Positions 1-64,000 of a stretch of 64,000 nucleotides of DNA are shown one piece after another. This stretch comes from Octopus vulgaris. Its lineage: Eukaryota. The DNA lies in the NCBI GenBank assembly GCA_951406725.2, contig OX597815.1:47802001-47866000 (forward strand). The letters are read 5' to 3'. How positions within the stretch are numbered: position 1 is the first letter of the stretch; each line of letters starts with the position of its first letter. The notes under the pieces were generated by a model that was not told the DNA's origin, made no database searches, and was given only the letters and a program-made list of their open reading frames with translations. The translations under genes were made by a program, and so were the position numbers.

Positions 1-559
1 AATATCGCCTTTGGTCAGCTTCAGATTGCATGTAACAGGTTTGTTGTTGTTGTAGTTGTTGAACCTCGGGTAAACCTGATTAAGGAAACTTAGTTTAATG
101 ACATAGCCTGGACTAGGAAGATCTATTTGACCTGCTTAACGACACAGCTATACCTAGTCCCTTCAAGGAGTATATTATTACTTGTGTCCCCTATTTAAGA
201 TAGTGTTATTAGAGAGAGATTTAACAACTATTTCTAGCTGACCAATCAACTGAATTGAGGTTCTTTTTAACTCGAATGTCCCTCGGTAGAATAACTTTAT
301 TAACAACCAATTTATGCTCTTATTATTGCTTAACCACAGATAAGCTTTCACTAAAGCAGACTTATATTGATGTCCTAAATTTTCCGCAGAAATGTATAAA
401 AAAATATATTATCAAATATCGTCCGTCTTTTTATAAAATGTGTGCGTATGATTTGAGAGATATCTGGGTGTTACTTCTCCCAAGTTGAACTGCCTCATAG
501 TCTCTCACAGGTAAGATTTTATCCTCTTTATATGTAGAAATGTAAGTTAAACAGAAATG

Positions 560-1150
560 TGTGTTGATTAGATGTTTGGTCTCGTGTCTGCATTTTGATA
601 CAATCTCTAATCTTTTGTAGCACTCCCAACAGGCCACAATCTTCGTCAAAGTGAAACGGCATCTTTGCGATCAATTGACAAGGCGTACTGTAGATTTTAT
701 TGCAAACCAAAATATTTTAATATTCTTATTTCAAGTTAGAGATTAACTGCGATAGTGGAGAGATGTTTTTTTTTTGGGGGGGGGGGTCTGTGTGTGTGTG
801 TGTTTTTTTTTTTCGGAAGAAGTGGATATGTTATATATACCTTTTAATTTTATCTTTTAACTTTCTATATTATTCCTTGATGCCATCTTCAAAAATGTTC
901 TTTACCGAAACATATTATTGCCTCTGTGAAGTTTTTTACAATTGAATATGCAGATGTAGTGTTGTAGATGCATTCTGATGGTTCTACTTTTTTATCTAAG
1001 ATACCAGTTAATTATATTGCTTCAAAATATCCAAGTTCTAAAGATGTTTTTGTTTTCATACGCATTCTATTGTAATTGTTGGCCAGCTTTAGGTAATTGG
1101 TACAGCTATGTTTTTCTTTTTTTTTATCAATTCTAGGTATTCGTACTGGG
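560..1150 (-). mobile_element. Degenerate Neptune-type Penelope-like element, C-terminal (GIY-YIG region) relic
   Basis: Minus-strand translation gives KRLEIVSKCRHETKHL, matching the Neptune PLE C-terminal motif (LNKRSELISKCRH..KFLL). It is preceded by a degraded W..K..../RC motif. Many stops. Confidence 0.6.
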
Positions 1151-3644
1151 GCTGAACAAAATCATTTTTTTTATTTCCTTGTTTTTTTTTTGCTTTTATT
1201 GCAACTGTTGTTCTTTATACCCAGATCGACCTTGGTCAAGCAAACCTATGATCAAAAAGTGTTCCAGCTATGACTATCCTGTTTTTTTGTTGTTGTTTTT
1301 TTTGTTTGTTTTTTTGTAGATCAAAACTATATGGGGCACTGCACTCTTCTTTTCCTAAGTCAGTACAATGAGACAAGAGGGTAATGTAGCTGCAATTTTA
1401 GCTGGTCGTGTGACCCCCATAAACGTCTCTTCGTTAGTGCATTTAAATGTTGCTGTTACTGATACTATTACTAATGTATATCTCCTATTTAGTTCTCATC
1501 AAGTATATCTTTCATCAAATCTATTCCATCTTTCACCCTTCTATTTTGTCCCCTTTACACTTTGAAAATTAGTCGATATTGCGTGTGTGTCCGTTATATG
1601 CAATAAAAGCAGTATTAGATTAAAAGCTATCTATGTATCATACTTAATGCAAATACATCGAAAAAGCAAATTTACTACGTCATTCGTCCAGATATAATAT
1701 CTCTTTTTGAAGTACAATGTCTAAAAACACAAACTATTCCGGTAATAGACGGTGTGCATTTCTGCCTCGTTGGGAGTTGTCAGTAGCATGTGCTCACTGT
1801 AAAACGCATATTACGATGAAATCCGTATTTAGCAATAAAATAAAACAGTGATTGAATTGGTGTTGCCATTAGCCGCCCGGCCGAACAAAAATTCGTTATA
1901 TGCAATAGCTTTCTGTTTACCATCAATTGATTTCCAGGAAGTTTATTTCGCTGCAATCTTGGCATTGTGCGGCTAGGAAATGAAGTAAATTATTTTAGAC
2001 TTCGCAAGCGTAGTTCTTTAAATAATAATTAACAAATGAAGGGCATTCATTCATCCCTAAGCCTAGACGAACTGAAGGAAATATTAAAATCAAACACTGT
2101 GTAACACAATATTTGAAAATGTTACAGTTAGATACAAAACAAAATTTTTTTAATCTTAGGCAAAACAGTAAAGCGGTTTTAAGGGCATCAAAATTTAGTT
2201 TAGATTAATTAATTCTTCTAAAAATTAAAAAGTGTACAATACTATTTAGTTATAAATGTAGTTATAAATATGAAATAGTTTGACTATGTTGAAAACACAG
2301 TTCTTTAAAGATGAAAAATGAAACACGATTTTTAAACAAAGTTAATAAAAACCTTACTCATATTAGCTGCAGATAATCAATCCTTCTAAAAGCGAAATAG
2401 GTAAAACTTTTCAAATCGATATCAAATAGATTTATTGTAAATATTAGAGCAGCTTCAAAGCTCACTCAATGGATATTGAATGATTTAAGTGTATAAATGA
2501 CAAACCTAATTTCAGGCTCGTACAGTTTAATATTATTATTAATCGTTAATCTCAAAACCTGGAATGTGGAAAGCTATAATCCTCAAATGCCGACCCCAAA
2601 ATTAATATTATTATTAACTCCAGAAAATCATTACTATTTTACAATAAATTGAAATGGGTTAAAAAAAATAGTGGTGAGGAACTTTTTGACATTATTACAA
2701 CGGGGATAAAATCGCAGATCTAATTCATGTTTCTCCTATATAAGCTTAGCAACGATATAAAGGAGGCAAGTATAATATTATACAGGAATGACGGATCAAG
2801 TGTGGTACATAGCAAAATGGACACGTCATAACATTAGAATGTAACAGTATAAGTTATTTGTTGTAGTCGAGGGTCACCCATTGTAACGGTGTGTATTATG
2901 ATATATGTTGGACTCAGGCAGTTACGAATTGTAAAGTGTTACTGTTGCAAATGAGCAAGATGAAAGAAGAACAGTGATCGAAGTTGTAAACAAGCATTTA
3001 TTTACCGTTACATATTGTTACAGTCAAATACGACGGGCTGGTATGATAAATTCGTAAAGCATGCAAGATAAAGATGAATATCGTAGATTTTCCTTGCATA
3101 GTTCGTGTTTGTGTTCCCGACATTGTGTGGTAGTAAACTACAGATAGAAATAAGGTAATGTTGTAGAGAAGAGAAAGTGAGCTAGTGAAAGTTAGAAAGT
3201 CGAGGGAAGTTGTATGACTCATAGTGGCTGATTGTTTTCTTTCTCCCTCTGGCCGCTTGTGTCAAGTGGTTGTCTGTCTGTGGTCATCCCTAGTTGCCTC
3301 TGTACAACAACTGATTTTGACTTACGGAGTACTAGTATTTATAACTATACAATACTAGTTATAAAAAGAGACATATTGTTGAGAACAATTGATTTCGTTG
3401 GAGGTAAGTGTTATCTCAATTCTAACTTTTCATGGCGTAGAATAAGTCAGGAGGGTCAAGTGTTGAAGACATAAATCGGCTTGGCAAAGCCATATGTTAA
3501 ATGTGACCATTGTTTTTCTGTGAGAAAAATGCTATACAAATATTATGGGAAATATGGAAATTCAGGTTCGAATCTACTCTATGATTAAATGAAGTCACTA
3601 CAAGAAGAAAAAATAATCAGGATATTCACACAACTTTATTTAAT

Positions 3645-4060
3645 AGTCATTGTCACTACTCGTGTCAAAACAGACAATTACTTAGATTTAACATGATCCT
3701 CTGCACTCCTTCCATAAACCAAATATAGAAACTGCTTACTTTAATAGAGCCTCAAATCACCCGCCATCAGTCATCAAACAAATTGAATACAGCTTATGTT
3801 AATAGACGCATTTCGGATGACGCAACCGTCAATATAGCCACCCCATTCAACTTCATTGAAAATATCACTTGCACTGAACCTATCCCAACTAAATTCAAAA
3901 GATGTTGACATAAAAAATTTTTGTGGTTCGATCCACCACATAGTATGAAGGTGGAAAAGTAGCATAACTAGACGCTTCTCCACACTAGTGAAACCCATTG
4001 TCCGCGTTTGCATAAATATAACAAAATATTCAACAATTGTTATATGTTCATATTCGTATA
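3645..4060 (+). mobile_element. Neptune-type PLE reverse transcriptase/thumb fragment (pseudogenised)
   Basis: Across frameshifts it reads NYLDLT, HKPNIETAYFNRASNHPPSVIKQI, WFDPPHSMKV and HKYNKIFN. These correspond to PLE motifs NFLDVT, KPN..LYI...SNHPP.IIKQI, IIWFNPPYS and HKLHKIFN. Confidence 0.75.
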
Positions 4061-4239
4061 TTTTGACAACCACAAAACACCAAGTACTCATCATATAAAG
4101 CATAGTGAATGTATTTATTGAAATAATGTCTACTAAAAGATTAGTTGAGTTCTTTAAAGTCTAGAATTCATCCGTGGGACTCTCAGGAGAATTCTAAAGT
4201 GAACGAAACAGGACTAGTATTATACGAATCATTATTGGA

Positions 4240-4272
<33 letters not shown>

Positions 4273-4339
4273 TTTATTATTTACTATCAGTCATCTGTTG
4301 ACGACGTCGTAGCTCTACGTGTCAGCTTTTGTGGGAAAA

Positions 4340-4570
4340 ACAGTATCAGCTGGCTGCAAGTTTTCGTTGTACAGATTTAATTTCAGAAATTTCCTTCTCC
4401 ATGATGGATTGCCTTCACTACGACTGGTAAGCACCGGCCGTTGACTCTCTTGATTTCTTCCGCCCTTTGTCAGGTCTTGTTTTTCATCCTGCAGAGTGTT
4501 CAAAATCACCATCCTCACCAGTAAAGCTTGGTGTTGCCGGTTTACTTGCCGGCCATCCGACCTTGCAACA
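4340..4570 (-). mobile_element. RTE-clade LINE 5' UTR fragment
   Basis: Minus strand has GGCAATCCATCATGGAGAAGGAAATTTCTGAAATTAAATC, resembling the GGCAACC..CTAGGAGAAGGAAAACTCTGAATTCAAAC motif I recall from RTE 5' regions. GC-richer than its flanks. Confidence 0.45.
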
Positions 4571-4753
4571 AGTTGTACTGGATTGCAATCGTACATAGTG
4601 TTAATAGTACAGTGCTGTGAATACTACGCCAATGGTTCGATGCAAATATAAGCGTAATAATTCAATCATAGTTAGAATATTGTTTATCCACAAATGAGGT
4701 GTAAAGTCATTCTTTCAGTTCATTACTAACGTACATGTATATTTATATATATA

Positions 4754-4818
<65 letters not shown>

Positions 4819-5843
4819 GTGCTTGTACATATAAATGCTTTCTCTTTTTGTCTTTTCCTTTACTTCTATTAGTCTTTGTTTCATCCGAGGAGTAAACAGA
4901 CAAAATCTGTAGATCGTCAGTCAAAATGCTTTCGGTATTGAAGCTGAATTCAAATCTCGCTAGTGTTTGTTACCTTTGCCTTTCGTTCTTCGTTGGTAGA
5001 TAAAACAAAGAACGGGTCAAATACTTGAGCCGATGTAATTGATTGTTTCCTCCAATTTATTTAGTATTATCTTTATTTTTGTCATATCTTCAGTTCCTCT
5101 CTCCTTCTCTATTTCTTCCTTTCTTAGTATTTACGAATTTGATCGATTGATTGATAAAATTTTAGCTATTTATTTTTAATTATTCTAATTAATTAAGTAA
5201 CAAATTTAAAAGTATATTGTTTCTTTCAACCTTTCTTTATTTCTCTTTTGTTTTCTTCTCTGTATCTTTACCGCTTTCTTCCTTTCTGTATTTACGCATT
5301 TGATTGATAGCTTGATTATCCAACTATTCTTTGGAATTCATTCCGAAATATATTACACATTTTAACCAATTAACTACTAACTTTATCAGATTGTAGTTTC
5401 TTGTCCATCTTTTCTCTTGTTTGTACAATCGATTCCTTCAGTTTGTATATTTCATGTGTTTGATTCAACTAAATAAAAATGTATAGGAGAAATGAATTCA
5501 TTTAGTCGGTGATTCACGTATTGTGATGTTGCAGATAAAACAAAGGAGGAAGGTGGTATATGTGCTTGAGGGGGGAAGTGGCAAATGTGCTCGTGTAGGA
5601 TTTGTCAGGTGTGAAGGAAGTTCTAAAGCAGAGTTTCTCATAGAAGGTGATAGTGAACATCGAAAAGTGTTCGAACAAATTGCTATGTTATTGTATACTG
5701 TGTTTCTGCTATTGTACTTTCATCTCTTTAGCAAAAAAAAAAAAAACAAAGAAAGAAATATACAAAAAAGCATTAAAGGAATGTGTGTATGTCTGGTATA
5801 GTTATTAATTGTACCTAATAGTTTTTTTTAATATAAATTTATT

Positions 5844-6098
5844 TTAGTACTTCTAATTTGCATTCTATATATCCATCTTAATGTGAATATACTGTAAAAG
5901 ACACAAACACTGCGGTATTTGTCCTGAGAAGGCATATCATATAGACATATAGTGCTAAAATGCATAAAAACATCATTCGCAGACGAAAAGCGTCTAGTTT
6001 TTTAGCTCTGTATGTCTATACGAGATGCTTTATCAATGTTGTGGTTTCTACAGTATATCCACATTAAGTTGGATGTGCAGAATGCTATTCAGAACTAA
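5844..6098. repeat. Imperfect ~255-bp palindrome (foldback / MITE-like)
   Basis: TCCATCTTAATGTGAATATACTGTA pairs with TACAGTATATCCACATTAAGTTGGA. GCATATCATATAGACATATAGTGCTAAA pairs with TTTAGCTCTGTATGTCTATACGAGATGC. Confidence 0.75.
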
Positions 6099-6289
6099 TC
6101 CTGCTTCCGTCTCTAATAGCAAATTATTACTGCTGATTCACGCTGTGTGACACATAAACAGTATATCGTTTACTTAATGAAGCGTCGTATAAAGTACAAA
6201 TATAAAAATTAGGCTACTCACCACTATGATAGTTTAATTGCCAACTGATGTATGTGGGTGTGCAACGAACAAGAACCCGGGACGTTCTC

Positions 6290-7278
6290 TGGTTCCATTC
6301 CACCCTTCGCTATTAATGTCCAGGCTCGAGTACCTAAACTCTTCTTTGCCCTACTCGAAAAACATTTCTCTAAATCTAACCCCGTTACAAAAGTATTTAA
6401 CCCCCAATCTATAAAATTGTTGTACTCCACCACCACCACCAACAACAACAACATTGCCGGAATAATCCGACATCTTAACAACAAGAAACTCGGAAATCCA
6501 CAACCAGCTAACCCCCACCCTAATATCATAGCTCAACATAATCCCCAGTTCCATACATATCAATCCAGAACACTAATTGACCCCATTACCAACACTAACC
6601 CTCACAACTCTAGCTGTAATTCCACTACTAACACCCGCTCCTTAAATTTACCACTTCGCCCAACTATACCTCATGTAAAAATTAAGAACGATACAGACGA
6701 TACCACCGCACATGATAACTATCACATTATACACCCCCACAACGCCATCCTCAACTTCTTAACAAATACTAATCTTAACGCCACCACTAATAACGAACCT
6801 AACACCGGTTCCTCACTAAACAGCAATCCCTGCACAAATTCATCTGGAACTCTCTCTACACACCTATGCAGCTTCAGACGCCCAACCTCCTGTCCTTTAG
6901 ATAATCACTGTCTCACAAAAAAACATCGTTTAAAAGTGTACAGTATCAGCTGCCAACTGTAACTACTTACATAACGGCTCGTGCAGCACCACCTTCAAAG
7001 CCAGAAGGAGCAACCACTACTCCAGTTTCAAGTCCCAAACAAATTCCAACAGCACATCTCAGCTTATTTATAAACTAAAGAATGATTCAACTCCTAACAC
7101 TCTCAAGTGACCCATAGTCACCCAACCCAAACCACACAGTGGCTATAATAACAAGTGTGATCTCTGCATAGCCGGGGTCTTAGCTCTTATGCAATACACA
7201 GATTGTTTTAATGAAAGCAGCAGTACAATCTTTGCCTGCAAACATCGATCAGTAAATCTATTCTCAAAATACAAATAA
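6290..7278 (+). mobile_element. Neptune-type PLE 3' coding half: linker, Cys domain and GIY-YIG endonuclease (pseudogene)
   Basis: ORF 6252-6962 has PPFAINV...LLEKHFSKSNPVTKVFNPQSIKLLYS and CSFRRPTSCPLDNHCLTK. After a frameshift in the poly-A at ~6917 it reads NIV*KCTV...HNGSCSTTFKARRSNHYSSFK, then KCDLCIA...FACKHRS, ending at TAA ~7278. Confidence 0.88.
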
Positions 7279-7978
7279 CAACATTTCCCCCCACACACCG
7301 CATCTTTTCCCCTAACCTTCTTAAATTTTTCTCCCATATTTACCCCTCACTACAACTATATATTAAACCACCAATACATTCCCTTTAATTCCTTATTGTT
7401 ATTTATATACGTCTCTTTTTGTTTCTCCTTACCATTTATAACCTTTTTCTCTTATTTCATCTGTCTCCCCCTCCACCACCACCACCCACCCCTTCTGTAA
7501 ACTTACAAGTACATACGCCTACATACACCTCTACTAATTCATATCGTAAACATGCTCACCGTACACAACAATATATATTCCTTCATTGATAGTGGTTGTC
7601 GCTACAATTCTTCCCCCATTCTGTCTAGATTTCCACTCTGATACTTGACCACATTTCCTACCTCTTGACCACGAATATTTCCTCACCCTCTTCTCTCCAC
7701 ATTGTCTTTTTTTCAAATACCACTCCCCTTGCTAATCTCTGATTTGGCCAAAATAGCCCTTTTGAATACTACCGGTCAAATGACCTTGCTTAAATTCCTC
7801 ATTCTTCTTACTCACTTATATTTTTATTCCTTTTATTTTTTATTTTTATTCCTAATTTCTTTCTACATTTATATTATCCACTCTTTCTGTGCTGTCCACA
7901 TATTCTGATGGATTCTTCCATGTGTTAACAAGTACCTCCTTGCGACAATGTAAACTTTCATTCAATCAAGATGCCCTT

Positions 7979-8062
7979 GGCCTGACGAGTAGACTGCGGT
8001 ATGAACCTCGCTTGGGTATTTACCACTTCCGAGGTTCCACTCGCAATGAAACATATTTAGCC
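7979..8062 (+). ncRNA. Type-I hammerhead ribozyme motif in the PLE 3' region (slightly degenerate)
   Basis: GGC-CTGACGA-[long stem II incl. GAACCTCG/CGAGGTTC]-GAAA-CATATT-TA-GCC. It lies ~700 nt downstream of the PLE ORF on the same strand. Confidence 0.7.
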
Positions 8063-8296
8063 CGGATCTCATCTACTCCATTCTTTAACTTTTGTATTCT
8101 TATTCGATATCCGGTAGCCCTGATCGCCTATCGGGAAATATAAAGAATTTTATTTCAGTTTATCGTACTTCGATACGAAAAAATCCACAACCTTCCGTCT
8201 CAATAAACCACTATTGCCCTGAAAGCTTTTTTTTTTTTTTTCATATTTACTACGGATTGCTTGACGTTAACTTTCTAAACCTCGATCTTTGGACCT

Positions 8297-8380
<84 letters not shown>

Positions 8381-9239
8381 GGATGACCACTATGTGGACA
8401 ACCCTTATGCTAGAGGTAGATCCGCTATGGTCTTACCACTAAGAAATGTTCTCAAGAATAATTTAGCAAACACCAGAACGTAATCGAGCAAGACAAAAGA
8501 AAAAGCAACAAAAATGTGGATTATTCACATACATGTTTCACTATTAACATTTTTACTTACGCAATTGTCCGTAGATCTTCGGTGTGACCGTCCAAACAAA
8601 TATAATTTGCAGAACTATATACTAGGACATCCGCATAAAGTTAGATCTGTATATGGTTCTGCCTATTACACCCGTGGTTACTATTCAAATGTCTTCGTTT
8701 TGGCGCGCTAAATTACCGGAATAATACTGCAGAAAATAATTAAATTTAAATTAATACGTTCTCTAACTGACAAAGGCCACTGCAGTAAATTATTTCTCCG
8801 CACATTAAAAGCATAGAAGGAATGCGTTTACATTCTTGCGTGTTTTTTTTTTTTATCAAATGCTTAATACGATTTTTCAAAAATGGTTTTTTAATCAATG
8901 AAAATTGTAAGCGTAACTATATGAAAAATCATTAGCGTTGATGAAAATTTACACTGAAAGAGGGAGGGGAACAGGAATACTAAAATTTTATTATCATATA
9001 TTGAAATGACATACTGAGTCTGATATCTGGTAGCAATAATAAACAATTCTGGCCAGGTTTCGAGCGTGTTGAAAATTCCCAGCAAAACAACTTGAGTAGA
9101 TTATACGCTGGAAAGGTTCAATCAGACCTGCACATAATCATATCTAACGCCTAGCCTTAAAATAAAGAATAAATTTTCCCCAAGTATATCAGCCAATTTT
9201 GTGAAATTAATTTTTAACATAGTGATTTCAAATTTTGGC

Positions 9240-9743
9240 AACTGGTACATATTCTCTCGACCCAAAAAGGATGAAAGGCAAAGTCAACCACGGCGAAATT
9301 TGAGCTCAGAACGTTAAGACGGGCGAAATACCTATTTCTTTACTACCCACAAGGGGCTAAACACAGAGGGGACAAACAAGGCTAGACACACGGATTAAGT
9401 CGATTATATCGATCCCAGTGCGTAACTGGTACTTATTCTCTCGACCCCGAAAGGATGAAAGTCAAAGTCGACCTCGGCGGATTTTGAACTCAGAACGTAG
9501 CGGCAGACGAAATACCTATTTCTTTACTACCCACAAGGGACTAAATACAGAGGGGACAAAGACAGACGAACGGATTAAGTCTATTACATCGACCACAGTG
9601 CGTAACTGGTGCTTAATTTATCGACCCCGAAAGGATGAAAGGCAAAGTCGACCTCGACGGAATTTGAACTCAGAACGTAACGGCAGACGAAATACCACAA
9701 AGCATTTCGCTCGGCATGCTAACGTTTCTGCCAGCTCGCCGCC
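9240..9743 (-). mobile_element. tRNA-derived SINE family B, multimeric copy (~2.7 tandem ~183-bp units)
   Basis: Head GGCGGCGAGCTGGCAGAAACGTTAGCA and B-box GAGTTCAAATTCC. The unit GAAAGGATGAAAGGCAAAGTCGACCTCGGCGG occurs three times. Confidence 0.9.
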
Positions 9744-9989
9744 TTATAAATCTGTAACATATTCTTTTCATTGACACTCACTTGTGCATACTGATATTTA
9801 TTAATTCATTTATTTATTTATTTTTATACAGCTAAATAGGAATGTTTCAGTAATTGATAATATTTTGCTTCGATCAGCCCCTTTACATATCATTCAATGC
9901 ATCACATTTAATTTATTTATTCATGCCATTATTCCATTTGAATTATCTCCCCTTCTAACATCATTTTGTTAGCTTTTGTTAGCTTTCCT

Positions 9990-10296
9990 CTTACTGAGAC
10001 ATCGCCTTTGAGTTTAGTCGAAGAATCAACCCCAGTACTTACTTTTCAAAGCTTATTGCTTATTCTTTCGGTCGCTAAGCAACCAGCACCAACTGTCTAC
10101 AGGTGGTAGGGGACAACCACAAAGACACAAACATATAGCTACGAACGTACACACACACACACACACACACAGAGGATGGGATTCTTTCAGTTTCAGTCTA
10201 TCAAATCCGTGAAAACATGTGCAAGGTGCTATGCAGTGGGACTGAACCCGGAATAATGTGGTTGGGAAGCAAACTTCTTACCACATTGCCACACGT
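9990..10296 (-). mobile_element. tRNA-derived SINE family A, degraded copy
   Basis: Reverse complement of GTGGTAAGAAGTTTGCTTCCCAACCAC...GGGTTCAGTCCCACTGC, with an internal (CA)n. Confidence 0.8.
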
Positions 10297-10657
10297 GCTT
10301 CTATAAATTTCACTCTCTATTCTTTGAGAGTCGCGAACAATTACTAAGAGAAAAATAATACCAGTTTTTGTTGTTTTTTTTCTCATCGTTTGTCATTCAA
10401 TACAACGGCTAAAAGACATAATTTTGGGCGTGAAAATAGTTTGCCGATTAAGCAATTTAAAATAATTACTTCGGAAAATTCCCCAAGAGTTTCTTTTCTA
10501 TGAGGAACATATATTTTTATAATGAACCGAAATAAATTTTAATCACTTGAAATTTTGACCGCAATGAGAAGAAAGTTCGTTAACGTTAATGAGAATTACT
10601 TTCAAAAGAAAAAGGAGAAAACTTCCTGAATTGCAGTTAGCCAGATATTAAGGGAAA

Positions 10658-10709
<52 letters not shown>

Positions 10710-11229
10710 TCTGTGTGTGTGTGTGCACTTTCTGCGTTAGCGATGCGTGTCTCCAATCACCGCTTGGACAACCGTTGATGGTTGGTTTACGCCCTGTTAA
10801 TATAACGGCTCGACAAAAGAGAATAATACAATAAATACCAGACTTTAAAACTAAGTACTGGGGTCGATTTGTTCAACTAAACCCTTCAAGGTGCTGCCCC
10901 AGTATGGCCGCATTCCAATTACTGAAACAAGTAAAGATAAAAGATACAGAAATATCGTGGGATAGTTATGTGTATATGTATGTAATTAGAAATATTGAGG
11001 GGAAGTTACACACATATAATGTATATGTGTGTGCGCATGTATGTATGTATGTATGTATGTATGTATGTATGTGTGTATGTATGTATGTATGTATGTATGT
11101 TTGTATGTACGTATGTATGTATGTATGTATGTATGCATGTATGCATGCATATATGTATACAGAAATACTAAGGAAAAGTTATCTGTGTATGCAGAAATCT
11201 TTAGTGAAAATTATGTGTGTATGTATGCA

Positions 11230-11742
11230 TATAAAACTATTCAGAAATGTATGCAGCCATCAGTTTTGTTGAGGGTCGCTTCGAAATCATTTGGTGTGTC
11301 TGCACGTCCTTATCTCCAGCGAGAATTTTTCTCCGTGACAAAATGCAGTGAATGATTTTCTTACGTGTTCGAATATGCCTGAAGCATATTCGAACTGGTC
11401 GTAAGTTTATATTTAGGCACATCACTACTTAGCGCTTCTATTCCATATTTTATTAAGGCCAATCTGCCGATTAGCCCAAACAATCTCAGTACGCTGATTG
11501 CAATAAGATAACAGATGTATTTCAAGTCAGTTCATGGCGCCTCCCGCTTCTAATGTCTGATGTTGAAGAGGAGATAACTACTCCGAAATGCATGTGTCCA
11601 GCAGTTGGTTGGAAGGCGCTCCGAACTGATTTGGTATGTTTACACCTGTTTCACTACAGCGAGAAATTTTCTCCATGGCAAAATAAAGTGAATGGCTTAC
11701 GTTACAGGTTCGAATATACCTCAAGCTTATTCGAACTGGTAA
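11230..11742. repeat. Diverged direct duplication (~170 bp; 11230-11400 and 11580-11742), each copy ending in a hairpin
   Basis: Shared GAAATG.ATG, ATTTGGT.TGT, CAGCGAGAA.TTT.CTCC.TG.CAAAAT..AGTGAATG and GTTCGAATAT.CCT.AAGC.TATTCGAACTGGT. Confidence 0.8.
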
Positions 11743-11755
11743 AGTTTGTGTGTGT

Positions 11756-11888
<133 letters not shown>

Positions 11889-12336
11889 CGTGCGTGTGTG
11901 TGAGTGTGTGTATATGTAAAAAGAAGGTATAAGTGATTTCTTTGTATGGGAGGACGGGTCGAAATATTCATCAAATCGGAAACCTAGCGAAAAATCTTTC
12001 AAAATGAACTCTACTAAAGCCAAACAAGTTCTATGTGGGAGCGTTGAACCAGGCGGTGGATTATGTCTAGCAACCAAGAACAGCAACAATATTTCCAACG
12101 TGCTTTCAGAGTGCATTTGCGTTATCGTATATTTGTAAGTGTATGTAATTTCATTCAGAAGCGCTTTGATCAACTCAAGGTTATGGTAAAAGACATTTGC
12201 CCAAATACCGCTCAGTGCAATTAAATCGGGTGATTGAATCTGAAACCAGAGAGCTGCGATACCAACCTTTCATCCCATTCGATATATATATATTTACATA
12301 CATACGCACACACACAAACGCACACACTCACACACA

Positions 12337-12387
<51 letters not shown>

Positions 12388-12543
12388 TATATATATATAC
12401 ATATATACATATATACACATACACACTTATATATTCATATGTATATATATAAGTTCAGCAAAATTTAGATTCAGATGAATATGGTACTTAAGTTAAAGGC
12501 ACCAGAATTTAGTATGGTATTATCCATATAAATCAACATACAA

Positions 12544-12584
<41 letters not shown>

Positions 12585-13419
12585 CTTACATATAAACATA
12601 TATATACACATACATACACACATAAATATACATACATATAAACATATATACATGCATATAAACATATATATACACATATACATACATATATATAAACACA
12701 TATATACATATCTACGCACACAGACACACACGCACACATCCTAATACACATATACATTAATACAAACCTATATACACATGTTTACATTCATACGCATACG
12801 TCCATCTTTGTATAGAAACACAGACCGCTGCATATGTAGATACTCATACTTCCATACGCAAATACACGACCATACACTCACATATACACACACGTACTTA
12901 CACATATACACATACGTGCATACAGAAACATACTTACTTAAATACATACACAGTGACGAATACATATATATAGTTGCCTACACACATGCAAACATGTACA
13001 TAAACACATCTACATACACATATACACATAATCACACTCATATATGTATACGTAAACACAAATGCACATATAGATACGCTTATACATACGTACTTAGATA
13101 TATTAAATTCTTATACACATATAAAAATACATACATAAATACATACATAAATACATACACACATAAATACATACATACATACATACATACATACATACAT
13201 ACACACACACAAACTGTTACGTTGATGTAAATACACTCCATTGTTTCTGATATTTAATTAAAAATTTGTCACTATCCGAAAATAATTGAATTACGCTTAA
13301 TGCTTTCCACGACATAATGTGTAGAGAAGCATAATACGGAGGGTGGGGATGAATATACATGTTTGCGCGCGCGCGTATATATATATATGTATGTATGTTT
13401 ATAAATATATATATGTATG

Positions 13420-14017
<598 letters not shown>

Positions 14018-14404
14018 TATATATATACATATACACAAACACACACATACTAGTACACTATATGCGTGTATGTGTAATATATATGTGTGTGTGTGCGTGT
14101 GTGTTTGTGTGTTTGTGCCTCTCTCTGTGTATGTATGTGTGTGCCCGCGCGTGTATGTATGTGTATGTGTTTGAGTTTCTGCTTGTGTGCGTGAGAGCGC
14201 GCGGACGATTTAGCAGACATGTTAGAGCATTGGATAAATTCCGTTCCGGACATCAATGTTTTGAGTTCAAATAACTGAGTTCTTACATAAAGCACTAATC
14301 TTCTTCTGAGGTCTACTCTTCTCTCTCACACACAGTCTTCTTTCCTTTCCCTTTCTCTCTGTCTGTCTCTCTCTCTTCCCCCCCTCTCTCTCTCTCTCTC
14401 TCTT

Positions 14405-14444
<40 letters not shown>

Positions 14445-14499
14445 GTGCCCCAACATAACCACGGCTCATGAGTTGAAACTGGTTCAGTTCAGTTCAATT

Positions 14500-14735
14500 C
14501 AATATATATATAAATATACACTAGCAACAAAACTAACAACAACAAGCAACAAGTGGGCGTGCACAAGGAATGTATTTGTTTGATGCTCGATAAAAAGAGG
14601 TAGTTTTGACGTTTCGAGCATAAGTCTTCGTCGGAAAGTAGAAAGGGAAAAGTTCAAAGAAGGAAAAGAAATTGCCAACAACACGTGTGTAGTTACATGC
14701 TCTTGTATAGCCATACATGTATGTTCGAATATGTA
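14500..14735 (-). mobile_element. Short non-coding HHR-bearing element (HHR at 14604-14638, degenerate) between (TA)n tracts
   Basis: Minus strand reads CTTT-CCGACGA-AGACTTATGCTC-GAAA-CG-TC-AAAA. Homologous to 35372-35567. Confidence 0.7.
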
Positions 14736-14771
14736 TATATATATATATATATATACAATCATACATATAAA

Positions 14772-14772
14772 C

Positions 14773-14836
<64 letters not shown>

Positions 14837-14931
14837 GGATGGATGGATGGATGGATGGATGGATGGACGGACGGACGGACGGACGACGGACAGACAGACA
14901 GACAGACAGATAGACAGACAGACAGACAGAC

Positions 14932-15009
<78 letters not shown>
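14772..15009. repeat. Compound tetranucleotide microsatellite (GATA)n(GGAT)n(GGAC)n(GACA)n(GATA)n
   Basis: Read directly from the sequence. Confidence 0.98.
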
Positions 15010-15434
15010 GCTTTACTTCGATTTAGAAACTTGATTTGCTACCACGTGGTTTTGAATTCAGTCCTACTGCCCGGCCCTTTGGACTCGTGTCCTCTGCTTA
15101 CACCTTGTGCCTTGAGAGTGAATTTGGTTGATGAAAACTGTGTGGTTGCCCACCATATGTGTGTGTGTGTGTGTGTGCGTGTGCGTGCATGTATTTTTGC
15201 ATGTGTGTTTGCATGTATGATTGTGTTTGTCGCCTACCATCGCTTCACAACAGGTTCTGTAACTTAAAGTTTCGAAAAAAGCACCAGATTTAATATATGA
15301 ACTGTGGAAGATTTATTCTAGCCGTGCCCCAGTATAGCGGCAGTAGAATGACTGAAACAAGTAAAAGCATAAAAGAATATATCGTCTTGTTTTTGCATTC
15401 GTTATATCTTCCTGTATGAAAGAGTTGTTTCCAA

Positions 15435-15921
15435 GGATCTTTTCGGTTTGAACGGCAGTTTTTTCTAGCGGTGTCATATGAAATTGTCACCCATAATTAT
15501 GACCCTAGTATCGATCTATTGCCTTTCAATCTATTACAGGGTTAGGGTTAGAGTTAGGGTTAGTTAGGGTTAGTTAGGGTTAGTTAGGGTTAGTTAGGGT
15601 TAGGGTTAGGGTTAGGGTTAGGGGTGGGGGAAGGGTATCTTTTTTTCTTCACAAATGTAAATAAATCCAATCTGTTTCTTAAACGAGGGACATTTTCATA
15701 CGGCACAGAATGTTTTCACCTCAATACATGTCATTGATTGGTTGAAATTGCAGAAATTGAAGAAGAAAAAACAACAAATATCTTACAAACTATAGAATTT
15801 TCTCAATAAAGCCAAGAGAAAAAGATGTTTTATAAACGCATTCTACCAGTATACGAAGTTTAAAAGTGCTTAGTTACGCGGAAATTATTTTTTTAAACTG
15901 CCGTTCAAACCGAAAAGATCC
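15435..15921. mobile_element. MITE with GGATC termini, 27-bp TIRs, 8-bp TSD and an internal (TTAGGG)n tract (Merlin-like)
   Basis: TIRs are GGATCTTTTCGGTTTGAACGGCAGTTT and AAACTGCCGTTCAAACCGAAAAGATCC. TSD GTTTCCAA at 15427-15434 and 15922-15929. Telomeric repeats at ~15538-15622. Confidence 0.92.
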
Positions 15922-16370
15922 GTTTCCAATCTAGGAAACTAATCTCTGTGACAGATATTTAAGTCTTGTTTAATTTTAGAAAGATATGGCATGTTTGTTA
16001 CTGTTGCACTTACAGACTGAATTTGCAAAACACCAATAGTATTGTAATTACTTTACCTGAAAACCCAAGCTTTTCCATGCAATTATTTCAATGTCTAGTA
16101 TCTTAAGGGGCACCAACGATTAATTAGATACAAATACAAATGTATAAACTGAATAGGTCTCGATGCAGTTCAACCGTAATTATTCTCTTATTAATTTTGA
16201 TAGAAATTTCACGCTTTGTTTCCCAAGCACATGTTACCTTGGGCAAGTGTCTTCTACAATAGTCCCAGTCAACTGAAACCTTGTGAGTAAATTTAGAAGA
16301 AATAAACTGAAAGAAACCCGTTGTATACATACATTGCATACATACATACATACATACATACATACATACA

Positions 16371-16401
<31 letters not shown>

Positions 16402-17255
16402 GGATCTATTCAATCTCAGTAACAGATTTTTTAATGAATTTTTTTTTAACTAAACAGTTTGAAACTTCGGATACTGGTCGAATGTGTCACGTAGAACACT
16501 GTTTACACTTAACGTTTTTGACAAAACTTTGTATTTTAGAAGTTATTTTGTGTTAAAGTTGTCTTATTTGGGTAATTTTAACCAATCAATGACGTGTATT
16601 CAGCTGGAGAAAGTTACTGCTGTTTGCGAAAGTAATGGAAGGGCAACAACTTCCGGGTCATCGAGTCATCTGTTTCGGACGCTGCATGAATATATGAACG
16701 TAAATACACAGACACATGTATATAAACACACACACACACACACACATCAAACATACACACACGTCCATCACACACACACACACACTTACACATACACTCG
16801 CACACACAAATTCATATGTAAAGCTGATAAAACGCTGAATGGAAGCAAAGAAAAGGAGAGGGTTTAATAAATTAATATGCAGTGGTAAGGGATTGGTAAG
16901 CTTATATAAGCTGTCGTTCAGATAGTCAACACACCCCCACTCTCTCCGTTCTCTCTCTCTCCCCTTCTCTCTCTCTCTCTCTCGATTTGTCACGTTAAAA
17001 AAACAGGTGCAATCACTGAACGAGGTAACTGAAAACGATTAAAACATATCTGTGTGTATACACATGTATGTATGTATGTGTATGTGTGCATGTATGTGTG
17101 TGTGTGTATGTATGTGTGCATGTATGCATGTATGTATGTGTGTGTGAGAAAATGTGAGAATCTGTATAGTTGCTTAACCTGCCGGAAATAATAGCCAAAT
17201 CTCTCTCAATGTCACATATAGACAAGAGGACACATTGGATAAAATGGAAAAATAC

Positions 17256-17297
<42 letters not shown>

Positions 17298-17396
17298 ATG
17301 TATTCCCTATAAAAAAAAATTCTGTTTTTCTCACTCATTCCCTATAAAAAAAATTTCCCTTTTTCTCACCCACCCTTATCTTTTATACTTTTCTCC

Positions 17397-17440
<44 letters not shown>

Positions 17441-17658
17441 ATGACCCGATGACCCGGAAGTTGCTTCTCTTCCATTACTTTCGCAAACAGCAGTAACTTT
17501 CTCCAGATGAATACACGTCATTGATTGGTTAAAATTACCCAAAAAAGACAACTTTAACACGAAATAACTTCTAAAATACAAAGTTTTGTCAAAAACGTTA
17601 AGAGTAAACCGTGTTCTACGTGACAGATTCAACCAGAATCCGAAGATTGAATAGATCC
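16402..17658. mobile_element. Non-autonomous DNA transposon with GGATC termini and ~210-bp TIRs
   Basis: Begins GGATCTATTCAATCT and ends AGATTGAATAGATCC. 16465-16670 is the inverted copy of 17440-17645. Shares GTCATTGATTGGTT with the 15435 MITE. Confidence 0.9.
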
Positions 17659-17668
17659 ATATATATAT

Positions 17669-17859
17669 CTCTTTTTTCTTTTTTTCTCTTTTTTACTTGT
17701 TTCGACCCTGGGACTTATTCTTTGTAAGCCTAGTACTTATTCTATCGGTCTGTTTTGCCGAACCGCTAAGTGACGGGGACGTAAACACACCAGCATCGGC
17801 TGTAAACACACCAGCATCGGCTGTCAAGCAATGCTAGGGGGACAAACACAGACACACAA

Positions 17860-17935
<76 letters not shown>

Positions 17936-17966
17936 TCAATATAGGGTGGCAAAAAATTTTGTAGAA

Positions 17967-18006
<40 letters not shown>

Positions 18007-18171
18007 TACGACAGGCTTCTTTCAGTTTCTGTCTACCAAATCCACTCACAAGGCATTGGTCGGCCCGGGGCTATAGCAGAAGACACTTGCCCAAGATGCC
18101 ACGCAGTGGGACTGAACCCGGAACCATGTGGTTGGTTAGCAGGCTACTTACCACACAGCCACTGCTGCGCC
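17669..18171 (-). mobile_element. SINE family A, near full-length
   Basis: Reverse complement of the family A head ends at 18171. Contains an internal duplication of GTAAACACACCAGCATCGGCT and a central (TA)n. Confidence 0.9.
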
Positions 18172-18400
18172 TTTATCTTTATCTTTTACTTCTTTCAGTC
18201 ACTAGACTGCGGCCATGCTGGGGCACTCCCTTGAATTTTTCTTAGTCAAATGAACCGACACCAGTACTTCTTTTTTAAGTCTGGTATTTATTCTATAGAT
18301 CTCTTTTGCCGAACCGCTAAGTTACGGAGACACAAACACACCAACACGGGTTGTCATGTGGTAGTTGGCGGACAAACACAAAGACACAAGCACATACATA
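18172..18400 (-). mobile_element. SINE family A 3' half
   Basis: GACTGCGGCCATGCTGGGGCAC...CTCTTTTGCCGAACCGCTAAGTTACGG is the reverse complement of the family A tail. Confidence 0.8.
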
Positions 18401-18418
18401 CATACAAACATACATACA

Positions 18419-18452
<34 letters not shown>

Positions 18453-18457
18453 CATAC

Positions 18458-18515
<58 letters not shown>

Positions 18516-18526
<11 letters not shown>

Positions 18527-19260
18527 TGAGGGTACTACTATTCGTAGATACCAACACGCTAAGAGGGACCAATGCGGTCAAAACTACTAAAAATAAACAA
18601 AATTTTACCGAATGCAAAACTTCAAAACACATCATTTTAAAAAAGAATTCAGTTACATATCACATGTGATTTCGCATTTAATGCAGAATATGCATTTCAT
18701 GTTCGTCAGTGCAACAAACTCAAGAAATATAAGAAAAAACATAACATTACAAACTCGATAGCCAACCGTAGAATTCGTCGTAGCTTGTACGAATGTTTAT
18801 CCTTACATATCTATGAAAATGGCGGGCTTTTTCGCAATGCATTTCGGTAACAAATTGCCTAGTCGGAATAAAAATTCAGTATTGAACTATTCCGGTGAAA
18901 AATATAAATTAACAATTGAGGATAAAATCTTTAAAAGAAATTATCAGTAGTCAGCGTGAAAAACCTCGTAAGAGAAAAAATCCGTAAATTCTTCCTCTTT
19001 GAAAATATTCATTTATATTATATTGAGGGTACTACTATTCGTAGATGTGTTTTGAAGTTTTGCATTCGGTAAAATTTTGTTTATTTTTAGTAGTTTTGAC
19101 CGCATTGGTCCCTCTTAGCGTGTTGGTATCTACGAATAGTAGTACCCTCAATATAATATAAATGAATATTTTCAAAGAGGAAGAATTTACGGATTTTTCT
19201 CTTACGAGGTTTTTCACGCTGACTACTGATAATTTCTTTTAAAGATTTTATCCTCAATTG

Positions 19261-19264
<4 letters not shown>
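18516..19264 (-). mobile_element. HHR-containing non-coding retroelement: ~497-nt unit with terminal redundancy plus an inverted partial copy, inside (TA)n
   Basis: TATATTGAGGGTACTACTATTCGTAGAT recurs 497 nt apart (~18520 and ~19018). 19045-19264 is the reverse complement of 18909-19017 joined to 18520-18633. Confidence 0.88.
18652..18715 (-). ncRNA. Type-I hammerhead ribozyme with palindromic stem III
   Basis: GTTGCA-CTGACGA-ACAT...ATGC-GAAA-TCACATGTGA-TA-TGTAAC. Six-bp stem I and an intact core. The first stem II pair is A-C rather than G-C. Confidence 0.85.
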
Positions 19265-19342
<78 letters not shown>

Positions 19343-19553
19343 ATATATTGTAAGTATATATCTAATTCTTTACGACCTTCTTCTTTCTTTCTTCTTTTCT
19401 TTTTCTCGGACCCCCTCTCTCACTTTCTTGGCATTCTCTTTCTTTCCATTTTTCTTTTTCTCGCTCCTCCTCTCACATTTCTTGGCATTCTCTTTCTTTA
19501 ACCCCTCTACTTTCCTCTTATCTTCCTTGTACATTTCCCTCTGTCTCTGTCTC

Positions 19554-19592
<39 letters not shown>

Positions 19593-20007
19593 AGTTCCTT
19601 CTCTAATTCTTCAATCCCACTGCTCCCTACCTCTTTCTGTTCCTCCCACGTGATCAGTACTCGACCAAGCATGATCTTTCTTTCTTGGTCTGACCGCCGC
19701 TCGCACAACACCTTAGTTTCCTGTCTCCTCACTTTCATTTATGTTTGTTGCTGTAAGGCTTCCACTTCACACGCCAGCTTAACTTAACTTCTCCTTTTAG
19801 TCGAAAGACACCTGTTGTTATTCTTGTTGTTTGTATTTGTAATCGTGTAACATTTTCTCCTTTTTCTCGGGGTTTTTTTGTCGTGTTTTCGCACATATTC
19901 ACTCGCTTTCTTCCAAAAATTTAATGCCCTTAGATTTTTTTTAAAGGTGTATTCTTCGAGTTCTCAGTGTTTTCTCACGTCTGCGATGTAGATATTCTAA
20001 ATTTTGT

Positions 20008-20080
20008 ATTTATATAGTCTGATGAGCTGTCCACAATGCTTTGCTTTGTGGATGCGAAACCTTGGGTCCAAGATATAAAA
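20008..20080 (+). ncRNA. Type-I hammerhead ribozyme motif (intact core, damaged stem I)
   Basis: CTGATGA(20019)-GC.TCCACAA..TTGTGGA.GC-GAAA-CC TTG GG-TC-CAAGATATAAA. Distal TTTATAT/ATATAAA pairing is retained but the proximal stem I is mismatched. Confidence 0.75.
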
Positions 20081-20723
20081 TTTTTGTTGTATATATGTAT
20101 ATATAATCTGTGTGTGTGTAACTGTGTTTGTCCTCCATCCACTGCTTGACAACCGGTGTTGGTTGTTTACGTAGCAGCTCGGTGAAAGAGACTGACAGAA
20201 TAAGTACCAGGCTTTAAAAAATGTACTGGGGTCGATTTATTCGGCTAAAAATTCTTCGAGTCAGTACGCTAGCATTGCCGCAGTGTAATGATAACATATT
20301 GTGCTATCAAAAAGATGATACAATATGTTTGTGTTTTATAGTTCCAAATAACAGTATCATGTCGGTTGTGATTTATTTGCTGCTTATATATTTAGGTTCC
20401 GCCAATTTTCATAATTTGTCAGTCCCATATTTATCCATTATTTTTCCTTCCTTATTTTATTCAACATTTTACAACACGCCTTTTGGAAATTTCTTATTCC
20501 AACAAGCTATACGACAAAGTTGTATTTCAAGAGCATTCAAGTGGCTGTCTTCAGTTTTGGCTTTACCTATCTAACCTACACTTGTAACTGAAGCTGTATA
20601 AATTTATGTACATAAGTGAGTATTTATGCATCAGTAATTGTGAATACATACATACATACATACATACATACATACATACATACATACATACATACATACA
20701 TACATACATACATACATACATAC

Positions 20724-21110
20724 ACTGCCTAAATACCAGTATTGAGAAATTAGGCTTCTCAAAACCAGAAAGGAGAAAGCTAATTCGAAGACTACAGATC
20801 CAATCCATCACTGGAACTGTAAAAACCTGTAAAACTTTCCAGAAGTTTATCATTTAAATATATATATGAGCATGTCTAGATATGTAACTAAATGCATGAG
20901 AATACATAGAAAAAACATAAAAATCTGCACGTACATACATACATACATACATACATACATACATACATACATACATACATACATACACACGTACGTACAA
21001 AAGTACCCTGTTGTTGATGTTGAAATTCCTATGAAGGAACCTTGGATCTAGGTTAGAAACCGGTTCTTTCTCTACTGGCAAGAAATCTTTTGAAATAAAA
21101 AGAATAATGA
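20724..21110 (+). mobile_element. 3' end of a restriction-like-endonuclease non-LTR retrotransposon (R4/Dong/CRE-like) inside (TACA)n
   Basis: CLNTSIEKLGFSKPERRKLIRRLQIQSITGTVKTCKTFQKFII* resembles the RLE C-terminal motif LG...LQ..ALLGT..I.R.FL. A 3' UTR follows, and both flanks are (TACA)n. Confidence 0.65.
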
Positions 21111-21196
21111 CATGCATACATACATACATACATACATACATACATACATACATACATACATACATACATACATACATACGTGTGCGTATGCATATA

Positions 21197-21403
21197 CATG
21201 AAGGACCAAAAGTCATGCAACAAAACACTTGATAGTTTATTTATATTACGTTATTCTTATTATCATTCATTTTGTTCATTATGTAATAAGAACGTGAGTT
21301 GCCATCATTATTTATTTTATTCAATTTTAGAAAAATTGAAGCATGTCTTTGACAATTCCGGAGAGTATTGAACTTATTTGTGCGTGACTTTTGGTCCACC
21401 TAC
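21197..21403. mobile_element. Tc1/mariner-type MITE (degenerate; same family as 51285-51495)
   Basis: TIRs GGACCAAAAGTCATGCA and TGCGTGACTTTTGGTCC. Confidence 0.8.
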
Positions 21404-21447
21404 TCTCTATGTGTGCGTGTGTGTAAGTATGTATGCATGTGTGTGTG

Positions 21448-21509
<62 letters not shown>

Positions 21510-21588
21510 TGTATGTATGGATATGCACACACACAGAAAAGGAAAGAAAGGAGCGCATTATCGTATCAAATGCACACTTTTGTTATAT

Positions 21589-21625
<37 letters not shown>

Positions 21626-21729
21626 TTCATGTGTGTATATGTGTGTGCGTGCATGTGTGTGAGTATACGTGCGCCTGTGCACAACACAAGAATACTCTAG
21701 AAATGTGTGTGAGCCCTATATTCGCACTT

Positions 21730-21982
21730 TCATTCTTTTATTTATTTCAATCATTGAGTCATGGCCATGCTGAGTCAGCGACGAAAAAGTCAAGTCGATC
21801 AAATTTGTGTCTGTACTTCTTTTAACGTACTGTACTTAGTCTATCGGTGCCTTTTCACTCACAAGATATTGGTTGGCATGGGCTATGGTAGAGCACGCTT
21901 TCCCAAAGTGCCGCACCGTAGAACTAAACCTAAAATCATGTAGTTACAAACCGAACGTCCTAACCATACAGTCATACCTGCG
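21730..21982 (-). mobile_element. SINE family A, degraded
   Basis: Diverged reverse complement of the head (ACCATACAGTCATACCTGCG) and tail (GGCCATGCTG). Confidence 0.7.
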
Positions 21983-23164
21983 AATCATTATATTTGATTT
22001 CGTTTCTGAATTTCTAATCCCTTCAGAGTAAGAATAGAAATACGAAACAAAGTAACAATATCTTGCTTAAATTTTTTTTAAATTCCTAATGGGAATGCTG
22101 TTGTTATTGAAATTCTTCATTTAAAAAGAAAAACTCACATATCTTCGTAAAGTTGGTACGTGCAGTTTCAAATATCTTGGAATATAAAAAATAATTCATT
22201 CTTTCAATATTTTTCGAGCAAATTTGCATATATTGATATCATATATGCTTAATGTCCTCTTCCAATATCTTTAACAAAAACAGGGGGTGGTTTGTATTTC
22301 ACGTATTATATCTAAACAGTATATATTGATTAATACAAACATTTGGTTGGAGTATTCAATATAAAGCAAACATTGAAAATGTTCAATCATAAAGCATAAT
22401 TCTTGAATATTTTAGAAATTTAATTCAAACGCAAGATTGAAAATAACCCGATGCTCCCTCTTTTTCTATGCAGATACTGTATATACAGACAAGATAAGGT
22501 GTTTTAATTTTGTCTATTTACACCCTGTAGACTAAAAGCTACAGATATATTTTGTTGCATTGCATGACATTGAAGCAATGTTCCAAGAATCCATTAGGTA
22601 TGCCAACCAATCCTTCTGATTTATTTACACCCGTATAATAGTATATTTATAAGCAGTGCTAGTGTGTACTGTTAAAACGGGTACTTAGTCATTGATTAGT
22701 TCCTACAGTGTTTGTTACGCAGGTGTAGTTGTGTGATAAGAAGCTTGTGTGATAAGAAGCGAAAGTCGGCGGGCGCTTTTCGTCTTCTCCCATCCTTATC
22801 ATCCTTGCATCATTATCATTCATTCCATTAATGTCTGTATCCAGCTCGCAAACTTCTATATGTGTGCTGCCCTTGTGGCAAATTAAATGAAATAAAGAAG
22901 CGTGCTTCCCATTTTTGTTTTTGAATTGTAAAAAATGTAAGAGGTTTGTTGACCCAAATGAATTTTGTATTGAATTGTAAAAAATGTAAGAGGTTTGTTG
23001 CCTCGTGAATGTAATATAAAAGAGCATTGTTCTCGGGTAAGCAGCAATCGGCGGGTGTTGCTTGTTGTCCTCATTTATCATAATGTTCATTTGTCATTTC
23101 ATAATATTATGTCCATCCCGTAGCTTCCCTTCTATGTAAGGCCTTTATGGCCAATATAATGAAT

Positions 23165-23790
23165 AAAAGAAGCTTGCTTCCCAACCACATTGTGCCATGT
23201 TCTGTCCCACAGCGTGGTATCTTGAGCAAGCGTTTTCTACTATAGCCTCGGCCGAGCATAGCCCTGTGAATGTATTTGGTTGACGAAAACTGATAGAAGT
23301 CCGTCGTGTGTGTGTGTGTATATATATGTGTGTGTGTGCTTGTGTGCTTGTGTGTGGAACCGTTAATTCCGACATATTTTCTCTCTCACCCCTCGCATTT
23401 TTTTCATCTCATCCCTTTCTGTCGAAGAGCGTAGGCTCGAAACATCAAAGACTTTTCCATTCCTACCTAGCGTCATACTAATACACCTGCTTGTTCCCTC
23501 ACCTCTCTCTGTCTTATGCTTTCTGTACCTTTGAACCATAACCATATATATACATGTACATATATCTATGCGTGTGTCTTTGTGTCGGTGTTTATTCCCC
23601 ACCACCGCTTGACAATTTGTGTTGGTGTGTTTATGTTCGCGTAACTTAGCGGTTCATCAAAGGAGACCGATAGAATAAGTAGCGGGCTTTCAAAAATTAG
23701 TCCTGAGGTCGATTTGTTTGACTAAATCTCTTCAAGGTCGTGCCCCAGCATGGCCGCAGTCAAGTGACTGAAACAAGTAAGAGATAAAAG
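23165..23790 (+). mobile_element. SINE family A interrupted in its central microsatellite by an HHR-bearing element
   Basis: SINE head at 23165-23310 and tail at 23560-23790. The intervening 23365-23545 is homologous to the reverse complement of 35690-35900. Confidence 0.8.
23415..23450 (+). ncRNA. Minimal hammerhead variant (CUGUCGA core)
   Basis: CTTT-CTGTCGA-A-GAGC GTAG GCTC-GAAA-CA-TC-AAAG. Confidence 0.7.
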
Positions 23791-23940
23791 GAAAATATTT
23801 TGAAATAAAGTGTAACTCTGAAACGAAATACTGCTAACGCATCGTACTTAATTCATTAAATATCACATACATCAGTAAAACAATATTTCTATATTTATGT
23901 ACCTATATAGTTCTATACATTATGCAATTTCATATAACTA

Positions 23941-24157
23941 CGAGGGGCTGCTGAAAAGTTCCTGGCTTTAAGTAAAAGAAAATACAGGGGGATTAGTTAA
24001 TTGGTATTCTATTCAACATATTCCCCTCTCAAATTTACACACTTATTGTAGCGGTCCTTCAATTTTTCTAAGCGCTGTAAAAGAACTCGGAAGGTTGGGC
24101 CTCTAGCCAGATCTTTCGCGACACCCTTAAAGCCAGGAACTTTTCAGCAACCCCTCG
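23941..24157. mobile_element. Mariner-type MITE
   Basis: TIRs CGAGGGGCTGCTGAAAAGTTCCTGGCTTTAA and TTAAAGCCAGGAACTTTTCAGCAACCCCTCG, with TA on both sides. Confidence 0.92.
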
Positions 24158-25199
24158 TAAATGCAACAGTCAGTAGTGTCATCGCGTACAGTGATTGTGC
24201 AGAATATAATATGTACGAAATGGAACTCACAACAAATGCTTTCCTGTCTCTGCCTGACTAATATTTATTTATTTTATCGCCCAATAAATGCTGAAAAGCG
24301 AAGTCGATCTCGGTGAGATTTGAACTCAGCTACTACGTCACTAAGTACCAACAGACATTATGTCCAAAACACTACTATTACTGACACTCGCCACCCTGAA
24401 CGTAAAAAAAAATGTTGAAATTCCACATACTAATTTCTTTTTTCTTTTATTTGTTTTGTTTGGGTTTTTTCGCTTTTTTTTTCTAAGAATATTGTTTTAT
24501 TTCAGTCTCACAATAAAAACAGATGTTTTCTAGTAATTAGTTATTTTGGCATCATTAACAAGCATATCAACAACATAAGTATTCTTAGTGTTTGATTTAC
24601 CACATTTTGGGGAACCATCTGTATTTCCGAAAGAAAACAAAATGAAGTGGTTGAATATTCTTGTCTACATACCTTACCATCCTTTTCTTTTTAGGTCATT
24701 TCACAGAGCTTTATTATCCTTGTCTAGCGGTGTAGGTGATTCTCAGATATTATTGCTAGCCAATATTTGATCGCCAACGGTGCTGGATTAGCAAACTGGT
24801 TGAAAGCGGAACTGTTAAGTGTTACATCTCTTTGATTTCGAGTTCAAATCTTGCCGAGGCCAACATTGCCTTCCTTCCTTGTGGATCGTTAAAATACATA
24901 GCAATAGAATACTAGGGTGGATGTTATTTGGCGATTCTCACCCTTCAAAATGCCATACCCTCATATCCAAAATCAATATTTTCAGTAATTACTGTTAACC
25001 AAGAAGTTCTTCATGGTGTTAACAAACACACAATTGACTTATCCGCATATTTATTGAACATGATTCTTTTTTTTCTCCTTTTCTCTTTTTTAGTGAATGG
25101 TCTTTTGTCTTTCAGTGTTAAGTCTATTGAAAAAGAATTTGATTTTCGTCAAGATTTCTCCATCCATTCATCTAGTTTTCTCCGCCCACTTTTCCTGGG

Positions 25200-25400
25200 A
25201 GAATCAGGAGAGAAGTGTTCTCAGGCACCTCCTTTATAGGGTTCTATCAGAAGCAACCGTCATTACAATTTCTAGCTGGATTCCCAAGTGTCATCATCTG
25301 ACACTATAGATATTATCCATCTCATTCTTTGACGGCCCTTAGTTCTCCTACCTGCTGGCTTGATTTCAATAATAAGTCTTAAGATTCTTTCCTGTTAAGT
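25200..25400 (-). mobile_element. RTE/BovB-like LINE 3' coding fragment
   Basis: Minus-strand ILRLIIEIKPAGRRTKGRQRMRW matches the RTE C-terminal G..EG.R..GRQRMRW motif. Confidence 0.7.
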
Positions 25401-25871
25401 TCTAATCACATAAAGTTTATTCCAGCAAAACAACTTAAAATGAGTAAACTAGTTCTGTCTTTTTTTCTGGCAACCACCATAGCTAAATACCCGAAAAAAT
25501 ATTATGAATACAAGTGCTTATAAGATTAACGAATACCAGACCACACTCTAACTACAATATTAGTGAAACTTCTATGTCCCTTCACTTTATTAAAGGGAAC
25601 TTAAAATAAAACTTACATTCATTTAATTTTTCTTTCATCGATAATGTGTAGGACATGTTTAAGTTTTAAACCATCTTCATTTATTAAATGTGGCAATTTC
25701 TCCGCCTTTTTTCTTTCTTTCTTTTTTGCAATTATTCTTTCACCTATAAGAAATACTTAGCTTAAAACCGATTTCTATGAGCTTAGATAGCGATGACATA
25801 GATGCTAAACTTAAAAACCAATATCATGTACGTAGCCTCAAGCAATCTTACACTAGTCTTGATAACGACGA

Positions 25872-25977
25872 TAACCCTAACCCTAACCCTAACCCTAACC
25901 CTAACCCTAACCCTAACCCTAACCCTAACCCTAACTAACCCTAACCCTAACCCTAACCCTAACCCTAACCCTAACCC

Positions 25978-26018
<41 letters not shown>

Positions 26019-26460
26019 CCCTAACCCTAACCCTAACACTAACCCTAACCCTAACCCTAACTAACCCTAACCCTAACCCTAACCCCTAACCCTAACCCTA
26101 ACCCTAACCCTAACCCTAACCCTAACCCCTAACCCTAACCCTAACCCTAACCCTAACCCTAACCCTAACCCTAACCCTAACCCTAACCCTAACCCTAACC
26201 CTAACCCTAACCCTAACCCTAACCCTAACCCTAACCCTAAACCTAACCCTAACCCTAACCCTAACCCTAACCCCTAACCCTAACCCTAACCCTAACCCTA
26301 ACCCTAACCCTAACCCTAACCCTAACCCTAACCCTAACCCTAACCCTAACCCTAACCCTAACCCTAACCCTAACCCTAACCCTAACCCTAACCCTAACCC
26401 TAACCCTAACCATAACCCTAACCCTAACCCTAACCCTAACCCTAACCCTAACCCTGACCC
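25872..26460 (-). repeat. Interstitial telomeric repeat array (TTAGGG)n, ~580 bp
   Basis: (CCCTAA)n on the + strand with occasional CTAACTAA, CCCCTAA and CCTAAA variants. Unique sequence on both sides. Confidence 0.98.
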
Positions 26461-26617
26461 TACATCATTGTAAACCAAGAACATCAGAAGATAAGTCGTT
26501 AACAGCAATATGAAAGATGTTACTCCTCGGCTCTGAAACCCATCATTATAAAAACACCACCAGCTATACACCTCTCGTTATATTGAAATACACCATTAGC
26601 TATAACTCATTTTAAAA

Positions 26618-26772
26618 TTATTTACATTATTTACAATTGACGGATATTTGTCCTCATCTTGTTTGTTGTTAACACAACGTTTTGGTTAATATATCCTCCA
26701 GCCTTCATCAGGTGTCTTGGGGGAAATTTCGAACCTGGTTTCTCATTCCTAAGGTATTTTTCAATGCTATTA

Positions 26773-26835
<63 letters not shown>

Positions 26836-26906
26836 TCACTATCTGGAATCGAAATCGGAATCTTGGGGTTAGTAGCCTGCGCTCTTAACTACTGCGCCAT
26901 ATGCCC
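26618..26906 (-). mobile_element. tRNA-headed SINE carrying (AAT)n and a hammerhead motif
   Basis: Minus strand: tRNA-like head GGGCATATGGCGCAGTAGTTAAGAGCGCAGGCTACTAACCCCAAGATTCCGATTTCGATTCC, then (AAT)n, an HHR at 26671-26716 and tail TGTAAATAATGTAAATAA. Confidence 0.82.
26671..26716 (-). ncRNA. Minimal hammerhead motif inside the SINE (GAAA mutated to AAAA)
   Basis: GACAC-CTGATGA-A-GGCTG..TAACC-AAAA-CG-TT-GTGTT, with stem I GACAC/GTGTT. Confidence 0.72.
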
Positions 26907-26933
26907 ACGAGCATATGGCGTGGTAGCTAAGAG

Positions 26934-27864
26934 TACTGCGGGTGTGGCAGCACTTCCCAGCCGTGCGTTTGAATGGCTTCCTTGGTCATATTGGCGATAT
27001 GAGGGCGGGTGCTGTCATGCAGCAGAACTCCATGCTGCCGATTAGGTCTTTTCTCTTGAATAGCCGTGTTGAGTTGTTCCATCTGTTGAACATAGAGCTC
27101 CGCGTTGACCATTTGGTTCTGTTCAAGCAATTGGTAATGGATAATCCGTTCCTAGTCCCACCATACGCACAACATCGTTTTACGCGGATGAAGATCTTGT
27201 TTCACGCGCGGTGTCGCTTGTTTACCGGGGCTAAGCCATTCCTTACACTGCTTCATATTGATATACAGGCACCATTTTTCGTCACAAGTAACGATTCTGT
27301 AAAGAAATCGTTGCTTGTGTCCATGAGTTGAGCGGTGACGAGTAAGTAAACCAGCGGAGATTGTGGCTCGTTGATTTTTGTTGTTGTCTCTTAAAGCATG
27401 CGGAACCCATGCTCCGTACTTCTGAACCTTTCCCATCGAGTGAAGACGCTTCTATATAGCAGTGTGATAGCATTCCATTTTTTCTGCTAGTTCCCTTGTC
27501 GTTTGACGAGAATTTTCACGCAAAAGTTGGTTTAATCACTCTTCATCGAACTCAAATATCCATTTTTGAACTTGGCATACCAATCACGAGCGGTTCTTTC
27601 AGCTAAAGCACCCTCTCCATACACAGCACAAATGTCGTGAGCAGCTTTTGCGGCCTTAGAACCTTGATTAAAAGCAAAAAGGAGGTGTCGAAAATGCTCG
27701 TGTTTCTTAACTTGACATTCCATTTTAATGATCTCAAAATAAACAAAAATTCACTAGAATTAACTAGAAAAAAAATAGATTCCAAAATGATTCAAAAACA
27801 GAATTCTCGAAAAAAATAAATTCCAAAATTTAAAAAAACAGCGGGAACTTAGTTACCAACCCAA
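26934..27864 (-). mobile_element. Mariner (Mos1-like) transposon, frameshifted and 3'-truncated
   Basis: Fragments MECQVKKHEHFRHLL...TARDWYAKFKNG, WVPHAL, RIVTCDEKWCLY, KTMLCVWWD, LLHDSTRPH and GWEVLPHPQYS. One TIR (..AACTTAGTTACCAACCCAA) followed by TA at 27865. Confidence 0.95.
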
Positions 27865-27877
27865 TATATAAATATAT

Positions 27878-27956
<79 letters not shown>

Positions 27957-27999
27957 TGAAAGAATGGAGTCGAACGAAGATGTTAACAAAATTCCTTTA

Positions 28000-28081
28000 C
28001 TCTCGACACATGTTTCGAAGACAGCATATTTTCATGCCGAAGGAATAATGGCTGCATTATGCAATCTTCTCATCGGGAAAA
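28000..28081 (-). ncRNA. Hammerhead motif, left arm (CCGAUGA core variant, intact GUC)
   Basis: TTTC-CCGATGA-GAAGA...TCTTC-GAAA-CATGTG-TC-GAGAG. Confidence 0.75.
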
Positions 28082-28222
28082 GAAAAGGAGCCTCTCTCGA
28101 CAACAAGACAAACAAAAATTTCGATGATTGCCTACATGGTAACCAAACCATTATCGCTTTGGTTACCATGTAGGCAATCATCGAAATTTTTGTTTGTCTT
28201 GTTGTCGAGAGAGGCTCCTTTT

Positions 28223-28304
28223 CTTTCCTGATGAGAAGATCGCATAATGCACCCTTTATTCCTTCGGAATGAAAACATGCTGTCTTCGAAACATGTGCCG
28301 AGAG
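28223..28304 (+). ncRNA. Hammerhead motif, right arm (intact CUGAUGA, cleavage triplet GCC)
   Basis: CTTTC-CTGATGA-GAAGA...TCTTC-GAAA-CATGTG-CC-GAGAG. Confidence 0.75.
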
Positions 28305-28508
28305 TAAAGAAATTTTGTTAACATCTTCGTTCGACTCCATTCTTTCATTTATTCATATACAACACACAAATTTCTACACATGAACCCGGAGTTTCTACCC
28401 TTGACAGGTCGCTTCAACCGTGTTTTCTGACGTGAATTTGCTACCCAGGTTTCGGTTAAACGAATTTTCCATGCTGACGATAAACATAGGATAATTCATT
28501 CACCTACT

Positions 28509-28579
<71 letters not shown>

Positions 28580-28639
28580 CAGTTTGATTCGGCATCATGC
28601 AACTTAGTTTCGTAGCAACCGAATATGTGTGCGCGCGTA

Positions 28640-28725
<86 letters not shown>

Positions 28726-28759
28726 TGTATGTGTGTGTGTGTGTGTGTGTAAGGATAAA

Positions 28760-28935
28760 GGTGGTGAGAGGGCAGAATCGTTGGTGCATCGGAGAAAGTA
28801 CCAAGCGGATTTCTTCAAGGTCTTTACTTTCTAAGTTCAAATTCCACCGCAGTCGACTTTGCCTTTCATCCTTTCGGAGATGATAAAATAAAGTACCAGT
28901 TGAATACTGGGATTGATAGTACCGACTATTCTGCT
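28760..28935 (+). mobile_element. SINE family B-related degraded copy
   Basis: GGCAGAATCGTT...AGTTCAAATTCCACCGCAGTCGACTTTGCCTTTCATCCTTTCGG...AAGTACCAGTT. Confidence 0.8.
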
Positions 28936-29464
28936 CACACAAAAGTATCATGGAAGAAACGTGTCAGATTGAAGTGTAAAACAAAGTTTTATATTCGTTT
29001 CTATAAAGCAAGTTTTTTCTATAAAGATGAACGACTGTAAATGAAAATATGCTATCAAATGTAAACAGAAGAATATATGTGAATTAGGTAAAGTGAGAAC
29101 ACAGACATACTCAGAAATATGTTTGTGTGTATGTGTGTATAAATATAAACACACCCAATTTTGTAAATATATTCACGCATGCACAAATATATGCCTACAT
29201 ATGCACAGAAATATACATGCATATATACATACTTGCACACACGCGAACACACACATATTTCACACACGCATTAATTTAAAAGTTAAAGCATTTTTCTTTT
29301 CGAAATTTGAATTCTTTTCATCATTTTGTATTAATACCAAGAAATTTGATAGCAGTTAAATTACAATTATTGTATGTAAGCCATATTTCCTTACATAACC
29401 CATTGTTGCAAAAGAATATGTTGAAGTTACCCGTTATGTGAATGGTAACACTCTAGTTTGAATC

Positions 29465-29884
29465 GGCGGCGAGCTGGCAGAAACGTTAGCACGCCGGGCG
29501 AAATGCTTAGCAGTATTTCGTCTGCTGTCATGTTCTGAGTTCAAATTCCGCCGAAGTCGACTTTGCCTTTCGTCCTTTCGGGGGCAATTAAATAAGTACC
29601 AGTTACGCACTGGGGGTGATTATAATCGACTTAATCCATTTGTCTGTCCTTGTTTGTCCTCTCTGTGTTTATCCCCTTGTGGGTAGTAAAGAAATAGGTA
29701 TTTCGTCTGCCGTTACGTTCTGAGTTCAAATTCCGCTGAGGTCGACTTTGCCTTTCATCCTTTCGGGGGTCGATTAAATAAGTACCAGTTACGCACTGGT
29801 GTCGATACAATCGACTTAATCCGTTTGTCTGTCCTTGTTTGTCCCCTCTGTGTTTAGCCCTTTGTGGGTAGTAAAGAAATAGGT
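29465..29884 (+). mobile_element. SINE family B, dimeric copy with TSD
   Basis: Head GGCGGCGAGCTGGCAG and two ~185-bp units. GGTAACACTCTAGTTT is repeated at ~29444 and ~29882. Confidence 0.93.
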
Positions 29885-30291
29885 AACACTCTAGTTTTAA
29901 TATATTTTAAACTCCTAAAACAAAACTAAATAAAAGCTAAGAACAATTTTTTTCCCCAAAAAGTTTATACTACAGCATTTTGCAACTTGGTAAAAAGTAG
30001 ATTCTAAAGAAATACCAATGGGAACTCTGAAACGAAAGAAAATAATAACCTCTAAAGCATCAGTAGAAGAATTAAATTATGCTTGTCAAAAAGAAGTGAA
30101 GTAAAATCAAGGGTGAAACAGAAAGTAATGCAAATAAGAATTGCATTACTTTCTGACTCAGCTTCGTATGAGTCGTCCACATAGAGGCAAAAGAAACCTA
30201 ATCGCATTTACATTTTCGAGAAGTATCATGAGTGCACTTCAAGTATCCTCGTAGCTCAGGCCCAAGATTAACTTAACGCCATCATGGCAAA

Positions 30292-32770
30292 CTAATCATT
30301 GAATGGCCAGTTTGGCAATGCTTTGGATGTGTCACAGAGAACCATGCGATAGCACTTGGCGGCTTCCTTGTTCAGTACTTTGCTGCATCTAAATATGATG
30401 GTCAAAATAAGAATGGTAGGAAAATGGACAGAAGAATGACAATAAGCATATATCCATATCTTTAAAATAACCAACATAAAAATTATTTTTATAAGATTCT
30501 TAAAATTTTTTACAAAACGTTTTGATGTGTTTTGTTCCATGAATATTCAAATACAAATAATCATTCCTAAAATCATTTAAATAAAAATTGGAAAATATTT
30601 TTCATATAATAAATTTGGCAATGATATATTTTAAATCCCCAAATTTCATTAATTTATCGAATTTTAATTTGTTTTCATACCTTTTGGAATATTTTTAGTA
30701 ATCTGTAATTTTAGAAAATTAACTATGCCAAAATGATAATTATTTTATTTTGTTATAAAGTAAAATTTTAGTTTAAAAGAAAAATAGTTTTTTGATATTT
30801 TGGGGCAATCAGTGCATCTAATGGGTATTAAATTCTCAATTTAAATATAACTTTTTTTCTCTTTTAATCTAGGTTCATGTTATCGATACCCACACAGACA
30901 ATGATTGTTGACCAACAAAATATATCCTCTTTGGGTTCCAGTACACAAAGAATCTAGCATTAATATAAAATAAAAATCATTATTAAAAAATATTATATAA
31001 CATAAATATAGTATGTCGAAATAACTATGTTTATATGTTTTGTATATAAAAAACACAAAATTGTCAGCGACAGCAGTCAAATTTTATATTTCGCATCAGT
31101 TTATTCCAGGTACCATTTTTGACAGTTTTCTGCTTTAGATTCTTTTCGCTTAGATCCTCAGAGACATTTTAACTATCTTATTTTTTCTTAAAGAACCGAT
31201 ATTTGGTGAAGGTGAATTTAGATGTTACTCTCATTTAAGTCAGTTCATTTTTGCATTACGTTCAGCACAACTCATGTATGGCTGTAACATCTCAACTAAA
31301 AATTATGTCACCGTATACATAAGGTATATAAAGGTAAATATTTCGCTACTCGTTTTTCGTGTAACTTGTTTCTGTTTAATGTTAGTAGTTCTGCTTGTAT
31401 ATATATCCATCTAACTTTCTAAAAGTTATATGGATATATACTGCTTTGTGATAATACTAGCGAGCTCACTTTTTATGTTGTGCAGTGATAGCATTTACAG
31501 AATTGATTTGCTTCTGGTTGATCTAAAACATGGCAAACTTGCAACGCATAGATCTATGCATGGTTTATTAAATGTAGTTCGCAGAGTATCACCAGAATAA
31601 AATGTTGCTTTCAGTTAGTAAATTTAAAGACCAGGTGCAGCAATATTTATTGCTTACTATAATTACTATAATTCGTACTTACTATAATTCGTACATTTAA
31701 AACGGTCCAATACACAGAAATAAATAGATAACAATATCAGAAATAATCCTTTCTTATATAGGCACTAAGTCCTGAAACTTTAGGGAAAGGGGTAAATCGA
31801 TTACATCGACCCCGATTGTTCAACTGGTACTTATTTTATTGACCCGAAAGGATGAATGGCACAGTTGACCACGGGGAATTTGAACTTGGACGAAATGCCG
31901 CGAAACATTTTGTGTGAAATTCGATTGCTGTTGTTTTGTTGTTATTGTTTAACGATCGTTAGCCGTGATTCAGCAGACTTGATCAAAGATATTCCACTAT
32001 TGATCATCTCGTCTTAGTTTTCAGTATAATGTACAGATCTATATTATCTAATGTGTCGTCTTAGAAAAGACAAAGGTGTACAATTTGAGGGACATTTGGC
32101 TACAATTTTTTACAGGTTAATCCCAACTACCACATGTGATATTTGTTTGTTGTTGTTAAGAACAATACTGATGTTAATCCAACAGACCAATGAACAGGAT
32201 ATTTCAATCTTATCTTTTTTTTTTTTTTAGCGACAGTATTTCTAGGAATCACAATAATAAAGTGGGAGTTAACATATTGGATATATAACCTAATAAATCT
32301 TAATTAAAATTACATATTTAATGATGAGAACAATATTAATCTAAGCAATTCTAGTAAAAAGAAAGGGGACCAGGGGATACAACCTCAAGTTTATAATTAG
32401 TTAAAATTAAGTAATTAAGGAAGCTAGTGAGTTGTGACACTGACCTTTAAGCAGTACAATGACAACTTCGGGAATGTTCGGCCTTATCAAAAGTCCTCTG
32501 TGATGCATAACCTAAACATTATGTGCCATTATGAGTGACACATATGATGGCAGATAAATTCGTTCCTTTTGGGGGTTGGGCTTTTTTTTCCTTTTATTAC
32601 TGTCCTTTCCTAAGTTATTTGAATTAACACGGTATGCATTTTTGTAGCTCTATTTCTCCTCTACAACTTTAGCGTTTCTTGAAAATTAGTAAATTTTACC
32701 TTACCTTATACGTACGACAATGGAGTGTCGAGTACGAAAAAAAGTATGAACGAATTTATTTTTTCAGCAC
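30292..32770 (-). pseudogene. Decayed 5-exon gene for a small secreted cysteine-rich Ly6/uPAR (three-finger)-like protein
   Basis: Exons at ~32770-32705, 31522-31470, 31295-31260, 30953-30890 and 30388-30292 are joined by GT-AG introns. They give KINSFILFFVLDTPLSYV*/DQPEANQFCKCYHCTT(fs)/IEMLQPYMSCAE/HSLCTGTQRGYILLVNNHCLCG/CSKVLNKEAAKCYRMVLCDTSKALPNWPFND*. The last three exons splice in frame. Confidence 0.55.
31750..31915 (-). mobile_element. SINE family B-related degraded copy
   Basis: TCGATTACATCGACCCC...AACTGGTACTTATTTTATTGACCCGAAAGGATGAA. Confidence 0.75.
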
Positions 32771-33658
32771 TCTATATATGTCATTCAAAAATCTATTTTT
32801 TTAAAACGATATGAATGGTTTAAGAGCAAGACCTGGCTGTTATTTCTAGCTGGCCGAGACACTACTTAAGAGGCCTCTCTTGGTACGTTTGGTAACTAGA
32901 TATGTTGAACGATATGAATGACAATAGTAAGGGTCGGGGATAGAAGAAGGGGTCATAATCAGCAAATGTCAGTTTGGTGTGAAAAAAATTTGGTTCCGCA
33001 ATGCCCTGGGTTCTCCACGTGTTAATTTAATCTACGACAACAACTTAATCTAAGGATTAATGGGATTCCGCCTTACTGTCAACAAGAGACTGACTGTATC
33101 CTGACTTGTCATTAACAATCGTTCGCGAAAAGACCTTCCGACAACACATTGTGCTGCTCTCAGTGAGTATGTGTACTTGAATAAGCGAGTGTGTGTGTGT
33201 TGTGTGCGAGCCACTTGTTATCTAGTCATAAGTACTTATGTAGTGTTTATAAGTAAAAGCGTATGTGAATATATGTATGTACGTATATATGTATATGCGT
33301 TATGTGTATGCGGTTATGTGTATGCGTGTATGTAGTATGTATGTATGTATGTATGTATGTATGTATGTATGTATGTATGTATCTTATGTAACTTAGCAGC
33401 TCGGTGAGAAGAGACCAATGGGATAAGTACCAAGCATTAAAAATACTAGGGTCAATTTGACTAAACCCAACAATGTGGTGCCCCAGCATGACCACAGTCT
33501 AATGACTGAAATACGTAGAAGATAAAAGATAAAAAGCTGTATGTATGTGTATATATATATACACACACACATACAGAGAGAGAGAGAGAAAGAGAGAAGG
33601 AGAGAGACACATACACTCATATATACAGGCACACATGTACAGATATATATATATATAT

Positions 33659-34266
<608 letters not shown>

Positions 34267-34739
34267 GTACATATATTCATACTTTTACACACACACATAC
34301 ACATACATAATTTACATTTGATGCTATTATAACTTATAGTGTCACACATGTAACCTCATGCGTACAGACAGTACATATACAAAATTCGTCCCATACTTGG
34401 AAAAAGTTAAAATCTTATTGTAAGTGTTAGTGACTATCAAGGCAAAAGGACGATAATCTAAAGAAAATTTATTAATTTCTCTGAAAATTGAATATTCTTG
34501 CTCAAGGAAGAAATGTAATATTTGTTAACAATTCAGGTGACAGATACAACATATTTGGGTCTTATTAAACCTCGCCAGCAAACCATTTTTCTCAGGACTG
34601 CTTTAATCAGAGATTTTTACGAGTAGGGAGACTTACGAAGAATCTGATTGCCTTAGTAACACATATGTCTTTTGACTGGATGTGTGTGTGTGTGTGTATG
34701 AGTGTGTGTGTGTGTGTGTGCGTGTGTGTATGAGTGTGT

Positions 34740-34825
<86 letters not shown>

Positions 34826-34957
34826 ATATATGGTGTAACCGTGTGGCTGACACGTTTGCTCCACGACCACAAAATTCTGGAAAAGGATCTCCGAGTGTTA
34901 TTATTTTGCCTGGAACTTGGAATTGGAAGCCGAAAATTGGACAGAGTCCCATTGTTT

Positions 34958-35062
<105 letters not shown>

Positions 35063-35476
35063 AACACACACACCCACATATAGGCAATATCAAATCTCTG
35101 AGAGAGAGAATAAACAGTAGCAGTACGGAATCGTAAAATATAATTGACAGCTAAATATGGCGGTCCTATAGAAGACGATGCTACTGTTGTTTTTAGCCCC
35201 AAGAGGACGTCTCCTCCAACTGGCTAACGACACACTGCCTGTGGCTGATTAGTATTTGCGAGGGAAATCCTCGTTCCCATCTCTAGCCTTACGACACACA
35301 CGGGTTTGTGCGTATCTGTGTGTATATATGGAGTATATAATGTGCGTATATATATATATATATATATATATAGTAGTTAATCCAAACATGAAAACACAAA
35401 GTGAAAACACAACGACGCGAGGACGTGGGACAATTATAGTATTATTGGACGCACAGGAAGGAAGGGAAGAAGGAGG

Positions 35477-35511
35477 GTTTAACGTTTCGAGCGGAGCTCT
35501 TCGTCAGAAAC
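35477..35511 (-). ncRNA. Minimal type-I hammerhead ribozyme, intact core
   Basis: GTTT-CTGACGA-A-GAGC TCC GCTC-GAAA-CG-TT-AAAC, with palindromic stem III AACGTT. Confidence 0.85.
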
Positions 35512-35565
35512 ATAGGAAAAGGAAAGATCTAGAGAAGGGAAGACGGAGGAAAAAAATCGCCAACG

Positions 35566-35695
<130 letters not shown>

Positions 35696-35823
35696 CGGTA
35701 AGCTTTATGAAAATAGACAAAAGACGAAGGCAGGTTTACGGAAATAAACAAAAGACGAAGGCAGGTAGAATACAAACAAACAATTGCATTAGTATGGCGC
35801 TCAGGAAATATAAATGAAACAAG

Positions 35824-35861
35824 TCTTTAACGTTTCGAGCCTACGCTCTTCAACAGAAAGA
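35824..35861 (-). ncRNA. Minimal hammerhead variant (CUGUUGA core)
   Basis: TCTTT-CTGTTGA-A-GAGC GTAG GCTC-GAAA-CG-TT-AAAGA. Confidence 0.78.
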
Positions 35862-36883
35862 TACACAGAGAAAAAAACACAGAAAGAAGGAGATACATAT
35901 ATATAGAGAGAGATACATAGATAGATATATACACACACACACACACATACACATTCAAACACACATAATATATGTGTGCGTGTGAGAACTTTAAACTTTT
36001 ACAATGAATAGTTCAACAGTGGCTTCCAAATTTTGGCTTGCTCTCCGTCAACGTTCCATTCCGACTATAATATTCAAGCAACGTGAAATACAGCAGTTTA
36101 ATCCAATGTAGTCTCAAATATAAATTTTTTTTATGACAGTATGAGGTGATTTAAGTAAAAATTGGTTGCTATTTCTAGCAGCTTGGAAACATATGGATCT
36201 CTTGTATTGTATATCCACATATTTAATAATATGCTTACCGTTAAGTTATGCCGAAAACAGCCATACATCAGCTAATCCTAACCCATTTTCTACCCACGAC
36301 TTCTCATTCTTCACCCTAACCTTTTTCTTTTCTGTTTCCCTCCTTCCTCCTATCTTTATGTTCTGTTGGTAGCGGGGGCTAAGATAGTCAGACATGTTAG
36401 TTATTAAGGGAACTTGTTTGTCCAGGTGGTTGAAATTTGACGAAGACCACCCAAGCGGAGAAGCAAAGACACGATCTCAGTGAAAGAGAGAGTCGGAGGT
36501 ATTGATTAGAATTATAAACAAAAATGACTGGAAGATGAGATTCTGGTGAAAGAGAGAGGAGGAGGGGGAGGGAGAGAGCGGGGGAGAAAGAGGGAAAGAG
36601 AGAGACCAATTATGAACCAGTGTTCGTAAGTGTGTATGGGAGGGAGGGTTAGTCTTTGTATGTTCGTGTTTTTTGTCTGCATATGAGTGTAAGGGATGCA
36701 GAAATACAGACTGCGAAGGTATACAATCTCAGAGAGATAAACACAAACGAAACAGTATGGTCATGTAATTGTATGCATGTATGTGGGTATCTATATTTTG
36801 ACTATGCATATATGCGTATATACGTGTGAATCTACATGCATACACGCACATACACACACACACACATATATATTTATACTATA

Positions 36884-36937
<54 letters not shown>

Positions 36938-37010
36938 CATAGTTTTATATATATATACAAATATATATATATATTTATATATATATATATATAATATACA
37001 TGTATGCATG

Positions 37011-37056
<46 letters not shown>

Positions 37057-37068
37057 CATGTATGCATG

Positions 37069-37124
<56 letters not shown>

Positions 37125-37248
37125 CATGTATGCATGTATTATATATATAGTGTATATATATTTATATATATACACTATATATATGTATAGTGTATTTATA
37201 CACTATATATAGTGTATATATATTTATATATATATGTGTGTGTGTATA

Positions 37249-37286
<38 letters not shown>

Positions 37287-37349
37287 GCCACACACTCACA
37301 CTCGCGCGTGCGCACGTGTAGCCTGTGATGATGGAACTCTGCTAAAATT

Positions 37350-37800
37350 AGGTGTTCCCAGGGATCCATTCCGTTTTTACCCATACACTTTCTCTTAATA
37401 CTTCGACAAACTACTCGATGTCACCTCCCAAAACGTCCACTCTTATGTGAATGATACTACCCGTCATCCTTCCCTTACTTTCCCCATCCGAGTGTCATTT
37501 ACATGCAACCAAGACATCGCACGCAGATCTGCACTTACTCCATGATCAGGGCCTAAAACCTTCCCTCAATAGAGTTAGGCCAATCTTCTCTCAATCAACA
37601 GTAAAAAAAAGAAAACAACACAAGTATCAGGAAAACATTCACCCGCCTTTCTTTACATCCGTCGTGATTTCTCTAAATGTTAAGCCCCTCTGTTATTGAA
37701 AAGCCCTTCTGGCAAATGCACATCCTGAACATAACAAAGACTGCATCTCAGAAACCGTGAGTAGATCATCTCTCAATAGCCGTTCGTCTACAAAACGCAG
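37350..37800 (+). mobile_element. L2/CR1-group LINE reverse transcriptase relic
   Basis: Degraded GVPQGS motif (GGTGTTCCCAGGGATCC) followed by QNVHSYVNDTT, the YADD box equivalent. Confidence 0.65.
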
Positions 37801-38443
37801 GTGAGAGTTTCAAAGAAGAACAGTCCCATGTTTGGGACAGTACCATTTCGAGAGAGGGGGAGGGAGAGAGACAGAGATAGAGAGACAGACAGAGGCGGGG
37901 GCGAGAGAAACGCCTAGATGAACAGGAAACCACTCGTAAACAAACTTTACTATCTGATGTATAAATGTTCTTCCTCCGTTCTCAACCTTTTCTATAACTA
38001 CTATAATAGCTATAATGGTCACTATACCTTTGAAATGGATGGTTTGTCGTTCCTCCTATGCTCATGCTCTCTCAATTCAAGCATTTCCTCTCCTATCATG
38101 ATTCATATTGTGTCCAATCTAATCAGGCCCTGAACCAACCAATATATTAGATCTTTTCTCCGAGGAATGTTGGCATTCTTTCACTCAACCCTTTGCGCAT
38201 GTCTTTCCTGCGGTCGACTATTATCGAGAGTAGTTTAAGTATTAAGTTAACCTCATGAGTCTCGAAGGATCTGCAACGGCCATGAGCAATGCTCTTCCTG
38301 CAGACCCTGCAAGTAAAATTCAGTATCTGAGCACACGCAGTCGTGCTCACATATTCAGTTATATTAATATATGCACTTGCACATACACACACTGAGAGAG
38401 AGAGAGAAGGATACCTTTATAACAAACATTAAAAAATATATAA

Positions 38444-38511
<68 letters not shown>

Positions 38512-38642
38512 TTATTTATTTAAACACATAAGAGATGGCTATAATAGGACATCTGACTCACTAGAAAGAGCAGTTAAACTCCAAACCACTAATAGTTGTA
38601 ATTCTGAAATTGAAAGAGAAATAAAAACGTTTACCCTATCTT

Positions 38643-38728
38643 TCCTGGACTATGCATAGTTTCGGCAATCTTTGTAAATAAAATAAAATTATTTTATTTT
38701 ACAATTGGCGTTGCCATCTTCAGCAGGA
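38643..38728 (-). ncRNA. Fully intact type-I hammerhead ribozyme
   Basis: TCCTG-CTGAAGA-T-GGCAA[AT-rich hairpin]TTGCC-GAAA-CTA TGCA TAG-TC-CAGGA. All three stems pair perfectly and the triplet is GUC. Predicted cut between 38648 and 38647. Confidence 0.92.
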
Positions 38729-38988
38729 CGCCAAGGCTAGCATATAGGCACGAGGCGATAAGGACCATACCTCGAGTCTATATGCTATAACTTTTCAAAA
38801 TCCACCACGCTCGCGCGGTTTTTCAGCAGTAAATATAACTGACGATTTAATTTCAAAATTAGCCAAAAAATCCTTCTGGCGGAGAATTTTTCTAGAATTT
38901 CCTAGAATTTTGTTTTGCTACCCTAAAATTTATTAATATATATATATACGAAAGAAGGTTTGAAAATGCAATTTAAAAGATGTTTATT

Positions 38989-39031
38989 TACTTAACCGGT
39001 TTCACTCTTTGGTAAAAGATTGTCAAAAGTA
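38989..39031 (-). ncRNA. Degenerate hammerhead motif
   Basis: TACTT-TTGACAA-TCTTT TACC AAAGA GT-GAAA-CCGG-TT-AAGTA. Stems are intact but the CUGANGA box is mutated at two positions. Confidence 0.55.
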
Positions 39032-39644
39032 ACATTGAATATTATGGGTTCAAAAAAGTTTTTTACATAATTGTCACATTGAATATTATGAATTCAAAAA
39101 TGTTTTTTTATACATAATTGTCACATTACATGTATAAATATAGTGTTTGGTAACAGAGATATGTTAAGGGCATAAAGAAGTTCAATAGTGTGATGAGAAT
39201 ATTTGGAAAAATTGGCAGAAAAGAATAAAACAAATATATTATTGGAAATTTGGTTGCGTTAATTATTGGTTGTCGCAAATTGTCACATTACATGTATATA
39301 TATACAGTCTTTGGTAGAAAGGACATGTTAAAGACATAAGGAAGTGCAATAGTTTGGTGAGAAAATTTGTAATATTGACAGAAAAAATTAAAATGGATAT
39401 TTTATACATCTCGGAATATTTTGAATTGAAGGCGAGAATTTGTTTTTACTGACCTGTTCGCTTTAGCAGAAAAGTTGAATTGAGAGAAAAAAATGTGTAC
39501 CCAGTTTTGTTTATGGTTCCCCTTCAAGCATCAATGATTTCGGGGTTATCGGGAGGTGAGTATGCGGGTGTGAATAGATGTGTCCGTGTGCCTGCAGTAT
39601 TTGGTCAGACGGCGTCTGTTTGTCACACACATATACACACACAC

Positions 39645-39706
<62 letters not shown>

Positions 39707-39714
39707 ATGTATAA

Positions 39715-40190
39715 AATAAAATACAAAATGGGACAAGAACGCAAAACATCCGGACAACTAGGTGATACAAAAAGGGACAACAAAACATCCAGATAGACGA
39801 TACAAAAAAAAACAAAGATGGGTCATTCGAAGCCTTTTATCCTCAGTCAAGAACCAGATCATCCTCGCAATTTCGGCTGATTAATCTTGGGTCACTGCCA
39901 CATCGATATTCTTCCCTCTGTCGTAAGGCTTCATTTTCACACACGTCATCTGAATTCAATTCGTCCCCAGTCGAAAGACGCCTGTTACTATTATTATTGT
40001 TGTTGTTGTTGTTGTTATTTATATTCATGTAACATCGACTGTTTTTCCGTCCTTGTTTTCGTATACATTCGATGCTTTTTTCCAAGGAATCTAATGCTCT
40101 TAGCTTAGTTTTTCCTTGGGGCAGGCCAGATTGGAACAATCTCAAGATTAATCAGCCGAAATTGCGAGGATGATCCGGTTCTTGACTGTT
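39715..40190. mobile_element. Repeat family E copy with an inverted partial duplicate
   Basis: CAGTCAAGAACCAGATCATCCTCGCAATTTCGGCTGATTAATCTTG (~39844-39890) is the reverse complement of ~40143-40189. Confidence 0.85.
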
Positions 40191-40217
40191 ATATATAGCG
40201 GCGTACGTACAGTTTGT

Positions 40218-40327
<110 letters not shown>

Positions 40328-41487
40328 GTCGACTGGCAACTATAATAGAAGATATTTGCCCATGGTGCCACACTTAGTGAAAGGAGCAATAGGAAAGTAC
40401 TATTTGTAAACTGTATGAAATTTTAGATGTTTTGTAAATAGAGTTTAGTCAAAGTATTTGTATGTGAAGTTAGAAGGCAACTAAAAGTTTTTATAGACGC
40501 TATTACTCATCATCATAATTACTTCATTTTCTACAACGTTTAAAAGTTATACTGACATTGTGTTTGCAGTCTATTGTGGCTTCATTCTGCTTATCTAACA
40601 GGTTTCGTCTGCTATTAGAATATCTAATGCTTCATATGAGCATAACCAATAATCCTGTCCGTCACCTAGCTATAGTTCAGCAGAACTAATGAAATTTATG
40701 GAACACATATTAATATAATATAATTGTAAATGTGATTGTGTAGTGAATAGTGTTGCTTCGCAACAACGTGGTTTCTTAAAAACTGTCATTAAAAATATAT
40801 ATTAACCATATTAAGTTAACATGGCTGGAACAAGATATTTCGAGTTTTCTTTGTTTTCAGTGCGTCATAAGAAGTAAATGTATTTATTTGTCCACGACAA
40901 ATGATATAAAAAATTTAAAAAACTTTTAGAAAATCCTATTTCGCAAAAGAAAACTGTTAAGAAACGAAAGTAAAGTATCGAACGGCAGAGTGCCGGGCAG
41001 ATATTATAAAGAAGCTAGTGTGACGATGTCACTATTGAAGTTTGATCCACCAATTAATTTAATTAAATTTCTAATCAACGTGAGCAAATCATAGCTATTA
41101 ACTAATCAGGTGTATCGAACGTTAACAGAAAATAATTAAATCGATTAGCAGTAAATACATGAAATTCAATTAATTAGTTTTCTGTAAACTTATGGCCGTC
41201 TTCATTCCATATGACTTTGTCTTAGTTGTGGTAAGGATGTAAAGGCTATTGAACAATCGCATTTGCAGAAGGATTCCTGTAGAGGTGTACCAAAAGTGTT
41301 TGTTACAAGAAATTGTAATTGCGAACACATTTTTCCAGGAAAAACAGCCGCTTTTACAGGTCATTGAGCTTGTCGTGAGATCATGAAGAAAGGCTTGTTG
41401 TAAGTATATAGACATCATTTATTGCTACACCAAAACAGAAGGCGTTCATACAATAAAGGAAGAGTAAATTTTATATGAAACGACGTA

Positions 41488-41866
41488 TATTAAGAGAAAA
41501 CTGGAAAATGTACCTAGACGATTGTTTTATCATCTGGAATGAAACCTATGATAAACTCCTGGATTTCAAATCCACACTGAACAATATAAACTCCAATATT
41601 TAATATACAATGGAATATAGCAAGGAACAGCTCCCATTTCTGGACATTTTGATTACAAAAATATCCAACGACCAAATTACAACTGATATCTACTACAAAC
41701 CAACAAACTCAAAACAGTATCTCCTTCATGACATCCTAAACACACCAAAATAAATATCCAGTTCAATCTAGCTAAAAGGATCTGTACAATTGTATCTGAC
41801 ACAACCACTCGGAAATTTCACCTACAAGACCTCAAGATAACACTCATTGAACGTCAATACCCACTC
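41488..41866 (+). mobile_element. Penelope-like element reverse transcriptase fragment
   Basis: WKMYLDDC, TLNNINSNI*YTMEYSKEQLPFLDILI, TTDIYYKPTNSKQYL, HPKHTKINIQFNLAKRICTIVSD and LIERQYP are typical PLE RT/thumb motifs. Confidence 0.9.
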
Positions 41867-41968
41867 GCACAGTCCTGGATGACAGTTCTGAAAGCCAAAG
41901 CGAAAGAACGCCCCAAGCGAATACCATTACAAAATTTTTGGGGAATGCATTCAACGTATCTCAGCTCC

Positions 41969-42087
41969 AAAGATTTGGCTGCTATTTCTAGCACGCCCTG
42001 CTATCACGTAACATCTATTTGCGATATAGGACCCGAAATATCTGTTACGTGGTAGCAGGGCGTGCAAGAAATAGCAGCCAAATCTTT
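41969..42087. repeat. Near-perfect 45-bp-arm hairpin
   Basis: AAAGATTTGGCTGCTATTTCTAGCACGCCCTGCTATCACGTAACA pairs with TGTTACGTGGTAGCAGGGCGTGCAAGAAATAGCAGCCAAATCTTT around a 29-nt loop. Confidence 0.92.
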
Positions 42088-43125
42088 CCTTTTCTGGGGA
42101 AAGGAGCCGTTTACGCGTGATTTCGATGTCACATTCGTTGAAAGCATGCGAAATAACCTGGAAAAGAAAAAAATCCACGAAACAAGACTTCGTTGCTGGG
42201 AAACTCAGACTTTCCAGGTTATCCAACGGGTCACGGGTAATCTAGCATATATACAAAAACGTGCTGATATACATTAATTTCATGTCGCTACTCAGAATTT
42301 CTATTGCGTTTACAACGTTCTCTCTTCTGAATTACAACCGGTCTTGGCCGGCCATCTAATGTACGTTAGGTTTTTCTCATTATTGCTATTGTATTTCATT
42401 CCAAACCGCCATGCTCATTAAACTTTAATCTAATTAAATTGCTCGATCCTTTCTAAGCTCAGGTCTATAACATTTTTATATTTCTTATATGCATCCTCCT
42501 CCGTCGTAAAACATTAAAAACTAAGAGATACGTACGTAAAAACATATTTTTGTTTGCATGTACATTTAAATAAAATTACGCATGCATACAAACATACATA
42601 TGTACTTATTGACATACGTAACAAAGACCATTAGAGGTATATTTAATACCAAACAAGATAAGTTTTTGATTTAATGAAATTATCTTTTCTTCGAGAGAAT
42701 AGCACATAAATGCCCTGTGGCAATTGCGACCAACTCCAAATGAGAATGAGAGATAAACCCAAGAATCAAGAATTCACCGGGCTGGACACGCCATTTGGGA
42801 ATGGACAGTTTGATTGTCTAGGGACAAAGGAACAGCTGTCAACACGTGTTTCTATCTCAAAATACGTCTTCAACTCAGCAATTGTTCTATCTGCTCCTCA
42901 GTCAACACATGGCAAAGAGAGTAGAAAACAATTATGATTGTAAAGCAATTTACATAATTTAAACAACATTTAGCTTCGAGAAATAACTCAGGCTGGTGAG
43001 TGGTATGAATAAGGGTATTTTAAGAACCATACATATATCAATACTTATTTTTCATATATACATGCATATATAGACGCATATTTGTTCACATACACATATA
43101 AATGTTTAATTACATATACACAAAC

Positions 43126-43386
<261 letters not shown>

Positions 43387-44819
43387 CTTATTTACATACA
43401 TTCACATATTTGCGTATGTACTGGATTATTGCATATATACGTATTTAAATGCATGCATACTAATGTTATACATTTACACGTATTCTATTGACAATATTAA
43501 TGCCGCAGCTACTTCAGCTATCAAGTTAATTTACACGCCAACAATATACCTCGTTAAATGCATTAGACAATTCCTTTATATGATTAACTAAAACTCCGTA
43601 AAGATAGTGGAATTAAGATGCATGTCACCAAGGCACGCTACGGCATTCTATTTTCTATTGAAGCAAGTATGCAACGAATGTAATATAAAACCGTTAATAC
43701 TAACTAGGTGTCCCCACCACCACCACCACCACCACCCTGGTGAACTGAAGCAGAAAGCGAAATGATAAGGCAAATAATAACCCAACAACTTTACCTCGAT
43801 TCATTTCAATTGTGTTGACAGCAAGTCAGTAAGTCTGTTGTAGTTGACTTCATTAAATGGTATTGTTTTCTTTAGTGAAATGCGATAAGCTAAATCTGCC
43901 AAATTCATCAACTATTTTGCATTAAAAACACATACATTGACAACAAATACATGCGAGTCACATATGGAATCTTTATACGGTCGCTAGAAATAACAGCCAA
44001 ATTTACTACATATCCAACCTTACAGTTTAGAATAATAAACATTGAATAATATAGCTCGTCGTACATAATGTCAGAGATAAAAGAAAAGGAGGTGTGATAG
44101 TTATGGCTCGAATGCCCTTTCACCTGGGTTAAACAAGAACAACATCATCATCTAAGTTTACATAAATGTTAGACAAATTAAGTCGGTAATATGGTAAAAT
44201 ATAGAATTAAGGTAAACTGGTTGTGATTTGTATCGGCAAAACTTAATCCATTAAAAGATTGTACAAAAATTCAGTGTGTTGATTTGCCGCAAGGAGTTAA
44301 TAAATCTAACGTTTCGGTTGTTTATCCTTTTTCGAGGAGTGACAGAGAAAGAGACGAGGAGAGGGAGAGAGAATATGTGTATGTTTTATTGATTAGTTTG
44401 GATGATAGTTAATGTAGTTATATGGAGGAAATTATGCTGGGAGAGAATGTGTGGGAGGTATGAGTATTAAAGTAGATAGTCTGAGTACTGTGGGATGTGC
44501 TGTGAGTAGTGGAGGATGTAGGTGTATGTAGGATGGGAGCTGTGTAATGGGGATGATGTGAAGTAAGAGGAGAGAGTATCCAAAGTAGTTTGTAGTAAGA
44601 TGCAGATTAGTTGTAATAAAGCGTGGTGGCGAATTCCAGGCAGGTGAAGCGTGAGATATGATGAAAATTTTGGCGCAATCCAGCAATTATAAGGGCTCAA
44701 ATGGTACTTATTTTATCGACTCCGAAAATATATTTGGCTGAAAGGAAAATACCTCAGGTGAGTATTCAACACACAAAGTACAAAACATTGTAGAGTTTCT
44801 CATATATGATACAATGAGT

Positions 44820-45195
44820 TATCTTTTACTTGTTACATTCATTGGACTACAACCATATTGAGGCACAGCGTTCAATGATCTGGTCGAACAAATTGATCCT
44901 AGCACATATTTAAGTTTGGTACTTATTCGATCGGTTTCTTTAACCAAACTACAAAGTTATGGGGACAAAAATAAACCAACACTGGTCATCAAACAGTAGG
45001 AGAATATATACAAATATAAGAACACACACATACACGCGTGCGCGTGTGTGCATACGACAGGCTTCAACACAGTTTCCGTCTAAAAAATTCCCTCGCAAGG
45101 CATTCGTTGTCCCGGGGCTATAGCAGAAGACACTTGCTCGACGTGCCACGTAGCAGGACTGAACCCGTAATCACGTAGTTAGAAAGCTAGCTTCT
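44820..45195 (-). mobile_element. SINE family A, degraded full-length
   Basis: Reverse complement of the head (GGACTGAACCCG), core (TATAGCAGAAGACACTTGC) and tail. Confidence 0.8.
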
Positions 45196-45486
45196 ACAAC
45201 AGCATTCCATCCGTAACCATTTCGTCTTTTGTAATGGTTTCTCTAGGACTATTTTATCTACCTTAGCTAATGAAGCCTGGTCGGGTTGAGTTACCAAAAA
45301 AAAAAGCATTCCAGCCATGACCGCCCTATCTTTAGTTATGTTTTGTATAGAACTACAGAACCCAATATATCTGATTGAACTTTAATCAAACTGAGCTATC
45401 AGCAAAGCATTCCAACCGCGACCACTCCGTCTTTTGCAATGGCATGCTAGGATTACTTTATTCAATATGACCAGTCTTTATATATT

Positions 45487-45695
45487 CTTTCTACTCAAGG
45501 CACAAGGGCCGAAATTTTTTTTTGGGGGGGGGGGCTAGTCGATTAGATCCACCCCAGTACGCAACTGGTACTTAATTTATCAACCCCGAAAGGATGAAAG
45601 GCAAAGTCGACCTCGGCGGAATTTGAACGCAAAGACAGACGAAATACCTCTAAGTATTTCGTCCTGCGTGCTAACGTTTCTGCCAGCTTGCCGTC
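45487..45695 (-). mobile_element. SINE family B variant
   Basis: GAAAGGATGAAAGGCAAAGTCGACCTCGGCGGAATTTGAAC...GCTAACGTTTCTGCCAGCT. Confidence 0.88.
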
Positions 45696-45871
45696 TTCCA
45701 TTCTTTATATATTGATGTATGATACAGTTACAGAGAGTTCTAGTTGCTATTTCTTGTAGGTTGGACGGTCAAGGAGAAGCCTGGAATATTTGATCGACCA
45801 GTCGTCTCATTAAAAGTTCTCTGACAGTGGCCATATACAGTATATTTCAGAGCATATTACCTACCCCTCTA

Positions 45872-46102
45872 TTAAAACCTTTCGGCATTCACATAACTGT
45901 ATCAAATTCAATGCTTATTTAGTCATATTGTTTTGAATTAATCATGCATTATCTTACAGCTTTGAGATTTCAAGCATGTGATTGTTTTATTTTTAGAATG
46001 GCATTGTAAGATAGATGTAAGAGGCCAGATCTGGTTGATTTGAATATAAAACAAGTAGAATATTTGGACCGGATATGGCCGCTTTGAACGCTAACGAGTT
46101 AA
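45872..46102. mobile_element. TTAA-flanked piggyBac-like MITE (degenerate copy of 47101-47297)
   Basis: Shares ATTGTTTTGAATTAATC and TTTTTAGAATGGCATTGTA, and ends GAGTTAA. Confidence 0.7.
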
Positions 46103-46391
46103 AAATGATTTGGCTGATATTTCTAGTAGATCCAGTGACGGCATAGAGACTTTATGGCAGACTTTTATTAGTCGGTGGCGATATTTAGCTGGGTTAAATG
46201 TCGTGACTTGACAAGGTCAGAGTTAATTATTCTTAATCCAAATACTGTGTACCTCAACATTTAGTCGAATTAGGGTGAGGCGAGGTTTTCTTCCTTTTTC
46301 TATTTTTTGTTTTTAATTTCGTGTGTTTTGGATGAAATGTCATCCTCTCCCATCTACCCCTCTCGTCAAAACGCCAACAAATTCTTATTGG

Positions 46392-46745
46392 TCTCATCAT
46401 CATTACCATCGCCACTATCATCATCAGCATTATCATCATTATCATCATCATTATCATCATCATCATCATCATTATCATCATCATCATCATCATCATCATC
46501 CTCATCATCATCATCATCAATATCATCATCATTAACATTACCGTTTTCATCATCATCATCATCATCATCATCATCTTTATCATCATCATCGCACTCACCG
46601 TCATCAACACCGCCATCACTGTCGTTACCATCTAACAACTATAAAACAGTCTTCACAGTAATCAGTATGACTACCATCATCATCATCATCATCATCATCC
46701 TCATCATCACTCGCCACCTCCGTCATCATCATTATCGCCATCAAT
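46392..46745. repeat. Degenerate (ATC)n microsatellite
   Basis: Read directly; the source of the poly-M/S/H/D ORFs. Confidence 0.97.
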
Positions 46746-47026
46746 AGAAGCGATTCACATATACTGACATATGTGTGTAGACACTCACAGCACATGTACT
46801 AGCACTGACTATTCTACAGAAACCTACACACACACACACACACACGCACCCCCACACACACACACATTCAAAGTCCCCCCGCTCTTTGCTAACACTACAC
46901 AAATACGCACTCACACATAACAACATGTTTGCTGGGTCACGACACTCTGGGAGTTTGACAACTAAAATCTAAATTGATTAATAGTCAAAAGAGCGTTCAT
47001 ACTGAATGTTATGATATAGCATTTTA

Positions 47027-47360
47027 CAGGCATGGGTAAATTTTTTTGAGAAGTGGCCCGCGTGAGACATAGATCATCATCAGTCAGGTTGCACTATTAA
47101 CCCTTTAGTGTTCAGATTATTCTGTTAAATGTAATACTTTTTCATTCAAATTGTTTTGAATTAATCCTGGATTATCTTATAACTTTGAGGTTTCAATGAT
47201 GTGATTGTTTATTTTTAGAATGGCATTGTAGGTTAGGTTGAATATAAAACATCTAGAATATATTGGGCCGGATTTGGCCAGTTTAAACACTAAAGGGTTA
47301 AACTATTGAAACATTTAAGGTAATTCAGGAATCACGCGGGCCGCAATTTGCCCATGTCTC
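47027..47360. mobile_element. hAT-like MITE containing a nested piggyBac-like MITE (47101-47297)
   Basis: Outer TIRs CAGGCATGGGTAAATT and AATTTGCCCATGTCT. Inner element TTAA-CCCTTTAGTGTT...AACACTAAAGGG-TTAA. Confidence 0.82.
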
Positions 47361-47691
47361 GCTAGTATTTATTGCGTCGGTATATGTAGGATAAATTTAT
47401 GTATGTACATGTTTGTGTTAATAAGTGTTTGGCCCAAGTGGCCGGAGAAAATCTTTTCACTCACGTAACTGCTGTCGCTTACTAAGCGATAGTATATCCA
47501 TCGTGACATCATGTGACCAATTGCACTCCACCTACCAGTAAACATCTTGGACTTCCTGTATCTCTCCGTTCATACGGATTCTCACCAACCTGAGGAGATA
47601 GTCTCCGTTAAGGGCTTCGAAACTTGAAATAGCACAGAATCCGATCAAACTATTTTGAATATTGTATATAATATAGATATCTATATCTATA

Positions 47692-47740
<49 letters not shown>

Positions 47741-47763
47741 ATATATATATATATATATATATA

Positions 47764-48121
47764 GGCGCAAGCGTGGTTGTGTGGTAAAGAAGCTTGCTTC
47801 CCAACCACATGCGTGGCAGCTTGAGTCAGTCTCCTTTTCTATAGCTTCGAGCTGACCAAAGCCGAGTGGATTTGGTAGACGGAAACTGAAAGACGCCCAT
47901 CGTATATATATATGTATATATGTATATATTTGTGTGTCTGTGTTTGCCCCCCCCCCCTCCCGCTCGACAACCGATGTTGGTGTGTTTACGTCCCCGTAAC
48001 TTAGTGGTTCGGCAATAGAGGCCGATAGAATAAGTACTAGGTTTACAAAGAATAAGTCCTGGGGCCGATTCTTTCGTCTAAATGAATGGCCGCAGTCAAA
48101 TGACTGAAGCAAGTAAAAGAG

Positions 48122-48122
<1 letters not shown>
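47764..48122 (+). mobile_element. SINE family A
   Basis: GGCGCAAGCGTGGTTGTGTGGTAAAGAAGCTTGC...ATGACTGAAGCAAGTAAAAGA. Confidence 0.9.
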
Positions 48123-48158
<36 letters not shown>

Positions 48159-48479
48159 CAGAAAGGGAGGAATTTCTTATATATATATATATATATACAT
48201 TACCGATGTCACGTACCTCATATATGTGTTTTGTTTGAGTGCTCTTTAGCTGCGGGATTGCGTCAGGGGAGAAGACCCTTTATGACGCCGAGTGTTATAA
48301 ATTCCCTGAATATCTCAAACCGGATGAGACAACTCGCCCCGTGAATAAACGAGGATGATAGATGTCTTTATTTCGCTGTTATTTTACTCATCTGCATCAT
48401 ATACCAGAATCACCTCAAAGTGAAATGGAATCACTGGTCTGAGATATATATGCAAATTGTGTAGAATCCATCTGCTACT

Positions 48480-49372
48480 GTGCAACAGCACTGACTTATA
48501 ATCCAAAAAATTTAATATTGTTTTACTTGTGCATTGTAACCAAATGATCTCCTCTTTTGTTTCCCTTTCCTGATCCAAACATAACTATTTCTCTCCCTGT
48601 CGTCCTTTTCAAACCTCTGCGTTGAAATCTCCCATCACTATGATATAAGTAGCTCATGGGTAGAATCCTTCCACTTTGTCGTCTTCGTTCGCATTTGTGG
48701 GAGCATAGATCTGAATGATCTTCAGGATGGCATTTCTCGAGAGACGGATGTTTAGCATACCGATGCATGATGAAGGCAATTGGCAAGAAACAGTTTTCGA
48801 AGCCCATTCTCTGCTTACGATGAACCCTATACCAGCTGTTACTCTCGCACCTTCCGCTTTTCCCAATCTAACGACACGTCCATATGTCCATCTCAGATTT
48901 ATTTATTTTCTTCAACGTGTTTCACAGAGGCCTAGCAAATCGCATTTGATTCTCTTTTTTCTTTTCCATTAGATGGGTCATTCCGGTTCTCCCTGCCAAA
49001 GACCTGCAGTTGTAAGTACATATGGCAAGGGCCGTTATCCGTTTCCTTGGCGTCTTATAGGTTCCTGATACTCTCAGCGGACTCCGGTCGCACGGGTTTC
49101 GCTCCGCCGCCATAGAGCAATCTGATTGTCCAGCAGGACACTGAGGCCCATTTCTTCGTATCGTTTTAGCTTGCAAAACGAAGCCACCTTGCTAGCTAGG
49201 CAGGCAGGATCTTTTATTTACCTCTTCAGTTTAACTAGCTTCCAGCTTCTAGCGAGTAGACAATGTGGTCGCTTCCGTGAAGCAGTCGTTCGGGAGGGTC
49301 AGTAGTCCAGTACCTGCCAGGGCATTCGCCACGCAACCTTAGCAACCGAACAACCACTGTCACGGTTACACC
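48480..49372 (-). mobile_element. RTE-clade LINE 5' part: UTR and AP-endonuclease domain (pseudogenised)
   Basis: Across frameshifts it reads LAICTYNCRSL, GIGFIVSREW, IIQIYAPTNANEDDKVEGFY and MGDFNA. Confidence 0.9.
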
Positions 49373-49499
49373 ATTATGAAGTGCTGCAGTAGGAATTCGA
49401 TATACATACGTTTGCAATGTATGTGTGTATATGTAAACACATTAAACACACACGCACATGCATATATACATACTTATGCACTTAATGCATATACATATA

Positions 49500-49681
49500 C
49501 GAGGGGTGCTGAAAAGTTCCTGGTTTTGGGGAAAAGAAAATACAAGTGGATGAGTTAATTATGAGTTTAGTCAACATATTCCCCTCTCAAATTCACGCAC
49601 TTATTCAGTTTTTCTAAGCCCTATAAAAGAATAGGAAGTTTGAGCCTCCAACCAGGCCATGAACTGTTCAGCGCCCCTTCG
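49500..49681. mobile_element. Mariner-type MITE (family of 23941-24157), internally deleted
   Basis: CGAGGGGTGCTGAAAAGTTCCTGG...GAACTGTTCAGCGCCCCTTCG. Confidence 0.85.
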
Positions 49682-50242
49682 TTTACTCACACACACACAT
49701 GCACATGTATATATATGATCTTTCTTTCTTGGCCTGACTGCCGACCGTCAACACCTCTTATGTCCATCTCCTGTGTTCCTGCCTTTAGGTTTTCACTTCT
49801 TACACGCCAGCTCAATTTGATTCATTCTCAGTCGAAAGACACCTGTTGTTATATTCTTATTGTCTGTATTTGGAATTATGTACGATGTTCTTCGTTTTTT
49901 GTCTTTGTTACCGTACACCTTCGCTAGCTTTCTTACAAAAAAGTTTAATGCTCTTAGCTTCGACTTTTGGTGGGGACAACCAGATCGAACTGTCTCAAGT
50001 GTAACTGCCCGAAACAGTAAGGACTTCTGGTATACTTGACTGAGGAAAGAAAGCCACGAATGACCCGTCTTTTTTTTTTGCCTGTCCTTCTAATTGTTGT
50101 TTCTCCTGCCCCCCCCCTTTGTATCGTCTATCTGTCCGAATGCTTTATTGTCCTCTATGGCGTTTTTGCTCCATTTTTATATTTATACACTAACACACAT
50201 ACACACACACACACACACATATATATGTATACACACACACAC

Positions 50243-50273
<31 letters not shown>

Positions 50274-50681
50274 TGTATGTATGTATGTATGTATGTGTAT
50301 TTGTGTGAGAGAGAGAAGAGAGAGAGAGAGAAAGAGAGAGAGAGCGAGATGGACTCTCACATCAACTTCGGTGCATGAGCATCCAGTTGTTAGGTTAGAC
50401 GAATGACCTATTCCATTGATTTTACGTACGAAGCGGCTGAGTACTCCACAGACATGTGTATCCAGACGCAATTCCCAAAGAGAATCAGTGTAGCATTGCG
50501 AGACGAGAGTGGAGGTTTGGATTACAGGTAAAAATGCATCGACTATGCTTCTTGCCCAGTATGTCACGCAGTGATATCGCAAGGTTGTGAAGTAAATTTC
50601 TGTATCCTTCAGCCACACCTGTGACCGAGTGTGTATGTCTGTGAGCGTGCGCGTACGTAGACACATACGTACATGCATATA

Positions 50682-50722
<41 letters not shown>

Positions 50723-50738
50723 AGACAGCTAAAGAAGC

Positions 50739-50802
<64 letters not shown>

Positions 50803-51284
50803 GTACACGAATGTTTATATGTATGTTTTCAGACATACATATACACGTACACAATCACAAAGCTCTCACACTACCTATAATCACACATGCAAGTACATAC
50901 ATAACACGCGCACACAAAAATGCGTGTGTGCGCGCGCGCAACACACACACATACACACACACACAACACACACACACACAACACACAACACACACACACA
51001 CACATGCAAACAGATTATTAAAGGAAAAAAACGCTAAGTCTGTGGTCTTCTGAAACTGCATCCGGTGTGTGAAGCATTTTACCTCTCCCGATTTCCGGTC
51101 TAATTACATATCATCACCAACACTTGCCATTCCTTTCCTGATCCGCTACCCGTCTCACAAGCTCTAACCTCCGCCTCACTCCCTTGCCCTACAGTTGCCT
51201 GTCTCCCCATCTCCCATTACTTGATGAAATAGTCAAGTTGATCTGAACTGATCTTAGGTTGTCATCCTATGTAATATATATATA

Positions 51285-51495
51285 CAGGGTGGACCAAAAC
51301 TCACGCACCAAGATTAAAGCTCATTTAGTATATGCTTATCGCATTTCGAAAGCAATTTTTCTAAAATTGAATAAAAGAAATAAAATATTGATAAATACAC
51401 ACGTACTTGTGCATTACGAGCAAAATGAATAAAAATGATAACGTAATATAAATAAAATGTCAAATGTTTTGGTGCGTGAATTTTGGTCCACCCTG
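51285..51495. mobile_element. Tc1/mariner-type MITE
   Basis: TIRs CAGGGTGGACCAAAACTCACGCACCAA and TTGGTGCGTGAATTTTGGTCCACCCTG, preceded by TA. Confidence 0.9.
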
Positions 51496-52049
51496 TGTAT
51501 GTATGTATGTGTCATAAGTGTGTGTATGTGTTTGTGTGTGTGTGTGTGTGTGAGTGTGTGTGGATCCCCTACTACTTGTACATAACCAAAGCACACCTCC
51601 TCTATCTAATCTATTCCTCTGCCTCACTCTCCGCTCCCATTGCTACCGTTTAAAGGCCAAGTGTCAATCCCACTTTCCAACCACCTCGCAACCTAGCCCC
51701 TACTAACAAGTGCCGTCCATCCGCCATCCACCTGTTTCGTGACCTTACACAGTAGAATACGCTGTTGTTCATCACTACCACCACCACCTCCACAACCAGC
51801 TGACAAGGATGCTGTACGTGGTTGTTTCACTTTCTAGAAATAGCAGTCGAATCTCGAATCTCCTTCAAACCACACCTTACTGAGTTGAAAATGCACAAAG
51901 GCATGGCTTGTGTGCTAAGAAGCTTGCTTCCCAACCACATGGTTCTATAGCATGGCACTTTGGGCAAATGGTTTCGACTAAAGCCTTGGGCTGATCAAAG
52001 CTTTGTTAATGGATTTGGTTGATGGAAAGGTTGTGGGGGCCACATTTAA

Positions 52050-52282
52050 GGCTGCGAGCTGGCAGAAACGTTAGCACGCCGGGCGAAGTGCTTAGCAGTA
52101 TTTCGTCTGCTGCTACGTTCTGAGTTCAAATTCCGCCGAGGTCAACTTTGCCTTTCATCCTTTCGGAGTCGAGTAAATAAGTACCAGTTACGCACTGGGG
52201 TCGATATAATCGACTTAATCCGTTTGTCTGTCCTTGTTTGTCCTCTCTGTGTTTAGCCCCTTGTGGATAGTAAAGAAATAGT
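52050..52282 (+). mobile_element. SINE family B monomer (further degraded copies at 52405-52600 and 52777-52950)
   Basis: GGCTGCGAGCTGGCAGAAACGTTAGCACGCCGGGCG...TAGTAAAGAAATAG. Confidence 0.9.
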
Positions 52283-53007
52283 TGCGGGTGCCACAAACAC
52301 AGACACACATACGCGCGCATACACAGACACACATACATGTGTGTGTGTACGTGCGTGCGTGCGTGAGTGTGTGTGTGCGTGTGTGTGTGCGTGCGTGCGT
52401 GTGTGTGACAGAATCCTTAGCACGCTGGGCAAAATACTCAGCGGCATTTGGTCCGTTTTTACATTCTGAATTCAAATTCCGCCGAGGTCGACTTTGACTT
52501 TCATCCTTTCGGAGTCGATAGCAATTGAGCACTGGGGTCGATGCAATCGGCATAACCCTCCCTCAAAATTGCTGGCCTTGTGCCAAAATTTGAAATCAAT
52601 ATTTTCGGCTGGAATTCAAGGATTTACAAGCTTTAGAACCACTGAACTAAATAACAAGAACCTACACGAGCTGCCACTATGATCAATGCCATCACCGTTA
52701 CCACAACCTTGAAAAGTAACATTAACACCCAATACTCTAACATTATCATCAAACAACCAATATTAACAGCGACGAAGGCGACGAGCCGGCAGAATCGTCA
52801 ACACGTAGGGGGAAAATGCTTAGTCTTTACTTTCTAGGTTCAAATTTCGCCGAGGTCAAGGTCGATAAAATAAATAACAGTTGAGCACTAGAGTCGATGT
52901 AAGTGATTTGCCCCCTGCCCCGAACTCGCTGGCCTTGAGCCAAAATTTCAAGCTAATATTAATAATGACCACAATGCTTACTCCGTGGGCCAAAGGCAGG
53001 TATTCTT

Positions 53008-53043
53008 TCTCTGACGAAAGTCTAAGATTAGAAGCATGTCAGA
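53008..53043 (+). ncRNA. Degenerate minimal hammerhead motif
   Basis: TCT-CTGACGA-A-AGTC TAA GATT A-GAAG-CATG-TC-AGA. It lies downstream of a PLE-like C-terminal remnant at ~52605-52655 (W..LQALEP..LN-like). Confidence 0.6.
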
Positions 53044-53527
53044 TTGTTCCTATTTTATTCTGACAACGGACAGATAAAACTTGTGGCGTAATCATTTTAT
53101 TAACTTTTCACAGCGAGGCAAAAATTATGTTTATTAAGAAAGGTTATACCATACGTTACAAATTATCCACTGAACGCTGGACTCTGACAGATTCTCACAA
53201 TACTAGATCCAAATCTCTGGAAAGAAAAACATAATAGTCACGAAATAATTATTTCCAATGAAAGGTTATTTCAACTCATTTTCGTTTGCATGTCTTCAAA
53301 TTTCTCGGCTGCTATGCAGGGCAGGAGTGTTTATTTTCGTTGCCGAAGTTGTTATTACGGTTGTAGTTGTTATTGGTGTTGTTTAATGTTCTTGTTTATA
53401 TGTTTGGTTGTGCTCGCCTTTCCTCTTATTATTCTGTTATTTCCTCTTTCGCGAAATTCTCTTCCTTTATTTATTTTTTTTCTATCTGTCGTCCTTTTCT
53501 TAATTATTTGTATTATACACACACACG

Positions 53528-53577
<50 letters not shown>

Positions 53578-53679
53578 TAGACATACATACATGCATGCAT
53601 GCATCCATACATACATACATACATATATACATACATACATACATACATACATACATACATACATACATACATACATACA

Positions 53680-53715
<36 letters not shown>

Positions 53716-53743
53716 CATATATATATACATGTGTGTGTGTATA

Positions 53744-53978
53744 CCACAGGGTGCTGAAAAATTCTTGGATTTGGGTAAAAGAAAATACAGGAGGATAAAT
53801 TAATTATGATTTTATTTAACATATTCTTCTCTCGGATTCATACAATTATCGCAGTGGCCCTTCAGTTCTTCTGAGCCCTGTAAAAAAGCTCTGAAGTCTG
53901 GGCCTCCAAACAGGCCTTTCGCGACACTTTATTATTCTATTATTTCCTCTTTGCCAAGAATTTTTCAGCACCCCTTCG
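53744..53978. mobile_element. Mariner-type MITE (family of 23941-24157)
   Basis: GGGTGCTGAAAAATTCTTGG and CCAAGAATTTTTCAGCACCC. Confidence 0.85.
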
Positions 53979-54038
53979 TGTATGTATGAGTGTGTACACA
54001 CACACACACAAACACACACATATATATATGTATATATA

Positions 54039-54175
54039 GGCGCAGGCATGAATGCGTGGTAAGAAGCTTGCTTCTCAACCGCATGCTTCTGGGTTCAGTC
54101 CCACTGGGTGGCACCTTGGTCAAGTATCTTCTTCTATAACCTCGGGCCGACCAACAACTTGAGTGGATTTGGTAG

Positions 54176-54246
<71 letters not shown>

Positions 54247-54482
54247 TATATTTTTGTGTGTCGGTCATTGTGACTGTTTGTTCCCCTCCCACCGTCGCTT
54301 GACAAACGATGTTGGTCCGTTTATGTCTCCATAAATTTGCGGTTCTGCAAAAGAAACCGATAAAATAAGTACCAAGCTTACAAAGAATAAGTCCTGGGAT
54401 CGATTTGCTCGAATAAAAAGGCAGTACTCCAGCATGGCTGCAGTCAAATGACAAACAAGTAAAAGAATAAAAGAATAAAGAA
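54039..54482 (+). mobile_element. SINE family A full-length
   Basis: Head, CACCTTGGTCAAG core, (TA)n and tail (AAAGAAT)n. Confidence 0.9.
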
Positions 54483-54499
54483 TGCATATGTACATATGC

Positions 54500-55386
54500 A
54501 GTGGAGATCCTATTCCTTGTCAGTCGTGCATGCCGCTGCTCATCCCTTTGAGAGGCTTTTGTAGTGCACAGTCTGTTCGTTTCTTGGTATTCTTCCCCTT
54601 CTGCAGCTGTCTCTCTTTCCCTGGACAGAGACATTCTTTTGGCTAACCTTGACGTTGTAGACAAATTTGACACGTTCCTTCTAAGCATGGTTATATACGT
54701 ATACAGAAATATACGGGTGCGCAAGATAGTAAACATTGAAAATAACTGGGTAATGGAAATTATATTTCTCAATACGACGGGCAGAAAACAAGTAAGAGAC
54801 TTCTACAGAAAATAAGAAATTGTACGGGTTGAAGCGAAATTTGTCAGTGAACCAAAGAGCCAATATCGAAGGAACCAGAAAAAGCCGTTAACAACAGAAA
54901 AATACAAAACTGTTGCAAAAGTAAAAAAAAAAAATAGGGAAATTAACTCAGTGTATGGATTTAAGTGAAACTTTTGGAAGTTGCTTCTGTCAGTAAATTA
55001 TGAACTTACTGTTATCATTAATTCTGTCAACAACAAAAATTAAAAAAACCAAACCGTTGCAAAAGTAAATAAGAAATTTGTGGGCAAATTTCACGAAATG
55101 TACGGATTGAAGTGAAATTTATGAAGTTACTTCTGTCAGTAAATTATTTATGAAATTACTTTCTTCAGTAATTGTAAACTTCTTTCTCTCAGTAATTTGT
55201 CGTTGCTGTTTGTAAACAGTGACTAAAAACTTACAGTGATTGGACTGAAAGTGATTCAGCTGAAAGTGAAAACAATATGGAGTGAATGAGATATAGAGAG
55301 AGGGGAGAGAGCGAGAGCTATCTAGTTTAGACAAATAAGATGTAGATAGATAGATAGATAAGATATAAATAGATAGATACAGAGGA

Positions 55387-55473
<87 letters not shown>

Positions 55474-55869
55474 TAGAGATAGAGAGATATGAATAGAGAC
55501 ATGTAGAGAGATAGAGATGGATAGAGAGATGTAGATAGAGAGATATAGACGTCACTGACGCTAGAAAACCGAAAGTAAATATTTGTTTTAATTTTCAAAG
55601 ACTTGAATCTAATATAAAAAGCAATTTTTTTATGACCAATGGATGTAAGAGAGATAATCAATTACTGAAAGTTACTTCGCAAAGAGTTACCTCCTTTCTC
55701 CACGTAACCCACGAACGGATATTTTTTTGCCCCCAGGGAACCCGTTACTCATTATATGGAAAATTTTAAGAATCTAAAATCATCTAAAATCATCCCAGTT
55801 TGGTGAAAATCAGTTGAAAAATACAGCCATTATAACTTTTACACACATGACAGGATTTATATTATAGAT
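54500..55869 (-). mobile_element. Helitron 5' portion with the start of a Rep/Hel N-terminal ORF, truncated
   Basis: Minus strand begins TCTATAATATAAATCCTGTC after an A. The ORF from ATG at 54688 reads MLRRNVSNLSTTSRLAKRMSLSRERETAAEGEEYQETNRL...QRDEQRHARL, resembling the R..ET.E.R..RL N-terminal repeats of animal Helitrons. Confidence 0.65.
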
Positions 55870-56090
55870 ATATACTTACATATGTATACATACATACATA
55901 CATACATACATACATACATACATACATACATACATTCTTTATTAATGACGGAAGCAAAATTAGTTCAGAATAGTATTCTGTATATCTTACTAAACGTGGA
56001 TAAAATATCGAAAACCACAAAACTGCAGCATTTGTCTTTGAAAAAGCTTGTCGTATCGACATATACTGCAATATAACACTGAAGAATATC

Positions 56091-56308
56091 CTTTTCTACT
56101 CTTAAGGCACAAGGCCTGAAATTTTCAGGGAGGGGCCACTCGATTAGATCGAGCCCAGTACGCAACTGGTACTTAATTTATCGACCCCCGAAAGTATGAA
56201 AGGCAAAGTCGACCTCGGCGGAATTTGAACTTAAAACATGAAGACAGACGAAATTCCACTAAGCATTTCGCCTGGAGTGCTAACGTTTCTGCCAACTCGC
56301 CACCTTAG
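56091..56308 (-). mobile_element. SINE family B variant with 14-bp TSD
   Basis: CACTGAAGAATATC occurs on both sides (~56077 and ~56309). Confidence 0.92.
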
Positions 56309-57366
56309 CACTGAAGAATATCAGTTGCAGACGGAAAACGTACAAGATCGGTGACATTGCTAAATCAGAATTTCTGTTTCTTTGTACATCATCAATAGCA
56401 AGTATCACCATGAATCGGAGGCGTAAACAAAGTTCACTTCTACTGATATTTAAAAACATTGATTAACAAAACACTGGCATCACAAATAATTAGCTGGCTG
56501 AGTGAAAATTCGTAGTTAATGATCTGAAAGAGAGCAGCATCGTCTCCCCCAGAGAAGACCATTGGAATCAGGTCAACCACTCGCAGCACTGCCACTGCGA
56601 AAAGCGTACGTTTTTTAATGTCACTATGCTGTCTCCGGTTGCTCGATGGTGCTGTCCCCAGGATTTGCTGAATCCGGGTCTTCGGGGTTGTTTGTTTATC
56701 TACGTGTCACAAGTAGAACCGGGTTTGGCAAACCGACGCTACGGCAAGCCCGAAGCCGTGTTGCTCCAAGGCGTCACGGTTGTGGAGCGGTACGTTATTC
56801 TCGCCTACTTTTGCTAGGGACTCTTGTGATCTCGGTCACCATGTAACCGGCCTTATGAATCCCAGGGGCTCGAAGAAATAAGAAAAAAACATATGCTTAA
56901 TAGTCACCAGATTTATATTTATCTTAAGTACTATTTGCAGCTCAGATGGCTTTATTTCTCCCTAGCCTCACTTAGCTGTACATGAAGTTGTAGATCAGTT
57001 TGTTGGACTACATCTAGTTGTACTTTAGCTGTATTTCCTCCTGAATGTGCCACTCAAATTAGTCCTCACTTAGTTGCGCCTCAAATGTGCTTCGGTTATT
57101 TGTACCTTACCCCGTTGAGCTTTAGATAATTGTGGTTGGATATGTCATACTGCAGTTAGATGAGCCTCAAAATACCGTGCCGTAGTTAATTGTGATTCAC
57201 CTACTTGTGCATTAGCTAGACGTGCCTCGATTGTGTTCTATACAGTTGTGCTCCAACTAGTACCGACACAGATCACTGTAGGAAATTTTATACCGTGTCC
57301 TCTGTACATGTTAGCTGTACTTTACTGTTCTCCAAACTATGAAGAAGACACTTATAAACTTAATAC

Positions 57367-57607
57367 AACTGGCTCTCAATCGGGATCCATATAGCCCCTG
57401 GGGTGGGGTTCATATAAGATTTTGTAGTTAAAATTTATGTGCAATTAATTGATTATACTTGTATAATACCAAAATATTTTTACAATTTTTTAATACAATT
57501 CCTAATAATATTTAATTCTAAATATTAAAACATTGAGTGGTCAGGGGGTCAGTAGAGTAAAATAGGAATCAAAGGGGTCCATGGCAAAAAATGATTGAGA
57601 ACCACTG
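57367..57607. mobile_element. hAT-like MITE (family of 61700-62494)
   Basis: Ends TTGAGAACCACTG, with degenerate left TIR AACTGGCTCTCAA. Internal homology to 61700-62494. Confidence 0.78.
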
Positions 57608-58037
57608 ATTTATACGTTTTGACATTGTTTTTAATGTGGAACCTAAACACCGGTTTATTTAGTACTGTTTTATCAGTAAGTGAATATGAAACCTCGTATA
57701 TTAATTGGAAGGCTTAATTAAATAGACGGGGGCTAGAAGAGCCAATTATGACTAATTTCATAATTGGTCGACCTAATAAATGTCATACTTTTTATATAAC
57801 GGTTTTGCTCTAATGATATAGCGAGCTTCTGTGTGGTCACTCGATTTGCTGAAAATAGCAATGAAAAGTGTCCCTCATATTATATCCTATCGTCTTAAAC
57901 CCAAGATATATAGTTATAAACATACTAATGCCTGAAAAAGAGACATGATGGCCACAGCTAGATTGCATTGATTATAAATATGCTACTCGTTCAGAGCTGA
58001 GTTGGGGCTGAACAACAACAAAAGCAGCAAGTCTCTG

Positions 58038-60590
58038 CAGTAGCGGATCTACCATAAAACTAATGAAGCTGAGCTTCAGGGCCCCTAATCTAGGTGGGGA
58101 CCCTCTGAAGCAACTTAATTTTTTCATTCTAACAATTTTTTCGTTTTTGTAATTTGCCATGCAGATTGTTGTTATCATACTCCTATGCAGAATCTAGACA
58201 CGCTGTCTAGCCAAGAGTTGTTCACCTGTTGTTTCTGCCAGTGTGGAGTAGCATAAAAAATAAAAGTACAAACGGCTCTCAGATAATTTGCTTTACTTGA
58301 ATTACTTTGCAAACTTCCTTGTCAAATATGTCTACTACTATATCAGCATGGTAGAGATAAGAATTCTTATTTTCACACCGTTACGTTATGACCAATGAAA
58401 GGGTTTGGCTCCTAATTTTGGACTTACAATCTGTTCAGTAACAAAGCACTTTTTCTACTTTAAAAATTGTTTCAATATCATCTTATACAAAATGAACAAT
58501 TCTTCATTTTATGATTATATATTAAGTTGTGGGGCCTTATCTTGATCGATCTCTGTCTTGTTGTGGCTAATGAAAATATTACCCCATTTTTTTTTCACGG
58601 AGGTCTAGACCCCAAGAGGAATAGCAATGTCTTTAAGAAAGTACTTAAGCGTATACCAGAAAGGCTCAACTCAAAGAAAAGCAATCTAACGAAATTTCTA
58701 AATGTCAAAATCTATCAAACTATTTTGCAATATCAAGTAAAAGTTTGTCATCACCTGCAACTGAAACAAACCATGCAAGCACCAGTGAAGTCAATGAAAG
58801 TGCACAAACCATGAGCACTCTGTTTAGCAATATTCAAACCTACTGTTGACACTTTAGGTGCAGATGATGATCACAGTGATCAAGAACTGCAAGAAAAGAG
58901 AGAGAGCAGAAAAACGAAGCAAATTTAGTGATTGCAAAGAATACTGTGACCTGGCAAACTGGCCTGTAACAATTGATGATGATTTCATACAAAACTGTTT
59001 AATGCAATACATCAGGGGTTTTTTTTTCAAAATAAAAAAAAAACAGATAATGTATATAATGAATCCAATAAGATTTTAAAATAGCAAAATCAAAGTTTCA
59101 CAAACAAGTACTTTGAAAATAAGATTGAAAAATTCTCAGCCTGTGGTGAGATCCTGGTTAGTTTACTCAAAGAGTAAACTCTTTTCTACATGCCAAATAT
59201 CACTTACAACAGGTGGGTTTTCTGATTGGATGAATATATTCAGAACTCTAGAAAATCATGAAGACATCATGGAACATAACGGTGATGTTGAGCTAGCTAA
59301 CACAAAAGTCAAATAAAAACACTGTGGATCAGCAACTTGAGGAACAGTTAAGAAAAAACATGCAGTACTATTTTGAAGTACTAAAAAGAGTTATAAAGTG
59401 TTTAAGTGCAAGAGGTTTAGCATTTAGAGGTCATGAGGAAAAGTGGGGCTCCCCAAACAATGGAAATTTTAAGGGGGACCATCGTGCTTAGTGCGGAATT
59501 TGGCCCATTTTTACATGAACATTTAGAGAAATGTAAAAATGAAAAAGTAAACATTACTAACCTATCCAAATCTGTGTATGAAGAATTGACAGAAATCATG
59601 GGAAAACATGTGAAAGATGAAGTGGTGAATCAGATCAACAACCTAGACACCAAATACTATACAATTATAGTTGACTCCACACCTGACGTGACACATGATG
59701 ACCATCTAGTAATTGTGGTTCGATAATGGAAAGCCAATGCGAGAGATTTTTAGCATTTTTTCCAATCGAAAACCATTCATCCACGATCTTGTTCAACAAA
59801 ATAACACAATTTCTGGGCGAGCATAAGCTTTCACTTAAAAATATCCGTGATCAGTCATATGATAATGCTTCCAACATGAAGGGCTCGGAGAAAGGGCTGC
59901 AAGCACTTCTTAAAAACATTAACAGGTATGCAGACTATATATCATATGGAAGCCATTCACTCAACTTTGTTTGGTAAAAGGCAGTGTCTACTGTACCCCA
60001 AGTAGCTGTATGTTTTCTTTTCTGAATTTCCTCGAAGATGGGGGATTTTGGACACATAGGGCAATCTAACCTTTTCTCAAAAGAGCTTAAAATGTAACTA
60101 GAAGGTCTGCACATTATGAAGCAGTTCGGGCAATTAAAATGGATATAGGGGTATTTTGTAAACTCTCAAACATATGTTTGAAGACTCAGGAGAGAAGCCT
60201 GAATGTAAACGAAATGCAAAAATTTATACCACAAGTTGGTAAAATTGGTATATGCTGTTTTAACAATCAATTGGGAAGAAGTTATGGAGCGTTTTAACAA
60301 AACAAGTAAGAAACTCCAAACCCCTGGTTCTGATGTATTTGAAGGTTATGAACAACAGTTAATTGAAGTGTCCCCTAATATTACCACTGCGCATAAACTG
60401 TACTTGATAATGCCTATCACGAGCTGTGAAGCAGAAAGAAGTTCCTCAAAGCTTTCCTTTGTAAATAATAAATTTTGATCTACCATGACTACAGAGCACT
60501 TAAATTCCTTATGCATATTGATTCCGAAAAATGACATTGCAAAGAAACTGTCATGTGACAAAACTGTTACTACAAAAAACAGAAAAAAGA
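58038..60590 (+). mobile_element. hAT transposon (ZMYM1/DUF4371-like transposase), heavily disrupted
   Basis: Left end CAGTAGCGGATC. Fragments DLANWP, RSWLVYS, GFSDW, LAFRGHEE..GSPNNGNF, IIVDSTPDVTH, CERFLAF, QSYDNASNMKG and PITSCEAERSSSKL (dimerisation domain). No right TIR visible. Confidence 0.92.
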
Positions 60591-60599
60591 GTATAGACG

Positions 60600-60776
60600 A
60601 CAGGCGTGGCTGTGTGGTGAGAAGTTTGCTTCACAACCACACGGTTCCGGGTTCAGTCCCACTGTGTCACCTTGGACAAGTGTTTTCTTCTATAGCCTCG
60701 GGTCGACGAAAGCCTCGTGAGTGGATTTGGTAGACGGAAACTGAAAGAAGCCTGCCGTATATGTATAAAAATATAC

Positions 60777-60857
<81 letters not shown>

Positions 60858-61052
60858 TTTGTCTCTATGTTTGTCCTCCACTACCGTTTGACAACCGGTG
60901 TTGATGCGTTTTTGACCCAGTAACTAAGCGGTTCGACAAAAGCGACCGATAGAATAAGTACCAAACTTTAAAAATATATAAGTCCTGGGGACGATTCATT
61001 CAACTAAAGATTATTCAAGGTGGTGCATCAGCATAACCGCAGTCTCAAGACT
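60600..61052 (+). mobile_element. SINE family A full-length
   Basis: CAGGCGTGGCTGTGTGGTGAGAAGTTTGC...AGTAAAAGATAAAA with a central (TG)n. Confidence 0.9.
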
Positions 61053-61699
61053 TAAACGAGTAAAAGATAAAACATGAAGGTTTCTCTCTTTTCTTTATCT
61101 ATACGTCTATATCACTATTCCTCTATATATCTGTTTATCTATCTATCGCCTGATATATTTTCCTTCTTTTTCGAAAGATACAAAACACTTAACAACAACG
61201 ATTAACATGCGCGCGCACCTGCTCAGGTGCATACACGATATATTTATATTTCGTAAACTTCAAATTGGCTATCCATCCACCTTCCCACTCCTTCAAACAG
61301 GGAAAATTTCAGTAAGACACGTATTGTAAGGGATTTATTGTTTGAGCTGTTTCTCCTATTGCTAGAGGTTGTTCTAGGACACAGGTGGAGAGATGGATAG
61401 AGGCGAGAGGGGATGCAGAAGAAAACTCAACTAAGAAGCGATAGAGATTACTTGACCTACATTTGTAGGAGAGCGGCTTCAAGTACAGTCGACTAGGGGC
61501 TTTTCTTATTTGTGGGGCGGTGAAAGAGTATGACTACCCAAAACTTAATTTTTGATGTAGCATCTGGTTGCGTGGTTTTGTTGCAAAGAAGCCACAGTCG
61601 TGAGATTCTGGGTTCAATCCGAATGCAAGGCAGGAATCTTGAGCATCTTCCACAACATTCTCGATTCAACCTGAATTTTGAGAGTGGCAATGTGTTAAT

Positions 61700-62494
61700 C
61701 AGTGGTTCTAAACCGGGGTCCGATTTTGATATAAAAATTTATCTGCAATAAATTTAATTTATTGGGTTGTTCGGAAAGTTCATGCCGATTTTTAAAGGAA
61801 AGGAAAAGGTCAATAAATACTTGCCATTACATTTTTAATCAACCAAATATGAACCATTTTGTTGCACAATGCGTTTCCACCTTTTCTCTAACTTGCAAAT
61901 ACCCTCTTGCCAAAATTGAGGTGGTTTCATGGCAAACAATTCATAAAGGGATCTTCTTACGTCATCCAAGGAATTGAAATTTTAACCATTAAGACTATTC
62001 TGTAGAGACCTGAATAAGTGGAAATCCGAAGGAGCAATATCTGGTGAATATGGAGGGTGGGGTAACACATCCCAGCCGAGCTGCAACAATTTTTGTCTGG
62101 TTCCCAAAGCATCAAGTGCCGAAAATGAACTTTCTTATCTTCCATTTTAAAGGGTTACAGAATTAACACAGGTTATAGGAACATAAACCTTCTTCCACGA
62201 AAAGATAGCTTAAACTGTGCTCTAAATGGAGGTGTAGTCAAATCCTATTTTATGGACTCAACCATGTTCTAAAATAAGTTGGAAGGTAAGCTACTATAAA
62301 TCGGCACGAACTTTCCGGACAACCCAATACTTTTTACAATGCACAAACTATTTTAGCAATCTTTATGCAGTTCCTAATAATATTTAATTGCGAAAATAGA
62401 TTTTTTTTTTTAACATCGAATGTTTAAAAGGGTCCATCCCAGTAAAATGAGAACCAAAGGGGTCCGTGGGAATAGAATTGTTTAAGGAACACTG
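61700..62494. mobile_element. hAT-like MITE split by a mariner deletion derivative
   Basis: CAGTGGTTCT...GGAACACTG, with imperfect 8-bp TSD GTGTTAAT/GTGTAGAT. Confidence 0.78.
61762..62327 (-). mobile_element. Internally deleted mariner element
   Basis: TA-TTGGGTTGTTCGGAAAGTTCATGCCGATTT ... AAATCGGCACGAACTTTCCGGACAACCCAA-TA. MEDKKVHFRHLMLWE is fused to LGWDVLPHPPYSPDIAPSDFHLFRSL. Confidence 0.95.
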
Positions 62495-62665
62495 GTGTAG
62501 ATGGAAACTGTGCAGAAGTCATTCGGACGGAATGGCTGGAATTCGGAGGTTCAGCTTTGTCATACATGGTGTCACACTGTATCTAACCTGAGAATTATAA
62601 CAAGGGTCGTTTACACTACAATATCAAGCGCTTAGTGATTTACATTTTAATACCATGCTTAAGAA

Positions 62666-62978
62666 GGTGCGTGGCTTAGTGGCTAGGGTATCAGGCTCAC
62701 GATCGTGAGTTCGATCCCCGACGGCGCGTTGTGTCCTTGAGCAAGACACTTTATTTCACGCTGCTCCAGTCCATTCAGCTGGCAAAAATGAGTAGTATCT
62801 GTACTCCAAAGGGCCAGCCTTGTCACATTCTGTCTTACGGCGAATCTCCATAAGGATTGTATTAGGGTACGTGTGTCTGTGCAGTGCTCAGCCACTTGCA
62901 CGTTAATTTCCCGAGCAGGATGTTCCGTTGATCGGATCAACTGGAACACTCATCGTCGTAACCGACGGAGTTCCAGCT
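62666..62978 (+). mobile_element. tRNA-derived SINE family C
   Basis: GGTGCGTGGCTTAGTGG A-box, GAGTTCGATCCC B-box and GTGTCCTTGAGCAAGACACTT. AATACCATG is repeated on both flanks. Confidence 0.88.
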
Positions 62979-63685
62979 TTAAATACCATGAGTGAATTTA
63001 CCACAATGCCCAGTCCTTGTTATGGTGCATTGGCTTCTGTACTTCTATGCCACATGAGCGCAAGCTCGAAGTATGGCTTCCCATTGAGGACACGTTAAAG
63101 GATAGACGCCAAACTAATATGGATCATCTCTTTTCAGATGTAAAAATGGGTTTGTGTATGGCCAAAGCACCTACCTTGAAAAAAGCAGCATTACAGAAAC
63201 ATAGATGACAATTCAAAACCAAGACCTGTAACAGGAAGGCCTTCCTTCGAGGAAATATATGAAGCCGAATTGAAAAAGCAGGAATCACTAGACAGATACA
63301 GAAAAGACAATCCAGCGTCGAGAACATAGGAGAAACTTTGTTGATGGCCTGGGTTCTATAGGAAGTGAAAAGCTTACATAAGTGAAGTACCATGAGTGAA
63401 TACGTACTTCCGTTGTCGTTGGTATTTAGTCCTAATCATTCAGTTCTAACCACAACCCTTCTTTTTATGGATGTATAAAATATATCTCCCAGACAGTAAA
63501 GTGTGACCTGAGAAAGATTTGTTACTTATTTTTGAAAGTCGAGAGACGCACAATATGCGCAACAACTCGACAAGTGGTTGGTCCTAAGAATTTATGCCAA
63601 TGTGAACTGAACAAACTGGAAAATTTGACATAAAATATACCACACAAAGATATATGGAATATTTCCCACAGGTTTCATTGCGAGG

Positions 63686-63725
63686 CATCTAAACGTTTCG
63701 GCGACTATTCGTCTCTTCAACCACT
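63686..63725 (-). ncRNA. Degenerate minimal hammerhead motif
   Basis: TTGAAGA-GACGA ATAG TCGCC-GAAA-CG-TT. C3 and stem I are decayed. Confidence 0.5.
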
Positions 63726-64000
63726 GTTGAACTAACCAAACACAGTTTTTCGTTTCACTTCATGATATACAGTAGTTGTTAACATAATTTTTGGTTCTTA
63801 TATAAATCGACCAGGGACGGATAAAGGAACCAAGCAGTCACTTTATATATCACCGAGAAATTATAACTGTCTTAGAAAGGTCGTGAAAAATCTCTTCAGA
63901 GAGTTCTAGTGACGAAATATTAAGTCAGGACGCTTAAATACATGCCAGTAGGTGTATAGTAGATAGACATACATGAATGAACCAAGGCAGTAGGACTTTA

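Follow-up and report, generated by a model that had tools for sequence, protein, structure and literature searches.

The window analysed here is a 64,000-nucleotide (64-kb) stretch of Octopus vulgaris DNA (contig OX597815.1, positions 47,802,001 to 47,866,000), and on its minus strand lies a short repeat unit of 291 bp (26906–26616) whose insertion target was a mariner transposase remnant. The first-pass annotation had proposed a unit of about 290 bp made of a tRNA-type head, an (AAT)n run, a minimal hammerhead ribozyme and a short repeated tail, directly abutted by an inverted copy of its head. Motif scans recover the A and B boxes and the hammerhead, and this layout largely holds; a 3′ segment exists but is a fixed sequence and not a simple repeat, and the inverted head copy is genuine (21 of its 25 positions are identical) but is set off by a 2-nt spacer rather than being in direct contact. 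The features, from the mariner side to the far flank, are these:

26930..27740, minus strand: mariner transposase remnant, the insertion target (recognised by translation)
26909..26933, plus strand: inverted copy of head nt 1–25 (21/25 identical to 26906–26882; hairpin z −6.8)
26907..26908, no strand assigned: 2-nt spacer between the head copies
26832..26906, minus strand: tRNA-type head of 75 nt (motif scan)
26899–26889, minus strand: A box (motif scan)
26856–26845, minus strand: B box, 32 nt from the A box (motif scan)
26768..26831, minus strand: internal (AAT)21 run, separating head from body (21.3 copies)
26717..26767, minus strand: middle segment of 51 nt, within the high-copy body (contig depth)
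26671..26716, minus strand: minimal Penelope-type hammerhead, type I (motif scan, majority letters, published consensus)
26616..26670, minus strand: fixed 3′ segment of 55 nt, reaching to the main 3′ end of the family (depth step and loose ends)
26463..26615, no strand assigned: single-copy AT-rich downstream flank, outside the element (depth 36–52 up to 26594)

The A and B boxes of the head form a pair that is unique in the 64 kb on both strands, and 30 first-order Markov simulations yielded the pattern 0 times on average, a lenient control as the pattern was fitted to this element. Neither Rfam nor ARAGORN called a tRNA in the head, and no tRNA match to it was found in phage records; lowering the ARAGORN thresholds returned only noise (164 matches per window at -ps70), and a 230-bp ARAGORN test gave no match on the strand of the head. 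We use the label 'tRNA-derived' because of the A and B boxes, their spacing and the length of the head, and we infer from the same sequence features that the head contains a Pol III type 2 promoter; it may resemble a eukaryotic threonine tRNA. The unit lacks a T4 run, and its sense strand has no run of four Ts ahead of the 3′ end. BLAST and nhmmer found no second copy of head or body within the 64-kb window, and the locus holds a single unit and no tandem of full units. The (AAT)n run is internal, and the 3′ terminus carries no simple-repeat tail; the apparent repetition within the tail depends partly on the letter at 26622, where the loose-end consensus and 45% of RNA reads have another letter.

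The hammerhead motif comprises a helix I of 5 bp (26716–26712 paired with 26675–26671), CUGAUGA at 26711–26705 with a single unpaired A behind it, a helix II beginning with two G–C pairs, and a palindromic ACGU with a GUU cut triplet, placing the predicted cut between 26676 and 26675. Helix II has a C–A mismatch (26701/26686) in this copy, and AAAAC stands where GAAAC is expected, the G12 position (26683) being an A through a change that falls at a CpG. With its core broken in this way (GAAA to AAAA) the ribozyme of this copy is probably dead, as had been suspected, and cofolding of the damaged copy formed no hammerhead dimer. The relaxed motif occurs 0 times per 64 kb in 30 Markov simulations, and the Rfam hammerhead models gave no match to it; helix III is absent, unlike in canonical retrozyme hammerheads. 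Elsewhere in the window the minus strand holds two further minimal hammerheads of Penelope type, whose helix II sequences differ from this one, one with an intact core (35507–35481) and one that is decayed (about 35853–35830); neither has an A/B pair of the same pattern upstream.

We compared sequencing data at 80% likeness with positions 26463–26798, which cover the downstream flank and the body, the AAT letters being skipped. The data comprise three DNA runs (contigs X1, X2 and X3; organisms A, B and C) and one raw RNA run, four of the 24 listed; runs X15–X20, with shares of 0.09–0.11, were left out. The X1 contigs have 0 differences from the flank and may come from the source of the window itself. 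Contigs from organisms A and B carry the insertion junction. In organism C (X3) a contig follows 26465–26613 and then continues for 1,307 letters without the element, which is likely an empty site. A connection between the insertion and the neighbouring (TAACCC)98 array (25872–26462) was considered and rejected, as the array lies 153 bp away and looks younger than the insertion because contigs of organisms B and C cross the place for 1,713 and 553 letters respectively; it may be a recent lineage-specific gain. A shorter interstitial TAACCC array is located at 15594–15623.

Over its last 51 codons the mariner remnant matches the transposase chains of SETMAR and Mos1, with E values from 2e-8 to 1e-6. 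Its reading frame breaks off behind the codons HPQYS, at the YSPDL motif, the rest of its 3′ part was not found on the far side of the insertion, and the outer 3–4 nt of the inverted head (26930–26933) overlap the Tyr-Ser codons as microhomology. Just upstream of the mariner remnant there is also a near-perfect inverted repeat at about 28030–28350 (centre 28152, arms 24/25). The window has arms as good as those of the head copies at 3 further places, and the inverted copy carries weight because its match begins exactly at the first base of the head; for the same reason, head and body appear to have acted as one template here. A proposal that the four differences between the head copies reflect two templates is unsupported (P = 0.29 under about 11% expected decay). 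The longest word common to the two flanks is 5 nt and lies away from the junctions, and because the flanks share no junction word we conclude that this copy has no target duplication, in agreement with the first-pass annotation for this copy. The inverted piece is non-canonical, since it copies the 5′ start of the element and not the 3′ end.

Summed contig depth, which is not the same as copy number, is of the order of 10^6–10^7 on the body (about 26615–26762) and 36–52 on the flank in all three DNA runs, with body/flank ratios of 84,000–99,000 in the middle bin (26727–26738) and 124,000–237,000 at the tail peak. This shows that the body belongs to a very large family, its depth exceeding that of the single-copy flank about 10^5-fold. 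Most family letters, in shares that are biased by the reference copy, restore G12 (68, 69 and 72% in the DNA runs and 74% in RNA) and helix II (26686 at 86–95% and 26688 at 95–97%), so that the predicted return of CAGCC and GAAA in a consensus is borne out; the CUGAUGA/GAAA core, the loss of which had been named beforehand as evidence against the reading, is present in the majority. Together with the majority letter at 26694 (84–90%), these letters give a helix II of 6 bp and a full fit to a published consensus for the minimal hammerheads of metazoan Penelope-like elements (PMC4209133), and the free position N7 varies in 8–14% of DNA depth. That Penelope-type consensus consists of helix I, CUGANGAH, a G...C helix II, GAAAN, a palindrome and NUH; the majority fits it throughout and the copy in the window departs from it at G12.

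An alternative explanation is that the high-copy family is no more than a Penelope 3′ end-piece (a pseudo-LTR) or a headless non-autonomous derivative, next to which the tRNA-type head happens to lie locally or with which it forms a minor chimera. As an example, a Penelope nuclease could have hit an ATT-rich target, here the AAT tail of a short tRNA-derived repeat, and a target preference for ATT has been published (PMC11167929). The family-wide measurements concern the body only, solo minimal hammerheads from truncated Penelope copies are published as frequent in animal genomes, and the two other minimal hammerheads of the window occur without an upstream A/B pair. The tail is moreover deeper than the middle segment, 2.4–2.5 times in X2 and X3 and 1.25 times in X1, and therefore many copies may be 5′-truncated or share the tail only. 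An insertion into an AAT repeat would nevertheless be expected to leave AAT repeats 3′ of the element, and there are none 3′ of this copy or in the loose-end consensus; the inverted copy begins at the first base of the head, and the unbroken 1,307 letters of the organism C flank contig argue against a young repeat having been present before the insertion. Octopus database records may also contain this head linked to this body by a shorter AAT run. We consider a headless family unlikely.

The breakpoints of the long body pieces bear on the same point. All 21 of those listed end no more than 37 letters from the AAT-side edge, and 8 of the 21 extend for more than 300 letters on the tail side, these being the longest of 60,806 pieces (24 of which are listed) and the AAT run by itself being able to break pieces. 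Because long pieces stop at the AAT side but run on at the tail side, the DNA ahead of the body is probably repeated and not unique flank. Translated-ORF searches for head and body within one record gave no match that covered the head (0, 1 and 0 plus 2 distant matches), and pattern scans of metagenome, viral and prokaryote contigs did not find the element. The one named protein match, a predicted Octopus bimaculoides isoform (P0005, XP_052830334.1) that fits an octopus-like host, takes its first 25 residues from this repeat, its start codon being an AUG inside the hammerhead core, and it reads SRN where this copy would encode NQN, which fits an intact GAAAC; this may be exonisation of the repeat or an artefact of the gene model. 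Two other translated records (P0003 and P0004, from ENA contigs of 216 kb and 70 kb) are ORFs read antisense across tandemly repeated copies of a related module of hammerhead and tail, with 23 and 3 units and periods of about 42 and mostly 57–59 codons respectively.

Depth falls stepwise at 26616–26617, the main 3′ end of the family, and all four runs contain two classes of end: copies that pass straight into varied AT-rich flank (26617), and copies with a common extension (26616) of about 26–30 nt or more, the visible length of the extension being limited to 30 letters. Direct and extended contigs number 371 and 171 in X1, 485 and 149 in X2, and 364 and 128 in X3, and the corresponding RNA reads number 615 and 1,025. 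The optional extension of about 30 nt is missing from the copy in the window. Nine letters of the extension are complementary to 26651–26659, as judged by eye, and the long form could thus fold a stem around the main end. Among the joints listed, whose directions were judged by eye, there are one tail-out inversion contig and two go-back joints. The former (X1, depth 76) joins two 5′-truncated pieces at 26749/26670, and one of the go-back joints (26716 to 26643, depth 1,523) places the hammerhead and part of the tail in a partial tandem with two hammerheads 74 nt apart.

The two classes of end match what is known of Penelope elements, copies of which may carry an optional tail of 30–40 bp between two start sites of reverse transcription (PMC11167929, PMC8557442). 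In the Anolis element PAc, reverse transcription has two start points within the RNA, one lying 85–92 nt past the hammerhead cut; the nuclease favours ATT, and both strands are cut and extended (PMC11167929). PAc is the one Penelope system tested in vitro; its hammerhead mutants insert normally, so the ribozyme is dispensable for insertion there, and RNA-seq reads of PAc do not end at the cut (PMC11167929). The optional tail and the AT-rich targets are the Penelope 'tail' signature, and the octopus family has both. Canonical Penelope inversions are tail-bearing, 5′-truncated inverted copies (PMC8557442), and the tail-out joint in X1 appears to be one of these. The first-pass annotation had regarded the inverted terminal copy as a Penelope hallmark; one contig of the family appears to hold such an inversion, but the piece at the locus is a copy of the 5′ head.

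It is also conceivable that an ordinary LINE-mobilised SINE captured a Penelope pseudo-LTR as its body and carries the hammerhead as inert cargo. SINEs are defined by their dependence on LINEs, and the source of their bodies is often unknown. In O. vulgaris no repeat class is larger than the LINEs and SINEs (PMC13282606), and searches of the window, proteins and contigs found no partner: an autonomous Penelope with this 3′ module did not turn up in the window, among proteins, or in the viral, metagenomic and prokaryotic contig collections. By the terms of SINEBase the element is shorter than 1 kb, non-coding, interspersed and present in at least 100 copies, the copy measure being that of the body only, but where those terms call for a simple-repeat 3′ tail and a partner LINE it has a fixed 3′ sequence, two end points and no target duplication. 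SINEBase also asks for a family-wide head that is at least 60% identical to a tRNA over 60 nt; the head here shows A and B boxes at tRNA spacing and no match to Rfam, ARAGORN or phage tRNAs. The same fixed 3′ sequence with two end points and neither poly(A) nor a simple-repeat tail, the missing duplication in this copy, and the presence of a tail-out inversion and partial tandem joints speak against LINE mobilisation, which we regard as improbable.

Were the ribozyme to define the ends of the RNA, as was originally proposed, ends would be expected at the cut. No pile-up of RNA ends was seen at 26676/26675 among 6,913 reads of one standard RNA-seq run, of which 6% was read and whose library may hide small RNAs, and depth shows no step at the cut site besides a dip over the private changes of this copy. 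Because the cut site lies 59 nt inside the main 3′ end of the element (230 nt from the other end), and RNA ends are not piled there, we conclude that the ends are probably not ribozyme-defined, and this part of the original proposal is not supported. Reads at the peak are balanced by direction (2,805 versus 2,630), and these equal directions mean that there is no sign of a dedicated Pol III transcript in that run.

The RNA data also bear on whether the element is a Pol III-driven retrozyme similar to Sm-alpha, in which multimers are cut by the hammerhead, circularised and reverse-transcribed, such that the ribozyme sets the RNA ends. The intact core of the family majority and the partial tandem joint with its two hammerheads would suit this, Pol III SINE-like hammerhead repeats exist in Schistosoma (PMC6765202), and animal retrozymes have been argued to come from Penelope pseudo-LTRs (preprint 10.64898/2026.07.22.740005). 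This copy is nevertheless a monomer with both ends away from the cut site, at 59 and 230 nt, its motif lacks helix III, depth does not step at the cut beyond the private-change dip, and end clusters are missing from the one RNA run, with the proviso given above on its coverage and on small RNAs. A retrozyme is in our judgement very improbable.

The unit is one damaged member of a very abundant octopus repeat family, and we favour the interpretation that this family is a SINE with a tRNA-type head, copied and inserted in trans by an RT-endonuclease of the Penelope-like kind and not by a LINE; on the evidence taken together this interpretation is reasonably probable. Most copies likely start with the tRNA-type promoter, and the rear half has a Penelope-type minimal hammerhead motif and end signature. 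What is supported of the earlier idea of a Penelope-mobilised SINE with ribozyme-defined ends is the Penelope 3′ module, with its optional tail of about 30 nt, AT-rich flanks and partial tandem joints, and what is not supported is the role of the ribozyme in making the ends.

Under Penelope mobilisation, Pol III would transcribe the unit from the A and B boxes, and the last ~100–150 nt of the RNA would mimic the pseudo-LTR/ORF-start region to which the Penelope protein binds. The protein would nick AT-rich DNA and start reverse transcription inside uncut RNA, ~59 or ~90 nt past the cut site, and these two starts would give rise to short copies such as this one and to copies with the ~30-nt tail. 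The hammerhead would then be a part of the borrowed module and not the maker of the ends, and could cut only as a dimer. At this locus, we suggest that a second nick was primed on RNA nt 22–25 through microhomology of 3–4 nt and that the first 21 nt were copied: a target end in CTCT would pair with nt 22–25 of the RNA and be extended to its 5′ end, while the first cDNA would run from the tail to the same 5′ end. The two cDNAs would end up in a head-to-head junction, some target DNA being lost and none duplicated. This double-priming geometry is drawn from one locus. Perhaps the palindromic hammerhead could pair two SINE RNAs on a dimeric RT, and this would account for head-to-head double priming. 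A more general statement, for which we would put the chances at about even, is that a tRNA-headed, Pol III-driven SINE present in the order of 10^5 copies in octopus parasitises Penelope through a hammerhead and tail module, which would make Penelope a third class of partner, after LINEs and LTR retrotransposons, for elements with small-RNA-derived heads.

If this is true, a high-copy SINE that uses a Penelope enzyme would widen the LINE-dependent definition of SINEs, and Penelope proteins would act in trans on short Pol III RNAs. The family would supply a natural minimal substrate of about 250 nt with thousands of insertion junctions from which steps of Penelope integration, including the two starts of reverse transcription and the inversions, could be read, and it would bear on the function of the pseudo-LTR hammerhead. 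A sizeable share of octopus repeats may also be mislabelled as plain SINE or as Penelope.

Other repeats in the window include broken reading frames at 41508–41950 and about 6250–7250, both on the plus strand, that have a Penelope-class look by eye (a YLDD RT motif with a thumb, and a linker/nuclease-like piece); Pfam, PDB and Atlas gave no confirmation of them, and no hammerhead of this kind accompanies the RT-like piece near 41.5 kb. One abundant repeat has internal tandem units of 180–185 bp (9240–9746, 29465–29885, 45488–45697, 52047–52584 and 56093–56307), and a further repeat family is located at 13466–14033, 17702–18488, 47665–48138, 54020–54472 and 60586–61072. Octopus tRNA-derived SINEs were reportedly described by Ohshima and Okada in 1994, and we presume that these two families may be among the described octopus SINEs.

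Among recently active insertions in O. vulgaris there are 893 unclassified SINE families, and the same source gives 190 Penelope-like families (PMC13282606); the repeat itself is almost surely already in de novo octopus libraries. A full-text literature search, mostly at title and abstract level and with little coverage of subscription papers, Repbase Reports and Dfam, returned no description of a tRNA-headed Penelope-mobilised SINE or of this octopus element, and the DNA words of the element had no match in the searched paper texts or readable supplements. Within the sources so covered, the individual parts have precedents and the pairing of a tRNA head with Penelope mobilisation was not found described. 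The octopus SINEs OK, OR1 and OR2 (SINEBase, PMC3531059) are likewise short, interspersed and numerous, with an A/B-box head followed by a body, but unlike SINEs of this type the element has no simple-repeat 3′ tail, no duplication in this copy, and a 3′ module of the Penelope type. Their Repbase lengths in RepeatMasker rows are 465 (OK), 484 (OR2) and 1,092 (OR1), against 291 here; this comparison is by length and description, and the element could be identical with one of them.

Precedents from other classes of element are similarly partial. The TRIMp3 elements Helenus, Ajax and Cassandra show that a small-RNA-derived Pol III promoter can sit on an element that is not LINE-mobilised, but they depend on LTR retrotransposons and have LTRs, a PBS, a PPT and duplications of 4–5 bp (Kojima 2024, PMC10886601). 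Non-autonomous Chlamys elements such as MRC1 are Penelope-class derivatives that share the 3′ end of their partner, and in the account of MRC1 neither a tRNA head nor a hammerhead is mentioned in the passage covered (Craig et al. 2021, PMC8557442). Sm-alpha and Sj-alpha of Schistosoma and the animal non-LTR retrozymes are short, non-coding and combine a Pol III-type promoter with a type I hammerhead (PMC6765202, PMC7229834), and dependence on Penelope-like elements has been proposed for retrozymes (preprint 10.64898/2026.07.22.740005). Sm-alpha, Sj-alpha and these retrozymes nevertheless are arranged in tandem, and their canonical hammerheads release monomers and circles, whereas the octopus copy is a dispersed monomer with a minimal motif.

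A close likeness is to the minimal hammerheads of metazoan Penelope pseudo-LTRs, including PAc, with which the octopus motif shares a type I core, a helix I of 5 bp, the unpaired base after CUGANGA, the G10.1–C11.1 pair, and ACGU in place of helix III (Cervera and de la Pena 2014, PMC4209133; Frangieh et al. 2024, PMC11167929). The element differs from a Penelope pseudo-LTR in having no ORF, an A/B-box head and AAT run standing in for the pseudo-LTR/ORF sequence, and what is inverted at this locus is its 5′ start and not a tail-bearing truncated copy. The likeness to Penelope and PAc extends to ends at 59 and about 90 nt past the cut, an optional tail, AT-rich targets, and RNA-seq reads that do not end at the cut (PMC11167929). 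The ends of the octopus element thus follow the Penelope tail pattern, and not the cut site as in Sm-alpha and the retrozymes.

Follow-up and report, generated by a model that had tools for sequence, protein, structure and literature searches.

Many animal genomes contain hammerheads of the design described here by the thousand. In metazoan Penelope-like elements (PLEs), these motifs have an extra base between positions 9 and 10.1, a G10.1-C11.1 pair, a palindromic 15.2-16.2 region, a helix II of more than 4 bp, and a helix I of 4-5 bp (PMC4209133). Most of them are single motifs of truncated PLEs with low activity in vitro (PMC4209133). For PLEs of the Hydra clade, most rows in File S2 of PMC8557442 contain the same 8-nt core as the locus analyzed here, together with a palindromic helix III of 3-4 bp, and positions computed from that file place the motif roughly 30-200 nt from the element 3' end. 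The insertion preference of these elements is (TA)n, and their entries include Hydra-1_Obim from Octopus bimaculoides (PMC8557442); PLE hammerheads in (TA)n, one of them from Octopus, are already published. In Poseidon elements, the ORF begins at stem II and the ribozyme is protein-dependent (PMC11167929).

PLEs constitute 6.83% of the Octopus vulgaris assembly according to the supplement of PMC13282606, and ribozymes are not mentioned in the main text of that paper. A literature search for hammerheads in octopuses and cephalopods, with most subscription papers and several supplements beyond its reach, yielded no paper on the family described below.

Here, a complete type I hammerhead is reported in a repeat of ~415 bp found in the window, i.e., the whole 64-kb stretch of DNA that was analyzed. 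With moderate confidence, we identify this repeat as the likely terminal repeat (pLTR) of a PLE, either 5'-truncated or non-autonomous, whose hammerhead is predicted to be mostly misfolded in this copy. The element is best read as an aged one. Since such hammerheads are widespread and one Octopus PLE case is tabulated, the find alone is ordinary. Its value is modest: the family had no earlier match, and its loop II is more elaborate than usual. In addition, the element provides a test case for monomer cleavage by a metazoan PLE-type hammerhead that has a four-pair helix III and possibly a pseudoknot, a question bearing on why PLE-type motifs persist though most of them cut poorly in vitro.

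Architecture of the Hammerhead Motif

The motif was located at 38643..38728 of the minus strand by sequence, descriptor search, and pairing check. Read along this strand, it includes stem I of 5 bp (38728-38724 paired with 38647-38643), the core CUGAAGA (38723-38717) plus an extra U at 38716 (together 38716..38723), stem II of 5 bp starting with G10.1-C11.1 (38715-38711 paired with 38668-38664), and the segment 38648..38663, which is composed of GAA (38663-38661), the palindromic helix III, and C17 (38648). Every required base was found in the core, namely C3-U4-G5-A6-N7-G8-A9, G12-A13-A14, A15.1-U16.1, and H17, and in the pairing check all three helices could be formed with Watson-Crick pairs only, stem I being open. 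Thus, the hammerhead motif is genuine, with all core bases in place. The first-pass annotation had already described a type I hammerhead with an intact core and three intact helices, and this description is borne out by the sequence, the pairing check, and the sole descriptor match. The predicted cut lies between 38648 and 38647 of the minus strand, and the cut coordinates proposed earlier (38648/38647) agree with the position of C17.

Helix III is formed by A15.1-U16.1 plus three Watson-Crick pairs and is closed by a 4-nt loop. The corresponding stretch, 38660-38649, is a perfect 12-nt palindrome, for which a self-duplex energy of -15.9 kcal/mol was predicted, vs. 0.0 for the hairpin alone; dimeric folding through this palindrome, as suggested in the annotation, is therefore permitted. 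The extra U lies between A9 and G10.1, and A9-U-G forms an AUG, the frame of which stops after 7 codons. The position of AUG at the start of stem II, as well as the preference for AT-rich targets, is shared with the Poseidon PAc hammerhead (PMC11167929). In contrast, Poseidon PAc has a full ORF starting from this AUG, and no helix III is described for it.

The type I descriptor, which permitted a loop II of up to about 80 nt, had a single match in the 64-kb window. In 200 dinucleotide-shuffled (block-shuffled) windows, the same descriptor produced 12 loose matches and one equally strict match. No match to the Rfam hammerhead model was found at the gathering score across the 64 kb, and a local Rfam search up to E=10 retrieved six weak non-hammerhead matches and no hammerhead. 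The missing match is probably due to the 42-nt loop II, and an Rfam match is not a defining feature of the type I hammerhead class. It nonetheless counts in favor of an alternative explanation, according to which the motif is a look-alike, the core bases being enclosed by chance in DNA hairpins that belong to a Helitron-type repeat or a non-autonomous DNA transposon. The completeness of the core and the single strict match among the shuffled windows speak against such a look-alike, which we consider very unlikely.

Stem II with its loop occupies 38664..38715 of the minus strand in the constrained fold. Loop II has 42 nt, including 6 unpaired nucleotides (38710-38705), an AU-rich hairpin, and 3 unpaired nucleotides (38671-38669). 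The hairpin (38672..38704, minus strand; 33 nt) was predicted to form 14 bp with one bulge and a 4-nt loop, its sequence is assembled from 5-nt A/T units, and its folding z-score is -4.0. The first-pass annotation described this part as an AT-only extension of stem II. The hairpin is real, as indicated by its z-score; it is neither AT-only nor a continuous extension, as it contains one G and one C (forming one G-C pair) and one bulge, and a 6x3 internal loop lies between it and stem II. No literature on an AU hairpin in hammerhead loop II was found within the reach of our search, from which most subscription papers and several supplements were excluded. The bases of the canonical contact between the loops of stems I and II are not recognizable in this hammerhead.

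All the PLE-hammerhead traits tested were present: the extra nucleotide at 9/10.1, the G10.1-C11.1 pair, and the palindromic helix III. These traits, as well as the type I topology, the short stem I, the length of helix III (3-4 bp), the location near the 3' end, and the (TA)n flanks, resemble those of hammerheads from the Hydra-clade and other C-terminal-EN PLEs (PMC4209133, PMC8557442). Unlike the Hydra-clade hammerheads, the motif has a 4-nt loop on helix III, and its loop II of 42 nt with an AU hairpin of its own contrasts with the 3-10 nt in the Hydra-clade rows of PMC8557442; loops of about 30 nt are given there for two Selaginella PLE-X1. The element also differs from the Hydra-clade PLEs by having no adjoining ORF, and no PLE ORF adjoins it within the window. 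Its sequence is distinct from that of Hydra-1_Obim (PMC8557442), and none of five motifs of the element was truly matched in the file of PLE consensus sequences from the same paper, in which line breaks may mask matches.

The Repeat Unit and Its Related Copies

The hammerhead sits mid-way in a dispersed non-coding repeat of ~415 bp (38522..38937, minus strand), the approximate edges of which were drawn from contig cover and are (TA)n-rich on both sides. Thus, the motif is one copy in a dispersed repeat and not the free-standing RNA for which it had been taken in the annotation. On the 3' side of the element, an (AC)n/(TA)n microsatellite is found at 38444..38521 (strand not assigned), and a shorter (TA)n tract is located at 38930-38948. 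A hairpin with 18-bp arms (38738-38755/38770-38787, 89%) lies directly 5' of the hammerhead, at 38738..38787 of the minus strand. The repeat is multi-copy, with approximate boundaries, a microsatellite insertion site, and a hammerhead near its 3' end, the cut site being 126 nt from the 3' end of the element. The GC content of the unit is 35%. The unit has no ORF beyond the 7 codons from AUG, and no ORF was found upstream either.

Parts of 38540-38940 were found in 20 of the 24 sequencing runs listed, none of which contained half of its words. Four of these runs (X1, X2, X3, and X14, with three species labels) were aligned to 38525-39030 at 80% likeness; X1, X2, and X3 are DNA or unlabelled runs. 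No run listed as containing the sequence is labelled RNA; X14 may be an RNA run, but this is a guess, and it does not serve as evidence of expression. Contigs carry no information on strand, ends, or level. The aligned contigs numbered 1632, 616, 1708, and 136 per run, including those of a second, very deep repeat starting from ~38936. Contig cover was continuous across 38525-38880 in all four runs and nearly nil at 38882-38898. One contig with a depth of 13 runs from 38937 to 38525 through a TA run, i.e., head to tail. In three other single contigs, the left part of the unit is joined to 38898-38937. These data suggest that the unit is about 415 bp long and lies between (TA)n tracts. The three joining contigs do not include the hammerhead, an arrangement that, like the presence of several palindromes inside the unit, could be expected if the motif were a look-alike enclosed by DNA hairpins. 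On the other hand, terminal inverted repeats, which such a transposon might have, were rejected, since 79 of 1000 shuffles equalled the score of the arm alignment.

Cover was maximal toward the 3' end of the minus-strand RNA. In X1, the depth, which is not copy number, was 131,000-291,000 at 38542-38626 vs. 6,000-8,500 at 38712-38762. This 3'-weighted depth fits 3'-anchored copies with 5' truncation, as in PLEs; against this argument, depth also falls with divergence from the window copy.

A second alternative is that the element is a solitary monomer of a non-LTR retrozyme, in which tandem units of ~415-440 bp are transcribed, cut at every hammerhead, circularized, and reinserted by PLE enzymes. 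The unit is indeed non-coding, falls within 150-450 bp, and has a low GC content and a type I hammerhead. Metazoan non-LTR retrozymes are likewise non-coding, a few hundred bp long, and below 50% GC, with one type I hammerhead per unit and a strongly self-paired predicted fold (PMC7229834, 10.64898/2026.07.22.740005), so both the size and the GC content observed here are inside the range reported in PMC7229834. A mussel retrozyme family is, like this element, without canonical loop-loop bases; solo monomers are common, and derivation of retrozymes from pLTRs has been proposed (10.64898/2026.07.22.740005). The whole unit has a folding z-score of -3.8 (100 shuffles) with 68% of its nucleotides paired, vs. 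a mean z-score of -0.5 in 14 control windows taken from 86 candidates. This strong fold and the head-to-tail contig fit a retrozyme equally. However, one of the 14 control windows folded as strongly (z-score -4.85), the head-to-tail joint comes from a single contig of depth 13, and, unlike in retrozymes, the unit is present here as a single copy, with no tandem copy in the 64-kb window. The very uneven depth along the unit and the extra nucleotide, a PLE-type trait, also argue against a retrozyme, and we regard this origin as possible but rather unlikely.

Several further candidate features of the unit were considered. A 28-nt direct repeat at the unit ends (75%) is low-complexity and does not represent a target-site duplication. 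No tRNA gene and no match to general A and B box patterns were found upstream of the hammerhead, so a Pol III promoter or tRNA origin was rejected; in this respect, the element differs from a Schistosome-type SINE with a hammerhead, which has a tRNA-derived Pol III promoter. Introns are known from the terminal repeats of PLEs. A GT donor upstream of stem I was discarded, as the base at 38769 is a different one in nearly all the related depth. Just downstream of stem I, a 31-nt segment (38634-38604, minus strand) consists of GT, a polypyrimidine tract, and AG; the acceptor looks strong, and the span is short for an intron.

Variation among the related copies is unphased and was taken from the rows listed, which were 40 of 87 for substitutions and 12 of 22 for indels, and from 32 of 4132 pieces. 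The drop in depth at 38673-38705 carries no information, since this segment was skipped as a repeat in the contig alignment. The substitutions listed include none in 38642-38718 (outside the skipped segment), 10 in 38560-38641, and 26 in 38719-38842. The sole core change among them affects the free position 7, and this sparing of the core is a further argument against a chance look-alike. In each run, one contig among the pieces listed (records 5, 14, 19, and 30) spans the AU hairpin with a net length 5 nt shorter, so that the hairpin recurs in related copies in a form about 5 nt shorter. Judged from matching depths, these contigs are without the extra U and therefore without the AUG. Because of these contigs, the AU hairpin is not private to the locus, and the extra U is optional.

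At 38729, the base differs from that in the window copy in 90-98% of the depth (X1, 5767 of 6295; X2, 388 of 395; X3, 1228 of 1364). Stem I would be longer with the common base; the window copy carries the minority base both here and at 38769. In the upstream hairpin, the partners 38740 and 38785 have changes from G-C to A-T at similar depths (1657/1911, 184/179, and 1011/1144 in three runs and 41/30 in X14). Changes listed at 38748, 38750, and 38775 would mend mismatches of this hairpin; other listed changes, at 38747, 38748, and 38785, would not keep its pairing. The overall pattern, with a spared core and hairpin-preserving changes, is suggestive only.

Predicted Folding in Context and the Competing Helix

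For the bare 86 nt, the minimum-energy fold is not the hammerhead, which lies 1 kcal/mol above it; this is another point in favor of the look-alike explanation. The share of the hammerhead in the ensemble was 4.3e-2 for the bare core, 1.2e-5 for 38600-38780, and 3.7e-7 for the whole unit. When flanks are included, the 5' flank of stem I (38728..38734, minus strand), complementary to loop II/stem II (38705-38711), is predicted to form a 7-bp helix (38734-38728 : 38705-38711) that competes with the hammerhead in this copy and costs stem I and stem II one base each. Its pair probabilities range from 0.52 to 0.73 in 38600-38780 and from 0.71 to 0.99 when the whole unit is folded. In silico replacement of the base at 38729 by the majority base abolished the competing helix (0.09 or less) and raised the hammerhead share to 1.2e-3 in 38600-38780 and to 2.7e-4 in the unit, i.e., 100- to 700-fold. 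Among 27 constructs folded, a hammerhead share of 2.5-5% was reached by the top native ones, whose ends are at 38632 or 38643 (about 3% for 38731-38632 and 38790-38632 of the minus strand), and the construct 38600-38780, which had been proposed for a cleavage assay, is among the worse-folding. Since the ViennaRNA model omits pseudoknots, Mg2+, and tertiary contacts, the misfolding figures only rank constructs.

According to these predictions, most of the RNA from this copy would adopt an inactive fold, and given the predicted misfolding in its native surroundings, its cutting would probably be weak or absent. The annotation had claimed that the motif would cut any minus-strand transcript crossing it. 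This claim is unsupported: the competing helix dominates the longer predicted folds, and published metazoan PLE-type hammerheads are weak in vitro (PMC4209133) or protein-dependent (PMC11167929). Published dimers were mostly silent as well, with 1 of 9 cleaved (10.64898/2026.07.22.740005). Cleavage of a short construct at 10 mM Mg2+ would still be somewhat more to be expected than its failure, while efficient cutting of a host transcript at this locus is unlikely.

The outer 5 bp of the competing helix (38734-38730/38709-38705) could be compatible with stems I and II in the form of a pseudoknot. The probability of a match of at least 5 bp between the flank of stem I and loop II by chance is 0.0065, calculated post hoc. 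Such a contact, in which the stem I flank and loop II might be joined by 5 Watson-Crick pairs, resembles those of natural pseudoknotted hammerheads, and a pseudoknot is predicted to be employed by about 40% of natural hammerheads (PMC3088659). Unlike the pseudoknots described in that paper, the contact is only predicted and extends here into the competing helix.

These folding data also bear on the possibility that the motif is a domesticated ribozyme that trims or destabilizes a host minus-strand transcript at this locus. Its core is intact, and activity as a monomer is possible because its helix III exceeds the 1-2 bp that metazoan motifs typically have; the pseudoknot between stem I and loop II could stabilize it further, pseudoknots being common (PMC3088659). 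Nevertheless, the minority bases of this copy weaken stem I and the upstream hairpin, the copy is predicted to misfold, no host gene was found across the locus, and none of the contigs listed spans the locus together with its flanks. Domestication is therefore extremely unlikely. A more elaborate proposal would be a young non-autonomous cephalopod hammerhead family with circles of ~420 nt and monomer cleavage, in which the pseudoknot would replace the loop-loop contact beside a length-variable AU hairpin and the extended helix would act as an off-switch. We judge it improbable.

For a PLE terminal repeat, the preferred reading, the following course of events may be envisaged. The reverse transcriptase/endonuclease of a PLE would have used the element RNA as template, starting at its 3' end, and inserted the copy at a (TA)n site. 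Precursor transcripts of the parent element would be cut by the hammerhead at the equivalent of 38648/38647, possibly with the aid of a PLE protein or of pairing between two palindromic helix III strands when transcripts are in tandem. After insertion, the copy may have drifted, with the minority base at 38729 shortening stem I and strengthening the competing helix.

Surroundings of the Repeat and Unrelated Matches

The window is AT-rich (30-42% GC per 2 kb), with many microsatellites and a (TAACCC)n array, and no ORF above 236 aa was found in its 64 kb; it is non-coding animal DNA. The strongly folding control segment is located at 28981-29396 of the minus strand; it has a GC content of 28%, and its z-score of -4.85, calculated with 12 shuffles, is as strong as that of the hammerhead unit.

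A decayed RT-like remnant with stops and frameshifts was observed at 41300-41950 of the plus strand, where it is cut off near 41950 by another repeat. We take it to resemble the C-terminal half of a Penelope-type RT; Pfam gave no relevant match for this remnant (~41.3-41.95 kb). It is not linked to the hammerhead unit, being 2.6 kb away, on the other strand, and separated by other repeats.

In a metagenome scan, the hammerhead core motif was found at 0 loci. Matches to a flank motif at 6 metagenome loci were attributed to chance because none of them extends beyond 25 nt. In viral contigs, 43 loci matched the core pattern, and a loose descriptor recognized type I stems in 25 of them; none of the 43 aligns to the element, and they were rejected as unrelated. 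In these contigs (L007-L049), the matches are near locus position 501; the 25 of 43 have stems I and III, and most have a 32-nt span from the core to GAAAC. They probably represent a family of type I hammerheads from phages that has no relation to the element.

Other repeats were observed in the window. The second very deep repeat begins at the (TA)n after the hammerhead unit (38936-39030) and continues to about 39400, with a depth of up to 1.3 million in X3; it is followed by a 44-bp tandem pair (39032-39127) and a diverged duplication of ~127 bp (39116-39242/39278-39405). Interstitial telomere-like arrays are represented by about 98 TAACCC copies at 25872-26462 and by a shorter degenerate GGGTTA tract at 15538-15636. 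Finally, related units of 180-185 bp, presumably an octopus SINE-like repeat, form short tandem arrays on opposite strands at 9240-9696 and 29513-29885.
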